Shown: positions 1-64,000, numbered from the stretch's first letter. The stretch: 64,000 nt of DNA from Ignavibacteriales bacterium (GCA_037441705.1 JBBIRR010000013.1:14073-78072), one strand, 5' to 3'. Notes: generated from the letters alone by a model not told the origin. Numbers and translations: made by a program.

Positions 1-1
1 A

Positions 2-958
2 AGCGCGGCATCTCGAAACCTGTGGGAAGCGCGGGCTCTGGTCGGAGAGTTTCTCGAGCAACCGCAGAGCGATTTCACCTACTGGATCGAACTCAGCTCG
101 GGGCGAAGTGGCAACATCACCTTGTGTGCATCACCATCGAACATCGCCGACGCGCTGGGTCCGAGAATCTTTCGGGATGACACCTCCGTTATCATGACCA
201 GCGCGACGCTCGCTGTGAACAATTCGCTGGACTACTTTCAGCGGCGCATTGGCGGTGTGGGTGTTGAGGGGCTGATTCTCGACTCGCCGTTCGACTACCG
301 GTCACAAATGCGTGTGTATATCGCACGCGATATTCCCGAGCCGGACACGAGAGAGTTTGTCGACGCGCTTCCGGCGTGGATCATGAGAAGCGTCGATCGT
401 TCGAAGGGGAAAGCGCTCGTGTTGTTTACCAGCGCGGCGCTCATGCGCGATGTGGCGCAGCGTCTGGACGAGGAGTTTGCCGCGCGCGGGCTGCGGTTGC
501 TCGTGCAGGGTGTCGACCAGCAGCGACATGAACTGCTGCAGGAATTCAAACGCGACGTGCACTCCGTCTTGTTCGGGCTTGATAGTTTCTGGCAGGGGGT
601 GGACGTGCCGGGCGAAGCCCTGGAACATGTGATTATCACGCGCCTTCCGTTTTCCTTTCCCAATCATCCTCTGATTGAAGCGAAGTTAGAAGTGATCGCC
701 CAGCGCGGCGGCAACGCGTTTACGGAGTACACGCTGCCGGAAGCTGTGCTCAAATTCCGTCAGGGCGTGGGGCGACTGCTCCGCTCCAGGTCCGACCGCG
801 GGATGGTCACGATTCTTGACGCTCGCATCGTCAAAAAACAGTATGGAAGGGTATTTTTGTCGTCCATTCCGCCCTGCAGCATCGAGCTCCTCGCACCATC
901 CGGCGAAACGGCGATGATTGCTACGGAGGGCTGGCCGGCAGATGGCGATCCTATTTGA
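2..958 (+). CDS. dinG: DinG/YoaA-family ATP-dependent helicase, C-terminal part (5' end lies upstream of the window)
   Basis: Frame is open from base 2. Helicase motifs TSATL, SPFDY, LVLFTS, FWQGVDVPG, ITRLPF, QGVGRLLRSRSDRG. Confidence 0.9.
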   Translation, partial: SAASRNLWEARALVGEFLEQPQSDFTYWIELSSGRSGNITLCASPSNIADALGPRIFRDDTSVIMTSATLAVNNSLDYFQRRIGGVGVEGLILDSPFDYRSQMRVYIARDIPEPDTREFVDALPAWIMRSVDRSKGKALVLFTSAALMRDVAQRLDEEFAARGLRLLVQGVDQQRHELLQEFKRDVHSVLFGLDSFWQGVDVPGEALEHVIITRLPFSFPNHPLIEAKLEVIAQRGGNAFTEYTLPEAVLKFRQGVGRLLRSRSDRGMVTILDARIVKKQYGRVFLSSIPPCSIELLAPSGETAMIATEGWPADGDPI

Positions 959-982
959 TTCTTCTCAGGAAATGGCTATCTT
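955..982 (+). promoter_or_regulatory. Candidate sigma70-type promoter for the HU gene
   Basis: TTGATT(955-960)-N16-TATCTT(977-982). Confidence 0.45.
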
Positions 983-1053
983 TTGACCGTTTTGAGACGA
1001 TAACGATACACGGGCGTCATCAAATATCACCACCACAAACATCAAGGAGATCT

Positions 1054-1341
1054 ATGGCAAAAGGAATGTCCAAGTCGGCAATCCTCGCTCACTTTGCGCA
1101 GAAGTTCAACATGAAGCGCAAGGACGTTGCCGCATTTTTCGACGAGCTTGCCCAACTCGCCTACAAAGAGGCAAAGAATCAGTTCACGATTCCCGGCATC
1201 GGCAAGCTGGTGATGGTTGAACGCGCGGCCCGCATGGGACGCAACCCTGCGACGGGCGAGCAAATCCAAATCCCCGCAAAGACTGTTGTAAAATTCCGCG
1301 TCGCCAAGGCGGCAAAGGACGCCATCCTCGCACAAAAGTAA
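1054..1341 (+). CDS. HU/IHF-family DNA-binding protein
   Basis: ATG at 1054 after AGGAGA. Arm motif ARMGRNPATGEQIQIPAKTVVKF; basic, 95 aa. Confidence 0.93.
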   Translation: MAKGMSKSAILAHFAQKFNMKRKDVAAFFDELAQLAYKEAKNQFTIPGIGKLVMVERAARMGRNPATGEQIQIPAKTVVKFRVAKAAKDAILAQK

Positions 1342-1372
1342 CCTGCGCGCAGAACTGCTGGACGCGTACAGG

Positions 1373-1408
1373 AAGTCCCATCGCAGGCCGGTGGGACTTT
1401 TTTCTTTT
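1373..1408 (+). terminator. Intrinsic terminator after HU
   Basis: AAGTCCCA...TGGGACTT hairpin followed by a T-rich run. Confidence 0.85.
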
Positions 1409-1446
1409 GTGAGGATGAGCGGACGTAGCTGCAATTGGAAGTTTCG

Positions 1447-1475
1447 TTGATTTTCAGAAGCAAGACGAGTATATT
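1447..1475 (+). promoter_or_regulatory. Sigma70-type promoter of the yggS operon
   Basis: TTGATT-N17-TATATT, between the HU terminator and the yggS start. Confidence 0.65.
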
Positions 1476-1491
1476 CAACGGTTGATCGTGA

Positions 1492-2187
1492 ATGATTCGC
1501 GAGAATGTCGATACCATCCGCAGTCGGATTGCGGCTGCCTGCGCCCGGTGCGGACGAGATCCGCACGAGGTTACACTCGTTGCCGTCTCGAAGACATTTC
1601 CCGCCGAGGCCATAGCGGATGCGTACGAGGCAGGAGTCTCCGACATCGGCGAGAATTACGTGCAGGAGCTTCTCGCGAAGCGCGAGCGCTTGAGCGGGCG
1701 CTCCATCCGGTGGCATTTCATCGGGCACCTGCAGTCCAACAAGGTCAAATACCTCGTGCCATGGATTCATCTCATTCATGCGGTGGACGATGTTGGGCTG
1801 GCGCGGGAGATTGACAGACGGGCGGGACACGCCGGCACGCGGGTCAACGTTCTCGTCGAAGTGAACACGACCGGTGAGCAGAGCAAGTTCGGCGTCGGGC
1901 CTTCTGCCGCCGTGGAGTTCGTCAGGAGCCTCGCGGAATTCCGGCACCTGTCGATCGCAGGTCTCATGACGATCGGCCCGTTTTTGCCGGACCCGGAAGC
2001 CTCGCGTCCGATGTTCCGCATGCTGCGCTTGCTCAGCAAGGAGCTTGCGGCGCTCGGACAGGAGAACGTACAGATGCAACACCTTTCAATGGGCATGACG
2101 GGAGATTTTGAGGTGGCGATCGAAGAAGGGGCGACACTTATCCGCATCGGCACTGCCATTTTCGGCAAGCGCACAACAAAGGGATAA
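1492..2187 (+). CDS. yggS: YggS/PLPBP pyridoxal-phosphate homeostasis protein
   Basis: Motifs LVAVSKT, GENYVQE, WHFIGHLQSNK, LSMGMTGD, RIGTAIFG. Confidence 0.96.
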   Translation: MIRENVDTIRSRIAAACARCGRDPHEVTLVAVSKTFPAEAIADAYEAGVSDIGENYVQELLAKRERLSGRSIRWHFIGHLQSNKVKYLVPWIHLIHAVDDVGLAREIDRRAGHAGTRVNVLVEVNTTGEQSKFGVGPSAAVEFVRSLAEFRHLSIAGLMTIGPFLPDPEASRPMFRMLRLLSKELAALGQENVQMQHLSMGMTGDFEVAIEEGATLIRIGTAIFGKRTTKG

Positions 2188-2212
2188 CTCACACACAGAG
2201 AGGAGAACCGCA

Positions 2213-2770
2213 ATGAAACTGACGCCGCTGGATATTCGGAAGCAGGAATTCAAGAAAGTCCTGCGAGGCTACGACCCCGTCGAGGTGGAAACCTTCGTCG
2301 AAATGATGGCAAACGAGGTGGAGAATCTCCTGAAGGAACTGAACGACTGCCGCACAAAGGTGACCGAGCTGGAGACGCAACTCAAAGACTATAAAATGAT
2401 GGAGAAGACGCTCCAGCAAACGTTGATGCAGGCGCAGGAAACCACCGGCAAGACGTACGAAGCGGCGCGCCGTGATGCCGAATCCATCATCAAAGACGCG
2501 GAAATCAAAGCTGCGCAGATCATCAACACCGCGAATGTCGAGCTCGGAAAGTTGAACAATGAAATCGGTCAGCTTCGCTCACGCCGCGATTCTCTCATCG
2601 GACGCTTGCGCGTGCTGCTCAGCTCCGAACTGGAACTGATCAAGGCACTGGAACTGGGCAGCGACCCCATTCTTGCCAGCGACACGTCGCACGGCACGGG
2701 CAAAGCTGACCTCGATCTGGACAACATCCTCAAGGCAATGGAAAATGTCGGAACTCAGGAGCCACATTGA
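2213..2770 (+). CDS. divIVA: DivIVA-domain coiled-coil protein
   Basis: N-terminal [28 protein letters not shown] signature, then a long coiled coil. AGGAG precedes ATG 2213. Confidence 0.9.
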
Positions 2771-3566
2771 AGAGTCCGTCCGCTTCCTACGTACGAAGAC
2801 GGCGCTGCAGCCGACAATCGGGATTATTCTGGGGACGGGCCTCGGCGGACTTGCCAAAGAAATCGCACAGGAAATCGTCATCCCCTACGAACAGATTCCT
2901 CACTTCCCAGTTTCAACCGTCGAGTCGCATCATGGACGATTGATCTTCGGAACGCTGGGCGGAAAGATCGTCGTTGCGATGCAGGGACGCTTTCATTATT
3001 ACGAAGGCTACACCATGCAACAGGTCACCTTCCCGGTTCGCGTGATGAAGTTCCTCGGTGTTGATACGTTGCTCATCTCGAACGCCGCCGGCGGCATGAA
3101 CCCGCAGTTCCGTAAGGGAAGCATCATGATCATCACCGATCACATCAACCTCCAGGGTGATAATCCGCTGATCGGGCCTAACGACGATTCGCTCGGCCCG
3201 CGCTTCCCGGATATGTCCGAGCCGTACAGCAAAGCGCTCATTGCGCTTGCCGAAGAGGTTGCCCTTGATTTGAAGATCAGAGTCGAGCGCGGCGTGTTTG
3301 TGGCCGTTGCCGGACCGAACCTGGAAACGCGCGCCGAGTATCGGTTTTTGCGCTGGATTGGCGCGGACGCCGTCGGCATGTCCACGGTCCCCGAAACCAT
3401 CGTCGCGAACCACATGAACATGCGTGTGCTTGGCTTTTCCATCATCACCGACGAGTGTTTCCCCGACGCGCTGCAACCGGCGAACGTCGAGGAGATCATC
3501 GCCGTTGCGAGTGCGACCGAACCGAAACTGACGGCAATCATGAAGCGAGTTGTGGAACGATTGTAA
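2745..3566 (+). CDS. punA: Purine-nucleoside phosphorylase (trimeric type)
   Basis: Motifs [45 protein letters not shown]. Confidence 0.95.
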
Positions 3567-3584
3567 CCTCAGGAGGGTGACGAG

Positions 3585-3812
3585 ATGGAGATCCATTCCA
3601 TCGGAAGAGTTTTGTTGATGGTGGGTGTGGCGCTTGCGTGCATCGGCGGGGTGTTGATGATCGCGGACAAAATCCCCTTCCTCGGCAGGCTTCCCGGCGA
3701 TATCCGCATCGAACGCGAGAATTTCCGGTTCTATTTTCCGCTGACGACGAGCATTCTCATCAGTCTGGTGGTGAGTTTCATTCTCTGGCTGATTTCTCAT
3801 TTGCGAAAGTGA
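3585..3812 (+). CDS. DUF2905-family small membrane protein
   Basis: Signature GRLPGDIRIERENFRFYFPLTTSILIS; two hydrophobic segments. Confidence 0.85.
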   Translation: MEIHSIGRVLLMVGVALACIGGVLMIADKIPFLGRLPGDIRIERENFRFYFPLTTSILISLVVSFILWLISHLRK

Positions 3813-3817
3813 ATCGT

Positions 3818-4525
3818 ATGCAAACTTCTGCACTTGTCGCCGCGCTGCTTCTCGCAGCCATCCATTCTGCCGCAGCACAAACACCTGGACCTGAACCCCC
3901 CAAGCGCACGGTGACCGTCCGAGGAGAAGGCAAGGCCACCGCCGCGCCCGACCAGGTGCGGCTAACCTTGCAGGTGAATGTACGCGGCGAAACGGCCACC
4001 GAAGCCATGCGCTCGGCAAGCAGCAAGACGCAAGCCGTTCTCGCTCTGCTCAAGAGCTTTGGTGTTGAAGAGAAAAACATCCAGACTTCGCGCGTCACCG
4101 TTACGCCGATTCTGGATTACTCGCGCCAGATTCAGCCGCCGCCCATTGTCGGCTACACGTCCTCCAACGATTTCACCGTCGTGTTCAGAGGAACGCAGAT
4201 GGATCGAGTGGGTGAGTTCATGGACCGAGCGGTGACGGCCGGGGCAACCAGCTTCGGCAGTCTGCAGTTCGAGAACTCGAAGCAGCGAGAGCTGGAACGT
4301 GAAGCGCTCGGCAAGGCCGCGGCCGATGCCCGCGCCCGCGCTCAACAGCTCGCCCGGGAACTCGGCGCAAACCTCGGTCCGGTCATCAGCATTGCCGAAA
4401 CTGTTGCGGGACGTCCCGGTCCTGTTCTGATGCGTTCCATGGCCGAAGGCACAACCGCCGCTCCGGTGATGACCGGAGAGCTGAGTATCATTGCGAACGT
4501 CGATGTCGTCTTCGAGCTGAAATAG
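3818..4525 (+). CDS. SIMPL/DUF541 (YggE/BP26-like) periplasmic protein
   Basis: Signal peptide; VTVRGEGKATAAPD, AAADARARAQQLA, C-terminal VDVVFELK. Confidence 0.88.
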   Translation: MQTSALVAALLLAAIHSAAAQTPGPEPPKRTVTVRGEGKATAAPDQVRLTLQVNVRGETATEAMRSASSKTQAVLALLKSFGVEEKNIQTSRVTVTPILDYSRQIQPPPIVGYTSSNDFTVVFRGTQMDRVGEFMDRAVTAGATSFGSLQFENSKQRELEREALGKAAADARARAQQLARELGANLGPVISIAETVAGRPGPVLMRSMAEGTTAAPVMTGELSIIANVDVVFELK

Positions 4526-4549
4526 ATAATGCTGCAGTGATAGGAAACG

Positions 4550-7500
4550 ATGTTCAAAGAACTCACAGAAAAACTCTCGTACCCCGAGCTGGAAAAGGAA
4601 ATCCTGAAGTTCTGGAAAGAGCACAGGATTTTCGAGAAGAGCATCAGCACGCGCGAAGGGAAACCGGGCTTCACCTTCTATGAAGGCCCGCCGACTGCCA
4701 ACGGGCGCCCCGGCATTCACCACGTGATGAGCCGAACGTTGAAGGATCTCGTGTGCCGGTATAAAACCATGCGCGGCTACCAGGTGCATCGCAAGGCCGG
4801 ATGGGACACACACGGGCTTCCGGTCGAGATCGAAGTCGAAAAGCAGCTCGGCTTCAAGCATAAGGATGAGATCGTTGACTTTGGTGTCGAAAAGTTCAAT
4901 CGCCTGTGCAAAGAGTCGGTGTGGAAATACAAAGCCGACTGGGAACAGATGACCGAGCAGATGGGCTACTGGGTGGATCTCTCACGGCCCTATATCACGT
5001 TCGAGAACGAGTACATCGAATCCATCTGGTGGGCGCTCAAGCGCTTCTACGACGATGGCATGATGTACAAAGGCTATAAGATTCAGCCGTACTGTCCGCG
5101 CTGCGAAACGCCTCTCTCGTCGCACGAAGTCTCCCTCGGCTACGACGACGTGAAGGACCCGAGCGTGTACGTGAAGATGCGCCTGAAGTCCCAGCCCCAT
5201 ACGTCCTTCTTGGTGTGGACGACGACGCCATGGACTCTCATCTCCAACGTTGCGCTCGCTGTTCACCCGGACGTGAAGTATGTGAGGGTGGAGCATAAAG
5301 GCGAGAAGCTGATACTTGCCGAAGCAAGACTGGGCGTCCTTGATGGTGAATACCGCCTTCTGGAAAGCATGACAGGAACGCAGCTTGCCGGACTGGAGTA
5401 CGAACGGCTGTTCTCGTATCATGATGTCGAGCGGAAAGCGTTCTTTGTCGTTGCAGCCACCTTCGTTACCACGGAAGACGGCACCGGCATCGTCCACATG
5501 GCGCCCGCGTACGGCGAGGACGACTACCAGACTGCCCTCAAGTACAATCTGCCGACGATTCACCCGGTGAACCGCAGCGGTGAGTTCGGCGCGGAGGTAA
5601 CGGACTTTGCCGGCAAGTTCGTCAAGGACGCCGATCCGCTCATCATTCAGAATCTGAAAGACCGGAAACTTCTTTACAAAAAGGAGACGATCACGCACAG
5701 CTATCCGCACTGCTGGCGCTGCGACACACCCCTTCTCTATTATGCGCGCGAGTCGTGGTACATCAGCACAACGAAGTACGCCTCCAGAATGATCGAGCTG
5801 AACAAACAGATCAACTGGGTGCCGCCCGAAGTGGGCGAAGGACGATTCGGAAACTGGCTCGAGGAGAACAAGGACTGGGCGCTGTCGCGTGACCGTTTCT
5901 GGGGAACGCCGCTGCCCATCTGGATCTGCGACACATGCAAGAAGCAGAAGTGCATCGGCAGTATCGCCGAACTGAAGCAAGGGCAGCATGTACGCGAGCC
6001 GCTGGATTTGCACAAGCCGTTCGTGGATGAGATTACCTTCGCATGCAGCTGCGGCGGGACAATGCGCCGAACGCCCGAACTGATTGACGTGTGGTTCGAC
6101 TCGGGCGCCATGTCGTTCGCCCAGTGGCACTACCCGTTTGAGAACAAAGAGCTGATCGACTCCGGCGAGCAGTATCCGGCGGATTTTATTTGTGAAGGGA
6201 TCGACCAGACACGCGGGTGGTTCTACTCCCTGCACGCCATCGGCACGTATCTGTTCAACAAGCCGGCCTACAAAAATGTGATGGTGAACGAGCTGATCCT
6301 CGACAAGGAGGGTCAGAAGATGTCCAAGTCGCGCGGCAATACGGTCGATCCGTTTGCAACGCTCGCGCGGTACGGTGCGGATACCACACGATGGTATCTC
6401 GTCACCACCAGCCCGCCCTGGCGGCCGACGATGTTCGATGAAGACGGCCTGGTGGAAGTCCAGCGCAAGTTCTTCGGCACACTGGTCAACACCTACGCGT
6501 TCTTTGCTCTGTACGCCAACGTGGACGGGTTCACCTACAGCGAGCCGCGTGTGCCCGTGCATGAGCGGCCCGAAATCGACCGCTGGATTCTTTCGGTGCT
6601 GAACTCGCTCATCAAAGAATACCTTGAGCTGATGGATGCATACGACGTGACCAAAGCGGCCAAACGCGTAAGTGCTTTCACTATCGATCAGCTTTCCAAC
6701 TGGTATGTTCGCCGGAACCGCCGCCGGTTCTGGAAAAGCGAAAAGGGAAAGGACAAGACGGCGGCGTACCAGACGTTGTACGAATGTTTGATCGCCGTGG
6801 CGAAGCTATCGGCTCCGTTCGCGCCGTTTCTTGCCGAAGAGCTTTACCGTAACCTCAACAGCGTCACGCGCCGAGAACAGCACGAGTCGGTTCACCTGGC
6901 CATGATGCCTGACGTCGAAGACGTGATTGATGCGGCGCTGGAACGACGGATGGAACGCGCCGAGCGAATTGTGGAGCTTGTCCGGGCCATCCGTATGAAG
7001 GCAAATCTCAAAGTCCGCCAGCCCCTCCGGCGCATCATCATCCCGATTGCCGCCGAGGAGGAACGCAGCGAGATTCTGCAAATGCAGGAGATTATCTGCG
7101 ACGAGATCAATGTGAAGCGGATTGAATTCGTCACCGACGATTCGGGCATCGTCAAGAAGCGCGCGAAGGCAAACTTCAAATCGATCGGCCCGAAGTTCGG
7201 CAAGTCCGTCAAGCAGATCGCCGAGCGCATCAAGGACATGAAGGACGCCGAGATCGCCGAGCTGGAACGCAACGGTTGGTACGAGTTGCCGGCAAACGGC
7301 TCCACCTACAGGATCGGAACCGAAGATGTGGAGATCGTGCGGGAAGACATCAAAGGCTGGCTCGTCGAATCCGACGGCAAGCTCACCGTTGCACTCGATA
7401 CTGAACTGACCGACGATCTGATTGACGAGGGGTTTGCACGCGAGTTCGTCAATCGCATTCAGAACATGCGCAAAGACGCAGGATTCGACGTCACGGACAG

Positions 7501-7678
7501 GATCGCTATCTCCTATCGTGCTTCCGGGCGACTTGCGCGTGCCCTGCAGAGGATGGGCGAATATATCAAGGCAGAGACTCTGGCCGTCGAGCTTATAGCG
7601 GAGTTCAAATCGGGAACAATCTCTTCCACCGAGGAGATCAATGGGGAACCGGCGGACATAGCGATCGAACGCAGATAG
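4550..7678 (+). CDS. ileS: Isoleucine--tRNA ligase, type 2 (IleRS2)
   Basis: EGPPTANG-GIHH, GWDTHGLPVE, WTTTPWTL, EGIDQTRGWF, KMSKS. Long IleRS2-type C-terminus (EGFAREFVNRIQNMRKDAGFDVTDRI). Confidence 0.98.
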   Translation: MFKELTEKLSYPELEKEILKFWKEHRIFEKSISTREGKPGFTFYEGPPTANGRPGIHHVMSRTLKDLVCRYKTMRGYQVHRKAGWDTHGLPVEIEVEKQLGFKHKDEIVDFGVEKFNRLCKESVWKYKADWEQMTEQMGYWVDLSRPYITFENEYIESIWWALKRFYDDGMMYKGYKIQPYCPRCETPLSSHEVSLGYDDVKDPSVYVKMRLKSQPHTSFLVWTTTPWTLISNVALAVHPDVKYVRVEHKGEKLILAEARLGVLDGEYRLLESMTGTQLAGLEYERLFSYHDVERKAFFVVAATFVTTEDGTGIVHMAPAYGEDDYQTALKYNLPTIHPVNRSGEFGAEVTDFAGKFVKDADPLIIQNLKDRKLLYKKETITHSYPHCWRCDTPLLYYARESWYISTTKYASRMIELNKQINWVPPEVGEGRFGNWLEENKDWALSRDRFWGTPLPIWICDTCKKQKCIGSIAELKQGQHVREPLDLHKPFVDEITFACSCGGTMRRTPELIDVWFDSGAMSFAQWHYPFENKELIDSGEQYPADFICEGIDQTRGWFYSLHAIGTYLFNKPAYKNVMVNELILDKEGQKMSKSRGNTVDPFATLARYGADTTRWYLVTTSPPWRPTMFDEDGLVEVQRKFFGTLVNTYAFFALYANVDGFTYSEPRVPVHERPEIDRWILSVLNSLIKEYLELMDAYDVTKAAKRVSAFTIDQLSNWYVRRNRRRFWKSEKGKDKTAAYQTLYECLIAVAKLSAPFAPFLAEELYRNLNSVTRREQHESVHLAMMPDVEDVIDAALERRMERAERIVELVRAIRMKANLKVRQPLRRIIIPIAAEEERSEILQMQEIICDEINVKRIEFVTDDSGIVKKRAKANFKSIGPKFGKSVKQIAERIKDMKDAEIAELERNGWYELPANGSTYRIGTEDVEIVREDIKGWLVESDGKLTVALDTELTDDLIDEGFAREFVNRIQNMRKDAGFDVTDRIAISYRASGRLARALQRMGEYIKAETLAVELIAEFKSGTISSTEEINGEPADIAIERR

Positions 7679-7711
7679 CCTGCATCTACACTCATAAGGA
7701 GACCAACCTCA

Positions 7712-8254
7712 ATGGCGAAGAAAACCTCCAGGTCAACCGCAAAGTCAGCAGCGGCACGAGCCAGAAGCGGTCAGACGCGAAAGAAAGCGAAAGTGGCAGC
7801 GCGACCCGTTAAGAAAGCTCCTGCAGTGGCACTGGGTCCCAAGCGTTACAGCGAACGGGAACTGAAGCATTTCAAAGAGCTGATCTTAGAAAAGAAACGC
7901 GAGACGATGGAAGAATTGGAGACGCTGAAGGAAAGCATGATGGATGTGACAACGGGCGAATACGTAAGCGAAAGTTCGACGTACTCGATGCACATGGAGC
8001 AGGGGACCGACGCCATGGAGCGTGAGAAGACGTTCCTGTTCGCCTCGCGCGGCAGCAAGTTCCTCAACCAGCTCGATGATGCATTACAGCGAATTGAGAA
8101 CGGCACCTACGGCATCTGTCGCGTGTGCCAGCTCCTCATTCCCAAGGAACGCCTTGAAGCGGTACCCACGGCGCAGACGTGCGCCGAGTACAAGAATACA
8201 GGCGTTCCCTGCGAGCGCGGACGCCTTGCCCTTGCCCGGATGAAGAAGCGGTGA
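7712..8254 (+). CDS. TraR/DksA-family transcription factor with Lys/Ala-rich N-terminus
   Basis: Coiled coil with QGTDAMERE, then ALQRIENGTYGICRVC...IPKERLEAVPTAQTC. Confidence 0.9.
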   Translation: MAKKTSRSTAKSAAARARSGQTRKKAKVAARPVKKAPAVALGPKRYSERELKHFKELILEKKRETMEELETLKESMMDVTTGEYVSESSTYSMHMEQGTDAMEREKTFLFASRGSKFLNQLDDALQRIENGTYGICRVCQLLIPKERLEAVPTAQTCAEYKNTGVPCERGRLALARMKKR

Positions 8255-8264
8255 GGATTCGAGC

Positions 8265-8864
8265 TTGCGCGCACTCTGGATTACGGGTACGATCGTTGTC
8301 ATCGATCAAATCTCGAAGATGTTGGTGAAGGGAATCAGCATTCCTTTTCTGGGACTGGAGATTCAAGGCATGCGCTACGGATCGAGCATCCCCATTCTTG
8401 GCGACTTCTTCCGTCTCACCTACATCGAGAACCCGGGTATGGCCTTCGGATTCGATCCGGGCGGGAAGCTGTTCTTCTCACTATTCTCCATCGCGCTCAG
8501 CATCGGCATCCTTTATTACCTGTACCATGCGCGCAACGATCGGTGGGGACTGAAGGTTGCGCTTGCTCTTATTCTCGGCGGTGCCATCGGCAACATGATT
8601 GATCGAACGTTCTACAGCGTTATCTTTGAAGACGGACCATTGTTCCATGGCAAAGTGGTTGATTTCTTTGATGTCGATTTCTTCAACATCGAGCTCTTCG
8701 GTTATTCCCTCACGCGTTGGCCTGTCTTCAACGTCGCGGACGCTGCCGTCACCACCGGGATTATTCTGCTGTTGTTGGTGCAACATCGGCGTGGAACGAA
8801 AGACCTGCCGGCACCGGTTCCCCACCCTCAGGAACACTCACCGTCGGAACCTCCTCAGCAGTAA
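8265..8864 (+). CDS. lspA: Lipoprotein signal peptidase II
   Basis: IDQISK, ENPGMAFG, GGAIGNMIDR, VVDF, WPVFNVAD. Confidence 0.95.
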   Translation: MRALWITGTIVVIDQISKMLVKGISIPFLGLEIQGMRYGSSIPILGDFFRLTYIENPGMAFGFDPGGKLFFSLFSIALSIGILYYLYHARNDRWGLKVALALILGGAIGNMIDRTFYSVIFEDGPLFHGKVVDFFDVDFFNIELFGYSLTRWPVFNVADAAVTTGIILLLLVQHRRGTKDLPAPVPHPQEHSPSEPPQQ

Positions 8865-8879
8865 GCCGCGCCTGAGCTG

Positions 8880-9842
8880 ATGCCGCATGATGTCGAGATC
8901 ATAGTACCGCCGGGCAAGAAGAAGGAGCGGATCGACGTCTTTCTCACGCACCACATCGAAAACGCGACGCGTAACAAGGTTCAGCAGGCTATCGAACGCG
9001 GCTTGGTTCTGGTAGATGGAAAGAAGGTTCGATCAAGCCATCAGCTCACAGGCGGAGAAGTTATTCACGTCACGCTTCCTCGCCCCGCGCCGCTACGAGC
9101 ACAGCCCGAGAACATCCCGCTCGACATTCTGTATGAAGATGACGACGTGTTAGTCGTCAACAAACCTGCCGGGATGGTTACGCATCCGGCGCACGGCAAT
9201 TACACCGGGACATTGGTCAACGCTCTCCTCTACCACTGCAAGCAGCTCTCCGGCGTGAATACGGAATTACGTCCCGGGATTGTTCACCGACTGGACAAGG
9301 GTACATCCGGTTTGATGGTCATAGCAAAGACCGATACGTCTCACACGGTCCTCGCCCGGCAGTTTGCCGAGCGGACAATCGGTCGGGAGTATTGGGCGCT
9401 GGTCTGGGGGACGTTCAAAGAGACATCCGGAACAATAGAAGCGGAGCTTGGGAGAAGTAAGTCGGACAGAAAGAAAATTGCCGTCGTGCTCGGCGGCAAG
9501 CATGCCATCACCGAGTATGAAGTCATCGAGCGGTTTGCCTATCTCACGCTTGTGCGTCTCCGTCTCCGAACCGGCCGCACGCACCAGATACGTGTGCATC
9601 TCGCTCACATCAATCATCCCGTGTTCGGCGATCCTACCTATCACGGGCGCCGAATAGTCGCAGGCCCGGGCACGGTACAGCAGAAGGCAGAAGTGCATGC
9701 CCTCCTTCAGCTCATAAGCAGACAGGCACTGCACGCCAAGACCCTTGAATTTACCCATCCGAAGACAGGAAAGCGCCTGTCGTTCGATTCGCCCTTACCT
9801 GCCGATATTTCGGCAGTTTTAGCGCATTTGCGGGGCAGCTAA
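8880..9842 (+). CDS. rluD: RluA/RluD-family pseudouridine synthase with S4 domain
   Basis: VNKPAGMVTHP, GIVHRLDKGTSG, TGRTHQIRVH, RQALHA. Confidence 0.94.
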   Translation: MPHDVEIIVPPGKKKERIDVFLTHHIENATRNKVQQAIERGLVLVDGKKVRSSHQLTGGEVIHVTLPRPAPLRAQPENIPLDILYEDDDVLVVNKPAGMVTHPAHGNYTGTLVNALLYHCKQLSGVNTELRPGIVHRLDKGTSGLMVIAKTDTSHTVLARQFAERTIGREYWALVWGTFKETSGTIEAELGRSKSDRKKIAVVLGGKHAITEYEVIERFAYLTLVRLRLRTGRTHQIRVHLAHINHPVFGDPTYHGRRIVAGPGTVQQKAEVHALLQLISRQALHAKTLEFTHPKTGKRLSFDSPLPADISAVLAHLRGS

Positions 9843-9875
9843 GAAAGTTACCTTTCTGTGTTGCCTATCACCTAC

Positions 9876-9904
9876 TTGTACCTCTGCTTTTTGTTTTTTA
9901 TGTT
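9876..9904 (+). promoter_or_regulatory. Sigma70-type promoter of the duplicated barrel/lipoprotein unit
   Basis: TTGTAC(9876-9881)-N17-TATGTT(9899-9904) in an AT-rich intergenic stretch. Confidence 0.55.
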
Positions 9905-10060
9905 AGTCGTAAAATTCAGCGGAGATTCTACGCTCAACCTCCGAGATAAGCTCTGGGAACCGCACGTCGAAATCCATCCCCCAAAAGGGAATCGGTTCCA
10001 AGCTCCGAAGGTCGGCTATACCACACGTTCAGATTCCTGTTAGAAGCTTAACCCCACACT

Positions 10061-10978
10061 ATGAGAAGAATTGCGGTCGCGACGGGCATCAGTCTCCTCG
10101 CGATGAGCGCAGGTAGCAATGCAGTGTTTGCCCAATCGCAACTTGAATTGGCAGTCCAACAGTTCCGCTCCAGCGAAGTAGTCGGATACATCCAGCCGCT
10201 GGGGGACCTGTTTGGCGCCAACATGAATGCCGGCCTGTATCACTCGGCGGCCATCCCGAGGGACGGCTTTCACATTCGCATCGACGTTGTCGGAGCCATC
10301 TCGCTCATAGGCGAGCAACACAAAGTGTATGATGCAACTCTTCCGGAAGGATTCGTTCCCCGGGGCGGATCATACCAAACAGCAACGGTGTTCGGCGGAC
10401 GGGGAACGACGTTCAAGGACGCCAATAGCGGACTGGAGTATAAGGGATCGGATGGAATTGTGAGACTGTCTGCATTTCCCTTACTCGTTCCCCAACTCAC
10501 CATCGGAAGTTTGTTCGGAACCGAGGCTACATTCCGGTTCATGAAAACTCCCCAGCTTTCACAACAGTGGTTCCCGACAAAGTCTACTCTCCTTGGCGTT
10601 GGCGTCCGGCATAGCATCAGTCAGTACATCCGTAACGCCGCAGTGGATGTTTCCATCGGTGCATTCTACTCAACATTCACGCTCGGCGATATCATCGACT
10701 TCACAGCCCGGGCAGTGAACGTGAGCATTAGTAAGACGGTTTCCCTTTTCACACCGTATGTAGGCCTTGGGTACGAACGAAGCACAATGCACCTTCACTA
10801 CGACTTCAAGGGCGAAGGGGGCCAGTATCCAAGACTCGTGGATGTTGTGATTGAAGGCGCAAACCGGTTCCGGGTTACCGGTGGCTTTATGATTGATCTT
10901 CAAGCAGTGCACCTGTTCGCCGACGCAAACTTCGGGAATGTGCATCATTATTCAGGCGGATTCGGATTCGGGTTTTAG
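10061..10978 (+). CDS. Outer-membrane beta-barrel protein, DUF6588-like (copy 1)
   Basis: Sec signal ending AVFA-Q; GYIQPLGDLFGANMNAG, PQLTIG, GVGVRHSISQY; amphipathic strands; C-terminal GFGFGF. Family name is from recall. Confidence 0.75.
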   Translation: MRRIAVATGISLLAMSAGSNAVFAQSQLELAVQQFRSSEVVGYIQPLGDLFGANMNAGLYHSAAIPRDGFHIRIDVVGAISLIGEQHKVYDATLPEGFVPRGGSYQTATVFGGRGTTFKDANSGLEYKGSDGIVRLSAFPLLVPQLTIGSLFGTEATFRFMKTPQLSQQWFPTKSTLLGVGVRHSISQYIRNAAVDVSIGAFYSTFTLGDIIDFTARAVNVSISKTVSLFTPYVGLGYERSTMHLHYDFKGEGGQYPRLVDVVIEGANRFRVTGGFMIDLQAVHLFADANFGNVHHYSGGFGFGF

Positions 10979-11017
10979 GTCGATTTGTAGCAATGATTGC
11001 GTGAAAGGACACTCCCC

Positions 11018-11572
11018 ATGAAGTGGAGCAGCATGGTTGCCGCAGCCCTTCTTTCCCTCTCGACGCTCGGTTCATCTTGCGTGAACGAAGGGGCCACCAT
11101 TTCTATCAATCTGAAGCCCATCATCGGGCGATACAGAGTGGGCACATCGACCACGTTCGGCGGTCTCATCACCGTAAAGCTCGATAGCCTCGTGGACGCA
11201 GAGTATAAGACCAAGATTCGCCAGGGGCGTGTGTACGATCTCCGCGTGCGGGTTGAGGGGGATTACCCGGGTTCCGTCTCGGGTTTTGCAGCCGTGCGGA
11301 TACGGGATGGCCAGATAAAGCAGATCATCCGATTCCCTCGCGATGGTACCGTGGCCTGGTCGTCATTCCACACAACACAGTCACTTCTTGCGAAATCGCC
11401 GTACTTGGTGCCCGAACCGGAAGGAATCAATGAGTTACTTTCAGCACTCACCCAAACGCCTCTCCCGGACGTCTCGGTCTTGTCCTTCGGGACATTAAGT
11501 ATTGCTCCTGTGCCTGCTAATTTGTATGTTATCGTCGAGGTTTATCTGCAGGCTGACGCTGAGTTAAACTAA
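11018..11572 (+). CDS. Uncharacterised lipoprotein (copy 1)
   Basis: MKWSSMVAAALLSLSTLGSS-C lipoprotein-type signal; paralogous to 12726..13244. Confidence 0.75.
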   Translation: MKWSSMVAAALLSLSTLGSSCVNEGATISINLKPIIGRYRVGTSTTFGGLITVKLDSLVDAEYKTKIRQGRVYDLRVRVEGDYPGSVSGFAAVRIRDGQIKQIIRFPRDGTVAWSSFHTTQSLLAKSPYLVPEPEGINELLSALTQTPLPDVSVLSFGTLSIAPVPANLYVIVEVYLQADAELN

Positions 11573-11771
11573 ATCTCCCCTTACCAGACGGCATCGTTTA
11601 CGTGCCCGGGGGTAAACCGCGATTCGGTTCTTGTCAAGACATCTTTCGGGGGAGGGCGTCCTTTCTCCGCTTCGTTTCTTTCTCGGGGGCATTCACGTCT
11701 GAGATTTGCAACGTGTTGTTCTGATCTTCAACCTGACTCATCACCCTTATCAACAAAAAAGGAGAGTACAT

Positions 11772-12674
11772 ATGCTGTTGCTACACACGGTGGCAAAGAA
11801 ACGCTTGCTGGCAGGATTCGTTCTTCTTCCTCTGCTCGTCGGTTCAGGACGCGCGCAGTCGGATCTGGAGAAGATCATTCGTCAGCAAGATGCCGAGAAC
11901 GTGAAGGGCTACGTTCAACCCATTGCGGACCTCTTCGGCGCGAATATGAATGCGGGCTTCATTCGCAATGCGCGGATCCCCGAAACCGGATTCAACATCC
12001 GCTTCGACATCATCGGAATGGTCGGCCTCGTGAGTTCCGATCAGGAAACCTACATGGCGCAAGACCCGTGGGGAGGGAAGTTCCAGACGGCAACGATCTT
12101 TGGCAAGAAAGGCGGCTCAAGTCCGAACCCTCTTGCACCGACGGATACCACGCAGGCCTTCCGCGGCTCCGACGGCCTCTTCAGCACCAGCATTTTCCCG
12201 TTTGCAACGCCACAACTCACCATCGGTCACATCTTCGGGACGGAAGCAAGCATCCGGTACGTTCCCATTCCGGAAATCAGCAAGCTTCCCAAGATCACGC
12301 TCTTCGGCATCGGCGTGCGTCACAGTATCAGTCAGTACTTTGATGCTTTTCCTGTGGATCTCGCAGCCGGCTTCCTTTACAATAGCTTCACTGTCGGCGA
12401 TATCATTTCTGTCAAAGGATACGGCTTCACGCTGCAAGGAAGCAAGGAACTCACCATCCTTGTTCTCTACGGAGGAGTTCAGTTCGAGAAATCCACGCTG
12501 ACGCTTACCTACACTTCCACGGTCAGCGGCAACGTGAATGTGGAATTGGAGGGCTCCAACGTTGTGCGTGGCGTTGTTGGTGCAGGCTTGAATCTTGGCT
12601 TCCTCAAGATTTTCGCCGATGCAAACTTTGGTGCCATCACCAGCTTTTCGGGCGGCATCGGTTTTGGATTCTGA
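11772..12674 (+). CDS. Outer-membrane beta-barrel protein, DUF6588-like (copy 2)
   Basis: AAGGAG before ATG 11772; signal ending GRA-Q; GYVQPIADLFGANMNAG, PQLTIG, GIGVRHSISQY; C-terminal GIGFGF. Confidence 0.78.
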   Translation: MLLLHTVAKKRLLAGFVLLPLLVGSGRAQSDLEKIIRQQDAENVKGYVQPIADLFGANMNAGFIRNARIPETGFNIRFDIIGMVGLVSSDQETYMAQDPWGGKFQTATIFGKKGGSSPNPLAPTDTTQAFRGSDGLFSTSIFPFATPQLTIGHIFGTEASIRYVPIPEISKLPKITLFGIGVRHSISQYFDAFPVDLAAGFLYNSFTVGDIISVKGYGFTLQGSKELTILVLYGGVQFEKSTLTLTYTSTVSGNVNVELEGSNVVRGVVGAGLNLGFLKIFADANFGAITSFSGGIGFGF

Positions 12675-12725
12675 CATCGATCGAGTCTTTTTATCAATCC
12701 CATACTAAACCTTAAGGAGTATGTC

Positions 12726-13244
12726 ATGAAAGTGAAGCTTGTGTTGGGTTTACTTGTCGTCGCGCTTACCACCATGGGATTTGATTGCGTGAATGACAAC
12801 GCATTGATTTCGGTGAACATCCCCGGCTTAACCGGGACCTTCCGCATCAATCCCGGTGGTACCTCATTTGACGAGACCGTGACCGTTCATTCTTCTGACT
12901 ACCTGGACATCGGGTTCGAGGACTACAACCTGAATTCTCTGCGCGTGTACGATATCCGCGTCAGCACCATCGGATCGTTCGCCGGGAACGTCACCGGCCA
13001 GGTTCTGATCAACGGGCAACAACTGCTTTCCTATAACGGACCATGGAACAGTTTTAACACACCCCAATCGCTTGTCACATCAACGCTCATTACGCGCAAC
13101 GCCGGCGGCGTCGCAGCGCTTCTCTCTGCAATCAGGAACAAGCAAGATGTGGCGATACGCGGTTTTGGAACCGTCTCGCAAACCGTTCCCAGCGGTCTTG
13201 CCGTGCAGGTAGAAATACTTGCCCAGGTTGATGCGGCGCTGTAG
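12726..13244 (+). CDS. Uncharacterised lipoprotein (copy 2)
   Basis: AAGGAG SD; MKVKLVLGLLVVALTTMGFD-C signal; beta-rich; paralogous to 11018..11572. Confidence 0.78.
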   Translation: MKVKLVLGLLVVALTTMGFDCVNDNALISVNIPGLTGTFRINPGGTSFDETVTVHSSDYLDIGFEDYNLNSLRVYDIRVSTIGSFAGNVTGQVLINGQQLLSYNGPWNSFNTPQSLVTSTLITRNAGGVAALLSAIRNKQDVAIRGFGTVSQTVPSGLAVQVEILAQVDAAL

Positions 13245-13267
13245 AAGGTCCTCGCGCCACAAATGTG

Positions 13268-13302
13268 AAGCCTCCGGCTGCGTCACCGGAGGCTTTTCTG
13301 TT
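13268..13302 (+). terminator. Intrinsic terminator closing the barrel/lipoprotein unit
   Basis: AAGCCTCCGG-loop-CCGGAGGCTT followed by TTCTGTT. Confidence 0.85.
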
Positions 13303-13324
13303 CGAATGGCGACGGCAGCAATTG

Positions 13325-13353
13325 TTGAATCCCTCAGGCATCTTTTGTAGATT
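13325..13353 (+). promoter_or_regulatory. Sigma70-type promoter of rlmN-adk-GDPD
   Basis: TTGAAT-N17-TAGATT, ending 8 nt before the rlmN ATG. Confidence 0.6.
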
Positions 13354-13361
13354 GCCCGTGC

Positions 13362-14516
13362 ATGAGTGCACCACGAACGAACATTCTGGGTCTCACCCTC
13401 CTCGAGTTATCCGATTTTGCTGAACGCTTGGGCGAAAAACGCTACCGCGGGAAGCAACTCTTCGATTGGCTGTACACCAGAGGCGCCGACTTTTTCTCCG
13501 AGATGACGAGCCTTGCCAAAGTGTTTCGCGAAAAGCTGGAGGCGGAGGCCTGCATCGAACGCATCAGCATTGTCCGGCAGCAACGCTCGTTGATAGACGG
13601 CACCACGAAGTTTCTCATCGGGCTGAAGGACGGGTTGCATGTGGAAAGTGTGCTGATTCCTCCGCGCCGCTCGTTCAGTGATGACGGAGCGGCCTCGGAA
13701 GAAGAGCAGCGGCGGCTTACGCTGTGCATTTCGAGTCAGGCGGGCTGCCCGCTGGAGTGCGCCTTTTGCGCAACGGCAACGATGGGATTCCTCCGGAATC
13801 TGTCTGCAGGAGAGATCGTTGATCAGGTCTTACAGATTCGACGCGTAGCACATCGCCCCATCACCAATGTGGTGTTTATGGGAATGGGCGAACCGATGAT
13901 GAACTACACACACGTCATGAACGCGGTGAATATTCTCACCAACGGACTGAACATCGCAGCACGGCGCATTACTATCTCCACCGCAGGCTGGGCGGATCGA
14001 ATTCGGCAAATGGCCGATGACGGTTGCAAAGCAAAGCTGGCCGTCTCGCTGCATAGTGCCGTGGATGAGACACGCACCAGACTGATGCCCATTACAAAAA
14101 AATTCCCGCTCAGAGAGCTCCTGGCTTCCCTGCGCTATTACCACGAAAAGACGCGCAAGCGCGTCACGTATGAACACATCTTTTTCGACGGCATCAACGA
14201 TACCGATGTCGAAGTGGACCGGCTGATTCGATTTGCCCGGCACGTCCCGTGCAAGATCAATATCATTCCCTTCCACTCGATCGCCTTTGCCGGTGTGCAC
14301 GGTACCGGGGCAGCGCTGCGCCCCTCCCCCCGCATGCATGAGATTGCCGACCGCCTGCGTGCTGCCAACCTGACCGTATTCATTCGCAGCAACGCAGGAG
14401 AGGATATTGATGCGGCATGCGGGCAGCTTGTTGTGAAGACGCAGCGAGAACAACCACGGCGTGCGAGGCTTTCCGTGCGCAGCACGTCGCGCTCACCGCA
14501 ACGCCTTCCGGCCTGA
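13362..14516 (+). CDS. rlmN: 23S rRNA m2A2503/tRNA m2A37 radical-SAM methyltransferase
   Basis: LCISSQAGCPLECAFCAT (CxxxCxxC), FMGMGEP, LAVSLH, DIDAACGQL. Confidence 0.96.
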   Translation: MSAPRTNILGLTLLELSDFAERLGEKRYRGKQLFDWLYTRGADFFSEMTSLAKVFREKLEAEACIERISIVRQQRSLIDGTTKFLIGLKDGLHVESVLIPPRRSFSDDGAASEEEQRRLTLCISSQAGCPLECAFCATATMGFLRNLSAGEIVDQVLQIRRVAHRPITNVVFMGMGEPMMNYTHVMNAVNILTNGLNIAARRITISTAGWADRIRQMADDGCKAKLAVSLHSAVDETRTRLMPITKKFPLRELLASLRYYHEKTRKRVTYEHIFFDGINDTDVEVDRLIRFARHVPCKINIIPFHSIAFAGVHGTGAALRPSPRMHEIADRLRAANLTVFIRSNAGEDIDAACGQLVVKTQREQPRRARLSVRSTSRSPQRLPA

Positions 14517-14573
14517 ACCGATGCCGCCGATCATGCATTGTACACCATCCGCATACCGACCGTGAAATCAACC

Positions 14574-15218
14574 ATGCGCCTCATTCTCTTTGGACCTCCG
14601 GGTGTTGGGAAAGGAACGCAAGCGAAACTCCTCGCCCAGGAATTCCACATCCCCCATATCTCCACCGGAGACATGCTCCGCTCTGCCGTTGCCGAAGGAA
14701 CCGACGTCGGCAGGAAGGCCAAAGCCATCATGGACGCGGGCCAGCTTGTGCCCGATGACGTCATGATCGGCATTGTGCGCAACGTTCTCAGTTCACCGAA
14801 CGTCAAGGACGGCTTCATCCTTGACGGATTTCCTCGCACGCTGCAGCAAGCGACAGCCCTCTCGAGTCTGTTCGAGGAACTCCACATTACGAACTATAAA
14901 GTTATCAACTTCCGGGCGAACGACGCCGAAATCATCCGCCGCCTGGGCTCGCGCGTCATGTGTGTGAATGATGGGAAAATCTACAGCACCCTCACCGACG
15001 GCGTATCGCTCAACTCCCCCTGTCCGGCCTGCGGCGGACGTTTGATCCAGCGCGACGATGATGCCGAAGAGACGGTCCGCAAACGACTGGCCGTGTATCA
15101 CTCTACAACCAAACCTGTGCTGGATTTCTATCGATCACGCGGGGTCGTGTTCGAAGTTGACGGCATGGCGCCCATCGAAGCAGTTTACCAATCCATTACG
15201 AAGATCGTGTGCACCTGA
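14574..15218 (+). CDS. adk: Adenylate kinase
   Basis: GPPGVGKGTQA, HISTGDMLR, LDGFPRT, QRDDD. Confidence 0.97.
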   Translation: MRLILFGPPGVGKGTQAKLLAQEFHIPHISTGDMLRSAVAEGTDVGRKAKAIMDAGQLVPDDVMIGIVRNVLSSPNVKDGFILDGFPRTLQQATALSSLFEELHITNYKVINFRANDAEIIRRLGSRVMCVNDGKIYSTLTDGVSLNSPCPACGGRLIQRDDDAEETVRKRLAVYHSTTKPVLDFYRSRGVVFEVDGMAPIEAVYQSITKIVCT

Positions 15219-15973
15219 TGGACCGTCTCGCGGCGACCCGGCGCCCTCTGATTGTGGCGCATCGCGGGAGTTCGGGGTCGGCCCCGGAAAACACGCTCGC
15301 AGCATTCCGTCAGGCCGTTGCCGATGGCGCGGACATGATTGAGCTGGACGTCCGTCTGTCACGCGACGGCGAGTTAGTTGTTCTTCACGATCGAACCGTG
15401 AATAGAACGACGAACGGACGAGGGAAGGTTTGGGATTTAACACGCGATGAGTTGAAGGCGTTGGATGCCGGTTCGTGGTTCGGCAGGCGTTTCGCAGGCG
15501 AGCGCATCCCCTTCCTGACCGACGTGCTGGACGTTCTCCCATCCGACCTGCCCATCAACATTGAAGTCAAGACAGACGGTCAGCCCAGAACTGCGCCCAC
15601 CTTCGAATCTCGGCTCGTCCACTTCATCCGCGATATGCGCATTGCCCATCGCATTATTGTCTCGTCATTCGACCACGCGTTCCTGCGCCGCCTTCACAGG
15701 CTCGATCACTCCCTTGCGATCGGTGTGCTGTACCTGCCGCTGCGAGACATAGGCCGATCGCCCTCGGCGCTGGCACGCAAGGTTGGAGGATCAGTATTCA
15801 CGTGCAGCATCACGCAACTGCGGACCCGGATGGTAGAAGACGCCGTGCACGCCGGCATCGTTGTTGGATGCTATGGCGTCAACACGCTCAAGCAGTTAGG
15901 GAAGGCAGTGAGCTGCGGGGTACGCGTGATCATCACAGATTATCCGCGCGAGATGAAGAGCTACGTCGTTTAG
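15218..15973 (+). CDS. Glycerophosphodiester phosphodiesterase (GDPD family)
   Basis: VAHRG, PENTLAAF, IELDV, HDRTVNRTT, NIEVK, IITDYP. TGATG overlap with adk. Confidence 0.92.
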   Translation: MDRLAATRRPLIVAHRGSSGSAPENTLAAFRQAVADGADMIELDVRLSRDGELVVLHDRTVNRTTNGRGKVWDLTRDELKALDAGSWFGRRFAGERIPFLTDVLDVLPSDLPINIEVKTDGQPRTAPTFESRLVHFIRDMRIAHRIIVSSFDHAFLRRLHRLDHSLAIGVLYLPLRDIGRSPSALARKVGGSVFTCSITQLRTRMVEDAVHAGIVVGCYGVNTLKQLGKAVSCGVRVIITDYPREMKSYVV

Positions 15974-15976
15974 GAG

Positions 15977-16615
15977 CTACGGAGCAAGGCGCTCAATTTT
16001 CCAGCCGCCGTTCGAGTCTTTGCGATACACCAGCCGATCGTGCAAGCGATACTCGCGTCCCTGCCAGAACTCCACCGTATGAGGCGCAACGCGGTAACCG
16101 CCCCAGTGTTCGGGCCGGGGCACAACGCCGTTCTTGTACTGTGCTTGCAGCTCATGGAAGCGGGCGTCCAAGATTTCTCTTCCGGCAATCGGCGTGCTTT
16201 GCGGCGAGGCAAGCGCGCCAATCTGACTGAGAACCGGACGACTGCGGAAGTACGCATCCGATTCTGCCTCCGTCACTCTGCCGACGACACCTTCGACACG
16301 CACCTGGCGGTCGAGCGGCTGCCAGTAGAACACCAACGCGGCCAGCGGGTTTTCCTCCAGTTCTCGCCCTTTCCTGCTGAGATAATTGGTGTAGAAAACG
16401 AAGCCGCGTTCGTCAAAGCCCTTCAGCAGCACGATGCGCGCAGAGACAACACCCGTGCGCGTGGCCGTTGCGAGCGTCATCGCGTTCGCGTCCGGAACGC
16501 CTGCATGCAGAGCGTCGTCAAACCAGAGGCGAAACTGCGCGATCGGATCGCGCATGACGTTGTGTTCGCTGAGCGACTGCCGTGCACGATCAACCCGGGG
16601 TGTTGTCGCTACCAT
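15977..16615 (-). CDS. pdxH: Pyridoxamine 5'-phosphate oxidase
   Basis: NAMTLAT, RIVLLK, FYTNYLSRKG, EFWQGREYRLHDR, ERLAP. Confidence 0.96.
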   Translation of the reverse strand: MVATTPRVDRARQSLSEHNVMRDPIAQFRLWFDDALHAGVPDANAMTLATATRTGVVSARIVLLKGFDERGFVFYTNYLSRKGRELEENPLAALVFYWQPLDRQVRVEGVVGRVTEAESDAYFRSRPVLSQIGALASPQSTPIAGREILDARFHELQAQYKNGVVPRPEHWGGYRVAPHTVEFWQGREYRLHDRLVYRKDSNGGWKIERLAP

Positions 16616-16623
16616 GTGATCCG

Positions 16624-19050
16624 TTATCCGAACTTCTTCACCTTCTTTGCGTACAGCGTGAGCTGTTTGTCCACGCGTGCATGGACGAATGCAGCAGGTT
16701 TGCTGAAGAGAATCTCGATCCCTTCATCGATTGTGTTGATGCTGTAGATGTGGAACTTTTTCTGCCTGACCGCTTCAACGACATCGTGACGCAGCATCAG
16801 GTCGTCTGCATTCTTGCGGGGAATCAGCACGCCCTGCGTGCCGGTCAATCCCCGCGCCTTGCAGACATCAAAGAATCCCTCGATTTTCTGGTTCACGCCT
16901 CCGATCGGCTGGATGTTGCCTGCCTGATCAACCGAGCCGGTGACCGCGAGGTCCTGACGGATCGGGAGGCCGGAGAGGCTGGAGAGCAACGCATACACTT
17001 CGGTGGACGCGGCGCTGTCACCTTCCACGCCCGAGTACGATTGTTCGAATGCGATGCTTGCGGTGAGAACAAGGGGTTTGTTTTTCGCGTAGCGATCGCG
17101 CAAGTATCCTGAGAGGATCAGCACGCCTTTGTTATGCGTCGGGCCGCTCAACTCGGCTTCGCGCTCAATGTTCACGATGCCGCCCCTGCCCATGGCCGTC
17201 TTCGCCGTTATGCGCGAGGGTTTCCCGAACGCATACCCGCTCGTCTCATAGATCGAAAGTCCGTTCACCTGCCCAACAACCGCGCCCTGCGTATCGACGC
17301 GCAGCGTGCCGTCGAGAATCATCTCCTGAATCTTTTCCTCTAACAGTCGCACGCGCTCAATTCGTTCATCTATCGCTTTGCGGACATGCGCGGCGGTGAC
17401 CGCTTCGGCGCGTTCTTTTCGCGCCCAGTAATCCGACTCGCGGATGAGATCGGCGATCACCGTAAACCGGGTGGAGAGTTTGTTTTGCCGACCGGCGAGG
17501 CGCGCGCCGTATTCCACCACCTCGCTCATCGCTGTGCGATCGAACGGCAGCAAATGCTCGTCGCTGCAGACCCGCTTGATGAACGAGACATAGCTGGCAA
17601 TGGCCTGCCCCACATTCGGCATCTCGGTATCAAAATCCGCGCGGATTTTGAAAATCTTCTTGAAGTCATCGTCCAATTCATACAGCAACGAGTAGGTGTA
17701 CGGGTCGCCGATCATGAGGACTTTGACGTTGACCTCGATCGGCTCGGGCTTCAGTGCGAGGTAGGAGCCAAACAGTCCCGACTCGGGCGGCTGGATATCC
17801 AGCTGGCGATGGCGCAACACGCGCTTGAGCGACGTCCACACGCCCGGCTCGACCAACGCGTCTTCGGCGTTCAGCACAAGGTAGCCGCCATCAGCTTTCA
17901 GGAGCGAGCCGGCTTTGATGTGGGTGAAATCCGACCGCCACACGCCGTTGCGATCAACCACGCGCTCGATCGTCCCGAACAGGTTCTTGTACCGCGGGTT
18001 GGTTTCGATGATAACCGGCCGGCCTTTCACCGCGCTGTTATCCACAATCACGTTCACCTGAAATTCCAGGAACTGATCTTCTTCGCGCTGAACGCCGACA
18101 CCAAGAACACCGGGCTGTTCCTCACGCGGCGTGAACCGGTGCACGTTGTTCAGCACGTGCTCTTTGACTTCCTGAAGGTATTCATGCACATCGCGATTGT
18201 CATATTTCTCTTCGAGGTCGGCAACCAACTCCTCAACGAGAGGTACGACGGTTCGATAGGTCAACTGCTCGGCCGATTTTTTTGCTTTGCGTTCGATGTT
18301 GCGCATTTCCCGCATGACATTGTCGAGGAGTCGTTCCAGCTCCGCCTGGTCTGCCGCAATCTGCTCGAAACGTTCTTTCGACATCTCACCCGCTAGGACC
18401 TTCGCGTGGAGTTGATCGAGCGTAACAGGGTTGCCGTCCTCCACCGGAGCAATCTCCGGGCGCGTTACAACACCGGACTGCACCTGAACCACCTCGAAGC
18501 CGCGTTCCTTCACTTTGCGCTCCAGGTCGCGAAGCACGCTGCGCTGGCGCTCCTGAAAATGTTCGAGGGTCTGTTTCCGCTGTTCGTGGTACCGGCGGCT
18601 TTCAAAGAGCGCGGGGATGCCTTTGACCAACTCATTCAAGAAGGTTTCCATATCCTTCTTGAAGGCGCCGCCTTGACCGGCCGGAAGAATGATCATGCGC
18701 GGCGAGTCCGGATCGCGGAAATGGTAGACGTAACACTTGTCCGTAAGCTGAGCCGGAAGCTGCTCGAACTCCCGCAGCAACTGCTTGATGGTTGTCGTTC
18801 GGCCCGTGCCCGACGCACCGGTCACAAACACGTTGTAGCCCTGCTGCATCATCTCCAGCCCGACACGCAGCGCGCGCAGCGCGCGCTCCTGGCCGATGAT
18901 CTCGGTCACCGGCTCAACTTCTTCGGCCGCCGCCCCGCCAAGCCCGTTGGGGTCACATCGCCAGCGCAATTGCTCCGGGCGAAGTTCGAAGCGGAATGGT
19001 GAACGTGCATGAGGAGATCTGTGTCTGCGGAACGGTTGACGTCGAGCCAT
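16624..19050 (-). CDS. LonC/LonB-type (YcbZ-like) Lon-family serine protease with AAA-like and coiled-coil regions
   Basis: IIGQERA, GASGTGRTT, AGSLLKADGGYL, GQVNGLS, EQSYSGVEGDSA (Ser), IGGVNQKIEGFF (Lys). Likely ATG at 19050 overlapping the rodA stop (TAATG). Confidence 0.9.
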   Translation of the reverse strand: MARRQPFRRHRSPHARSPFRFELRPEQLRWRCDPNGLGGAAAEEVEPVTEIIGQERALRALRVGLEMMQQGYNVFVTGASGTGRTTTIKQLLREFEQLPAQLTDKCYVYHFRDPDSPRMIILPAGQGGAFKKDMETFLNELVKGIPALFESRRYHEQRKQTLEHFQERQRSVLRDLERKVKERGFEVVQVQSGVVTRPEIAPVEDGNPVTLDQLHAKVLAGEMSKERFEQIAADQAELERLLDNVMREMRNIERKAKKSAEQLTYRTVVPLVEELVADLEEKYDNRDVHEYLQEVKEHVLNNVHRFTPREEQPGVLGVGVQREEDQFLEFQVNVIVDNSAVKGRPVIIETNPRYKNLFGTIERVVDRNGVWRSDFTHIKAGSLLKADGGYLVLNAEDALVEPGVWTSLKRVLRHRQLDIQPPESGLFGSYLALKPEPIEVNVKVLMIGDPYTYSLLYELDDDFKKIFKIRADFDTEMPNVGQAIASYVSFIKRVCSDEHLLPFDRTAMSEVVEYGARLAGRQNKLSTRFTVIADLIRESDYWARKERAEAVTAAHVRKAIDERIERVRLLEEKIQEMILDGTLRVDTQGAVVGQVNGLSIYETSGYAFGKPSRITAKTAMGRGGIVNIEREAELSGPTHNKGVLILSGYLRDRYAKNKPLVLTASIAFEQSYSGVEGDSAASTEVYALLSSLSGLPIRQDLAVTGSVDQAGNIQPIGGVNQKIEGFFDVCKARGLTGTQGVLIPRKNADDLMLRHDVVEAVRQKKFHIYSINTIDEGIEILFSKPAAFVHARVDKQLTLYAKKVKKFG

Positions 19051-20267
19051 TAGTATTCTTTGCGATGAGCGTAGAGGTTCAATAGCAGTCCGATCATGAT
19101 CATGTCGGCCACAAGGGCAGACCCGCCGTAGCTGAGGAAGGGCAGAGGGACGCCGACCACCGGCGTCAACCCCAGCGCCATGCCGATGTTGATGAAGATG
19201 TGTGTCGCGAAAACTCCCGTAATGCCAACGGCAACGAAACTTGCGTACGCGTTTTTTACGATCGAAGCAATTCGAATGCCGCTGTAGAGGAGGAGGCCGA
19301 ACAACAGCAGAATGCCTGCCGCGCCGACAAACCCGAGTTCTTCTCCGGGGACACAGAAAATAAAGTCGGTCCACTGTGCCGGAATGAAATTCAGCTGCGT
19401 CTGCGTTCCCTGGAGGTATCCTTTGCCGAAGAACCCTCCCGAGCCAATCGCGATCTTCGACTGCAGGACGTTATATCCTGCCCCGAGTGGGTCGGCGTTT
19501 GGATCGAGGAAGGTCTCGATCCTCTTCTGCTGATACGGCCGGAGTTGGCTGTGGATGGACTGTACCGAAATCCCCACCAACACAATGACGGAAAACAGGA
19601 CGGCGGCGGAAATCGTGTTGTGCTTCGTTATCCACAGCAGGATGCCGAGCACGACAACGCTGATGAGAAAGGTCGTGGGACCGATGAGCGCCGCGATGGC
19701 AACGACCCCCGGCGAGAGCAGAGCAAGAATAGTGAACAACGATGACCCTCCCCAATACAACACCGGCAGTAACATGCCGAAGAAGATCATCGCCGTTCCC
19801 ATATCCGGCTGCTTGAGAATCAACGCAACCGGTACGAGGACGATCGCTACGGGAATCAGGATATCTTTTGTCCGAGAAAGCTGCACGTCGCTGCGCGAGA
19901 GATACACTGCCAGCGCGAGGACGGTTGCAACCTTTGCAAACTCGGCAGGCTGTACGCTGAAGGGTCCAACCTGCAACCAGCTCTGCGAGCCGGACACCTG
20001 CTTGCCGATGAGCAGCACCGTGACAAGCATGAGAATGGCCAGGAAGTACACAGGCAGTGAAATCCGCTGCAGGGTTCGCAAGGGCGTCAGCGCAGCAGCC
20101 ACCAGGAGGACCACGCCGATCCCTGTTGCCACGAGCTGCTTGAAGAACAGCTCCGACATCTTTGCATCGAACGTTGCGCTGTAGATCGAAATCAACCCCA
20201 TGATCGCGAGGCCGACCGCGGCGATCAGGGTCGGCGCATCAACCCGCTCTCGCAGAAACGTCGTCAT
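19050..20267 (-). CDS. rodA: Rod shape-determining SEDS glycosyltransferase
   Basis: QPAEFAK, QPDMGT, YQQKRI, QSKIAIGSGG, PAQWTDFIF, LPFLSYGGS. Confidence 0.96.
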   Translation of the reverse strand: MTTFLRERVDAPTLIAAVGLAIMGLISIYSATFDAKMSELFFKQLVATGIGVVLLVAAALTPLRTLQRISLPVYFLAILMLVTVLLIGKQVSGSQSWLQVGPFSVQPAEFAKVATVLALAVYLSRSDVQLSRTKDILIPVAIVLVPVALILKQPDMGTAMIFFGMLLPVLYWGGSSLFTILALLSPGVVAIAALIGPTTFLISVVVLGILLWITKHNTISAAVLFSVIVLVGISVQSIHSQLRPYQQKRIETFLDPNADPLGAGYNVLQSKIAIGSGGFFGKGYLQGTQTQLNFIPAQWTDFIFCVPGEELGFVGAAGILLLFGLLLYSGIRIASIVKNAYASFVAVGITGVFATHIFINIGMALGLTPVVGVPLPFLSYGGSALVADMIMIGLLLNLYAHRKEY

Positions 20268-20268
20268 C

Positions 20269-22152
20269 TCAGTCTGCCCCTCCGTTCAAAGGTTCCGGCG
20301 GCGTGGCTGCCGCGTGAGCAGCTCGGCGATGCGTTACGCTGGTATCGCGCGCCTGCACGTCACGGGGCATTCCATCGTTGCGGATGAGGCGCCCGTACAG
20401 ATACTTCTCGATACACATCCCCGCAATCGGCGCTGCGAAGCGTCCGCCGAAGCCCGCGTTTTCCACCAACACGGCGACGGCAATCTTTGGATTGTCAAAC
20501 GGAGCAAAGCCGATGTACCAAGCATGATCATCGCCGTGCGGGTTCTGCGCCGTGCCGGTCTTTCCGGCACTCACGATCCCCCTGACGCGTGCGTTGGCAG
20601 CAGTTCCGCCGGGCTCTTGCACCACACGACGCATCCCCTCACGCACATACGACCACGTTTCTTCCGAACACTGAATCTCGCGCCGCAGTACCGGCGGAAG
20701 CACTTTCGTCGTGTCGTGAATGCGGTCCACAAGTTTGGCCACAGTGTGCGGCTGATAGAACTTCCCTTTGTTGGCAAGCAGCATCGCGTAGCACGCCATC
20801 TGGATCGGCGTCACACCCAACTCGCCCTGCCCGATGCCGAGACTGACGAGAAAGCCGCGCGTCCATCCGCGCTCGCCGTAGCGCCTGTTCATGAACTCCG
20901 TGGTGGGAAGCAGGCCGGGACTTTCCTCCGAGATGTCCAGACCCGTCTGCTGCCCGAAGCCGAACAGCGCCGCATATTCCGACCATGTGTCGAGGCCGAC
21001 TTGCAGCATGAGTTTGTAAAAGAACACGTTGCACGAGACCTGAATTGCCTCGATCACGTTGACCGAACCGTGGACGTGCAGGTCCTTAAAAACTTTGTTC
21101 CCAAAAACAAACGCGCCCGTGCATTGCATGCGCGTGTTCGGAGTAATGATGCCTTTCTCGAGCGCTGCAACAGCGAGTACCATCTTGAAGGTTGAACCGG
21201 GCGGGTAGCGCGTGAGCGTTGCGCGATTGAACAGCGGCCGATCGGGATCGGTATTCAAGTCGCGCCACAACTCCTTTGGCGTGATGCCGCTGAGACCGGC
21301 CAGCGGAAAGTCCGGCTTGCTGACGAACGCGAGAATGCCCCCGTCGGTTGGATCAAGGGCAACCAACGCGCCGCGCTTATCGGCAAACAACGACTCTGCA
21401 AACTCCTGCAGCGAAAAGTCCATCGTGAGGTAGAGATCGTTACCGTCAACGGCCGGGCGGTTCGCGCGCCCCCCGTCGAACCTCTTCACAATCTGCCCGC
21501 GGGCATTGACGGTGCTGTACTCCGCCCCCTTCTTGCCGCGAATGGCCCACTCGTAGCGGGCCTCCAGACCCGTCGCACCGGTAATGTCTCCCTGCGAGTA
21601 CTCTTGCGGGTCGAGCATTTTCAGTTTCTCTTCAGAGACTTCACGTGTGTAGCCGAGGATGTGCGACGCGGAGGCTTTCGTCGGATACGTGCGCATGGAC
21701 TCGATCTGGTAGTCAACGCCGGGGAGACGCGTGTAATTCTCTTCGATCGTCGCTACCGTCTTCACATCCACGTCGCGCTTGACGCGCACCGGAACGAAGC
21801 GCGAATACTGTGCCCCTTTCCGAATGCGCTCGTCCAATGCTTGTTCGGACATCTCGAGAAGACGCGCCAGGTACGGAAGGTTCGCCCGATCGAACTCGTA
21901 CGGCATCACCGTCACCGTGAACGAGGGACGGTTGTCCACCACCAGCCGCCCCTGCCGGTCGTAGATGTAGCCGCGGATCGGCTCCTTGGGAATGATGCGC
22001 ACGCTGTTCTCTTCTGCCTGCTGCCCGTATTGCTCTCCATACAACCATTGCAGCTGAATCAGTCGAGCGAACAACACGACAAACACAGCGGAGAAGACGA
22101 CATACATCACCCGCCGCTTTTGATGGACAAGCATGTCATCAAGAACGGGCAT
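20269..22152 (-). CDS. mrdA: Penicillin-binding protein 2
   Basis: N-terminal TM; RGYIYDR; YPPGSTFK (SxxK), SCN, KTGTAQ. Confidence 0.96.
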   Translation of the reverse strand: MPVLDDMLVHQKRRVMYVVFSAVFVVLFARLIQLQWLYGEQYGQQAEENSVRIIPKEPIRGYIYDRQGRLVVDNRPSFTVTVMPYEFDRANLPYLARLLEMSEQALDERIRKGAQYSRFVPVRVKRDVDVKTVATIEENYTRLPGVDYQIESMRTYPTKASASHILGYTREVSEEKLKMLDPQEYSQGDITGATGLEARYEWAIRGKKGAEYSTVNARGQIVKRFDGGRANRPAVDGNDLYLTMDFSLQEFAESLFADKRGALVALDPTDGGILAFVSKPDFPLAGLSGITPKELWRDLNTDPDRPLFNRATLTRYPPGSTFKMVLAVAALEKGIITPNTRMQCTGAFVFGNKVFKDLHVHGSVNVIEAIQVSCNVFFYKLMLQVGLDTWSEYAALFGFGQQTGLDISEESPGLLPTTEFMNRRYGERGWTRGFLVSLGIGQGELGVTPIQMACYAMLLANKGKFYQPHTVAKLVDRIHDTTKVLPPVLRREIQCSEETWSYVREGMRRVVQEPGGTAANARVRGIVSAGKTGTAQNPHGDDHAWYIGFAPFDNPKIAVAVLVENAGFGGRFAAPIAGMCIEKYLYGRLIRNDGMPRDVQARDTSVTHRRAAHAAATPPEPLNGGAD

Positions 22153-22155
22153 GCG

Positions 22156-22644
22156 CTACTGATACCTCCTGCGAAACAAAGACATGGGTATGATGGCCAG
22201 AGCTGTGGTGTAAAGCGTCGAAGGGATGCCATGCCAGGCAATCGCCTGCCACCAGCCGACATCGCTGCCGCGAAGAAAGATAAGGAAATAGATTGCATTA
22301 TGCAGCAAGGCGGCAAGTCCTACAGCCACAACAAATCGCGCCGACGAGAGCGTTTGTTCGATCTTATTTTCTTGATAAAAATATCCTGCGAGGAATCCTG
22401 CAAGGGATTTCGACAGCGCGGCAAGTCCCAACATCCCATCATGCCCGCTCAGGAGATCCATCAGGAGACCGATGCTGAAACCGACCAGCGTCGCTGGAAT
22501 CTGACCGAACTGAATTGCTAGATACACAACCCAGATCAACAGCACATCGGGCACGGCGGTACCGAGCGTGACAGTATTGACCAGCGTTGTATGCAGGAGG
22601 ACGAGAAGAACCGAGATAGAACCAACAGAGAAGACCCGCCGCAT
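22156..22644 (-). CDS. mreD: Rod shape-determining protein MreD
   Basis: Hydrophobic 162 aa with GLLMDL; lies between mreC and mrdA. Confidence 0.9.
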   Translation of the reverse strand: MRRVFSVGSISVLLVLLHTTLVNTVTLGTAVPDVLLIWVVYLAIQFGQIPATLVGFSIGLLMDLLSGHDGMLGLAALSKSLAGFLAGYFYQENKIEQTLSSARFVVAVGLAALLHNAIYFLIFLRGSDVGWWQAIAWHGIPSTLYTTALAIIPMSLFRRRYQ

Positions 22645-22648
22645 GGGG

Positions 22649-23476
22649 CTACTTCATGCGTTGTTCAAGAGCGACACGCGAGGAATCGGGCACGCGGGTT
22701 ATGACGAATACTTCTTCCATCCGGGAAAAGTCCACCGCCGGTGTGACCTCGATCGTGTGAAAGAGCGCGCCTTGTTCCAGCGTGACTCGGGAAACAATCC
22801 CGATCCGGATTCCCGGAGGGAAAATGCTGCTGTAGGGAGACGTGACAACAACATCCCCCGGCTTGACGTTTGCCGAGCGCGGGGTGTTCTTCATCCGCAA
22901 GATCCGATCGTCGCCGTCCCAATAAACGATGCCGTCGACGCGCTCGCGTTCGACCTGGGCGCTCACACGAACATCTTTGTGGTGCAGAATCTGAGCGACC
23001 GAGTAACCATCGCTGGTGGCGGCAATCTTCCCCACAAGCCCGGCATCGGTCACCACGGCCATGTTCTGCTTCACGCCGTCGCGTTCTCCCACATCCAGCG
23101 TAATCGTCGTCCGCATCGGCTGCGCATTTTTGCCGACGACGTTGGCGGCAACGTAGGTGAAGGGGAGGCGGTCCTTCAATCCCAGAAGCCGCCGGAGGCG
23201 GAAGTTTTCGAGTTTCGCTTCGCGCAGCAGGCTGACTTCGTTGGCAAGCTGGACGTTGCGCTCGCGCAGAACTGAGTTCTCGCGCTGCAGCGCCAGAACA
23301 TTTGGAATAAGACTGAGCACCTGCTGCAGTATTCCGATACCGGCGATCGCTGCAGAGCGCAGCTCACGAATCTGCGGCGTGTTGTTCATCGCGAGGAGGT
23401 TCAACGAGACGACGATGCACGCGGCAAGCGTGACGTACTCCTTGAACGTCGAGAAGATGTTACGCAGGATGTTCAA
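22649..23476 (-). CDS. mreC: Rod shape-determining protein MreC
   Basis: TM plus coiled coil (ENFRLRRLL); GLVGKI, GDVVVTS, IFPPGIRIG. TTG start overlaps the mreB stop. Confidence 0.94.
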   Translation of the reverse strand: MNILRNIFSTFKEYVTLAACIVVSLNLLAMNNTPQIRELRSAAIAGIGILQQVLSLIPNVLALQRENSVLRERNVQLANEVSLLREAKLENFRLRRLLGLKDRLPFTYVAANVVGKNAQPMRTTITLDVGERDGVKQNMAVVTDAGLVGKIAATSDGYSVAQILHHKDVRVSAQVERERVDGIVYWDGDDRILRMKNTPRSANVKPGDVVVTSPYSSIFPPGIRIGIVSRVTLEQGALFHTIEVTPAVDFSRMEEVFVITRVPDSSRVALEQRMK

Positions 23477-24498
23477 TAGCGGCGACTCTTGATAAGAACT
23501 TTCGCGTAGCGATTCAGGTTTTCCAGGACGATGCCCGTGCCGCGCACAACGGCACTGAGGGGGTCTTCCGAGACGTGCACGGGCAAACTGGTTTCCAGTC
23601 GGAGGCGTTCGTCCAGGCCACGCAGAAGGGCGCCGCCGCCGCTGAGCATGATGCCGCGGTCAAGAATGTCGGCCGCGAGTTCGGGCGGCGTCCGCTCGAG
23701 CGTCTGTTTGATCGCATCCACCATCGCCTGAACCGGCTCGGCAAGCGCCTCGCGGATTTCCACCGAGCTTGCTTCGGTGATCTTCGGGATGCCGTTAACC
23801 AGATCCCGCCCCTTCACGCGGATGGTGATCTCTTCCTTCAGCGGCATGGCCGAGCCGACTTCCTTCTTGATGGCTTCGGCCGTCCGCTCACCGACAAGGA
23901 TGTTGTGATTTTTCTTGAAGAACTGAATGATGGCGTTGTTCATCTCATCGCCGGCAACCCGAATGGACTCTTCGTTGACGATGCCCGAGAGTGCGATGAC
24001 GGCAATCTCCGTTGTGCCTCCTCCGATGTCCACGATCATGTTGCCCACGGCTGCTTCCACATCCAGCCCCACGCCGATGGCGGCGGCCATAGGCTCGGCG
24101 ATCAAGTGCACTTCTTTGGCGCCGGCGTGCTCGGCCGAATCCCGCACGGCGCGCTTCTCCACTTCCGTCACGCCGCTGGGCACACAGATGACGATGCGGC
24201 GGCTGGGCATCCAGTTCGCGTTGATCTTCTTGATAAACTCGCGCAGCATCCCTTCGGCGATCTCGAAATCGGCAATCACGCCGTCCTTCATCGGACGGAT
24301 GGTGCGGATATCGCGGTGCGTGCGTCCGAGCATCTCCTGTGCTTCCTTACCGATGGCCACGATCTTTTTCGTGTTTCGATCGAAGGCCACAATCGAAGGC
24401 TCGTTCAGCACGATGCCCTTGCCCTTCTGATAGATGAGTGTATTGGCGGTGCCAAGATCAATCGCCAGGTCGGCGGAAAAGAAGCCGAAGATGCCCAT
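23473..24498 (-). CDS. mreB: Actin-like rod shape protein MreB
   Basis: [43 protein letters not shown]. Confidence 0.98.
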
Positions 24499-24534
24499 GA
24501 ATGCTCTCTATAACGTAAGGAATGATTCGAAACT

Positions 24535-26076
24535 TCAATGCCTGAAATGCCGCACGCCCGTAAACACCATTGCCACGTCGTGCTTGTCGGCCGCGGCGAT
24601 CACTTCTTCATCGCGCACCGAGCCGCCGGGTTGAATCACGCACGTCGAGCCGGCGTGGATGGCTTCAAGCAACCCATCGGCAAAGGGGAAGAACGCGTCG
24701 GATGCGACGGCCGTCCCTTCCACACTCAGCCCCATCTCCGCGGCTTTCCACGCTGCAAGCCGCGCAGCATCGACGCGTGACATTTGGCCCGCTCCGATGC
24801 CGATCGTCCTATCGGCGTGCGCGTACACGATGGCGTTGGACTTCACGTGCTTTGCCACCCGCCACGCGAAGGCCATCGCGCGCTGCTCCTCCGGCGTCGG
24901 TTTCCGTTTGGTGACCACCCGTGCACTCTGCACCTCGTTGCGCCACTCATCGGGATCTTGAACCAACACACCCCCCGGAACGCTGCGGATATCGGGCGCG
25001 TGAACCGCACGAAGATCTGCATGGAGACGGATCACCCGCCGGTCTTTCTTTTTCTGCAAAAACTCCAGCACGCCGTTAGCGAACGAGGGCGCAACAATCA
25101 CCTCCGTGAAAATCTCGTTTATCATTTCCGCAGCTTCCATGTCGAGTTCTTTGTTCAGGGCAACGATGCCTCCGAAGGCGCTTTTCGTGTCGGTGGCAAA
25201 CGCCTTCGCATACGCCTCGGCGATCGTCTGCGCGGAACCGACACCACACGGGTTGGTGTGTTTGATGATGGCAACGGTCGGCTCATCGAATTCCGCGACA
25301 AGCCGCGCAGCAGCCGTGCAATCCACAATATTGTTGTACGAAAGTTCCTTCCCGTGCAGCTTCTCGAACATGGAGGTAAAACTCCCGTAGAGCACGGCGC
25401 GCTGATGCGGATTCTCGCCGTATCGGAGTTCCTGATCTTTTCGCAGCGCAAGATGAAAAACATCAGGAAAGGAATCCGGGCGGCCCCTGAGCGTGTCGAG
25501 ATAGCCGGCGACGACGGAATCGTACGCCGCAGTGTGGCGGAACGCTTCGCGCGCCAGATCGAAACACGTTTCCTCCGACAGCGTGCAGTGGCTCGCCTTC
25601 ATTTCCGCGATAACGGGGTCGTAACGATCCGGATTGACAATCACTGCCTTGTGCCGAAAATTCTTCGCGGCTGCGCGCAGCATAGCGGGCCCACCGATAT
25701 CAATCTGCTCGAGCGCATCGTCCAGGCTCACATCGGCACGTGCCACCGTTCGCTCGAACGGATACAGATTGACCACCACCATGTCAATCGGCTCGATGTG
25801 GAGTTGTTCCAACTGCTTCGTATGCTCGTCGTTGTCGGCAACGGCCAGCAGACCGCCGTAGATTCGCGGGTGGAGTGTCTTGACTCTGCCGTCGAGGATT
25901 TCCGGGAACCCGGTGACATCCGAAACGCGGCGGGCAGAGATCCCCTCTTCCGCAAGCGCCTGATAGGTTCCCCCCGTGGAGATCAACTCAACATTCATAG
26001 CGCGGAGCGCCCGTGCAAAGGCGATGAGACCGCGTTTGTCGGAAACACTGATGAGTGCGCGATGGATGTGCGGCAA
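24535..26076 (-). CDS. purH: Bifunctional AICAR transformylase/IMP cyclohydrolase
   Basis: [45 protein letters not shown]. Confidence 0.97.
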
Positions 26077-26112
26077 GTCGGTGCTTTCTCTGATGTCGTT
26101 ACTCCAACAGCG

Positions 26113-26718
26113 TTACGAAACAATACCTTCGGCAAATTGTCGCAGAACTTCGGGATACAACTCGTGCTCGATCGTCAGGACGCGAGCGGCCAGCGACTCC
26201 GGCGTGTCGTCGGGCTTGACCTCCACGCGCCGCTGGAGGATGACATCGCCGTGATCGTACTCTTCATCCACGTAATGCACGGAGGCGCCGGAAACTTTCT
26301 CGCCCGCTCTAATCACCGCTTCGTGCACGCGCATACCGTACATCCCCTGCCCGCCAAACTTGGGCAACAGGGCAGGATGAATGTTGATGATGCGACGGCG
26401 GAATTGGTTGATGATCTGCTGAGGCACCCGCTTCATGTACCCTGCCAGCACGATGAAGTTCACATCATAGCTGCGCAGTGTGGCAAGAAGATGGTTCACG
26501 AAGTCAGTGTCGCTGGAGAATTGCTTCTCGCTGATATGTTCTGCGGGAATGCCACTACCACGCGCGATCTCCAGAATCCCGGCGGTGGAGTTGTTGCTGA
26601 TGACCACGCGAATCGCCGCATTCGGGATCGTTCCCCGTTGAATCGCTTGCAGAATCGCCTGAAAGTTCGACCCACGTCCCGACCCAAAGACCGCAATGTT
26701 GAGGAAGCGATTCAACAT
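26113..26718 (-). CDS. purN: Phosphoribosylglycinamide formyltransferase
   Basis: GSGRGSNFQA, LAGYM, NIHPALLP, HYVDEEYDHG. Confidence 0.96.
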   Translation of the reverse strand: MLNRFLNIAVFGSGRGSNFQAILQAIQRGTIPNAAIRVVISNNSTAGILEIARGSGIPAEHISEKQFSSDTDFVNHLLATLRSYDVNFIVLAGYMKRVPQQIINQFRRRIINIHPALLPKFGGQGMYGMRVHEAVIRAGEKVSGASVHYVDEEYDHGDVILQRRVEVKPDDTPESLAARVLTIEHELYPEVLRQFAEGIVS

Positions 26719-26741
26719 CTCCGTTCAAAAAATCCGAGAAA

Positions 26742-26770
26742 AAGGTACACGTATTTTGCTACAGAATCAA
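26742..26770 (-). promoter_or_regulatory. Sigma70-type promoter of the purN-purH-mre operon
   Basis: Minus strand TTGATT-N17-TACCTT. Confidence 0.55.
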
Positions 26771-26799
26771 TAAAACCGCCCGCGGCTAGGAACTTCCAA

Positions 26800-26828
26800 T
26801 TGCATCTGCATGACCTTTCGGTTATATT
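26800..26828 (+). promoter_or_regulatory. Sigma70-type promoter of the PPIase operon (divergent from purN)
   Basis: TTGCAT-N17-TATATT. Confidence 0.65.
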
Positions 26829-26888
26829 TGATGTGCTGCAAAACTCAACATTCGACGACATTTTAGCACGGAAGAGGTTGTTCGGCTT

Positions 26889-29027
26889 ATGCCTATCATG
26901 ACACGCATGCGGGAAAGCATGCCTGTGATCCTTTTCGGACTTCTCATTGCATTTCTTGTTACGATCATTTTTGAATGGGGGATGGATTATCTGGGCCTGA
27001 CCTCGGGCAGGGGCCAGCACTCCGCTATCGGGTCGGTGAATGGGAAGGAGATTACGTTTCAGGAATTCAGCGAGCTGGTGCGCACGGTTTCGGAAAACCA
27101 GCAACAGCGATCGAACGTCGAGCCGGACGAAAACCAGATGCGCCAAACCCGCCAACAGGTATGGGATCAACTGGTCAATCAGCGGCTGATTGACGAACAG
27201 ATCGCAAAGCTCGGGCTGGTGGTGAGCGATCAGGAGATTGTGGACTGGGTGCGCGGAGACAACCCGCCCGAAGACTTGAAGCGGAACTTCATTGATTCGA
27301 CCGGGACGTTCCGCCGCGACATCTACGAACAGTTCTTGCGTGATCCCAACCAATTCATCCATGACCCGCAAGGCGTCGATCGGGCGTTTGGTTCGAAGTG
27401 GCTCGCCGACTATGAGAAGAATCTCCGCCAGCGCAGACTCCAGGAAAAGCTTCAGAGCCTCGTCACCGCAAGCGTGCGCGTCACCGAAGGGGAAGTCCGC
27501 AAGCGATTCATCGACCAGAATATCCGATACGATGTGCTCTTCGCCCTCTTCGATCCGAACGCGTTTGTGAAGGACGATGACATAACGGTAACCGACGCGG
27601 ATTTGAAAGCATACTACGATGAGAACATCGAGGTATACAAAGTTCAAGCCTCGCGCAAATTGAAGTATGTAACCTTCCTCGAACATCCCTCGGCGGCAGA
27701 TACTGCGGCGAAGATGAGTGAGATTGAAGAGGCGCTCAAGAAAGCAAAGGAAGGGCAGGACTTCCTTCAGCTTGTCGATATTTATTCGGACAGACCCGAC
27801 AGCGGCGCATGGTTCAAACATGGCGAACTCTCGCCCTCCATCGAGAAGGCAGTGTTTGCGGCGAAGAAAGGAGATGTCATCGGCCCGCTCAACGAGTTCG
27901 ATGGGTTCCATATCATCAAAGTGCTCGACGAGCGCAAGGGGACGCAGGAGTTCGTGCGCGCCAGTCACATCCTCTTTCAATTGACGGGGGCCGATTCGAA
28001 CGATGTGAAGGAGAGAGCGCGTGAGGTCGCACGGAAAGCGCGGGCCGGAGCCGACTTTGCCGCGCTGGCAGCCACCTACTCGAAAGATCCGAGCAATGCA
28101 CAGCAAGGCGGCGATCTGGGCTGGTTCGGGAAGGGACGGATGGTGCCGGAATTCGAGCAGGCCGCGTTCAAAGCGAAGGTGGGCGACGTTGTTGGTCCCA
28201 TTCGCACCACGTTCGGGCTGCACATTATCAAAGTGACCGGGCGCGACGCACGCGAGTTGCATCTTGCGCAGATCGTGACAAAACTGGTTGCAAGCTCACA
28301 AACGAAGAACGACGTCGCCGACCGCGCAAAAGATTTTGCCGTGCTTGCACAGTCATCCGAGTTTATGAAAGAAGCAAAGGCCGTCGGACTTGAGGTTCGC
28401 GAAGCCGACGTGCAGGAAAAGGGAGGCGTGATTCCCGGGCTGGGCGTGAACGAGAGCGTGACGAAGTGGGCCTTCAAGAACAGCGTCGGCTCGGTAAGCG
28501 ATCCCTTCACGATTCCCAACGGGTGGGCGGTCTTTACGATCGCAGAAGCCAAGGATGCCGGTGTCCGTCCTTTTGACGAGGTGAAGGAGTCGTTCCGTCC
28601 TCAAGTGCTTCGCAAAAAGAAAATGGAAAAAGTGAAAGAGCTTGCTGCGAGCCTCAAAGCGAAGCTTGCACCCAACGACAGTCTCACACGGCTCACCACG
28701 CTTGAGCCGCGAGTGCAGGTGCAGGGTACCGGCCCGTTCCTTGCCAGCGCGGGTATCCCCGGTGTCGGGCGCGATCAGACGTTCCTCGGCGTGGTTGAGG
28801 GATTGAACACCGGGCAAATCTCTGCACCGTTTGTCGGGTTTCGCGGCGTGTACCTTGTTCAGCTCAGGACGAAAACGCCGTTCGACTCGACGGCGTATGC
28901 GAGCCAGCGCGAAATCCTCCGCTCGCAGATGCTGCAAGAAAAACGCAACCGCTATGTGGGTGAGTGGCTGGCGAAGTTGAAAGAAACTGCCGATATCGAG
29001 GACAATCGGGATCTCTTCTATCGTTGA
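26889..29027 (+). CDS. PpiD/SurA-like membrane-anchored periplasmic chaperone/peptidyl-prolyl isomerase
   Basis: N-terminal TM anchor; SurA-N-like domain; parvulin domain ASHILF...GGDLGWF...MVPEFEQAAF...FGLHII. Confidence 0.9.
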   Translation: MPIMTRMRESMPVILFGLLIAFLVTIIFEWGMDYLGLTSGRGQHSAIGSVNGKEITFQEFSELVRTVSENQQQRSNVEPDENQMRQTRQQVWDQLVNQRLIDEQIAKLGLVVSDQEIVDWVRGDNPPEDLKRNFIDSTGTFRRDIYEQFLRDPNQFIHDPQGVDRAFGSKWLADYEKNLRQRRLQEKLQSLVTASVRVTEGEVRKRFIDQNIRYDVLFALFDPNAFVKDDDITVTDADLKAYYDENIEVYKVQASRKLKYVTFLEHPSAADTAAKMSEIEEALKKAKEGQDFLQLVDIYSDRPDSGAWFKHGELSPSIEKAVFAAKKGDVIGPLNEFDGFHIIKVLDERKGTQEFVRASHILFQLTGADSNDVKERAREVARKARAGADFAALAATYSKDPSNAQQGGDLGWFGKGRMVPEFEQAAFKAKVGDVVGPIRTTFGLHIIKVTGRDARELHLAQIVTKLVASSQTKNDVADRAKDFAVLAQSSEFMKEAKAVGLEVREADVQEKGGVIPGLGVNESVTKWAFKNSVGSVSDPFTIPNGWAVFTIAEAKDAGVRPFDEVKESFRPQVLRKKKMEKVKELAASLKAKLAPNDSLTRLTTLEPRVQVQGTGPFLASAGIPGVGRDQTFLGVVEGLNTGQISAPFVGFRGVYLVQLRTKTPFDSTAYASQREILRSQMLQEKRNRYVGEWLAKLKETADIEDNRDLFYR

Positions 29028-29044
29028 TCTGCAGGAGGTGAGGT

Positions 29045-29770
29045 ATGGGAACTCTTCGTCGGTCGGTTGTGCGATCGAGCGTTCTCATCATTGCGGGGGT
29101 GTTTGTGCTGGCACCCACCATACGCGCCGAAGGGCGATATTTTTCGATCGCGGTGAAAGGCAGCCTTACCACCACGTCACAGCTTTTCCCTAATCCGAAC
29201 TCGCCGGATGAAGTACAGCGCGCGCAATTCATTTCATTGAAAGATATCTGGGGCATCGGCGTGGAAGTGCGTTACCGATTTCCCGAAACCGATCTTGCCC
29301 TGGCCCTCTCGGCAGATTATCTGCGCACGACACAGCGTTCCTCGATTCGCCTCTCCGGCAACAGAACCATTCCCGTTGACGATGGATACCGGGTCATACC
29401 GGTGGAACTCACCGGATACTTTCTCATTCCCCTTTCCGGAGAGACGATCGGTGTGTACATGGGCGGCGGCGGCGGCGCGTACTTCGGCCGCAGAGTCTAC
29501 CGCATCGGCAGTGTTGAAGCGCCCTCCACCAACCACGGCGTCGGATTCGGCATCCATGTGTTGAGCGGCGTAAGCTACCGGTTCACCGACATGATCTCTG
29601 CTGTGGCCGAGATGAAGTTTCGCGACTTGCAGTTCACGTCGGTCAATCAATTCTCATCCTCGACCATTCGCTACGGTTCCACAGTGGTGCCGGTAAGCAC
29701 GCTGCCGTTCGAGTCACGCGTCCACACAGACGGGATCGTCTTCCAGCTGGGTATCGTGATCGCCTTTTGA
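29045..29770 (+). CDS. Outer-membrane beta-barrel protein (small, probably 8-stranded, OmpW/OmpA-like)
   Basis: Signal peptide ending IRA-E; alternating strands (VYMGGGGGAYF, GVSYRF); C-terminal FQLGIVIAF. Confidence 0.7.
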   Translation: MGTLRRSVVRSSVLIIAGVFVLAPTIRAEGRYFSIAVKGSLTTTSQLFPNPNSPDEVQRAQFISLKDIWGIGVEVRYRFPETDLALALSADYLRTTQRSSIRLSGNRTIPVDDGYRVIPVELTGYFLIPLSGETIGVYMGGGGGAYFGRRVYRIGSVEAPSTNHGVGFGIHVLSGVSYRFTDMISAVAEMKFRDLQFTSVNQFSSSTIRYGSTVVPVSTLPFESRVHTDGIVFQLGIVIAF

Positions 29771-29776
29771 AATGGT

Positions 29777-30505
29777 GTGACCGTCTCGCCCGACCTCCGT
29801 CCCGTCTCTTCCGATCCTGAAGCCCTGCGTCGTCGGCTTGCCGCGCGCTTCGATCTCGCTTTGCATGATGTGCAGATCGGCGCAACGACCTTCAGAGTTC
29901 TCAAGGTCCGCGACTCGAACGTTCTCCTTGAGGCCATCCTTCCGGAGGTGTTTGCGCGGGATGAGCGTCTGCCCTACTGGGCCGACGTATGGAGTTCCTC
30001 CGTCGAGCTTGCGCGGTGGTGTTTGGAAGAGGCCGATCTGCAGGGGAAACGCATTCTGGAGATCGGGTGCGGGTTGGGTCTTGCGGGCATTGCCGCGGCA
30101 CATGCAGGCGCGTGCGTAACGTTGTCGGACTATGATCGGGATGCGATTGCGTTTGCTGAATTCAATGCTGCGACCAATCTTTCCCCCTCCCGGGCATCGG
30201 GTGTCCGTCTCCTGTACCTCGATTGGCGAGACTTGCCTTCTTTGCAGCCGTTTGATATGATTATAGGGGCGGATGTCGCGTACGAGCGGTCAAGCTTCAA
30301 TGCACTGATTGACGTCCTGCGAAAACTCTTGAAACCATCCGGGGTTGCTCTCTTGACCGAGCCTGATCGTACAATAGGAGCGGATTTCTTTGCCATGATC
30401 GTCAAGCACGGATTTCAAATATCAACAACGGCGCGGCCGGTTGTGTGGGAGGGGAGAACAAATACCATCAATCGGGTCCTCCTGTGGCACACCGAAGTAG
30501 CCTAA
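29777..30505 (+). CDS. Class I SAM-dependent methyltransferase of the MTF16/METTL21-like lysine methyltransferase type
   Basis: LPYWADVWSSS, ILEIGCGLG, LSDYD, LDW, IIGADVAY (DxxY). Confidence 0.8.
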   Translation: MTVSPDLRPVSSDPEALRRRLAARFDLALHDVQIGATTFRVLKVRDSNVLLEAILPEVFARDERLPYWADVWSSSVELARWCLEEADLQGKRILEIGCGLGLAGIAAAHAGACVTLSDYDRDAIAFAEFNAATNLSPSRASGVRLLYLDWRDLPSLQPFDMIIGADVAYERSSFNALIDVLRKLLKPSGVALLTEPDRTIGADFFAMIVKHGFQISTTARPVVWEGRTNTINRVLLWHTEVA

Positions 30506-30529
30506 GTTCCTTGCAAGCATGAGGCGGCG

Positions 30530-31090
30530 ATGGAGACTCCTGCGACAAAACGCAAGCATCTCATCTATCTCACCGGCTTCATGGGCTGCGGGAAAAGTAC
30601 GATCGGGCCTATCCTGGCGAACACGCTCGGCTATTCGTTCGCAGATGTCGATAAGGTCATCGAAGAACGGGTGGGCAAGAGCGTGAAAGATATTTTTCGA
30701 GAAGATGGCGAGAAGTTCTTTCGCGACATCGAGCGGCAGGTGGTGAGCGAACTGAGCCAGCGCGATCATCATGTGGTTTCTCTCGGAGGCGGCTCGGTGG
30801 TCGATCCGGGAACGTTTGCGGTGGTCAAGAACTCGGGTATTCTCGTCTATCTCTACTCGTCGCCCGAGCAGCTTTTGCGACGGCTTCAGCACAAAACAGA
30901 TCGGCCCGTGCTTGCCAACAGCGAGGGTGCGAACCTTGAGCCGGAGGAACTGCGCGAACGCGTTCTGCAATTGTTTGCGGCGCGAGAACCCCTCTACGCC
31001 CAGGCCCAGGTCATCGTTCATACAGACGAAAAACGAGTCGGACTGACGGTCGACGAAATTGTGCGAAGGTTGTCACAACTTCTCAAATGA
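30530..31090 (+). CDS. aroK: Shikimate kinase
   Basis: GFMGCGKST, GEKFFRDIE, SLGGG, DRPVL, REPLY. Confidence 0.95.
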   Translation: METPATKRKHLIYLTGFMGCGKSTIGPILANTLGYSFADVDKVIEERVGKSVKDIFREDGEKFFRDIERQVVSELSQRDHHVVSLGGGSVVDPGTFAVVKNSGILVYLYSSPEQLLRRLQHKTDRPVLANSEGANLEPEELRERVLQLFAAREPLYAQAQVIVHTDEKRVGLTVDEIVRRLSQLLK

Positions 31091-31121
31091 GGATTCCCCT
31101 TATTGTCGCAGCTGCTTCGCG

Positions 31122-31150
31122 TTGCATCTCGCAAGGGTAATCTCTATATT
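31122..31150 (+). promoter_or_regulatory. Sigma70-type promoter before the heptose kinase/tamB/rnr block
   Basis: TTGCAT-N17-TATATT. Confidence 0.6.
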
Positions 31151-31186
31151 CTCGCACATTACAACAGGATAGGGGGAGTGCGTTCT

Positions 31187-32194
31187 ATGGTTACGTTTAC
31201 CGAAAGCCGTCTCCAGGAACTTCTGGAGGCGTTCAAGACGAAGAAGGTTGCCGTCGTGGGCGATTTGATGGTGGACCGGTATTACTGGGGAACGGTGGGC
31301 CGCATTTCCCCCGAAGCGCCCGTCCCGGTAGTCGAAGTCGTAGAGGAACAGGTACGGCTCGGCGGCGCAGCAAACGTTGCCAACAACATCCAGACCCTCG
31401 GCGGCGAACCGATGCTTGTCGGCCTGATCGGCAACGACCACCCCGGCCAGGTCTTCATCGAGATTCTCAAGGAACGTAACCTCCCCTCGAAAGGAATTGT
31501 TACGGACGCCTCGCGTCCGACAACGATCAAGACGCGGGTGATTGCACACGCCCAGCACGTCGTCCGCATCGACAACGAATCGAAAGCCGAGTGTCCCGAA
31601 CACATCCGGCACATGATCATTGATGCCGTCAAGTACAACATCCATGAGCTTGACGCAATCATCATTGAGGACTACAACAAAGGCGTGGTGACCAAGGATG
31701 TGATTCATGAGTTGATTGCCGTCGCCCGAAAGTATAACAAGATCATCACCGTCGATCCGAAGTTCAACAACTTCCTCGAATACAAACACGTCACCGTCTT
31801 CAAGCCGAACAGACGCGAGGTCGAGGAAGCAATTGGCGGCCGATTGAAATCCGTGGCCGACGTTGAACGCGCGGGAAAGCATCTGTTGGAAGTGCTTGAG
31901 GCCGAGAACATTCTGCTCACCCGCGGAGAGGAAGGAATGTCGCTGTTCGAGGCAAACGGTGCCATCACGCATATCCCGACACAGGCCACAAATGTGCAGG
32001 ATGTGTCCGGGGCTGGCGATACGGTCGTCTCCACGCTGACGATGGCGCTGGCAAGCGGGGCAACGATTCATGAGGCGGCAACGCTGGCGAACTGCGCTGC
32101 GGGCGTTGTCGTCGGGTCTGTAGGCATCGTGCCGATCCAGCCCAAAGAGCTGGTGGAGGCCGCGTTGCGCTTCTCCAAAAACGGACGCGCCTGA
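31187..32194 (+). CDS. rfaE1: D-glycero-beta-D-manno-heptose-7-phosphate kinase (HldE N-domain, HldA/RfaE1)
   Basis: VGDLMVDRY, RISPEAPVPV, GGAANVA, DYNKG, DVSGAGDT. Confidence 0.93.
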   Translation: MVTFTESRLQELLEAFKTKKVAVVGDLMVDRYYWGTVGRISPEAPVPVVEVVEEQVRLGGAANVANNIQTLGGEPMLVGLIGNDHPGQVFIEILKERNLPSKGIVTDASRPTTIKTRVIAHAQHVVRIDNESKAECPEHIRHMIIDAVKYNIHELDAIIIEDYNKGVVTKDVIHELIAVARKYNKIITVDPKFNNFLEYKHVTVFKPNRREVEEAIGGRLKSVADVERAGKHLLEVLEAENILLTRGEEGMSLFEANGAITHIPTQATNVQDVSGAGDTVVSTLTMALASGATIHEAATLANCAAGVVVGSVGIVPIQPKELVEAALRFSKNGRA

Positions 32195-32670
32195 TGGGCA
32201 AAGTACTTTCTCTTCCGGCGTTGCGAAAGGTTCGCGAAAGACTTCGCAAGCAGCAGAAGAAGGTTGTCTTTACCAACGGGACGTTCGATATTCTGCATCG
32301 CGGCCACGTCGAGTATCTGACGAAGGCGAAAGCGCTGGGTGATGTTCTGATTGTGGGGCTGAACACCGACGCCTCCATTCGTCGCATCAAAGGGCCGCAG
32401 CGCCCGATCAACACCAATCGCGACCGGGCGGCGGTGCTGGCCGCACTTGCAGCAGTTGACTACATCTGCTTCTTCGGTGAGGATACGCCGCAGCGACTGA
32501 TTGCGGCGCTCGTGCCGGATGTTTTGGTCAAAGGCGCGGATTGGAGCGTTAACGCAATTGTGGGGAAGGACATTGTGGAGAACCACGGCGGCGTGGTGAA
32601 AACGATCCGCCTCACCCCGGGTCGCTCCACCACGAACGTCATCCGGCGCATTCTGAATGCGTATCGATGA
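32194..32670 (+). CDS. rfaE2: D-glycero-beta-D-manno-heptose-1-phosphate adenylyltransferase (HldC/RfaE2)
   Basis: VFTNGTFDILHRGH, GLNTDAS, KGPQRP, LVKGAD. TGATG coupling to rfaE1. Confidence 0.93.
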   Translation: MGKVLSLPALRKVRERLRKQQKKVVFTNGTFDILHRGHVEYLTKAKALGDVLIVGLNTDASIRRIKGPQRPINTNRDRAAVLAALAAVDYICFFGEDTPQRLIAALVPDVLVKGADWSVNAIVGKDIVENHGGVVKTIRLTPGRSTTNVIRRILNAYR

Positions 32671-32758
32671 GTGTCGAAGGACCGCGGTCCTTCTCCCCTG
32701 ACGATTCATCAACAAAGCCGCGCGTGTCGCTTCGTGCACGCCGCAGTGGGAAAGATCA

Positions 32759-35700
32759 GTGAAGAAGATTTTCAAATGGCTTGCCTACGTTTCTGCCGGC
32801 ATCATTGCTCTGGCCAGTATCGTTGCCGGCGTGAGTCAGACGCAATTCTTTCGCGATCGGCTTCGGTCGTTCGCTCTCGCACAGCTTGATTCCCTGCTCG
32901 ATGCCGAGGTACGCCTCGGCGAAATTCGCGGCAATCTCATCACCGGCTTCTCCATTGATTCCGTCTTCATTGCCGTCCAGGGCGAACCGCTCATCAGCGC
33001 CGAGCGCCTTGTCCTTCGCTACGATCTCTTTCAGATTCCTTCTCGGCGCATCACCATCAGCAGCCTGATTCTTGTTCATCCCGAAGTTGCCTTCATCTGC
33101 GGAGCGGACGGCGTTTGGAATTTCGAGCGCATGGTGCGGCCCACACCCCAGGATTCGGCATCCCGGCCATTCGATTGGCCCATCAAAGTTGATTGGCTCG
33201 AAATCAAGGACGGCTCCATCCGACTTCTTGATTCTGCGGCGCTGGCTGCGCCGGATCATGAGACTACCGGTCTCTACTACGTCGAGTATCATGATTTCGC
33301 CCTGCACAATGTGAACCTCGTTGCCACCTCCTGCTCGATCACCCCGAGCGAGAAGCGAGCGCGTATCGCGGCATTGAGCTTCGATTCGGATCGTCCTCCG
33401 ATCCACCTCAAATCGTTTTCCGGTGAGTTCAAGGTCACCCCTCAAGAGGCATCGGTCAAGAATATGATCGTGCAGACGGCGCGGTCGCACCTCATGCTGA
33501 ACGCGGCGCTGAAAGACGTCAACCTCTTTGAGGGCCTGGAGCTTTCCGATCTGAAACAGAAACCCGTTGAGCTTTCCCTGCGCGCCCGGAGTCTCGATCT
33601 CGGCGAGCTGAAGCGCTTCATTCATCAGCTCGAGTTCTTGCACGGGGATGTGAAGGCGGAAATCGTCGCCGAAGGGGAATTCGGTCGTTTGGACATCAAG
33701 CAGATCGATCTCCTGACCCGCGCTTCCGAATTACATCTTGCAGGTACGCTCTCCAACCTGCATAGGCCCGACGCGCTGGAGCTCCACATCAAGTGTCGCG
33801 AGAGTGTCATCAACTACGCCGACGTCATGGCGCTGATGCCCTCGTTTTCTTTGCCGGACATCAGCGCCATCGGCCCCGCAGGCATCTCCTTCGATTTCGA
33901 CGGCACGCCGCTGCAGTTCACAACTGCGCTTTCCGTCCAGACGGATGCGGGATCGGTCTCCACGACGGGACTTGCGCTGACCATCGGCGGAGAGGAATCG
34001 CTCCGATATGACGGCGAGTTCACATTGCACGCTGTGGATCTCTCCCGCGTTCTTCCGGAGAGTGAATGGACATCTTCTCTCACCGGCACGCTGCGCGTCA
34101 GCGGCGGCGGCACGTCGTTGGCCAACCTTGCAGCGCGGACTGAGCTTCTGATCGATTCGTCATACATCGGCGGGCAATCCGTGGAGGCAACCTCGGTAAT
34201 CGTCACTGCCGCGCAGAGGAGTGTTGTCGGCGTTGCCCGGCTTACCCTGGGCACGATGCACACAGAGCTTGAAGCAAAGCTTGAGGACGCCACCGGCCCG
34301 GCGCCCCGCTTCAGCATTGCGGGGGCAATTTCGTCGTTGAACCTCGCGGACCTTCTCAACGATCCAATTCACAACAGCGATCTGACGCTCCACCTCAACG
34401 CCGAAGGCACCGGCCTGGAGTGGGAGAAGCTGAACTGCACGGCGCTGTTGGACTTCTCCTCGTCTCGCTATCGCGAGTACAGGATCGACTCCGGCGCTGT
34501 GCACCTGCTGATCGACCAACGCGATCCGATGCACAGTGCCATCAGCATCAATTCCAGTCTGGCAGACTTCTCTCTCAAGGGACAGTTTGATCTGGACTAC
34601 ATGGTGGGACTGATTCGATACGAGATCAACAGCCTTCGGCTTGCAGTGGGCAAACGCCTGCGGGCGATTGATTCGACGTTAGCGACGACATTGGATGAGC
34701 GGGCCCTGGTTGCGTTAGGGGACCGCCTTGCTAAGCAGAAGAAGCGGTTGAACGCGGAGTACGAATTGCGCGTCAAAGACCTCGAGCCGCTTTCCATCCT
34801 TACCGGCAACCGTACGTTCGATGCCGTGGGTGTGATTGAAGGATCGCTGCAGGGAGATTACGCGATGCTGGCAGGCGATGCGCGGCTCGAACTGCGGGAG
34901 TTCTTCTACGGCAATGCCGATTCGGGCATGCTGGTGCAGAACGGCCTCGCGACGCTTCGTTTCAACGATCTGCATCCTCTCAATCCGCTCTCCTCGCTCA
35001 CCCTGCGCATTCGCGCCGACGCCGGCAAAATGCACATCAACCGCACGAAGCTCGACACGCTCAAGTTCGGTATCTTCTATGACAAAGAGTACGCGGGGTT
35101 TGTTGTGCAGGCTGATTACGACCGGGACTATCACTTCCGCACCAATGGTCAGGTGGGGGTGACCGATGACGGAGTCCAGTTCACGCTCAGCAATCTCACG
35201 TTAGGCTATCAGGATTATCTCTGGCAAGCAGATGACGGGGCGGTGATTGCAGTGAATCCGCACAGCATGCGTGTTCATTCGTTCACGCTGCGGAGAGATT
35301 CACAAGCGGTGGTGCTGAACGGGTCCTTGGTCGCAGCCGATTCGGTTGAGGCAGCGGTGCACTGCCGCTCGCTTGATCTGGTAAGTCTGAAGTATGTCCT
35401 TCGGAAGGAAGAACAAGCAGGCGAAGCGCGTCTGTTCGAAGGCCGGGCGGATTTTGATGCATATGCTCACGGCACGCTTGCCAATCCGATCTATGACGCG
35501 ACGCTTACGGCGCGCAATGTGTCGTTCCGCGGTTTTCCCTTCGGCGAGATTCACGGCACGCTGAACTATCGTGATGAGCAACTTGCGGCCAACTTTTCCA
35601 TTGACAATCGGGCAGACAGGACCTCCGGCCAACCCGACCTCACCATTCGCGGCACCCTTCCCGTCCGCCTTGCGATAACGGGCGTTGACGCACGCTTTCC

Positions 35701-37321
35701 GGACACGCCGATGGATTTCGAGATCAAGACGGAGGGATTGCAAATGAGCCTGTTCGATCCGCTTGTGCCGACGTTCAACGAGCTTGTCGGTACGCTGAAA
35801 GCGGACCTCAAGATCGGCGGCTCTCCGAAAAAGCCGAGCTTCGCAGGCTCGATGAGCATCGAAAACTGTTCGTTTCTGTTCGAGCCGAACAACATGCATT
35901 ACCGCCTGGATGCGCGCTTCCAGCCGGATGGTGAGCGCATCAAAGTGCTTGATGCTGTCATCCGCAACGTCGATGCGGACAACCGGCCCGGTCGCGTGGG
36001 GCTGATTCATGTGACAGGCGATTTCTCGCTGCGCGAGTTGGTTCCGTCCGATTTCAATGCCGATATCACCGGCCAATTGCTGGTTGTGAACAAGAATACG
36101 CTGACGTCCTCTCTTGGCGTGTACGGCGAGTTGCCCGTCGAAGTCTCCGGCAAAGGGTTGCGCTTTACGGGCAGCATCGAACGATCGTTGCTGAAAGGCG
36201 ATGTGCTCGTCCGCAACGCGAGTCTGGCATTTCCGCCGACCACCACAACGGCGCGGGAAGATACGTTCTTCATACCCTTCCGTTTGGTCAACGACACCGT
36301 GCGCGCTGCGGAACCGACGGACACCTCCGTGTCCTCGCGGTACTTCGGTTATGCCGCAAGTAGTGTTGGCGACACGACAACACGCGGAGGAGTACGCGCC
36401 CGGTCCTTCATGGACGGGCTTCGCTATGATCTCAACGTGGAGTTTGCCGGCAGCAACAACGAAGTCCGCATGATCTTCAACTCGGCAACGAATGAGGAGT
36501 TGGTGGCGAACATTACCGGCAGAGTGGCGATCACCGAGGACGGGAAGTATTGGGTGGGAACGCTCGACGTCGTGCGTGCGTCCTACAACTTCTATGGCAA
36601 GCGCTTCGACGCCGAAGGGACGATTACGTATGCAGGCGACTTCCTGAATCCGGAGTTGAACATCACCGCCACCTATGAGGGAACGCGGACGAACGATCAG
36701 GTTCAGCCGCCGAAAAACGAGCAGGTGGTGGTGACCTACAAGATCACGGGAACGCGCCTGGCACCGAAGCCGGAGATCGCGATGAAAATTGACGATGTCG
36801 ATTACGCCACGTACACCGCAGGCCCGAAGTCCGGCGACGTCCAGTCCGATGCGCTGACGTTCATCATCACCAATACCTTCCCGCTTTCCCGCGGCGAGCG
36901 CAACAACATTGCCGAACAGATCGGCCCAACGGTGGGCGCGGGTCTGGTGGGCGGCGCAACCTCGCTGCTCACGAGCACGCTGGCGGAGTTCCTCCGGACG
37001 AAGACCGGGTTCATCCAGTCGTTCGAGCTTCGGTACGATACGAGCGTGCGCGGCAGCTCGTTCGGCCAGAGTGCCGATGTGCGGTTGGGGGGCACGGCGT
37101 TCAAAGGGTATTGGCGCTACGGCGGCAAGATTCTGGAAGACCCGTTCAGCAATGCCAATTTCAGCATCCTGTATTCCTTCGGCGATATCTTCGATCGGCC
37201 GTCGCTACGGAATTTCATGTTCGAGCTGGAACGACGCGTCGATACCTCCACACTGTTCGGCTCGATCGAAACGCGCAAGGAGATTAACTCCGCGCGGTTC
37301 TTCTATCGCTTTTCGTTCTAA
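32759..37321 (+). CDS. TamB/AsmA-like large periplasm-spanning beta-taco protein
   Basis: 1520 aa; N-terminal TM anchor then TQFFRDRLR; repetitive beta-strand pattern; DUF490-like C-terminus (GTITYAGDFLNPELNITATY, ITGTRLAP); ends FFYRFSF. Confidence 0.8.
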   Translation: MKKIFKWLAYVSAGIIALASIVAGVSQTQFFRDRLRSFALAQLDSLLDAEVRLGEIRGNLITGFSIDSVFIAVQGEPLISAERLVLRYDLFQIPSRRITISSLILVHPEVAFICGADGVWNFERMVRPTPQDSASRPFDWPIKVDWLEIKDGSIRLLDSAALAAPDHETTGLYYVEYHDFALHNVNLVATSCSITPSEKRARIAALSFDSDRPPIHLKSFSGEFKVTPQEASVKNMIVQTARSHLMLNAALKDVNLFEGLELSDLKQKPVELSLRARSLDLGELKRFIHQLEFLHGDVKAEIVAEGEFGRLDIKQIDLLTRASELHLAGTLSNLHRPDALELHIKCRESVINYADVMALMPSFSLPDISAIGPAGISFDFDGTPLQFTTALSVQTDAGSVSTTGLALTIGGEESLRYDGEFTLHAVDLSRVLPESEWTSSLTGTLRVSGGGTSLANLAARTELLIDSSYIGGQSVEATSVIVTAAQRSVVGVARLTLGTMHTELEAKLEDATGPAPRFSIAGAISSLNLADLLNDPIHNSDLTLHLNAEGTGLEWEKLNCTALLDFSSSRYREYRIDSGAVHLLIDQRDPMHSAISINSSLADFSLKGQFDLDYMVGLIRYEINSLRLAVGKRLRAIDSTLATTLDERALVALGDRLAKQKKRLNAEYELRVKDLEPLSILTGNRTFDAVGVIEGSLQGDYAMLAGDARLELREFFYGNADSGMLVQNGLATLRFNDLHPLNPLSSLTLRIRADAGKMHINRTKLDTLKFGIFYDKEYAGFVVQADYDRDYHFRTNGQVGVTDDGVQFTLSNLTLGYQDYLWQADDGAVIAVNPHSMRVHSFTLRRDSQAVVLNGSLVAADSVEAAVHCRSLDLVSLKYVLRKEEQAGEARLFEGRADFDAYAHGTLANPIYDATLTARNVSFRGFPFGEIHGTLNYRDEQLAANFSIDNRADRTSGQPDLTIRGTLPVRLAITGVDARFPDTPMDFEIKTEGLQMSLFDPLVPTFNELVGTLKADLKIGGSPKKPSFAGSMSIENCSFLFEPNNMHYRLDARFQPDGERIKVLDAVIRNVDADNRPGRVGLIHVTGDFSLRELVPSDFNADITGQLLVVNKNTLTSSLGVYGELPVEVSGKGLRFTGSIERSLLKGDVLVRNASLAFPPTTTTAREDTFFIPFRLVNDTVRAAEPTDTSVSSRYFGYAASSVGDTTTRGGVRARSFMDGLRYDLNVEFAGSNNEVRMIFNSATNEELVANITGRVAITEDGKYWVGTLDVVRASYNFYGKRFDAEGTITYAGDFLNPELNITATYEGTRTNDQVQPPKNEQVVVTYKITGTRLAPKPEIAMKIDDVDYATYTAGPKSGDVQSDALTFIITNTFPLSRGERNNIAEQIGPTVGAGLVGGATSLLTSTLAEFLRTKTGFIQSFELRYDTSVRGSSFGQSADVRLGGTAFKGYWRYGGKILEDPFSNANFSILYSFGDIFDRPSLRNFMFELERRVDTSTLFGSIETRKEINSARFFYRFSF

Positions 37322-37347
37322 TCAGTAGTACAATCGAGGATTATTCT

Positions 37348-39513
37348 ATCAAACATCTCAAGAAGAAGCTTCTCACCTTTCTCTCGTCCGATCCATCCCG
37401 ATCGTTCACACAAAAACAACTTGTCAATCATCTTGCCATACAAAGCAGGAGTGAATACGCCGCACTGCGCGAGGTGATTGATGAGCTTGACCGCAAAGGG
37501 CTTATCTCACTCGACAGCCGCGGCCGCATTCGGTACGCTGCAGAGGCGCGTGGCGGGGGTGCTTCATCCAAAAAGGGGTCCGTGAACAGAGTAGTCGGTA
37601 CGTTGAGTACGACGCGGCGCGGTTCCGGTTTTGTTACGATCGAAGGAACGAATGAGGAAGTGTACATTCCCGAACGATTCATGTCCACAGCCCTGCACGG
37701 GGATAAGGTGGCCGTTGCGCTCTTTGCGCGGCCCGTGCGCAAACGGCGACGCGATGAACGTGATCGGTTGGAGGGCGAGATCGTCGAAGTTTTGGAACGA
37801 AAAACAACCACCATCGTGGGAACGTTGGAGGAGAGCCGCACGGCGTTTTTCGTCGTGCCCGACGATGAACACATCGCGCGTGATGTGTACGTCGCGCGAG
37901 AAGATGCCCGGGGTGCACGGCCCGGAGACAAAGTGGTGGTGCAGCTGTTGCCGTGGAGCGATCCTGCACTCAGCCCGGAAGGTGTCGTGCTCGAAGTACT
38001 GGGGCGGGCGGGCGATGCCCGCGTGGAAGTGTTGAGCGTTGCGCGCAGCTTCAATCTTCCGATGCGCTTCCCTCCCGCCGTCGAGCGCGAGGCGGCTTCG
38101 TTTCCCGACACGATCCCCGCACAGGAACTTGCAACGCGGCTCGATCTGCGCAACATCGCCTGCGTTACCATTGATCCGGAAGACGCGAAGGACTTTGACG
38201 ATGCAGTATCGTATGAGCGTTTATCGGATGGGCTGATCAGGCTTGGCGTTCACATTGCCGACGTGAGCTACTACGTGAAGGAAGGCAGCGCACTGGATGC
38301 CGAGGCGTTCCAGCGCGGGACCAGCGTCTATCTGGTGAACGAAGTGATCCCGATGCTGCCTGAACGTCTCTCCAACGATCTCTGCAGTCTGCGTCCGCAT
38401 ACCGACCGACTGACCTACAGTGTGCTCATGGATATGAGGGATGACGGGACGGTGGAACATTACATGATCGCCAGGAGCGTGATCCGCAGCAGGCGGCGGT
38501 TCACGTACGAAGAGGTACAGGAGATTCTCGAACGAGGCAAAGGCGAGTTTGTCGAGATGCTCCGTCCCCTCCACAAACTGACCCAGGTGCTGACGCGCAA
38601 TCGCAAGAAAGCCGGCAGCATCGACTTCGATACCGGCGAGGCAAAGTTCCGCTTCGACGAGCACGGGCTGCCGTCGGCGATTATCAAGAAAGTACGGCTG
38701 GATGCACACCGCCTGATCGAGGAGTGCATGTTGCTTGCGAACAAAGTCGTGGCGCAGCACATCGGCAAGGTGAGGCGGAACGAGCACGCCAAGCCCTTCA
38801 TCTATCGCGTTCACGACGTGCCGGACCCTTCACGGTTGGAAGATCTCGGCAATTTTGTGAAACATCTGGGCTACTCGCTGGACGTCAAACACGGTGTCTC
38901 ATCCCTTCAGTTGCAGCGTCTGCTCGACAAGGTGAAAGGAACGGAGGTGGAGAACGTCGTCAACGAAGTGGCGCTGCGCTCGATGGCCAAGGCGATCTAC
39001 TCAGAAAAGAACATCGGTCACTTCGGGCTGGCTTTCAAATACTACACGCACTTCACGTCCCCCATCCGGCGTTACCCGGACCTGGTCGTGCATCGATTGC
39101 TGCACGAGTATGAGAAAGGGGTCAGCGCTGCACGCCGCGCGGAGCTTGCCCGCCGACTTCCCATCATCTGCCGCCAGTCGTCCGAACGCGAGCGCCTTGC
39201 CGCCGAGGCCGAACGCGAATCGGTGAAGGTCATGCAGGTCGAGTTCATGAAGCGGCATGTAGGCGACGAATTCGAAGGCGTGATCGCGGGTGTCACCAAC
39301 TTTGGTCTCTTCGTCGAGATCAATGATTTGTTGGTGGAGGGATTGGTCCGAATGCGGGATCTGACGGATGACTACTACCTCTTTGACGAGCAGCGCTACC
39401 AACTGAAAGGACGCTCGCGAGGCAAGGTGTACAGGTTAGGGGACACGGTGCGCGTTCAGGTAGTCTCCGTCAACCCTGAACGCCGCGAGATTGACTTCCG
39501 CATCGTTGATTAA
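37348..39513 (+). CDS. rnr: Ribonuclease R (start uncertain: ATC 37348 proposed; first canonical start is GTG 37474)
   Basis: Cold-shock domains (ALHGDKV); RNB motifs TIDPEDAKDFDDA, RGTSVY, YTHFTSPIRRYPDL; C-terminal S1 domain. The frame stays open upstream of 37474 and encodes an HTH-like segment. Confidence 0.95.
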   Translation: MKHLKKKLLTFLSSDPSRSFTQKQLVNHLAIQSRSEYAALREVIDELDRKGLISLDSRGRIRYAAEARGGGASSKKGSVNRVVGTLSTTRRGSGFVTIEGTNEEVYIPERFMSTALHGDKVAVALFARPVRKRRRDERDRLEGEIVEVLERKTTTIVGTLEESRTAFFVVPDDEHIARDVYVAREDARGARPGDKVVVQLLPWSDPALSPEGVVLEVLGRAGDARVEVLSVARSFNLPMRFPPAVEREAASFPDTIPAQELATRLDLRNIACVTIDPEDAKDFDDAVSYERLSDGLIRLGVHIADVSYYVKEGSALDAEAFQRGTSVYLVNEVIPMLPERLSNDLCSLRPHTDRLTYSVLMDMRDDGTVEHYMIARSVIRSRRRFTYEEVQEILERGKGEFVEMLRPLHKLTQVLTRNRKKAGSIDFDTGEAKFRFDEHGLPSAIIKKVRLDAHRLIEECMLLANKVVAQHIGKVRRNEHAKPFIYRVHDVPDPSRLEDLGNFVKHLGYSLDVKHGVSSLQLQRLLDKVKGTEVENVVNEVALRSMAKAIYSEKNIGHFGLAFKYYTHFTSPIRRYPDLVVHRLLHEYEKGVSAARRAELARRLPIICRQSSERERLAAEAERESVKVMQVEFMKRHVGDEFEGVIAGVTNFGLFVEINDLLVEGLVRMRDLTDDYYLFDEQRYQLKGRSRGKVYRLGDTVRVQVVSVNPERREIDFRIVD

Positions 39514-39563
39514 ACTGGCAACGCCTTTGTGTGTCTCACGAGGGTGAGGCGGAAGAGTTCTCG

Positions 39564-39592
39564 TTGCATTTTCCTCCCGACTTTAGTAGAAT
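39564..39592 (+). promoter_or_regulatory. Sigma70-type promoter of the Omp85 gene
   Basis: TTGCAT-N17-TAGAAT. Confidence 0.65.
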
Positions 39593-39634
39593 CTAACCGA
39601 AGAGGCGTTATTCATTCAATCCCAAGAGGGCACT

Positions 39635-42600
39635 ATGAAGCTGAGAGGGGTGTTGTGGGCTGCCGTGCTGGCACTCTGCACGCTGCTGCAGGGCCTTGCC
39701 GTGGCGCAGGATGGTTTGTTCGGTAAGAACAAAGTTCAGTACAAGAAGTTCAACTGGTTCTACATCCAAACGGACCATTTCGATATTTACTTTTCCGAAG
39801 GGGGCGAAAAGATTGCCGAGTTTACCGCAACAGCGGCCGAGTCGGCGTATGCATCCATCAGCAAGTCCTTCCGCTACCAGCTTGTCAACCGCGTTCCCAT
39901 CATTGTCACTAACTCGCATAATGACTTTCAGCAAAGCAATGTGGTGAGCGAGTATCTGGAAGAGGGGATCGGCGGAGTGACGGAGCTGTTCAAGAACCGC
40001 GTGTTGATTCCCTTTGAAGGAAACTACAAACAATTCCGCCACGTCATCCACCACGAACTGGTGCACGCGGTGGTGAACGACATGTTCTACGGCGGTTCCA
40101 TCCAATCGATCATCGCCAACAACATCACGCTCCAGCTTCCGTTGTGGTTCAACGAGGGGATCGCCGAGTACGAAGCACAGAAGTGGGAGACGGACTCGGA
40201 TATGTTCCTGCGCGACGCCACAGTTCATGAATATCTTCCCCCCATCAACCGGTTGGGCGGATACTTCGCCTATCGAGGCGGGCAGTCGCTCTGGTGGTAC
40301 ATTGCCAATAAATACGGCCAGCAGAAAATCGGCGATATTCTCAATCGCATCAAGAGTACACGCAGCGTTGAGGCCGGCTTCCGCGGAGCAATCGGTTTGG
40401 GATTGGAGGAGTTGAATGAACGCTGGCAAAAAGAGATGAAGGTGACCTACTGGCCCGACATTGCCAAACGCGAGGAGCCTGCGGATTACGCACGCAAGCT
40501 GACCGACCACAAGAAGGACGGGAACTTCTACAATACCAGTCCCGCCATCTCGCCGCAGGGGGACAAGGTCGCATTCATCTCCGACCGCAACGATTATCTG
40601 GATGTGTTTCTGATGAGTACGATTGACGGAAAGATCATTGACAAGGTTGTCAGCGGCCAGCGGACCAGCGATTTCGAGGAGTTGAAGCTCTTGACGCCTC
40701 GGCTCACGTGGTCGCCCGACGGAAAGAAGATTGCCCTTGCCGCAAAATCCGGCGCCAACGATGCGATTCTCATTATTGATGTGGACGAAGGGGACGTGAC
40801 GCGTCTGACGTTCGATCTGGATGCTATCTATTCGGTTGATTGGTCCGTGCAGGGCGATAAGCTTGCCTTTGTCGGGAATAAGTTGGAACGATCCGACATC
40901 TATGTGTACGATCTCAACACGACGCAGCTGACGAATCTCACGGACGATATTTTCAGCGATTCCGATCCCGCGTGGTCGCCCGACGGTAAGTACATCTATT
41001 TCTCGTCGGACCGCCGTGACAGGCTTGGACGCGAACAGGTCGATATGGGGACGTTCGACTACAGCCAGCAAGATCTCTATCGCGTGGAGATTGCGACGAA
41101 GACCATTGAGCGCCTGACGGATTGGCCCGAGAGCGATGAGAATTCCGTGATTTGCTCGCCGGATGGACAGAAGCTTCTGTTCGTTTCCGACAAGAACGGC
41201 ATCAATAACATCTACGAAATGGTGGTGGAGACGCGGGCCACGCGCCCCATCACCAACTCGTTGAGCGGTGTCTATCAACTCTCGTTGTCGCGAGACGGCT
41301 CGAAGCTTGCCTTCTCTTCGCTGAACTATGCCGGGTTCGACATTTTCCTCATGCGCAATCCGTTCGAGCGCGACCTGAAGATGGCAGAGCTTGAACCGAC
41401 GGAATTCGTCAAGGCCAAGCATGCCGCACCGATTGTGCCCGTCGCACAGGAGACGGCGGAACGCGCCGGAGCCGGACGCGATACGGCGGATGTGTTTGGA
41501 GGGAATATCGAGATTGATTTCAGCGGTTTCGCCGCACGCAGCACGCCCGAGAACCTCCCGACGGATTCCACGATTGCCCGCCTGCCGAAGATCGCCGGCA
41601 ATCTCGACAAGGAAGGAAAGTACAAGGTCAACAAATACAAGCTGAACTTTTCACCGGACATCATCTATGGCAATGCCGGGTACAACACCTTCTACGGAGT
41701 GACCGGCTCCACCATCATGGCCTTCAGCGATCTGTTAGGCGATCATCAGATTGTGTTCGTTACGAACCTGCTGCTCGACCTCAAGAACAGCGACTACGCG
41801 CTGCAGTATTTATACCTGCCGGAACGGCTCGACGTCGGCTTCACCGGATTCCACAGCGCACGCTTCGTCATCATCAACGACATCTACGGCGGAAGTCTCT
41901 ATCGTTTCCGCACCTACGGCCTTGCGCTGAATGCGCAGTACCCAATTGATAAATTCAACCGCATTGACATGGGCCTGAGTTGGTTCAACATCTCGCGAGA
42001 AAATCTCGACCAACTCTCCGACCCAACGCAGAAACGTACCGTGCTTGTGCCGTCGTTGGGCTACACGCACGACACGGCGCTGTGGGGCTACACGGCACCC
42101 ATGAATGGGACGCGCTATTCGTTCAACATCTTCGGCACGCCCAAGCTCGGCAGCGCGGGCTTAAGCTTTGTCAACCTCACCGGCGACTATCGGACGTACA
42201 TTCGACTCGGCCGTCAGTACGCGTTCGCGCTGCGTCTGGCCGGCGGCGGCAGTTTCGGCGGCAATCCCCAGAAGTACATCGTCGGCGGCGTGGACAACTG
42301 GATCAACCGAACATTTGAGGGCGGCTACATTCCGTTGGAAAACGCCGAGGACTATATCTTTCTGGAGACGGGCCTTCCGCTGCGGGGCTACAACTACAAC
42401 GCAAAGATCGGTTCGCGATACGGGTTGTTCAACTTCGAGTTCCGCTATCCGCTGTTAGCCTTTCTTCAGGCGGGTCCGCTTCCTATCGGCCTTCAAAGCA
42501 TCATGGGCGTCATGTTCTTCGACATGGGATCGGCGTGGAACAGGGAGCGGGAGTTTCAGGCATTCACGAAGGATGCACAAGGCAACACCGTCACCAAGGA

Positions 42601-42736
42601 TCTCCTGATGGGCATGGGCACCGGCGCGCGAGTGTTCTTCCTGGGGTTTCTGGTGAGACTGGACGTTGCCTGGGCCTGGTACTGGAACGGGTTCAGCGAG
42701 CCGAAGTATTACATCTCACTCGGTGCGGACTTCTGA
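39635..42736 (+). CDS. Omp85-family outer-membrane protein with N-terminal zinc metallopeptidase (MA clan) and PD40/TolB-like beta-propeller
   Basis: Signal peptide; HELVH plus WFNEGIAEY (gluzincin); repeated PAISPQG/WSPDG; Omp85 motifs LRGY and FFDMG; C-terminal YYISLGADF. Confidence 0.85.
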   Translation: MKLRGVLWAAVLALCTLLQGLAVAQDGLFGKNKVQYKKFNWFYIQTDHFDIYFSEGGEKIAEFTATAAESAYASISKSFRYQLVNRVPIIVTNSHNDFQQSNVVSEYLEEGIGGVTELFKNRVLIPFEGNYKQFRHVIHHELVHAVVNDMFYGGSIQSIIANNITLQLPLWFNEGIAEYEAQKWETDSDMFLRDATVHEYLPPINRLGGYFAYRGGQSLWWYIANKYGQQKIGDILNRIKSTRSVEAGFRGAIGLGLEELNERWQKEMKVTYWPDIAKREEPADYARKLTDHKKDGNFYNTSPAISPQGDKVAFISDRNDYLDVFLMSTIDGKIIDKVVSGQRTSDFEELKLLTPRLTWSPDGKKIALAAKSGANDAILIIDVDEGDVTRLTFDLDAIYSVDWSVQGDKLAFVGNKLERSDIYVYDLNTTQLTNLTDDIFSDSDPAWSPDGKYIYFSSDRRDRLGREQVDMGTFDYSQQDLYRVEIATKTIERLTDWPESDENSVICSPDGQKLLFVSDKNGINNIYEMVVETRATRPITNSLSGVYQLSLSRDGSKLAFSSLNYAGFDIFLMRNPFERDLKMAELEPTEFVKAKHAAPIVPVAQETAERAGAGRDTADVFGGNIEIDFSGFAARSTPENLPTDSTIARLPKIAGNLDKEGKYKVNKYKLNFSPDIIYGNAGYNTFYGVTGSTIMAFSDLLGDHQIVFVTNLLLDLKNSDYALQYLYLPERLDVGFTGFHSARFVIINDIYGGSLYRFRTYGLALNAQYPIDKFNRIDMGLSWFNISRENLDQLSDPTQKRTVLVPSLGYTHDTALWGYTAPMNGTRYSFNIFGTPKLGSAGLSFVNLTGDYRTYIRLGRQYAFALRLAGGGSFGGNPQKYIVGGVDNWINRTFEGGYIPLENAEDYIFLETGLPLRGYNYNAKIGSRYGLFNFEFRYPLLAFLQAGPLPIGLQSIMGVMFFDMGSAWNREREFQAFTKDAQGNTVTKDLLMGMGTGARVFFLGFLVRLDVAWAWYWNGFSEPKYYISLGADF

Positions 42737-42764
42737 GCGTGTACGTAATCCGCTGCACCAAGCT

Positions 42765-42794
42765 AAAGCCCCACCCGCATAACGGTGGGGCTTT
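42765..42794. terminator. Probable bidirectional terminator between convergent genes
   Basis: AAAGCCCCACC-loop-GGTGGGGCTTT. Confidence 0.8.
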
Positions 42795-42829
42795 GAGTTT
42801 TGCAGCAACTCGGAATCGCAGCGCACGCG

Positions 42830-43276
42830 TCAGACACGCGTGAATACAAGGACGATCGTGGTGTTCTGATCAGTAAACGTGAACGTGAGCTGATTGCCTG
42901 TGACCGCCCATGTGCCCGTAATAGAATAGGGTTGAGGATGAGGCTGACCGTTGGCTTGCGTTATGGACACCGTCACGTTCTGTCCGTTGACCGTGAAGGT
43001 TCCGGTTTCTGTGTAGAGCGTGTTACCCTGAGCATCCTTCTCTTCATACGTGAACGCTCCATTCGCGCCGAACGTAAAGCGGGCACTCACAGTGCCCTGG
43101 ACGTAGTTGAAGATTTGGGCCGGGTCTACGGGTTGACCATTGGCAGTTGCCGAGACGATCGTCCAGGTCCCGTTGATGGTCGGCGCGGCACCGGCCGGGT
43201 TAGTCGAATCCTTCTTGCAAGAGGCAAGGAACACCGCGAGGATCACGGCAAGCAGGGCTGGGAGGTATCTTTGCAT
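42830..43276 (-). CDS. Lipoprotein with lipocalin-like domain
   Basis: MQRYLPALLAVILAVFLAS-CKKD lipobox; INGTWTIVS and GTFTVNG/GTWAVTGNQLTF strands. Confidence 0.8.
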   Translation of the reverse strand: MQRYLPALLAVILAVFLASCKKDSTNPAGAAPTINGTWTIVSATANGQPVDPAQIFNYVQGTVSARFTFGANGAFTYEEKDAQGNTLYTETGTFTVNGQNVTVSITQANGQPHPQPYSITGTWAVTGNQLTFTFTDQNTTIVLVFTRV

Positions 43277-43335
43277 GGGTCGCTCCACAAATTGGGTGAT
43301 TGGTGTTGAAGCTGTTTTCGGACATCCTTCGCCGA

Positions 43336-43364
43336 AATATACAGATGATAGGTCAGGAAGGCAA
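43336..43364 (-). promoter_or_regulatory. Sigma70-type promoter of the lipocalin-like lipoprotein
   Basis: Minus strand TTGCCT-N17-TATATT. Confidence 0.6.
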
Positions 43365-43417
43365 CGGAGCACTGAGATTTTTTTTGAGGAAGCCTTATCG
43401 GACGGTGCACACACAGC

Positions 43418-43452
43418 AAACCTGACACTGCGCTGCTTAGCGCAGCGTCAGG
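43418..43452 (-). terminator. Probable terminator after pntB
   Basis: Long hairpin CCTGAC.CTGCGCT-loop-AGCGCAG.GTCAGG; short T tract on the minus strand. Confidence 0.6.
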
Positions 43453-43465
43453 CCGTGGAAACTGC

Positions 43466-44866
43466 CTACTTCTTCAACACCTGCACGAGATTGGTGACGA
43501 CGTTCTTGGCGTCACCAAAGACCATCATCGTGTTCTTCATGTAGAACAGCTCGTTATCCTCGCCGGCGAAGCCGGGATTGAGGCTGCGCTTTATCACCAT
43601 CACGGTACGCGCCTGGTCAACGTTGAGAATCGGCATGCCGTAGAGCGGACTGTCCTTCTTGTAGCGCGCTGCAGGATTCACGACGTCGTTGGCTCCGACG
43701 ACCAGAGCAACATCGGTGTTTTGGAAATCGTCGTTGATCTGATCCATCTCCAGAAGAAGATCGTAGGGAACGTTTGCTTCGGCAAGCAGGACGTTCATGT
43801 GTCCCGGCATGCGTCCTGCAACGGGATGGATGGCATAGCGCACGGTTGCGCCGCGCTCGATGAGAATCTTTGCCATCTCGTGCAGCACATGCTGCGCCTG
43901 CGCCACCGCAAGTCCGTACCCCGGCACGATGATGACCGACTGGGCATTCTCCAAAATGAATGCTGCGTCCTCCGGCGTGTAGCGCACGACCGTACGCGTC
44001 TCGCTGGTCGTCGTTCCCGCCTCATAGTCGGCTCCCACCCCGGCAAAGAGCACGTTGCCGAGCGAGCGGTTCATCGCCTTGCACATGATGTTGGTGAGGA
44101 TCAGACCCGACGTCCCGACCAGCGTGCCGCTGATGATCAGCACATTGTTCTGCAGCACGAAGCCCGTCATGGCCCCGGCCAGACCGGAGTAGGAGTTCAT
44201 CAGCGAGATGACCACCGGCATATCCGCCCCCCCGATGGGAATGACGCTGGTGACGCCGAGAATCGTCGACAGCCCGATGATGGCCACGAGCAAGTACCAC
44301 TTCGACGGATCGAGGACGAACAAGACGCCCATGACGATGACAACGCCAAGCATCAGAGCATTTGTCTGCTTCTGCATTGGGTAGAGTATGGGTGCACTCT
44401 TCATAATGCCCTGCAGCTTCGCGGCGGCAATCATGCTTCCGACGAAGGTAACGGTTCCAATCAACAGACTGAGAACGATCGTAATAAGAATGTCGAGGCT
44501 GACAGCCTGATTTGTCCAGACGGTGAGACTCGCATCGCCCGACAGTCTGAGATACTCCGCAAAGGCCACCAACGTTGAAGCGCCTCCGCCGAAGCCGTTC
44601 AGCACGCCCACCATTTGCGGCATGGCGGTCATCTGCACGGCCTTTGCCATCCACACGCCCAGCGCCGCACCGACAATGAGTCCGACGATGATGTAGGAGA
44701 AGTCAATGATCCGCTGATCAAGAAGCGTCACCACGATGGCGATCAGCATGCCGGTGGCGCCGTAGAGGTTGCCGCGGCGTGCCGTTTTGGGTGAACTCAA
44801 AAGTTTCAGTCCTAAGATGAACAGGACAGAAGCAAGAAGATATAATAAACCGGTGAGAATACTCAT
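43466..44866 (-). CDS. pntB: NAD(P) transhydrogenase subunit beta
   Basis: MTAMPQMV, IGGADMPVVIS, VPGYGLAVAQAQH, HPVAGRMPGHMNVLLAEA, GANDVVNP. Confidence 0.97.
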   Translation of the reverse strand: MSILTGLLYLLASVLFILGLKLLSSPKTARRGNLYGATGMLIAIVVTLLDQRIIDFSYIIVGLIVGAALGVWMAKAVQMTAMPQMVGVLNGFGGGASTLVAFAEYLRLSGDASLTVWTNQAVSLDILITIVLSLLIGTVTFVGSMIAAAKLQGIMKSAPILYPMQKQTNALMLGVVIVMGVLFVLDPSKWYLLVAIIGLSTILGVTSVIPIGGADMPVVISLMNSYSGLAGAMTGFVLQNNVLIISGTLVGTSGLILTNIMCKAMNRSLGNVLFAGVGADYEAGTTTSETRTVVRYTPEDAAFILENAQSVIIVPGYGLAVAQAQHVLHEMAKILIERGATVRYAIHPVAGRMPGHMNVLLAEANVPYDLLLEMDQINDDFQNTDVALVVGANDVVNPAARYKKDSPLYGMPILNVDQARTVMVIKRSLNPGFAGEDNELFYMKNTMMVFGDAKNVVTNLVQVLKK

Positions 44867-44901
44867 GTGCGTTCGTGATCGTAGTGTTCAGAAAAAGAAT
44901 A

Positions 44902-45210
44902 TTACTTGTCTTGAGCGTCCTTCTTCACGGGCTGTTGCTTGAACATTTCGAGCATGCGGTCGGTGACCAGAAAACCCCCGACAACGTTGATCGTCGCCAA
45001 CACCACAGCGACCAACCCCAGAATCACGCTCAAGCCGCCGTGCCCCTCGCCTGCAGCGATGAGCGACCCGACGAGCGTGATACCGGAGATGGCGTTGGAG
45101 CCTGACATGAGCGGCGTGTGGAGCAGCGGTGGCACTTTGCTGATCACTTCAACGCCGACAAACGTTGCCAGCACGAAGACGTAGATGGATACCATCAATG
45201 TTTCAGACAT
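44902..45210 (-). CDS. pntAB: NAD(P) transhydrogenase subunit alpha, membrane part (alpha2)
   Basis: LHTPLMSGSNAISG, INVVGGFLVTDRMLEMF. Confidence 0.93.
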   Translation of the reverse strand: MSETLMVSIYVFVLATFVGVEVISKVPPLLHTPLMSGSNAISGITLVGSLIAAGEGHGGLSVILGLVAVVLATINVVGGFLVTDRMLEMFKQQPVKKDAQDK

Positions 45211-46361
45211 CAGTTGCCTCCTTGTTCGAGTGCAGTGCGAATGGATTCGTGGACAATCTCGCCGCTGCGCGTAATGCACGCGCCTTTCGTGATTTCGTCG
45301 TTGAAGTCGGGCGACCCGACGGTGCCTGACTTGCCCACCGGATAGAGATGCTTGAAGAGGTTCAGAACATTCTTTGAGTACATCAGACTGGCATCAGTGG
45401 GGATGGAGGCTGGGAGGTTCACGGCGCCGATGATGTGCACGCCGTGCTTCACGACGGTCTTGCCGGGTTCGGTCAACTCGCAGTTGCCTCCCTGTTCGGC
45501 GGCCAGGTCAACAATCACCGAACCGGGGCGAAGCTTTTTCACCATCTCGGCCGTGATCAGAATCGGTGCTCGCTTGCCAAAGACTTGCGCCGTCGTAATG
45601 ACGACGTGGATTTTTGGGAACCTGCCGCCAAGCGCCTCCTGCTGTCGTTTGAGGATTTCGGCCGATGCTTCCCTGGCATAGCCGCCTTTGGTTTCCAGAT
45701 CCCCGATGCCTTCAATCTCGATGAACGTTGCGCCGAGGCTTTTCACCTGTTCCTTCACCGCGGCGCGTACATCGAACGCCTCCACTTTGGCACCAAGCCG
45801 CTTTGCCGTTGCGATCGCCTGCAAGCCCGCCACGCCCGCACCGAGAACCAGCACGGTTGCCGGAGGCACGGTGCCTGCGGCCGTCATCAGCAGCGGAAAC
45901 ATCTTGCCCAGCTTTTCCGCTGCCAGCAGCACGGCTTTGTAGCCGGCAACAGTTGCCATCGAGCTGAGCGCATCCATCGTCTGTGCTCGCGTAATGCGCG
46001 GAATGTACTCCATGGAGAAGGCGGTGATCTTTCGCTTCGCAAGGATTGTTGTGACCTCGGGATGAGCCAGCGGCGCGAGGAAGCCGATGTAGGTTGACCC
46101 TTCGGCCATCATCTCTGCTTCCGCTTTCTGCGGAGGCTGCACTTTCAGCACCACCTCTGCCTGTGTGTAGAGGCGCTGTGCGTCGGGAACGATGCGCGCG
46201 CCGGCCTCGGCGTATTGGTCATCGTCAAATGAAGCTCCCGCGCCGGCACCCGTTTCAACGAGCACAGTATGTTTGTCACGTGTGAGCTGCGAGACGAGCG
46301 AAGGAATGAGAGCAACGCGTGTTTCTCCGTTCAGAGTTTCTTTGGGAACTCCGATGTTCAT
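45210..46361 (-). CDS. pntAA: NAD(P) transhydrogenase subunit alpha, NAD-binding part (alpha1)
   Basis: IGVPKE, PRITRAQTMDALSS, GAGVAGLQA, DLAAEQGGNCE. Confidence 0.95.
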   Translation of the reverse strand: MNIGVPKETLNGETRVALIPSLVSQLTRDKHTVLVETGAGAGASFDDDQYAEAGARIVPDAQRLYTQAEVVLKVQPPQKAEAEMMAEGSTYIGFLAPLAHPEVTTILAKRKITAFSMEYIPRITRAQTMDALSSMATVAGYKAVLLAAEKLGKMFPLLMTAAGTVPPATVLVLGAGVAGLQAIATAKRLGAKVEAFDVRAAVKEQVKSLGATFIEIEGIGDLETKGGYAREASAEILKRQQEALGGRFPKIHVVITTAQVFGKRAPILITAEMVKKLRPGSVIVDLAAEQGGNCELTEPGKTVVKHGVHIIGAVNLPASIPTDASLMYSKNVLNLFKHLYPVGKSGTVGSPDFNDEITKGACITRSGEIVHESIRTALEQGGN

Positions 46362-46415
46362 CTATCAAAACCCTTTCGGTAAAGTTATGAGCGCGGCTGG
46401 GGAAAACGTGCTTTC

Positions 46416-46444
46416 ATTCTACAAAAATGCCGCATGAACTACAA
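46416..46444 (-). promoter_or_regulatory. Sigma70-type promoter of the pnt operon
   Basis: Minus strand TTGTAG-N17-TAGAAT. Confidence 0.6.
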
Positions 46445-46715
46445 TCGTTGCATGCCGCGTGCCACCCGATCGTCTCCTTTGCGTTCCATTTTTGGGGCTG
46501 ATTGAGCCGCAGCCGCCTGCGTTCTTTCAGGAGTGAGAAACCGCTTCTCAAGAATTAGACCGAAGCGGGGCGATCATGAGGGCGCACGGAAAGCGGATGT
46601 GGCAGGTGTTCTCGTATGTGAGTATCTTTCGTGTGACCGCGTGTTGCGGCTCATGCAATGCGCGGCTCTTCAGCTTTCGCAACAGATCGTGTTTGACAGG
46701 AGACCCGTACCCCCG

Positions 46716-48083
46716 ATGTCGCTGCAGTCAATGAACCCAACGACCAATGACCTGATTCAGGAATACGAAGAACATTCCGACCGGGAACTTCAACACACGC
46801 TCGAAGTCGCACACAACGCATTTGGTGTGTGGAAGAGAACGAGTTTCGCCGAGCGTGCCGTGCATCTCAAGGCCGCTGCAGCCATCCTCCGCAGGCGGAA
46901 AGACGAAGAGGCACGACTGATGGCGCTCGAAATGGGCAAGCCGATTGCTCAGGGAGTTGCCGAAGCCGAGAAGTGTGCGTGGGTGTGTGAGTACTATGCC
47001 GATCATGCGGAGACGTTTCTTGCCGACGAGCCCATTGCCACCGACGCGTCGAAGAGTTTTGTGACATTTCAACCGCTCGGTGTTCTGCTCGCCATTATGC
47101 CGTGGAACTTTCCGTTCTGGCAGGTCTTCCGCGCTGCGGCACCCGCACTGATGGCCGGCAATGCCGTTGTTCTGAAGCATGCCTCAAACGTTACCGGCTG
47201 CGCGCTCGAGATCGAACGGCTGCTGCGTGAGGCTGGCTTGCCGCCCGGACTGTTTGCCGCGCTGCGCCTGTCGTCGTCTCGCGTTCGCTCACTGATCGAA
47301 CATCCACACGTGAACGCGGTGACTATCACCGGCAGTACGGCAGCGGGGAAAGCGGTTGCTGCACAGGCCGGCGCGGCGCTCAAGAAAACCGTGCTGGAAC
47401 TGGGCGGCAGCGACCCGTACATCGTGCTGGAAGATGCCAATCTCGACGAAGCAGTCGCGACATGCGTTGCCTCGCGTCTCATCAACAACGGCCAGAGCTG
47501 CATTGCGGCGAAACGCTTCATCATTGTCGAATCGCTCAAACAGAGATTCGAGGAGATGTTTGTCGAGCGCATGAACGCGCAGAAGCTCGGCGATCCGCTT
47601 GATCCTGCGGTCACCGTCGGCCCGCTCGCGCGGAACGACCTGCGCGACGAGCTGCATCAGCAGGTGAAGCGCAGCGTTGAGAAGGGCGCGCGGCTGCTGT
47701 GCGGCGGTGAAATCCCCGATCGTCGCGGCGCCTTCTATCCGCCCACCGTTCTGACGGAGGTAAAGAAAGGAATGCCGGCGTATGACCAGGAGTTGTTCGG
47801 GCCTGTTGCCGCCATCATCAGTGCAAGAGACGAGGCAGAAGCGATCCGCATCGCCAACGATTCGGTGTTCGGACTCGGCGCCGCCGTTTTTACCTCGGAT
47901 GTGAAGAAAGGGGAACGCATCGCCGCACAGGAGCTGGAGGCAGGCTCATGCTTTGTGAACGCCTTCGTCAGGTCCGACCCGCGGCTTCCGTTCGGCGGAA
48001 TCAAAGAATCGGGCTACGGACGAGAGCTTGCCGCATTCGGCATTCGTGAGTTTGTCAATATCAAGACTGTGTGGGTGAAGTAA
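46716..48083 (+). CDS. NAD(P)-dependent succinate-semialdehyde dehydrogenase (Sad/GabD1-like aldehyde dehydrogenase)
   Basis: MPWNFPFWQVFR, LKHAS, ITGS, LELGGSD, NNGQSCIAAKR, ELFGPV, PFGGIKESGYGRE. AGGAGA upstream of ATG 46716. Confidence 0.9.
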   Translation: MSLQSMNPTTNDLIQEYEEHSDRELQHTLEVAHNAFGVWKRTSFAERAVHLKAAAAILRRRKDEEARLMALEMGKPIAQGVAEAEKCAWVCEYYADHAETFLADEPIATDASKSFVTFQPLGVLLAIMPWNFPFWQVFRAAAPALMAGNAVVLKHASNVTGCALEIERLLREAGLPPGLFAALRLSSSRVRSLIEHPHVNAVTITGSTAAGKAVAAQAGAALKKTVLELGGSDPYIVLEDANLDEAVATCVASRLINNGQSCIAAKRFIIVESLKQRFEEMFVERMNAQKLGDPLDPAVTVGPLARNDLRDELHQQVKRSVEKGARLLCGGEIPDRRGAFYPPTVLTEVKKGMPAYDQELFGPVAAIISARDEAEAIRIANDSVFGLGAAVFTSDVKKGERIAAQELEAGSCFVNAFVRSDPRLPFGGIKESGYGRELAAFGIREFVNIKTVWVK

Positions 48084-48111
48084 GGCTGTCCCTCCTGCTG
48101 CCTCTTCTTCC

Positions 48112-48140
48112 TTGAATCTCTCTCTCCATTTGGGTAGAAT
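48112..48140 (+). promoter_or_regulatory. Sigma70-type promoter of serS
   Basis: TTGAAT-N17-TAGAAT. Confidence 0.7.
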
Positions 48141-48179
48141 GAAAGCGTTTCGCACTCCAGAACCGAAGCAGGGAGATTC

Positions 48180-49448
48180 ATGCTCGATATCAAATTCATT
48201 CGTGAACATCCGCAGACCGTCAAAGAAGGAGTTGTCAAGAAGGGAGAGGACCCGAAGAACGTTGATGAAGCGCTGCATCTGGATGAACGTCGGCGCAGCG
48301 TGTTGCAACGCGTGGAGCAGTTGAAGGCAACGAAGAACGCCGTCAGCGCAGAGGTTGCCAGGAAGAAAGCGAAGGGTGAGGATACCGCGGCCATCTTCGA
48401 GGAAATGCGACGCGTTTCCGATGAGATCAAAGCACTGGACGACGAGCTTGCCGGCATCGAAACCGACCTTCGCAACGTGCTTCTTGCCATTCCCAACATT
48501 CCCCATCCGTCTGTCCCGGTGGGCAAGACTCCGGCGGAGAATGTCGTACACGCCACGTGGGGCTCGCCGCCCGTTATCGATTTTCAACCAAGGCCGCATT
48601 GGGAGCTGGTGGAAAAACTGGGCATCATTGATTTTCCGCGCGGCGTGAAAATCACCGGCGCAGGCTTTCCGGTCTATGTCGGCAAGGGGGCGAAGCTGGA
48701 GCGAGCGCTGATCAATTTTTTTCTGGACGAAGCGGAAGCCGCCGGCTACACCGAGCTGGCACCACCGCTTCTGGTGAATGCGGCCAGCGCGACCGGCACG
48801 GGCCAGCTTCCCGACAAAGAAGATCAGATGTATGTGGTGACGAAGGATGATTTCTACCTGATTCCCACCGCAGAGGTTCCCGTGACGAATTTCTTTCGGG
48901 ATGAAATCCTGACGGAGCAACACCTGCCTCTCAAGATGTGTGCGTACACTCCCTGCTTCCGGCGCGAAGCGGGTTCGTACGGCAAGGACGTTCGGGGATT
49001 GAATCGCGTGCATCAGTTCGATAAAGTGGAACTCGTCAAACTGGTGCACCCGTCGACATCGTATGACGAACTGGAAAGCCTGCGTGCAGATGCCGAACGC
49101 CTGTTGCAGAAATTGAATCTCCCGTATCGGACGCTCCTGATGTGCACGGGCGACCTCGGGTTTACGCAGAGCAAGAAGTACGATCTGGAAGTGTGGGCAC
49201 AGGGTCAGCAGAAGTGGCTGGAAGTTTCTTCATGCAGCAACTTCGAAGCCTACCAGGCGCGCCGCATGAACATTCGTTTCAAACCTGCTGGAGGCGGCAA
49301 GTCGGAGATCGTCCATACACTGAACGGCTCGGGGCTCGCGCTCCCGCGCATCGTTGCGGCGATCATCGAGAACTATCAAACCCCCGAAGGGAAGGTGATC
49401 GTGCCGCGCGTCTTGCACAAGTACACAGGATTTGAGATTATTGGGTAG
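48180..49448 (+). CDS. serS: Serine--tRNA ligase
   Basis: MLDIKFIR, LIPTAEVP, CFRREAGSYGKD, RVHQFDKVE, EVSSCSN, HTLNGSGLA. Confidence 0.98.
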   Translation: MLDIKFIREHPQTVKEGVVKKGEDPKNVDEALHLDERRRSVLQRVEQLKATKNAVSAEVARKKAKGEDTAAIFEEMRRVSDEIKALDDELAGIETDLRNVLLAIPNIPHPSVPVGKTPAENVVHATWGSPPVIDFQPRPHWELVEKLGIIDFPRGVKITGAGFPVYVGKGAKLERALINFFLDEAEAAGYTELAPPLLVNAASATGTGQLPDKEDQMYVVTKDDFYLIPTAEVPVTNFFRDEILTEQHLPLKMCAYTPCFRREAGSYGKDVRGLNRVHQFDKVELVKLVHPSTSYDELESLRADAERLLQKLNLPYRTLLMCTGDLGFTQSKKYDLEVWAQGQQKWLEVSSCSNFEAYQARRMNIRFKPAGGGKSEIVHTLNGSGLALPRIVAAIIENYQTPEGKVIVPRVLHKYTGFEIIG

Positions 49449-49470
49449 ATATGGATGAGGGTGTGAGCCG

Positions 49471-51231
49471 TTGAAGCCGCTCCTACGATTACGACCATAC
49501 CTGGCCCGTTACCGGCGAACCCTCGCCTGGGGCCTTCTGACCGTGGTCTGCAGCAATCTCTTTACCGTTGCCCAACCTCAGTTTGTCGGTCGTGCGGTGG
49601 ACGCACTCAAGGAAGGACTCGAAGCGCATTCGCTCGAAGGCTCAACGCTGGTGTTCTGGGCGCTGGCCATCGTCCTGTTCTCGCTCATTGCGGGGACGTT
49701 CACTTTTCTGACGCGGCAGACGATCATCGTCGTGTCGCGGCACATCGAGTACGATCTGCGGAACGACTTCCTCGCGCACATCCAGAAACTCCCGCTCTCC
49801 TATTTCCAGAATACGCCGACCGGTGATCTGATGGCGCACGCAACCAACGATATCAGCGCCGTGCGCAACTGTCTCGGCCCGGGCATCATGTATCCTGCCG
49901 ATACGCTGATGACCTTCACGATGTCGTTGAGTGTGATGCTCTATACCGATTGGCAGCTTACGCTGCTGGCCATGATTCCGCTGCCGCTGGTCTCCTTCGC
50001 CGTGTATCGCCTTGGAAAGATTGTCCATCGGCGATTCGAAGAACGTCAGGAGCAGTACGCCAAGCTTACAACGCGCGCGCAGGAAAATCTGTCGGGCATT
50101 CGCGTCGTGAAAGCATACGTGCGCGAGGCGTATGAGATCGGGCAGTTTCGGACGTTGAGCTGGGAATACCTCAAGAAGAATCTTGTGCTTGCCCGTGTGC
50201 AGTCCATCATGTGGCCGCTGATGTTCTTGTTGGTCGGCTTCTCGCTGGTCATTGCACTGTATGCCGGCGGATTGAAAGTCATGAACAACGATCTGACCAT
50301 CGGGCAACTCACCGCCTTCTTCGGATACCTGGTGATGCTCATCTGGCCGATGATTGCCTTCGGCTGGGTCATCAACATTCTGCAGCAGGGTGCCGCTTCC
50401 ATGAGCAGGCTGACCCGCATTCTTGATACGGAGCCGGACATCAGGGACGGCAACCGCACGGACCACACGATCACGTCGCTGCGCGGCACCATCGAGTTCC
50501 GCCATGTTCACTTCACCCACAAAGGCGCGAATCGCGAGACTCTTACCGACATCAATCTCCTCATCCCCGAAGGCACAACGCTGGCCGTCGTAGGCTACAC
50601 CGGCTCGGGCAAGACGACGCTCGTCAATCTTATTCCCCGGCTCTATGACGTGACCTCCGGCGAAGTGCTGATTGATGGGCGCAATGTGAAGGAAATTCCG
50701 TTGAAAGTGCTGCGCTCGCACATCGGCTACGTGCCGCAGGAGACGTTTCTGTTTTCCGACACGATTGCGGAGAACATTCGGTATGGAACGGACGACGGAA
50801 CGGAAGACCACATTCGCGAAGCAGCCGAAATCTCGCGCATTGCGCATGACGTGAGCGACTTTCCGCGGGGATACGCCACGCTTCTGGGCGAACGCGGCAT
50901 CACCCTTTCGGGCGGCCAGAAGCAGCGCACCAGCATTGCCCGCGCCGTGATGCGTAAGCCGAGAATTCTGATCCTTGACGATGCACTTTCGGCCGTTGAT
51001 ACGTACACCGAAGAGGAGATCCTTAAGCGACTCCGCAGCATCATGAGAGGACGCACCAGCATCATCATCAGTCACCGCATCTCCACCGTGAAGGATGCCG
51101 ACCAGATCGTCGTCTTGCATGAAGGCAGGATGGTTGAGCGCGGAACGCACGACGAGCTTGTGGAACGGGGCGGGATTTACGCCGAGCTTCATAGAAAGCA
51201 GTTGTTGGAAGAAGAGCTGGATCAATTGTAA
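49471..51231 (+). CDS. ABC exporter, fused TMD-NBD (heterodimer subunit 1, degenerate site)
   Basis: Six TMs; GYTGSGKTT, LSGGQKQR, Walker B ILDD (Asp replaces the catalytic Glu); MdlA/YheI-like. Confidence 0.92.
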   Translation: MKPLLRLRPYLARYRRTLAWGLLTVVCSNLFTVAQPQFVGRAVDALKEGLEAHSLEGSTLVFWALAIVLFSLIAGTFTFLTRQTIIVVSRHIEYDLRNDFLAHIQKLPLSYFQNTPTGDLMAHATNDISAVRNCLGPGIMYPADTLMTFTMSLSVMLYTDWQLTLLAMIPLPLVSFAVYRLGKIVHRRFEERQEQYAKLTTRAQENLSGIRVVKAYVREAYEIGQFRTLSWEYLKKNLVLARVQSIMWPLMFLLVGFSLVIALYAGGLKVMNNDLTIGQLTAFFGYLVMLIWPMIAFGWVINILQQGAASMSRLTRILDTEPDIRDGNRTDHTITSLRGTIEFRHVHFTHKGANRETLTDINLLIPEGTTLAVVGYTGSGKTTLVNLIPRLYDVTSGEVLIDGRNVKEIPLKVLRSHIGYVPQETFLFSDTIAENIRYGTDDGTEDHIREAAEISRIAHDVSDFPRGYATLLGERGITLSGGQKQRTSIARAVMRKPRILILDDALSAVDTYTEEEILKRLRSIMRGRTSIIISHRISTVKDADQIVVLHEGRMVERGTHDELVERGGIYAELHRKQLLEEELDQL

Positions 51232-51252
51232 CAGAAATCGCATAACGGGATT

Positions 51253-53049
51253 ATGCACGAAGAAGAAATCCTTGGGAAAGCATACGATGCGGCTCTGATG
51301 AAGCGGCTGCTGAAGTATTTGCGGCCCTATCGGTGGCACGTAGCGTTGGGGATCGTGCTCAGCATCGCCGTCTCCGCTATGGAAGCGGTGCGCCCGTACT
51401 TTACGAAGATTGCCGTGGATGAACACATCGCTCGCGGCGACAGAGACGGCCTGCTCCTGACGGCACTCGTCTTTCTTGGCGTGCTGATCGTCCGCGGTGT
51501 CATTCAGTACTTCAATGCCTATCTCACACAGTGGATCGGGCAGAAGACGATCTTCGATTTGCGAATGGAAGTCTTCACGCACCTTCAAAATCTCGGACTC
51601 AGATTCTTCGACCGTAACCCCATCGGCCGGCTCATCACGCGCGTCACCAACGATATCGAAGTGCTGAACGACATGTTCTCCTCCGGCATCGTGATGGTCT
51701 TCAGCGACGTCTTCACGATCATCGGCATCCTCTACTTCATGTTCACGATGAACTGGCAGCTCGCGCTGATTTCGCTCAGCGTGCTGCCGTTGCTGTTCTA
51801 CGGCACGTTTCTCTTCCGCAAGAAGGCACGCGAAGCGTATCGGGAAGTGCGGCTTCAGCTTGCCCGCATCAACACCTTCATGCAGGAACACATCACCGGC
51901 ATGATGGTGGATCAAGTCTTTAATCGTGAAGAGAAAGCCTATCGCGAGTTTACCACCATCAACGCCGCTCATCGTGACGCGAACATCAAATCCATTTTCT
52001 ACTATGCCCTGTTCTATCCGGGCGTTGATTTGATCGGGGCGATTGCTGTCGGCCTGATCATCTGGTATGCCGGACTGGAAGCGTTGGATGGGATGGTGAC
52101 CATCGGAACGGTGATGGCGTTCCTCCAGTTCAACGAAATGTTCTGGCGGCCGATCAGGGATCTGTCGGAGAAGTACAACATCTTGCAAACAGCCATGGCG
52201 TCGTCCGAGCGCGTGTTCAAGCTGTTAGATGACCGCACGATGATTGTCGACCCGACGCAGCCCAAAACACTACCGACCGTCCGTGGCGAGATCGAGTTCC
52301 GCAACGTGTGGTTCACGTACGCGCCGGGCAAGCCCGATCAGGAAACGGAATGGGTGCTGAAGAACGTGTCGTTCACGATTCGCGCCGGCGAGACCGCCGC
52401 CATCGTCGGCCACACGGGAGCCGGTAAGACCTCCATAATCAACGTGCTGGCGCGGTTCTATGACATTCAAAAAGGAGAAATCCTCGTGGACGGTGTCAAC
52501 ATCAAGGACGTCCGCCAGCAGGACTTGCGCCGGCACATCGCCGTGGTTCTTCAGGATGTGTTCCTGTTCTCAGGAGACATTGCCACCAACATCAGTCTGG
52601 GCAATGAACACATCACCCGAGAACGTATCGAAGCTGCCGCCAATACCGTCGGCGCCGACGCATTCATCCGGCACTTGAGCGGAGGCTATGATGCAGAAGT
52701 GAAAGAGCGCGGCGCGACGCTTTCGGTAGGGCAGAAGCAGTTGATCTCATTCGCCCGGGCATTGGCATACGACCCGCGCATCCTGGTGTTGGACGAGGCA
52801 ACCTCCAGCGTGGACACCGAAACCGAGCAGCTGATTCAGCACGCCATTGCACGGCTGCTGCAGGGCCGCACCTCGATCGTCATTGCCCACCGACTCTCCA
52901 CCATCCAGAATGCCGATAGGATCATCGTTATGCACAAAGGGGAAATCCGCGAGATGGGCAAGCATCAGGAGCTGCTGGCCCTCGGAGGAATCTACTACAA
53001 GCTGTATCAGTTGCAGTACAAGGAGCAGGAGGTGAGCCAGACGGCATAG
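51253..53049 (+). CDS. ABC exporter, fused TMD-NBD (heterodimer subunit 2)
   Basis: GHTGAGKTS, LSVGQKQL, VLDEATS, IAHRLST; MdlB/YheH-like. Confidence 0.92.
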   Translation: MHEEEILGKAYDAALMKRLLKYLRPYRWHVALGIVLSIAVSAMEAVRPYFTKIAVDEHIARGDRDGLLLTALVFLGVLIVRGVIQYFNAYLTQWIGQKTIFDLRMEVFTHLQNLGLRFFDRNPIGRLITRVTNDIEVLNDMFSSGIVMVFSDVFTIIGILYFMFTMNWQLALISLSVLPLLFYGTFLFRKKAREAYREVRLQLARINTFMQEHITGMMVDQVFNREEKAYREFTTINAAHRDANIKSIFYYALFYPGVDLIGAIAVGLIIWYAGLEALDGMVTIGTVMAFLQFNEMFWRPIRDLSEKYNILQTAMASSERVFKLLDDRTMIVDPTQPKTLPTVRGEIEFRNVWFTYAPGKPDQETEWVLKNVSFTIRAGETAAIVGHTGAGKTSIINVLARFYDIQKGEILVDGVNIKDVRQQDLRRHIAVVLQDVFLFSGDIATNISLGNEHITRERIEAAANTVGADAFIRHLSGGYDAEVKERGATLSVGQKQLISFARALAYDPRILVLDEATSSVDTETEQLIQHAIARLLQGRTSIVIAHRLSTIQNADRIIVMHKGEIREMGKHQELLALGGIYYKLYQLQYKEQEVSQTA

Positions 53050-53050
53050 G

Positions 53051-53079
53051 TTGCAACTCACGCCGACGTTCATTATCAT
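53051..53079 (+). promoter_or_regulatory. Sigma70-type promoter of fbp
   Basis: TTGCAA-N17-TATCAT. Confidence 0.55.
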
Positions 53080-53155
53080 GAGGGTGGTTCTACTCCCCAC
53101 GTTCTTTCCCCTTCTACAAAATCACTCGGCACTACCAACGAACAGAGGAATCGCT

Positions 53156-54178
53156 ATGGACCCGAATCGTCAGCCGGCACCCAAGTTCATGACGCTCGAG
53201 CGTCACATCATGGAAGAGGAACGCAAGCATCCGAAAGCCACCGGGGAATTCTCCGGACTTCTGCACGCACTCTCACTCGCCGTCAAACTTGTCTGGCGCG
53301 AAGTGACCAAGGCGGGTCTCGTCAACATTCTCGGCAAAACCGACCGCATGAACATCAGCGGTGACGAGGTCAAGAAATTGGACGAGTTTGCCGACGAGAC
53401 CATCTACAAGGCGATGGATCACGGCGGGTATTTGTGTGTGATGGCCTCCGAAGAGAACGAAAACCTGCTTTCCATTCCCGATCACTACCCGCGCGGCAAG
53501 TATGTGCTGCTGTATGATCCGCTGGACGGCTCGGGAAACATTGATGCGAACATCACTGTCGGCACGATCTTCTCCGTGCTTATGCGCGTCACGCCTTCGG
53601 GCGAAGAAACGCTGGAGGACGTCCTGCAGCCGGGCTACAAGCAAGTGGCCGCCGGCTACGCGCTGTACAGCTCCAGCATGATGTTCGTGTACTCGACGGG
53701 ACACGGTGTTCACGGATTCACGCTGGATCCTTCTGTCGGAGAGTTTCTTCTTTCGCACGAGAACATCCGCATCCCGAAGCGCGGCTCAATCTATGCGGTG
53801 AACGAGGGGAATTACAACAGGTGGGAGCCGAACATGCGCCGCTACATTGACTGGCTGAAGACGGAAGACAAAGCCGACGGCCGTCCGTACTCGCTGCGCT
53901 ACATCGGTTCGCTGGTGGCGGATGTGCATCGCACCCTGATGTATGGCGGCATTTACTGCTATCCCGCCGACACGAAAAACCCGAACGGCAAGCTTCGCTT
54001 GCTCTATGAGAACAATCCGCTGGCATACATCGTCGAGCAGGCAGGAGGTGCCGCATCGGACGGCAAGCAACGCATCATGGACATTCAGCCGACGAAGCTG
54101 CATCAGAAGACGCCGCTGTTTATCGGCAGTGAGGAAGATGTGCGGATCGCGGAGGAGTTTCTGGCAGGCAAGCGATAA
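53156..54178 (+). CDS. fbp: Fructose-1,6-bisphosphatase class 1
   Basis: ASEE, YDPLDGSGNID, RYIGSLVADVHR, GKLRLLYE. Confidence 0.96.
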   Translation: MDPNRQPAPKFMTLERHIMEEERKHPKATGEFSGLLHALSLAVKLVWREVTKAGLVNILGKTDRMNISGDEVKKLDEFADETIYKAMDHGGYLCVMASEENENLLSIPDHYPRGKYVLLYDPLDGSGNIDANITVGTIFSVLMRVTPSGEETLEDVLQPGYKQVAAGYALYSSSMMFVYSTGHGVHGFTLDPSVGEFLLSHENIRIPKRGSIYAVNEGNYNRWEPNMRRYIDWLKTEDKADGRPYSLRYIGSLVADVHRTLMYGGIYCYPADTKNPNGKLRLLYENNPLAYIVEQAGGAASDGKQRIMDIQPTKLHQKTPLFIGSEEDVRIAEEFLAGKR

Positions 54179-54199
54179 CCGGACACATACGACGCTACG

Positions 54200-54232
54200 A
54201 AAAAACCCCGAGCCGCAGGCCCGGGGTTTTTC
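54200..54232. terminator. Bidirectional terminator between fbp and the CpoB-like gene
   Basis: AAAAACCCCG...CGGGGTTTTT with A and T tracts on both sides. Confidence 0.85.
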
Positions 54233-54252
54233 ATGTTCTCTCGTGCGAAGCG

Positions 54253-54951
54253 TCAGAGCGAATTCAGCTTCGCCTGCGCACGCGCGCGCAAAGGACTATC
54301 GGGATGGTCGCTGAGCAGTCGCTGAAATGCCTGCCGCGCTTCGTTCCGTCTTCCCAGTTGCGCGTAGCTGTTTCCGATCATGAACTGCGCGTCGTCCGCT
54401 TTGTCGGAACCGGTCATGCCCAGCACCACTTCAAAGTGCTGAATGGCATCATTGAACTTCTTCATGCCGAAATAGGATTCGCCGATCCAGTAGTGACAGT
54501 TGTCGGCAAGATCACTGCCGATGCCGGCATTCAACAATGCCGTAAAGTCCTCGATCGCTCCGCGGAAGTTTCTCTTGCGAAACTTTGCCAGCGCCTCTTC
54601 GTAGCGAGCCGGTGAGGGGGAAACGCTGGTCGGAGCGGGGCTGGGTGTCGTCGTGGGGCGCGGGGCTGCCATGCTTTCACTCAAGCGGCTTTGCAGCTCG
54701 GCCGCGCGCGCAATCAGATTGCGGTTCTCAGCCGTTACCGTTTCCAATTGCTGCTGGAGTTTTCGATTCTCATTCGTCAAGCTGTCGATCCGATATTCCA
54801 ACCGCGCCGTGACCGAGACCGGTGGCGTCGTCGTCCAGTCATCTTCCGTCGTTCCTTCTTGCACTGTGCCGCATCCGAACACGATGGTCGCACCGAGCAG
54901 AACGTACAGTGCAGCGAAGAGTCGGCCGGTATGGAATCCTGATCGTTTCAT
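54253..54951 (-). CDS. CpoB/YbgF-like lipoprotein (coiled coil + TPR)
   Basis: VFG-C lipobox; coiled coil; P/T-rich linker; ADNCHYWIGESYF, KADDAQFMIG, HPDSP. Confidence 0.8.
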   Translation of the reverse strand: MKRSGFHTGRLFAALYVLLGATIVFGCGTVQEGTTEDDWTTTPPVSVTARLEYRIDSLTNENRKLQQQLETVTAENRNLIARAAELQSRLSESMAAPRPTTTPSPAPTSVSPSPARYEEALAKFRKRNFRGAIEDFTALLNAGIGSDLADNCHYWIGESYFGMKKFNDAIQHFEVVLGMTGSDKADDAQFMIGNSYAQLGRRNEARQAFQRLLSDHPDSPLRARAQAKLNSL

Positions 54952-55015
54952 GGAAAGTTCTCCTCTGCGTTATGTGGAATGCGAAGTTCGGATTGGCTCA
55001 GCAAAAGCTGAATCA

Positions 55016-55044
55016 AATGTATCAATACACTTCAGGAAAGTCAA
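55016..55044 (-). promoter_or_regulatory. Sigma70-type promoter of the CpoB-like gene
   Basis: Minus strand TTGACT-N17-TACATT. Confidence 0.65.
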
Positions 55045-55079
55045 GCAACGCTTACGACAAAGAGGAGGCTCCAATGCCG

Positions 55080-56009
55080 TTACTCTCGAAGTCGTTCGTG
55101 CGGTTGCAGCGCGGATTTCAGATATTTCGCCGTTTTCGTGCATATTTCTTCTACAACAACGTCCGGCACACCGTCGGGGTGGCGGGATTGGAGCCGCATG
55201 TCGCACAGCTCGTTCACATAATCGACCACAACGAAGCGTCGTGTCTCTGTCAGTGCAATCTCGGTCGAAAAGAAATCCAGCATGCATACCTGCTGAATTT
55301 TTTTGGTGATGGTGATAAGCTGGCGCAGATGGTGAGCGGTCATTTCGTGTGCCGTCAGCAGGCGGTAGATGTGCGTCTCGTCGTCCCACCAGCACGGGAT
55401 GACGCTGCCGAAGATGGAAAACACTCTGAACCACGCGCGTCTGCCGCCGATGAGTCTGGGCACGATGCACTCTTGCAACAGGTACTTATCGTGTTTGTGA
55501 TGCTGGCGCGTCTCGAGCACGTCTCTGAGCGAAGCGGCGTTCCGTACAACGCCGATGCCTCCTCCGGTGGTGTTGGCCGGCTTGATGATAAACGGCCAAC
55601 CCAATTTAGCGATGTCGCTCAGGCGTAACTCAACTTCTTTTTTCTTCGTGTAGGGAGAGAGAATGACCGTGAAAGGTACTTCGATGCCCCTGGCAATGAA
55701 CTCGAGGTGCATTGTCGCCTTGTCGCTCGCGTGATGAACCCTGTCGGGATGATTGATGAAGAGTGTGGGGAGTGTACGGACGATACGCGCAAGAGGCGGA
55801 AACTTCTCATCACCATCACCCGCTCTGTCTATGAACGCGCCGAAGCGAAGTTCACCTTGCTGCAGTCGCGCGATCGTTTCGTAAACGTTGTGATGAGTGA
55901 TGGAGTAGGAAGAAAGCTTCCTGCGCTGCACGGCCGCTTCGAGCAGAGCAACGAAATCGCGGTCGTACTCCCAATCCCAGGCAATGGCAAGATCATAGTA
56001 CTCACACAT
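55080..56009 (-). CDS. Uncharacterised ATP-grasp fold protein
   Basis: FINHP...DKATMH, PFIIKPANTTGGGIGV, YLLQE, WFRVF, FSTEIA, VDYVNE. Start could be 56009 or 56030. Confidence 0.7.
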   Translation of the reverse strand: MCEYYDLAIAWDWEYDRDFVALLEAAVQRRKLSSYSITHHNVYETIARLQQGELRFGAFIDRAGDGDEKFPPLARIVRTLPTLFINHPDRVHHASDKATMHLEFIARGIEVPFTVILSPYTKKKEVELRLSDIAKLGWPFIIKPANTTGGGIGVVRNAASLRDVLETRQHHKHDKYLLQECIVPRLIGGRRAWFRVFSIFGSVIPCWWDDETHIYRLLTAHEMTAHHLRQLITITKKIQQVCMLDFFSTEIALTETRRFVVVDYVNELCDMRLQSRHPDGVPDVVVEEICTKTAKYLKSALQPHERLRE

Positions 56010-56083
56010 AGCGCAAGATACGGATTTCACGCAACGGTCGCTTGGAACTTAAGAATTGTTAAGACACGACCGATGCCGGTTCG

Positions 56084-56112
56084 TTGATTTTCCTTTGCAA
56101 CATCAGTATATT
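56084..56112 (+). promoter_or_regulatory. Sigma70-type promoter of the moxR-bat operon
   Basis: TTGATT-N17-TATATT. Confidence 0.65.
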
Positions 56113-56165
56113 TTTATCCGCCAAATTTAGAAAAACGCGAGCAGTTTCAACCACTCGGAGGGTGA

Positions 56166-57155
56166 ATGTCGTACGACATCAAGGCAATCAACGAGAAGAT
56201 TCAACGCGAAAGCGCATTCGTCGACGCATTGCAGGCAGAAATCGGCAAAGTGATCGTGGGCCAGAAGCACATGGTCGAGCGCCTGTTGGTGGGACTGCTC
56301 TCGAACGGACACATTCTTCTGGAAGGTGTGCCGGGTCTTGCCAAAACGCTCTCCATCAAGACGCTGGCTGCCGCCGTGGATGCAAAGTTCCAGCGGATTC
56401 AATTCACGCCCGACCTGTTGCCTGCCGACCTGATCGGCACGATGGTGTTCAATCAAAAAGAAAGCACGTTTCAGGTGAAGAAGGGTCCGATCTTCGCCAA
56501 CTTCATTCTTGCCGACGAAATCAACCGCTCGCCGGCAAAAGTGCAGAGCGCTTTGCTGGAAGCGATGCAGGAACGGCAGGTCACCATCGGCGAGCAGACG
56601 TTCAAGCTTCCTGAGCCGTTCTTGGTGCTTGCGACGCAGAACCCGATCGAGCAGGAAGGAACCTACCCTCTGCCCGAAGCGCAGGTGGACCGCTTCATGC
56701 TGAAGGTGAAGATCGGCTATCCGGCGAAAGAGGAAGAATTGCTCATCATGCGTTCGAATGTCAACGGCAGTTCTCCCACCGTCAACAAGGTGATTGAGCC
56801 GAAGGATATTCTTCGCGCCCGCAGCGTTGTGAACGAGATTTACATGGATGAGAAGATCGAGCGGTACATTCTGGACATCGTGTTTGCGACGCGCTCGCCG
56901 AAGGACTACAAGCTGGATAAGCTCAGCTCGCTGATCAGCTACGGAGCATCACCGCGGGCAAGTATCAATCTGGCTCTCGGTGCCAAGGCCTACGCGTTCA
57001 TCAAACGGCGCGGCTATGTCATCCCCGAGGATGTCCGTGCCATTTCGCTGGACGTTCTCCGTCATCGCGTTGCCGTCACTTACGAAGCCGAGGCAGAAGA
57101 AGTTACCTCCGAGCAACTCGTACAGGAAGTGCTGAACAAGATTGAAGTGCCGTGA
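56166..57155 (+). CDS. moxR: MoxR-family AAA+ ATPase
   Basis: LEGVPGLAKT, RIQFTPDLLPADL, LADEINR, ATQNPIEQEGTYPLPEAQVDRF, GASPRA. Confidence 0.96.
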   Translation: MSYDIKAINEKIQRESAFVDALQAEIGKVIVGQKHMVERLLVGLLSNGHILLEGVPGLAKTLSIKTLAAAVDAKFQRIQFTPDLLPADLIGTMVFNQKESTFQVKKGPIFANFILADEINRSPAKVQSALLEAMQERQVTIGEQTFKLPEPFLVLATQNPIEQEGTYPLPEAQVDRFMLKVKIGYPAKEEELLIMRSNVNGSSPTVNKVIEPKDILRARSVVNEIYMDEKIERYILDIVFATRSPKDYKLDKLSSLISYGASPRASINLALGAKAYAFIKRRGYVIPEDVRAISLDVLRHRVAVTYEAEAEEVTSEQLVQEVLNKIEVP

Positions 57156-57224
57156 GCACTTGGCTCACGCCGACGTCGTTGCACCGGCATGGGCGCTCAC
57201 GCTCGTGCACACACTGGCAGCAGA

Positions 57225-58100
57225 ATGGACACACGAGACCTCCTCAAAAAAGTACGACAGATCGAAATCAAAACGCGGGGACTGGTGAACCAGGTGTTCT
57301 CCGGCGAGTACCACAGCGTGTTCAAGGGCCGGGGCATGGAGTTTTCCGAGGTGCGCGAGTATCAGTACGGCGATGATATCCGTCTGATTGACTGGAACGT
57401 GTCCGCGCGGTTCAACCATCCGTTCGTCAAAGTGTTTGAAGAAGAGCGGGAACTGACCGTGATGCTGCTGGTGGATTTCAGCCGCTCGGGCAGCTTCGGA
57501 TCGGGCACACAGTTGAAGCGCGACGTGGCGGCGGAGATTTGCGCGGTGCTTTCCTTCTCGGCCATCAAGAATAACGACAAGGTGGGGCTGATTCTCTTCA
57601 CCGACAGAATCGAGAAATTCGTTCCCCCCAAAAAAGGCCGGGCGCATATCTTGCGCATCATCCGGGAGCTGATCTCGTTTGAACCTGCGGGGACGGGAAC
57701 GAACATCCGGCAGGCGCTCGAGTATTTCAACCACGTCAACAAGAAGCGTACGATCGCTTTCCTGATCTCCGACTTCATCGACGACGGCTACGACAGGATT
57801 CTCCGCATCGTCAGCCGCAAGCATGATGTGATCGCGATCGAAATCACCGACCCGCGGGAGGAAGAACTTCCCCCCGTAGGCATCATCAAGATGAGAGATG
57901 CGGAGACGGGCGAGGAACGGTGGATCGACACGAGCAATCCTTTCGTCCGCCGGCACTTTGCGCGCTACTGGCAGGAGCGCAGGGCGGCACGCAAGCACCT
58001 GTTCCTGCGCAGCCGGGTGGATGCAATCCCGATTCGCATTGATCGCCCCTACATCAAACCCATTGTGGATTTCTTCCGATTACGTGAGCAGCGATTGTGA
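57225..58100 (+). CDS. DUF58/VWA-domain protein
   Basis: GEYHSVFKGRGMEFSEVREYQYGDDIRLIDWNVSAR, EEERE, FLISDF. Confidence 0.93.
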   Translation: MDTRDLLKKVRQIEIKTRGLVNQVFSGEYHSVFKGRGMEFSEVREYQYGDDIRLIDWNVSARFNHPFVKVFEEERELTVMLLVDFSRSGSFGSGTQLKRDVAAEICAVLSFSAIKNNDKVGLILFTDRIEKFVPPKKGRAHILRIIRELISFEPAGTGTNIRQALEYFNHVNKKRTIAFLISDFIDDGYDRILRIVSRKHDVIAIEITDPREEELPPVGIIKMRDAETGEERWIDTSNPFVRRHFARYWQERRAARKHLFLRSRVDAIPIRIDRPYIKPIVDFFRLREQRL

Positions 58101-59068
58101 CGATGATGCGGATCGGTGTCGTTCTTGCGGTACTCATGGGGCTGGCGGCTGTGCGTTCGGTGAATGCGCAGCAGCCTTCCGCGCGCGCGTGGACGGACTC
58201 CAGCTCATTTCTTGTCGGCGACCCGATTACGGTGCGTGTGGAGATTGCCCATCACGGCACGCTGCGGTTCGCTCCTCTGGTGGGCGACACGTTAGGGGCC
58301 TTCCACATTCTTTCGCGAACGCCCGTACGATCCTCCTCCACAACGACTGCGACGGCCGAGTTCACCGTGGCCGTGTATGATTCCGGCACGGTAATCCTTC
58401 CACCCTTGCGCTTTGCCTACACCGAGCCGCCCGATTCCACACAGCGCGTCGTTGCGACCAACCCGCTCATTTTTACCATTCGTCTCGTTGACGTTGATAC
58501 GACGAAAGACATCAAGGATATCAAGCCGCCGCTCTCCATTCCCATAACAGTTGCTGAGATTTCGCTGATCATCGGAACGCTGGTTGGCCTGACGCTTCTC
58601 ATTTATGCATTCATGCAGTTGAGAAAGAGGAAGCTTCAGCCCGAGGAGCAGTATCAGCCGCCGCCCAAACCCGCGCACGTGATCGCGCTGGAAGAGCTTG
58701 CGTTGTTGAAAATGAAACGCCTGTGGCAGCAAGGGTTGATCAAACCCTATTACACCGAAGTGTCGGAAATTGTGCGGCGGTATTTCGAAAACCGTTTCGG
58801 ATTTCTCTCGCTGGAGAAAACGACGGATGAAACCCTGCGGGATTTGCAGTATTTCGCTGCGGCACATCCCGTTCTGCCGCAGGCGGAAACCCTGCTGCGT
58901 CGCGCGGATCTCGTGAAGTTTGCAAAATACCAGCCCACGATTGCGGAAAACGAACAGACGCTTGCGCTGGCATTCGAGATTGTTGACCGTACGCGTGTCA
59001 TCGAACGGCCGGCCCCCGAAGCGCACGCATTCGAACAGGGAGAAGCGAGTGAGGTTGTCCATGTTTGA
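58097..59068 (+). CDS. Bat-operon membrane protein (N-terminal Ig/BatD-like domain, one TM, C-terminal helical domain)
   Basis: Signal peptide; DIKDIKPP-TM; YYTEVSEIVRRY, EKTTDE, ADLVKFAK. Position between DUF58 and batA. Confidence 0.8.
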   Translation: MTMMRIGVVLAVLMGLAAVRSVNAQQPSARAWTDSSSFLVGDPITVRVEIAHHGTLRFAPLVGDTLGAFHILSRTPVRSSSTTTATAEFTVAVYDSGTVILPPLRFAYTEPPDSTQRVVATNPLIFTIRLVDVDTTKDIKDIKPPLSIPITVAEISLIIGTLVGLTLLIYAFMQLRKRKLQPEEQYQPPPKPAHVIALEELALLKMKRLWQQGLIKPYYTEVSEIVRRYFENRFGFLSLEKTTDETLRDLQYFAAAHPVLPQAETLLRRADLVKFAKYQPTIAENEQTLALAFEIVDRTRVIERPAPEAHAFEQGEASEVVHV

Positions 59069-60062
59069 TGCAGCCATCACCTTCGCGAACCCCGGGTTCT
59101 TCTGGGGGTTGCTCTTGATTCCGGCGCTTGCGTTCTGGTACGTCCGGCGGCACACGGCGCAGACCGCGGAGATACGCTACTCCTCACTGCTTCCGTTTGC
59201 CGATGTGCGGCCGACGTGGAGGGAACGCCTGCGGCACCTTCCGTTCGTGCTGCGGATGCTCGTGCTGGTGACGCTGATCATCGGGCTGGCGCGGCCCCGC
59301 ACCACATCGCAGGCCGAGACGGTGTACACGGAGGGCATCGACATCGTGCTCGTCTTCGACATCTCGGGCAGCATGCTCGCCGAAGACCTGCGGCCGAACA
59401 GGATTGAGGCGGCGCGGCAGGTGATGATGGATTTTATTGACGGACGGAAGAACGACCGAATCGGCCTCGTGATTTTCTCCGGCGAGAGTTTCACTCAGTG
59501 TCCGATGACGCTCGACTATCGCGTCTTGAAAAACCAGCTCCGCGCAGTGAAGCAAGGCATCATCGAAGATGGCACCGCCATCGGCATGGCCATTGCGCAG
59601 GCGGTGAACCGCCTGAAGGACAGCAAAGCGAAAAGCAAAGTCATGATTCTGTTGACGGACGGGGTGAACAACCGCGGCGAAATCGACCCGCTGACGGCCA
59701 CGCAGATCGCGCACACCTTCGGCATTCGCATCTACACCATCGGTGTCGGCACGACGCGCGGCGAGGCGCCTTACCCGGTGCAGACTCCCTTCGGCATGCG
59801 CTATCAGAACATGCCGGTGGATGTGGACGAAGCAACGCTCACGAAGATTGCCGAAATCACCGGAGGGCAATACTTCCGCGCGACCGACAACCGCACCCTC
59901 AAACAGATTTACAACGACATTGATGAGATGGAAAAAACGCGTATCGAGGTGCGTGCATATCGTTCCTACACAGAGTTGTTCTACGATTGGGTGTGGATCG
60001 GCCTGATTGCGTTGCTGCTGGAGGTTCTTCTTTCCCACACCTATCTTCGGAAGCTACCGTAG
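59061..60062 (+). CDS. batA: BatA VWA-domain membrane protein
   Basis: FANP...LARP; MIDAS DISGSM; GTAIG, LLTDG, IYTIG, GGQYFRA. Confidence 0.92.
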   Translation: MFDAAITFANPGFFWGLLLIPALAFWYVRRHTAQTAEIRYSSLLPFADVRPTWRERLRHLPFVLRMLVLVTLIIGLARPRTTSQAETVYTEGIDIVLVFDISGSMLAEDLRPNRIEAARQVMMDFIDGRKNDRIGLVIFSGESFTQCPMTLDYRVLKNQLRAVKQGIIEDGTAIGMAIAQAVNRLKDSKAKSKVMILLTDGVNNRGEIDPLTATQIAHTFGIRIYTIGVGTTRGEAPYPVQTPFGMRYQNMPVDVDEATLTKIAEITGGQYFRATDNRTLKQIYNDIDEMEKTRIEVRAYRSYTELFYDWVWIGLIALLLEVLLSHTYLRKLP

Positions 60063-60064
60063 CC

Positions 60065-61117
60065 ATGATCAAGTTTGCGCACACGGAGTATTTGTATCTG
60101 CTTGCCCTTGTGCCGGCACTCGTGGCGTTGTATGTGCTGGCCGGTCGTGCACGCCGCAGAGCGTGGACGCGTTTCGGCTGTCTCGACATTCTCTCGCGTC
60201 TTGCGGAAGATGCCAGCAGAGCCAAACGCGCGGCAAAGTTCACGCTGCTCGTGATGGCGTTCGCGTTCATCGTTGTTGCTCTCGCCAACCCGCAGATCGG
60301 GACGCGGCTGGTCGAAGTGAAGCAGGAAGGAGTGGATCTCTTCATCGCACTCGATGTGTCTCTGAGCATGAAGGCGGAAGACATCAAGCCCAACCGTCTG
60401 GAGAAGGCGAAGTTCGAAATCCGCAACCTTATTGATCGGCTCGCCGGCGATCGCATCGGACTGGTCGTGTTTGCCGGCGAGGCATACACACAGTTTCCGC
60501 TGACCACCGACTACAGCGGTGCGAAGTTGTTCCTCGACGCGGTGGATGTCGATGCGGTGCCCATCCCCGGCACTGCCATCGGTGCGGCCATCCAGCGCGC
60601 CATGGAGTCGTTCGACTTCAACGAGCCGACAACGAAGGTTTTGATTGTTATTACCGACGGCGAGAACACGGAAGGGGAGGCGCTCCCGGCCGCGGAGGAG
60701 GCCGCGAAAAAAGGCGTGCGCATCTGGACGATCGGCTTAGGCTCGCCGGATGGGGCGCCGATTCCGTTGTACAATGCATCGGGCCAGCAGGTGGACTTCA
60801 AGCGGGATCGGCTCGGCAATATCGTCATGACGAAGTTGGATGAAGTAACGCTGGAGAAGATTGCCGCGATCGGCAACGGCGCGTACTATCGAGGAACGAA
60901 CACGCAGGACGAGTTGAACGAAATCTACAAATCCATCAATGCCTTGCAGAAGCGAGAATTCGGCGTGAAGCAGTTTACGGACTACGAGGCGCGATATCAG
61001 TACTTTTTGGCGATGGGAATTCTTCTTTTGCTCATGGAGTTTATGATGTCAGAAAAGAAGATTCGATGGCTTGCTCGATGGAACCCGCTGCGTGCAACGA
61101 CCGAGGTGAAGGCATGA
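60065..61117 (+). CDS. batB: BatB VWA-domain membrane protein
   Basis: LANPQIG, DVSLSMKAEDIKPNRL, PLTTDY, ITDGE, GAPIP. Confidence 0.92.
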   Translation: MIKFAHTEYLYLLALVPALVALYVLAGRARRRAWTRFGCLDILSRLAEDASRAKRAAKFTLLVMAFAFIVVALANPQIGTRLVEVKQEGVDLFIALDVSLSMKAEDIKPNRLEKAKFEIRNLIDRLAGDRIGLVVFAGEAYTQFPLTTDYSGAKLFLDAVDVDAVPIPGTAIGAAIQRAMESFDFNEPTTKVLIVITDGENTEGEALPAAEEAAKKGVRIWTIGLGSPDGAPIPLYNASGQQVDFKRDRLGNIVMTKLDEVTLEKIAAIGNGAYYRGTNTQDELNEIYKSINALQKREFGVKQFTDYEARYQYFLAMGILLLLMEFMMSEKKIRWLARWNPLRATTEVKA

Positions 61118-61860
61118 GAACGTCCACCCTGATCGCTCTGTTTGCTGCGAGTCTGCTCGGTGTTTGCTCCGCGAGCGCACAGTCCGTTCGTTCGCTGATC
61201 AACGACGGCAACGATCTCTACGCCGAGAAAAACTACGCGGACGCCGAGGTCAACTATCGGAAGGCTCTGGAACGAGACATCACCTCCCTGCCGGGCCATT
61301 TCAATCTCGGTAATGCTCTCTATCGGCAGGAGAAGTTTGACGAGTCCATAACGAAGTTTGAGGATGCCGTTCGCAAGAGCGAAACGCCGACGGCAAAAGC
61401 AAAGGCGTTCTACAATCTCGGCGATGCGTATCTCAAATCGCAGAAGTACGAAGAGGCCGTGAAGGCGTTCACCGAATCCTTGAAGCTGAACCCGCACGAT
61501 TTCGACGCGAAATACAATCTTTCCTACGCGCTGACGAAACTGCGCGATCAGCAGCAGAATCAGAAGAGCGACAAGAACAAGCAGGACCAGAACAAACGGG
61601 ACCAGAATAAGCAGGATCAACAAAACCAGAAGCAACAGCAGCAGAACCAGGATCAGCAAAAGGACCAGCAGCAGCGCGATCAGCAGCAGAACCGGCAGCA
61701 GGATCAGCAGCGGGCGCAACAGCCCAAACAGCAGGAGAAGATGATGTCGAAAGCCGAGGCCGAACGGATTCTTGAGGTTCTGAAGAACAGCGAGAAGGAC
61801 GTGCAGAAGAAGCTGCGCCAGCGGGTGGCCGGCCGTCCGAAGACAGAAAAGGATTGGTGA
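61114..61860 (+). CDS. batC: BatC TPR protein with Gln-rich linker
   Basis: Signal peptide; TPRs (FNLGNALY, YNLGDAY, AKYNL); Q-rich tract; C-terminal EKDW. Confidence 0.88.
   Translation: MRTSTLIALFAASLLGVCSASAQSVRSLINDGNDLYAEKNYADAEVNYRKALERDITSLPGHFNLGNALYRQEKFDESITKFEDAVRKSETPTAKAKAFYNLGDAYLKSQKYEEAVKAFTESLKLNPHDFDAKYNLSYALTKLRDQQQNQKSDKNKQDQNKRDQNKQDQQNQKQQQQNQDQQKDQQQRDQQQNRQQDQQRAQQPKQQEKMMSKAEAERILEVLKNSEKDVQKKLRQRVAGRPKTEKDW
61548..61740 (+). repeat. Low-complexity CAG-rich coding repeat (Q/D/N/K tract of BatC)
   Basis: Imperfect ~15-nt units CAGGACCAGAACAAA / CGGGACCAGAATAAG / CAGGATCAACAAAAC and CAG runs. Confidence 0.8.
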
Positions 61861-61861
61861 G

Positions 61862-63712
61862 ATGACGATGCGTTGTTTGTTGACTCTTGTTCTCGTATGC
61901 GGAACGCTTGCAGCCGCGCGTGCGCAGGAGCCGTCATTTGAAGCACGCGTGGACAAAAACCCCGTTGCGGTGGACGAACAGTTCACACTCTCGTTTGTCT
62001 TGAGCAACGCGGGCATGAGCGGCGGAAAGAACCTCAAGCTGCCTGACCTCGAAAAGTTCCGAATCATGATGGGGCCGAGCACATCATCCAGCGTGCAGAT
62101 TATCAACGGTGCGGTTTCCTCGTCGGTTACTTACAGCTACGTTCTTCAACCCAAGGAATCGGGCAAGCACACAATCGGCGCGGCGAGCATCGAAGTCGGG
62201 GGCAAAATCTACACATCCCTTCCGATCACGATCGAGGTGGTGAAGAGTTCGCCGCAGCCGCGCCAGCCGAGGGCTCGCCAGGGAAACTCGTCCGATCTCG
62301 ACGCGCAGCTTGCTGATAATCTCTTCCTTCGGGCATCGGTGGACAAAAGCCGCGTCATGCAAGGAGAGCAGATCACGCTCGTGTACAAACTCTACACGCG
62401 CGTAGCTGTCCAGAATTACAATCTCACAAAAACACCGACGATGACGGGCTTCTGGAGTGAAGACGCCGAGATGCCCAAGCAGGTGCAGTTGACGACCGAA
62501 ACCGTGAACGGGAAGCAGTATCAGGTTGGCGTTCTCAAACGCACGGCATTATTCCCGACGCAATCGGGCACGCTGGAAATCGGGCCGATGGAGATTACCA
62601 CGCTGGTGACCGTGCGCGACCGGCGCTCGTGGGACCCGTTCGACGCATTCTTCACTGACCCGTTCGGCCGACAGATCGAGCACGTCGTGAAGAGCGATCC
62701 GATCCGCGTGAAAGTTGATCCGCTGCCGCCCGGAGCTCCAGCAAGCTTCAAGGGCGCCGTCGGACGCTTCACGATGAACGTCAAGGCCGACAGGCAGAAT
62801 GTAAAAACCAATGAACCCATCAGCGTGAAGGTAACGATCAGCGGAACCGGAAACATCAAGGTTCTGGAGTCGCCCGCAGTAGAGTTCCCCAAGGATTTCG
62901 ATCAGTACACGCCCAAGGTCACGGATAATATCAACCGGCGGGAAGCAAAAATCTCCGGCACAAAAGTGTTCGAATACATCCTCATTCCACGCAACCCGGG
63001 GAAGAGAAGCATCAAGCCGGTGGAGTTCAGCTACTTCGATCTGGGAAAGAACCAATACGTGACGCTGCGCTCGAACGAGATTGAAATGAATGTGGAGCCG
63101 GGAGCCGCCGGCGTCGCGCCGTACGTTGCCGCCGGCCCGCGCTCGGATGTCGAGCTGCTGAGCCAGGACATTCGTTTCATCAAAGTCGCACGGCCTTCGT
63201 TTGGGCGTCGGGGAGAATTTACGCACACCAGTCCGGTGTTCATTGCGTTGACGCTGCTGCCGCTTGCCGGACTTGCCGGGCTGTTTGTCTACACCCGGCA
63301 TCGTCAGGCGGCGATGAGCGACCTTGTAGGTTACCGCAACCGACAGGCACTCAAGGTTGCGAAGAAGGGATTGAGAACCGCCGAGCAGTTGCTGAAGGAG
63401 ATCGCCGCAGGAAAAGATGGGTCGTCGGAAAAGAAGCTGCAGTTCTACTCCGAAGTGGCAAAGTCCATGTGGAAATACCTGAGCGACAAGCTGAACATCC
63501 AGCAAGCGGACTTATCGATTGACAATGCGGTGAACGAGTTGAACAGGAAGCTGGTGAATGGAGAAATTGCCGCTTCGCTCCGTTCGCTGCTCGAAGTATG
63601 CGAGATGGCACGCTTCGCACCGACGGGCCTCTCGGTAGATACACTTCAGAAAACGTACGACGACGCCAGCAAAATCATCGTTGATCTCGAACGAACATTG
63701 AAGAACGTATGA
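61862..63712 (+). CDS. batD: BatD protein
   Basis: GPSTSSSVQIING, ALFPTQSG, FKGAVGRF, ISGTGN, FSYFD, TM near the C-terminus, RFAP. Confidence 0.9.
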   Translation: MTMRCLLTLVLVCGTLAAARAQEPSFEARVDKNPVAVDEQFTLSFVLSNAGMSGGKNLKLPDLEKFRIMMGPSTSSSVQIINGAVSSSVTYSYVLQPKESGKHTIGAASIEVGGKIYTSLPITIEVVKSSPQPRQPRARQGNSSDLDAQLADNLFLRASVDKSRVMQGEQITLVYKLYTRVAVQNYNLTKTPTMTGFWSEDAEMPKQVQLTTETVNGKQYQVGVLKRTALFPTQSGTLEIGPMEITTLVTVRDRRSWDPFDAFFTDPFGRQIEHVVKSDPIRVKVDPLPPGAPASFKGAVGRFTMNVKADRQNVKTNEPISVKVTISGTGNIKVLESPAVEFPKDFDQYTPKVTDNINRREAKISGTKVFEYILIPRNPGKRSIKPVEFSYFDLGKNQYVTLRSNEIEMNVEPGAAGVAPYVAAGPRSDVELLSQDIRFIKVARPSFGRRGEFTHTSPVFIALTLLPLAGLAGLFVYTRHRQAAMSDLVGYRNRQALKVAKKGLRTAEQLLKEIAAGKDGSSEKKLQFYSEVAKSMWKYLSDKLNIQQADLSIDNAVNELNRKLVNGEIAASLRSLLEVCEMARFAPTGLSVDTLQKTYDDASKIIVDLERTLKNV

Positions 63713-64000
63713 AACCTGCGATTGTCATGGTTCTGATGCTCTCAGCCGCTGCACTGCATGCCGAGACAGCAGAACAGGCGTTTGATCAGGCGAACCAACT
63801 CTATCAGCAAGGCAAGTTTACGGATGCCATCGAGAAGTACGAGGCGATTCTCCAGAGCGGACTCGTGAGCGCCGAGCTGTATTACAATCTGGGCAACGCT
63901 TACTACAAAACGGGAAACATCGGGAAGGCCATCCTCAACTACGAGCGCGCTCTGCGCCTGCAGCCGAAAGATGACGACATTCTCCACAACCTGCAGCTTG
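63709..64000 (+). CDS. batE: BatE TPR protein (truncated by the window end)
   Basis: ATGA overlap with batD. Translates as MKPAIVMVLMLSAAALHA-ETAEQAFDQANQLY...YYNLGNAYYKTGNIGKAILNYERAL. Confidence 0.88.
   Translation, partial: MKPAIVMVLMLSAAALHAETAEQAFDQANQLYQQGKFTDAIEKYEAILQSGLVSAELYYNLGNAYYKTGNIGKAILNYERALRLQPKDDDILHNLQL

Follow-up and report, generated by a model that had tools for sequence, protein, structure and literature searches.

We observed that the 64,000-nucleotide window analysed here (Ignavibacteriales bacterium, GCA_037441705.1 JBBIRR010000013.1:14073-78072) carries two paralogous gene pairs, A1-B1 and A2-B2, each consisting of a DUF6588 barrel gene (A) followed by a putative lipoprotein gene (B). 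We read the region, with about even confidence, as an outer-membrane module of two genes, present in two diverged copies, in which each B would dock as an accessory subunit on its partner barrel.

The ORF listing of the + strand gave the four genes in the order of the preliminary description (Table 1). Each B gene started 39-51 nt past its A gene. The listing had B1 as a 191-aa ORF with a TTG start (10997-11572); the ATG at 11018, which stands behind AAGGA (by eye), is the likelier start. For A2, the frame is open from a TTG at 11706 (322 aa), and from the ATG at 11772, behind AAGGAG, it encodes database protein P0043 (100% identity, 300 aa). The module is flanked upstream by a gene for an RluD-type pseudouridine synthase and downstream by genes for RlmN, Adk and GDPD. 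It had been described as inserted between rluD and rlmN. We did not find this to be the case, because the order ileS-dksA-(lspA)-rluD-A-B-rlmN-adk/GDPD was seen again at related loci and DUF6588 genes without B also adjoin adk; the position is one of conserved synteny. The source genome has A and B genes at this locus only, two of each. It has one SusD homologue.

Table 1. Features of the A-B module; positions are counted from the first nucleotide of the window.
Feature	Position	Strand	Description	Evidence
Candidate promoter	9876-9904	+	Named in the preliminary description	By-eye motif only
A1	10061-10978	+	DUF6588 protein, predicted outer-membrane beta-barrel, 305 aa	Pfam PF20230 E 2.9e-38; 41% identity to A2
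B1	11018-11572	+	Putative lipoprotein, B family	34% identity to B2; B profile E 4.5e-54
Weak hairpin	11647-11669	+	In 199-nt gap between B1 and A2	Terminator-like in consensus scan; z -0.87
A2	11772-12674	+	DUF6588 protein, predicted outer-membrane beta-barrel, 300 aa	Pfam PF20230 E 2e-45; AlphaFold2 pLDDT 86
B2	12726-13244	+	Putative lipoprotein, 172 aa, jelly-roll beta-sandwich	Model pLDDT 86
Terminator-like hairpin	13268-13302	+	Intrinsic type; 23 nt past B2 stop codon	-20.6 kcal/mol, z -3.70

We assessed the signals proposed to bound the module. Past B2, an 11-bp GC-rich hairpin is followed by UUUUCUGUU. Folding bore out the hairpin of this claimed terminator, with none of 200 shuffles equally stable; it was absent from the list of a simple consensus terminator scan. 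The weak hairpin between B1 and A2 was rejected as a terminator, since its stability was at chance level (39 of 200 shuffles equally stable). Bacteroidota promoters have a -33/-7 consensus. The candidate promoter, read by eye as TTG, 20 nt and TAtgTTaG, resembles it. A sigma-70 scan of 9000-14000 returned zero + strand sites, the candidate promoter included.

A1 and A2 were 41% identical over ~300 residues (E 8e-69), and both matched Pfam DUF6588 (PF20230), a Bacteroidota outer-membrane protein family, end to end. Scores were 132.2 bits for A1 and 155.7 bits for A2 against a cut-off of 27, covering profile positions 8-319 and 4-319 of 319. The paralogy and the likeness to DUF6588, the latter proposed in the preliminary description, were thus both upheld, with every A motif quoted there visible in the A1-A2 alignment. 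We observed no Pfam family besides DUF6588 for either protein at E ≤ 1, nothing meaningful in an NCBIfam search of the module's proteins, and zero matches at E ≤ 1 in a PDB sequence search with the A profile.

We observed that the AlphaFold2 model of A2 has helices at 32-38 and 42-59, then ~12 strands across 76-300 in which hydrophobicity alternates. Barrel matches of the model lay at Z 9.7-13.9. The top match was the Legionella Dot/Icm porin I (Z 13.9; 201 residues aligned, rmsd 5.1), and further matches included pOmpT (Z 12.3), OpcA (12.2) and BrkA (12.0). The autotransporter barrels Hbp, NalP, EstA, AIDA-I, AaaA and EspP matched at Z 8.8-11.6. These alignments begin at model residue 38-45 and therefore include the N-terminal helix, and from the residues so aligned we infer that this helix sits in the pore. 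Because the pore is modelled as plugged, the barrel as modelled is not an open porin. A1 begins with a Sec-type signal, MRRIAVATGISLLAMSAGSNAVFA followed by Q, and ends in GFGFGF; the C-terminal residue is F in both A proteins, and the signal peptides were assigned solely by eye. A2 thus models as a ~12-stranded transmembrane barrel, as had been proposed, and the amphipathic strands of that model, the C-terminal aromatic residue and the by-eye signal peptide point to an integral outer-membrane beta-barrel.

B1 and B2 were 34% identical (E 9e-24), and their proposed paralogy held up, the quoted motifs all being visible in the alignment. B1 begins with MKWSSMVAAALLSLSTLGSS-C (lipobox GSS-C) and B2 with MKVKLVLGLLVVALTTMGFD-C (lipobox GFD-C), where Asp at -1 is atypical. 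The lipobox Cys was invariant (22/22 aligned B proteins), which together with the signal peptides agrees with the lipoprotein-type signals described earlier. In a crude screen of this genome, noisy and used solely to tally the -1 residue, 118 of the 235 lipoprotein candidates had G, S or A at that position and 6 had D; among those six, the signal peptide looks real in B2 only. Remote B homologues have canonical lipoboxes (AGC, GGC, QGC, NGC, QSC), from which B2 is probably lipidated as well. The residues after Cys, C-VNEG in B1 and C-VNDN in B2, have one acidic residue each. They lack the minimal Bacteroidetes surface-export signal, which the available part of PMC5080379 gives as K-(D/E)2, Q-A-(D/E)2, SDDDD or SDDFE just after Cys, a definition established in classes of the phylum other than this one.

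The B2 model is an all-beta sandwich with one helix, in which Cys21 precedes a first strand at residue 27. The B proteins share an invariant aromatic/polar motif, W..F.T.QS. At E ≤ 1, B1 and B2 were unmatched in Pfam and NCBIfam, and a PDB sequence search with the B profile gave zero matches. Structure comparison of the B2 model gave generic jelly rolls and named no family (Foldseek TM ≤ 0.38, VIA-align Z ≤ 7.5, Atlas neighbours TM < 0.5). Its structural neighbours include CBM35/36, the PNGase F N-terminal domain and the BcsB carbohydrate-binding domain, all within the tool's quoted background. Atlas feature matches were unnamed proteins of ~181-187 aa. The absence of a recognised motif in the preliminary description therefore extends to Pfam, NCBIfam, PDB sequence and structure searches, none of which placed B in a characterised family. 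B2 had 42 homologues among 5.8 billion proteins. Four of the large multi-stretch matches to the B profile were scanned and treated as spurious, being PKD/fn3 repeat proteins that align along short segments.

The partnership of A and B had been proposed as obligate, and we observed that this holds for B. Among 185,579 species genomes, all 16 B loci had A directly upstream on the same strand. A strict B profile matched 4 of 151 genomes of the class, and in 4/4 B lies directly after A. In five additional families of the class, remote B homologues come after A; hhalign comparisons with the B profile gave probabilities of 97% (E 9e-11) and 89% (E 2e-6). No B without A directly upstream was found among the B loci or the remote homologues. 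An hhalign comparison of a third, Gemmatimonadota-type lipoprotein group (A5) with B gave a probability of 71% across the N-terminal half, and one with group A3 gave 17%; this is suggestive of homology to B.

The partnership did not hold for the barrel family. DUF6588 was present in 110 of 151 class genomes sampled and, phylum-wide, in 99 of 201. In the neighbourhood survey, one DUF6588 subfamily had a B neighbour, and 45 of the 79 distinct ORFs examined had none, in a sample that is non-random (16 loci were found via B, and a second batch was picked for short ORFs). Because DUF6588 is widespread in Bacteroidota and mostly lacks B, B looks like an accessory subunit and not the reason for the barrel's existence. 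The subfamily that holds A1 and A2 comprises short forms (293-343 aa), always with a B-type lipoprotein gene on the downstream side; in the phylum's other classes, DUF6588 genes are single, ~330-380 aa and without B.

In a tree of the 79 ORFs, B-partnered barrels formed clades of 28/28 (support 100) and 6/7 (support 97). Partner state changed 3 times on this tree, against a shuffle mean of 25.9 (as low in 0 of 500 shuffles), and a single origin of B-partnered barrels was not rejected (p-AU 0.58). Four genomes make up both the A1-type and the B1-type clade (support 100 and 97), and the A2-type and B2-type clades agree for three of those four (99 and 90). Two more clades correspond between the A and B trees, one of Gemmatimonadaceae and one of 9 rows. 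The agreement of the trees supports the earlier proposal that the pair was duplicated as a unit. Judged from these sequences, the pair is inherited together across many uncultured bacteria; adjacency and matching trees can arise from such co-inheritance alone.

These data are consistent with the following model of the docked module. Sec would carry both proteins out of the cytoplasm and BAM would insert A, yielding a small barrel of ~12 strands that belongs to a distinct DUF6588 subfamily, with the highly conserved N-terminal helix modelled in its pore. The gene downstream would supply the cognate lipoprotein, a jelly roll of 150 residues that would be acylated and tethered in the outer membrane. 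The B domain would have to lie flat against the membrane, because the lipidated Cys stands ~5 residues before the first strand. B would then bind its own barrel, as a cap or a ligand-binding module, and the barrel would keep an older core function common to many DUF6588 proteins without B. The unit underwent a single duplication, in the ancestor of a small genome group. The two pairs have since diverged together, reaching 41% identity for A and 34% for B, and this suggests that they are not interchangeable.

We consider it unlikely that A is instead an outer-membrane enzyme or lipid-homeostasis factor (OMPLA/PagL/PagP-like), with B as a regulatory subunit or co-transcribed without contact. Such a role would suit five polar residues (Tyr48, Thr109, Gln149, Arg163 and His185, A2 model numbering) that are kept in at least 85% of partnered and unpartnered DUF6588; strand periodicity puts His185 close to the end of a strand, facing the lipid. 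Among the recurrent neighbours is a cytoplasmic GDPD gene, but that link may be plain synteny, and the invariant residues could just as well keep the plug helix in place. Catalytic residues of OMPLA and PagL have H-x-S spacing; RHSISQ in A does not, and no catalytic triad was recognised. Neither OMPLA, PagL nor PagP was among the 50 best structural matches of the A2 model, a non-exhaustive list.

A quite improbable reading is that A exports or displays B, in the manner of Slam/T11SS or a split autotransporter. Here A would take B through the outer membrane, or would thread and hold its N-terminus, for surface display without the usual Bacteroidota export signal. The strict order of A before B and the resemblance of A to autotransporter translocator barrels, helix included, would fit, as would the T11SS barrels reported beside lipoprotein cargo in the available part of that literature. 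With the known export motif, as partly sourced above, absent from B, a surface-exposed B would need its own route. Against this reading, A lacks the DUF560 and periplasmic TPR domains, and a folded jelly roll would not fit through a plugged pore of 12 strands. Since most DUF6588 barrels are without B, translocation of B cannot be the family's function. In a more specific form, which we regard as distinctly improbable, the B-partnered DUF6588 would be a passenger-less autotransporter-like barrel that exports its own lipoprotein and holds it on the surface, a signal-independent two-gene route found in Ignavibacteria-like Bacteroidota and passed as a unit into Gemmatimonadota.

A small uptake pair (SusCD-like, or a porin with a lid) in which B binds a substrate, perhaps a glycan, and passes it to the channel A is very improbable, because the carbohydrate-binding structural neighbours and the invariant motif of B that would favour it are set against CBM-like matches within background, a pore modelled as plugged by a conserved helix, the absence of TonB-dependent receptor, plug and SusD domains, and housekeeping neighbours (ileS, lspA, rluD, rlmN, adk) with glycoside hydrolases and regulators absent.

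A pair that was duplicated and then diverged together amounts to a natural experiment on specificity, in which cognate and swapped A and B should differ if the proteins touch. Roughly half of the sampled Bacteroidota genomes carry DUF6588, yet the literature searched includes no paper that names it, and the B-partnered subfamily adds to it a strictly linked, fast-evolving lipoprotein. Barrel-lipoprotein assembly and the surface delivery of lipoproteins in Bacteroidota are still being worked out, and a two-gene system, as a minimal case, would offer a tractable model. If A and B do not interact, the module is simply a conserved operon of two uncharacterised envelope proteins.

We compared the module with known systems. 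The suggested likeness to Slam/T11SS or SusCD did not extend to family membership, DUF6588 being the sole Pfam family of A. Slam has an N-terminal periplasmic TPR domain before its barrel; in contrast, the A2 model has two short helices (32-59) before strand 1, and a Pfam search of A1 and A2 gave no TPR match. Slam/T11SS cargo lipoproteins have a TbpB-like C-terminal beta-barrel domain. B models as a single jelly-roll sandwich unmatched in Pfam, and a relation to such cargo could escape structure comparison. The T11SS, described for Proteobacteria in the part of its literature available, resembles the module in that a barrel gene adjoins a lipoprotein never found without the barrel. It differs in its DUF560 barrel domain, and DUF6588 barrels mostly have no lipoprotein partner. 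SusC/SusD combines a TonB-dependent receptor and plug with a helical SusD, whereas A has 300 aa and B is all-beta; at E ≤ 1 in Pfam, the module proteins matched none of TonB_dep_Rec, Plug and SusD.

Like the A2 model, type Va autotransporters (NalP 1uyo, Hbp 3aeh, EstA 3kvn, AIDA-I 4mee, EspP 8qp5) have a ~12-strand barrel, and the N-terminal alpha-helix of the model aligns to their pore helix. Unlike them, A has no passenger, with ~45 mature residues before strand 1, and Pfam gave it no autotransporter assignment at E ≤ 1. Barrel-lipoprotein complexes are a hallmark of Bacteroidetes, according to the available part of a preprint by Silale et al. (10.1101/2025.01.31.636011), which describes conserved, interlocking BamF and BamG N-termini in the Bacteroidota BAM complex. 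The barrels of SusCD, BtuB-BtuG and BamF-BamG are 22-strand TonB-dependent or 14-strand FadL-like, whereas A is modelled as ~12-stranded and helix-plugged, and the lipoproteins of these complexes have an acidic export signal that B lacks. The module would nevertheless share their general architecture, a barrel with a lipoprotein anchored at it.

The window encodes a duplicated module that pairs a beta-barrel with a putative lipoprotein. Pfam confirmed the RluD-type and RlmN genes on either side of four plus-strand ORFs in the order A1-B1-A2-B2 (see table). A1 and A2 share 41% identity (E = 8e-69) and B1 and B2 share 34% (E = 9e-24), and every A and B motif quoted in the preliminary description was found in these alignments. 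DUF6588 (PF20230), a family that the same description had suggested, covers A1 and A2 end to end. At E ≤ 1, neither Pfam nor NCBIfam gave a match for B1 or B2, and B falls into no named family. Neither the A profile nor the B profile found a PDB sequence relative at E ≤ 1. Apart from these four, the genome (3.83 Mb, 92 contigs) has no A or B gene. From its likely ATG, A2 is the same in length and sequence as the database protein P0043. The proposed terminator hairpin after B2 was borne out by its fold (−20.6 kcal/mol, z = −3.7; 0 of 200 shuffles as stable), and folding of an inter-module hairpin was not above chance compared to shuffles. A sigma-70 scan gave no support to the promoter proposed at 9876-9904, which stays a guess. 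The window also encodes a Lon-like protease downstream of GDPD and PNPOx genes.

Features of the window and of related loci (L-handles)
Feature	Location	Strand	Remarks
RluD-type pseudouridine synthase	8880-9842		ORF listing
A1	10061-10978	+	ORF listing
B1	10997-11572	+	ORF listing; likely start ATG 11018, preceded by AAGGA
A2	open from 11706	+	likely start ATG 11772, preceded by AAGGAG; 300 aa from that ATG
B2	12726-13244	+	ORF listing; N-terminus 12726-12790
Hairpin	13268-13302		strong fold
RlmN	13362-14516		ORF listing
Lon-like protease	16624-19374	-	916 aa; LonB-type AAA, LonC helical and Lon_C domains
Tandem DUF6588	L031 2991-5044; L043 3074-5136; L044 2988-5265		short (~307-375 aa), then long (~372-404 aa)
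Lipoprotein-like ORF	L065 2308-2973	+	221 aa; …LLVIWGC…
TPR/CHAT protein	L025 351-3131	-	
TPR/CHAT protein	L026 3977-6697	+	
TPR/CHAT protein	L027 4325-7066	+	
TPR/CHAT protein	L029 4168-6789	+	
Type IX cargo, S8 subtilase	L039 121-3132	-	directly downstream of DUF6588
Type IX cargo, LVIVD-repeat protein	L028 4177-5859	-	directly upstream of DUF6588

The module had been described as inserted between rluD and rlmN. We observed shared synteny instead: among five related loci (L011, L014, L018, L023 and L024), ileS was upstream in 5/5 and rlmN downstream in 4/5, and dksA, lspA, rluD, adk and GDPD were recurrent around the module. In other parts of the class, DUF6588 genes that have no B also lie directly after adk-like genes (N-termini judged by eye).

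The A1-B1-A2-B2 order was also found in a genome of the same genus (G001) and at loci L009 and L010 (the latter is the same record as G261/L075), and single A-B pairs were found in other genera of the family (G055, G065). One tree was built from 26 A proteins and another from 26 B proteins. Upstream copies from the four genomes formed one clade per tree (support 100 in the A tree, 97 in the B tree), and downstream copies from three genomes formed a second (support 99 for A, 90 for B), with the G001 downstream copies on long branches. A Gemmatimonadaceae clade and a 9-row clade likewise agreed between the trees. These matching clades uphold the earlier proposal that the pair was duplicated as a unit, and fit one whole-unit duplication followed by co-divergence.

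The A-B pair also occurs in metagenome-assembled genomes labelled Gemmatimonadaceae (L015, L017, L019, L021, L079-L082). In the A tree and the B tree alike, the pair of these genomes branches within the Bacteroidota/Ignavibacteria clade. At the four loci with this label examined for context, the neighbours are different (transketolase, SIMPL and PAS-GGDEF genes). Few Gemmatimonadota genomes carry DUF6588 (7/101 sampled), and a lipoprotein gene follows the barrel in 5/5 genomes with a full-length match. The Gemmatimonadaceae pair looks like a unit transfer.

B is rare: a search of 5.8 billion proteins gave 42 at E ≤ 1e-3, and a profile search of 1.84 billion gave 125 representatives. Four large multi-stretch matches among the 125 were scanned as PKD/fn3 repeat proteins matching over short stretches only, and were treated as spurious. 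The obligate partnership proposed earlier held in one direction: A was directly upstream of B on the same strand at 16/16 B loci of the species-genome collection and in 4/4 B-bearing genomes of the class sample, but A often occurs without B. DUF6588 was present in 110/151 class genomes and 99/201 phylum genomes sampled, whereas the strict B profile matched 4/151 class genomes, every one in the window's own family. Rapid change in B accounts for part of this gap. Among 40 loci hand-picked across class families (the second batch selected for short ORFs), the very next gene after nine A genes encodes a lipoprotein of 180-200 aa whose lipobox is canonical. Two such groups were remote B homologues over nearly their full length by profile-profile comparison (probability 97%, E = 9e-11; probability 89%, E = 2e-6).

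We then placed partnership on a DUF6588 tree (79 distinct ORFs; duplicates L001-L003, L005 and L075 left out), with window A2 and the G001 downstream A scored by hand as partnered, their known B lying past the locus end. A B-type neighbour was present for 34 ORFs and absent for 45. Partnered barrels fell into two clades (28/28, support 100; 6/7, support 97), and partnership required 3 changes compared to a shuffle mean of 25.9 (0/500 shuffles as low). A tree uniting all partnered barrels was not rejected (p-AU = 0.58). These clades indicate that B was gained by one DUF6588 subfamily and kept there.

DUF6588 genes without B include long forms (365-490 aa), single genes of other classes and tandem short-plus-long pairs. 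The tandem pairs, seen at three loci from some families of the class, have no B-type gene, and hint that these barrels may act as hetero-oligomers. A locus from a different class of the phylum has a lipoprotein-like ORF directly upstream, not downstream, of its single DUF6588 gene; the B profiles do not pick up this ORF. In related families of the window's taxonomic order, proteins of ~900 aa adjoin DUF6588; TPR repeats and a caspase-like CHAT domain were present in 4/4 scanned, and they start with a lipoprotein-like signal (by eye). These may represent another type of lipoprotein partner for the barrel family. At two loci, type IX secretion cargo proteins (Por_Secre_tail C-terminal domain) adjoin B-less DUF6588 on the same strand, which may be chance because such cargo is common.

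The A2 model (38-sequence alignment; pLDDT 86.0, pTM 0.77) agrees with the earlier assignment of A as a transmembrane barrel. It consists of a signal peptide, helices at residues 32-38 and 42-59, and ~12 strands that start at residue 76 and run up to the Phe at the C-terminus. Hydrophobicity alternates along the strands, as it should in a membrane barrel. An exhaustive structural search returned transmembrane barrels of 10-12 strands: Legionella Dot/Icm porin I (Z = 13.9, 201 residues aligned, rmsd 5.1), pOmpT (Z = 12.3), OpcA (Z = 12.2), BrkA (Z = 12.0) and FapF (Z = 9.7). Six autotransporter translocators (Hbp, NalP, EstA, AIDA-I, AaaA and EspP) matched at Z = 8.8-11.6. Their alignments start at model residue 38-45, which sets the helix at the N-terminus of A against the autotransporter pore helix. 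From this helix alignment the barrel is predicted to be plugged. The helix of A bears the family's most conserved motif, GYxQPxxDxFGxxxNxG. Partnered and unpartnered DUF6588 proteins have fifteen residues in common that are conserved in 85% or more of each set, five of them polar (Tyr48, Thr109, Gln149, Arg163 and His185, numbered as in the model).

The B2 model (22-sequence alignment; pLDDT 86.1) is a beta-sandwich with one helix. Its neighbours were jelly rolls of all sorts, including the PNGase F N-terminal domain (Z = 7.5), viral capsid proteins, CBM36 and BcsB; all were inside the tool's quoted background range, so no family could be named. Cys21, Gly44, Asp76, Gly83, Trp107, Phe110, Thr112, Gln114, Ser115, Leu132 and Gln167 are invariant among the 22 proteins. 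The B2-type clade keeps MGFDC or MGFNC before the invariant Cys, and B2 itself has Asp at lipobox position −1. Signal peptidase II sites seldom have Asp or Asn there. The gene string that includes B2 also carries lspA, 4 kb upstream. A crude genome screen gave no other convincing signal peptide with Asp at −1. The ordinary lipoboxes of B1 and of every remote homologue nevertheless lead us to predict that B2 is lipidated.

We give an even chance to a reading in which A and B would form a barrel-lipoprotein complex with B as accessory subunit, the barrel having an older, B-independent role. Physical contact is favoured because the linkage is strict and the predicted B tether very short (strand 1 begins six residues past Cys21). 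B does not carry the acidic export signal that PMC5080379 describes in Capnocytophaga, Bacteroides and Flavobacterium, which argues that B would face the periplasm or have a route of its own. A role of A as an enzyme of the outer membrane or in lipid homeostasis, with B as a regulator or without any connection, is unlikely. Slam-like or split-autotransporter-like export of B is quite unlikely. A resembles an autotransporter barrel without a passenger, yet by Pfam it is not an autotransporter. A small uptake pair is very unlikely, A being no SusC by Pfam.

By Pfam, A belongs to DUF6588 and not to Slam/T11SS or SusC, the systems to which the preliminary description had likened the pair. The name DUF6588 was not found in the literature searched, and the combination of this barrel with B is undescribed as far as the search reached, Slam/T11SS having been compared through abstracts. 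Barrel-lipoprotein complexes are a hallmark of Bacteroidetes according to the preprint by Silale et al. (10.1101/2025.01.31.636011), and the general kind of system is therefore already known.
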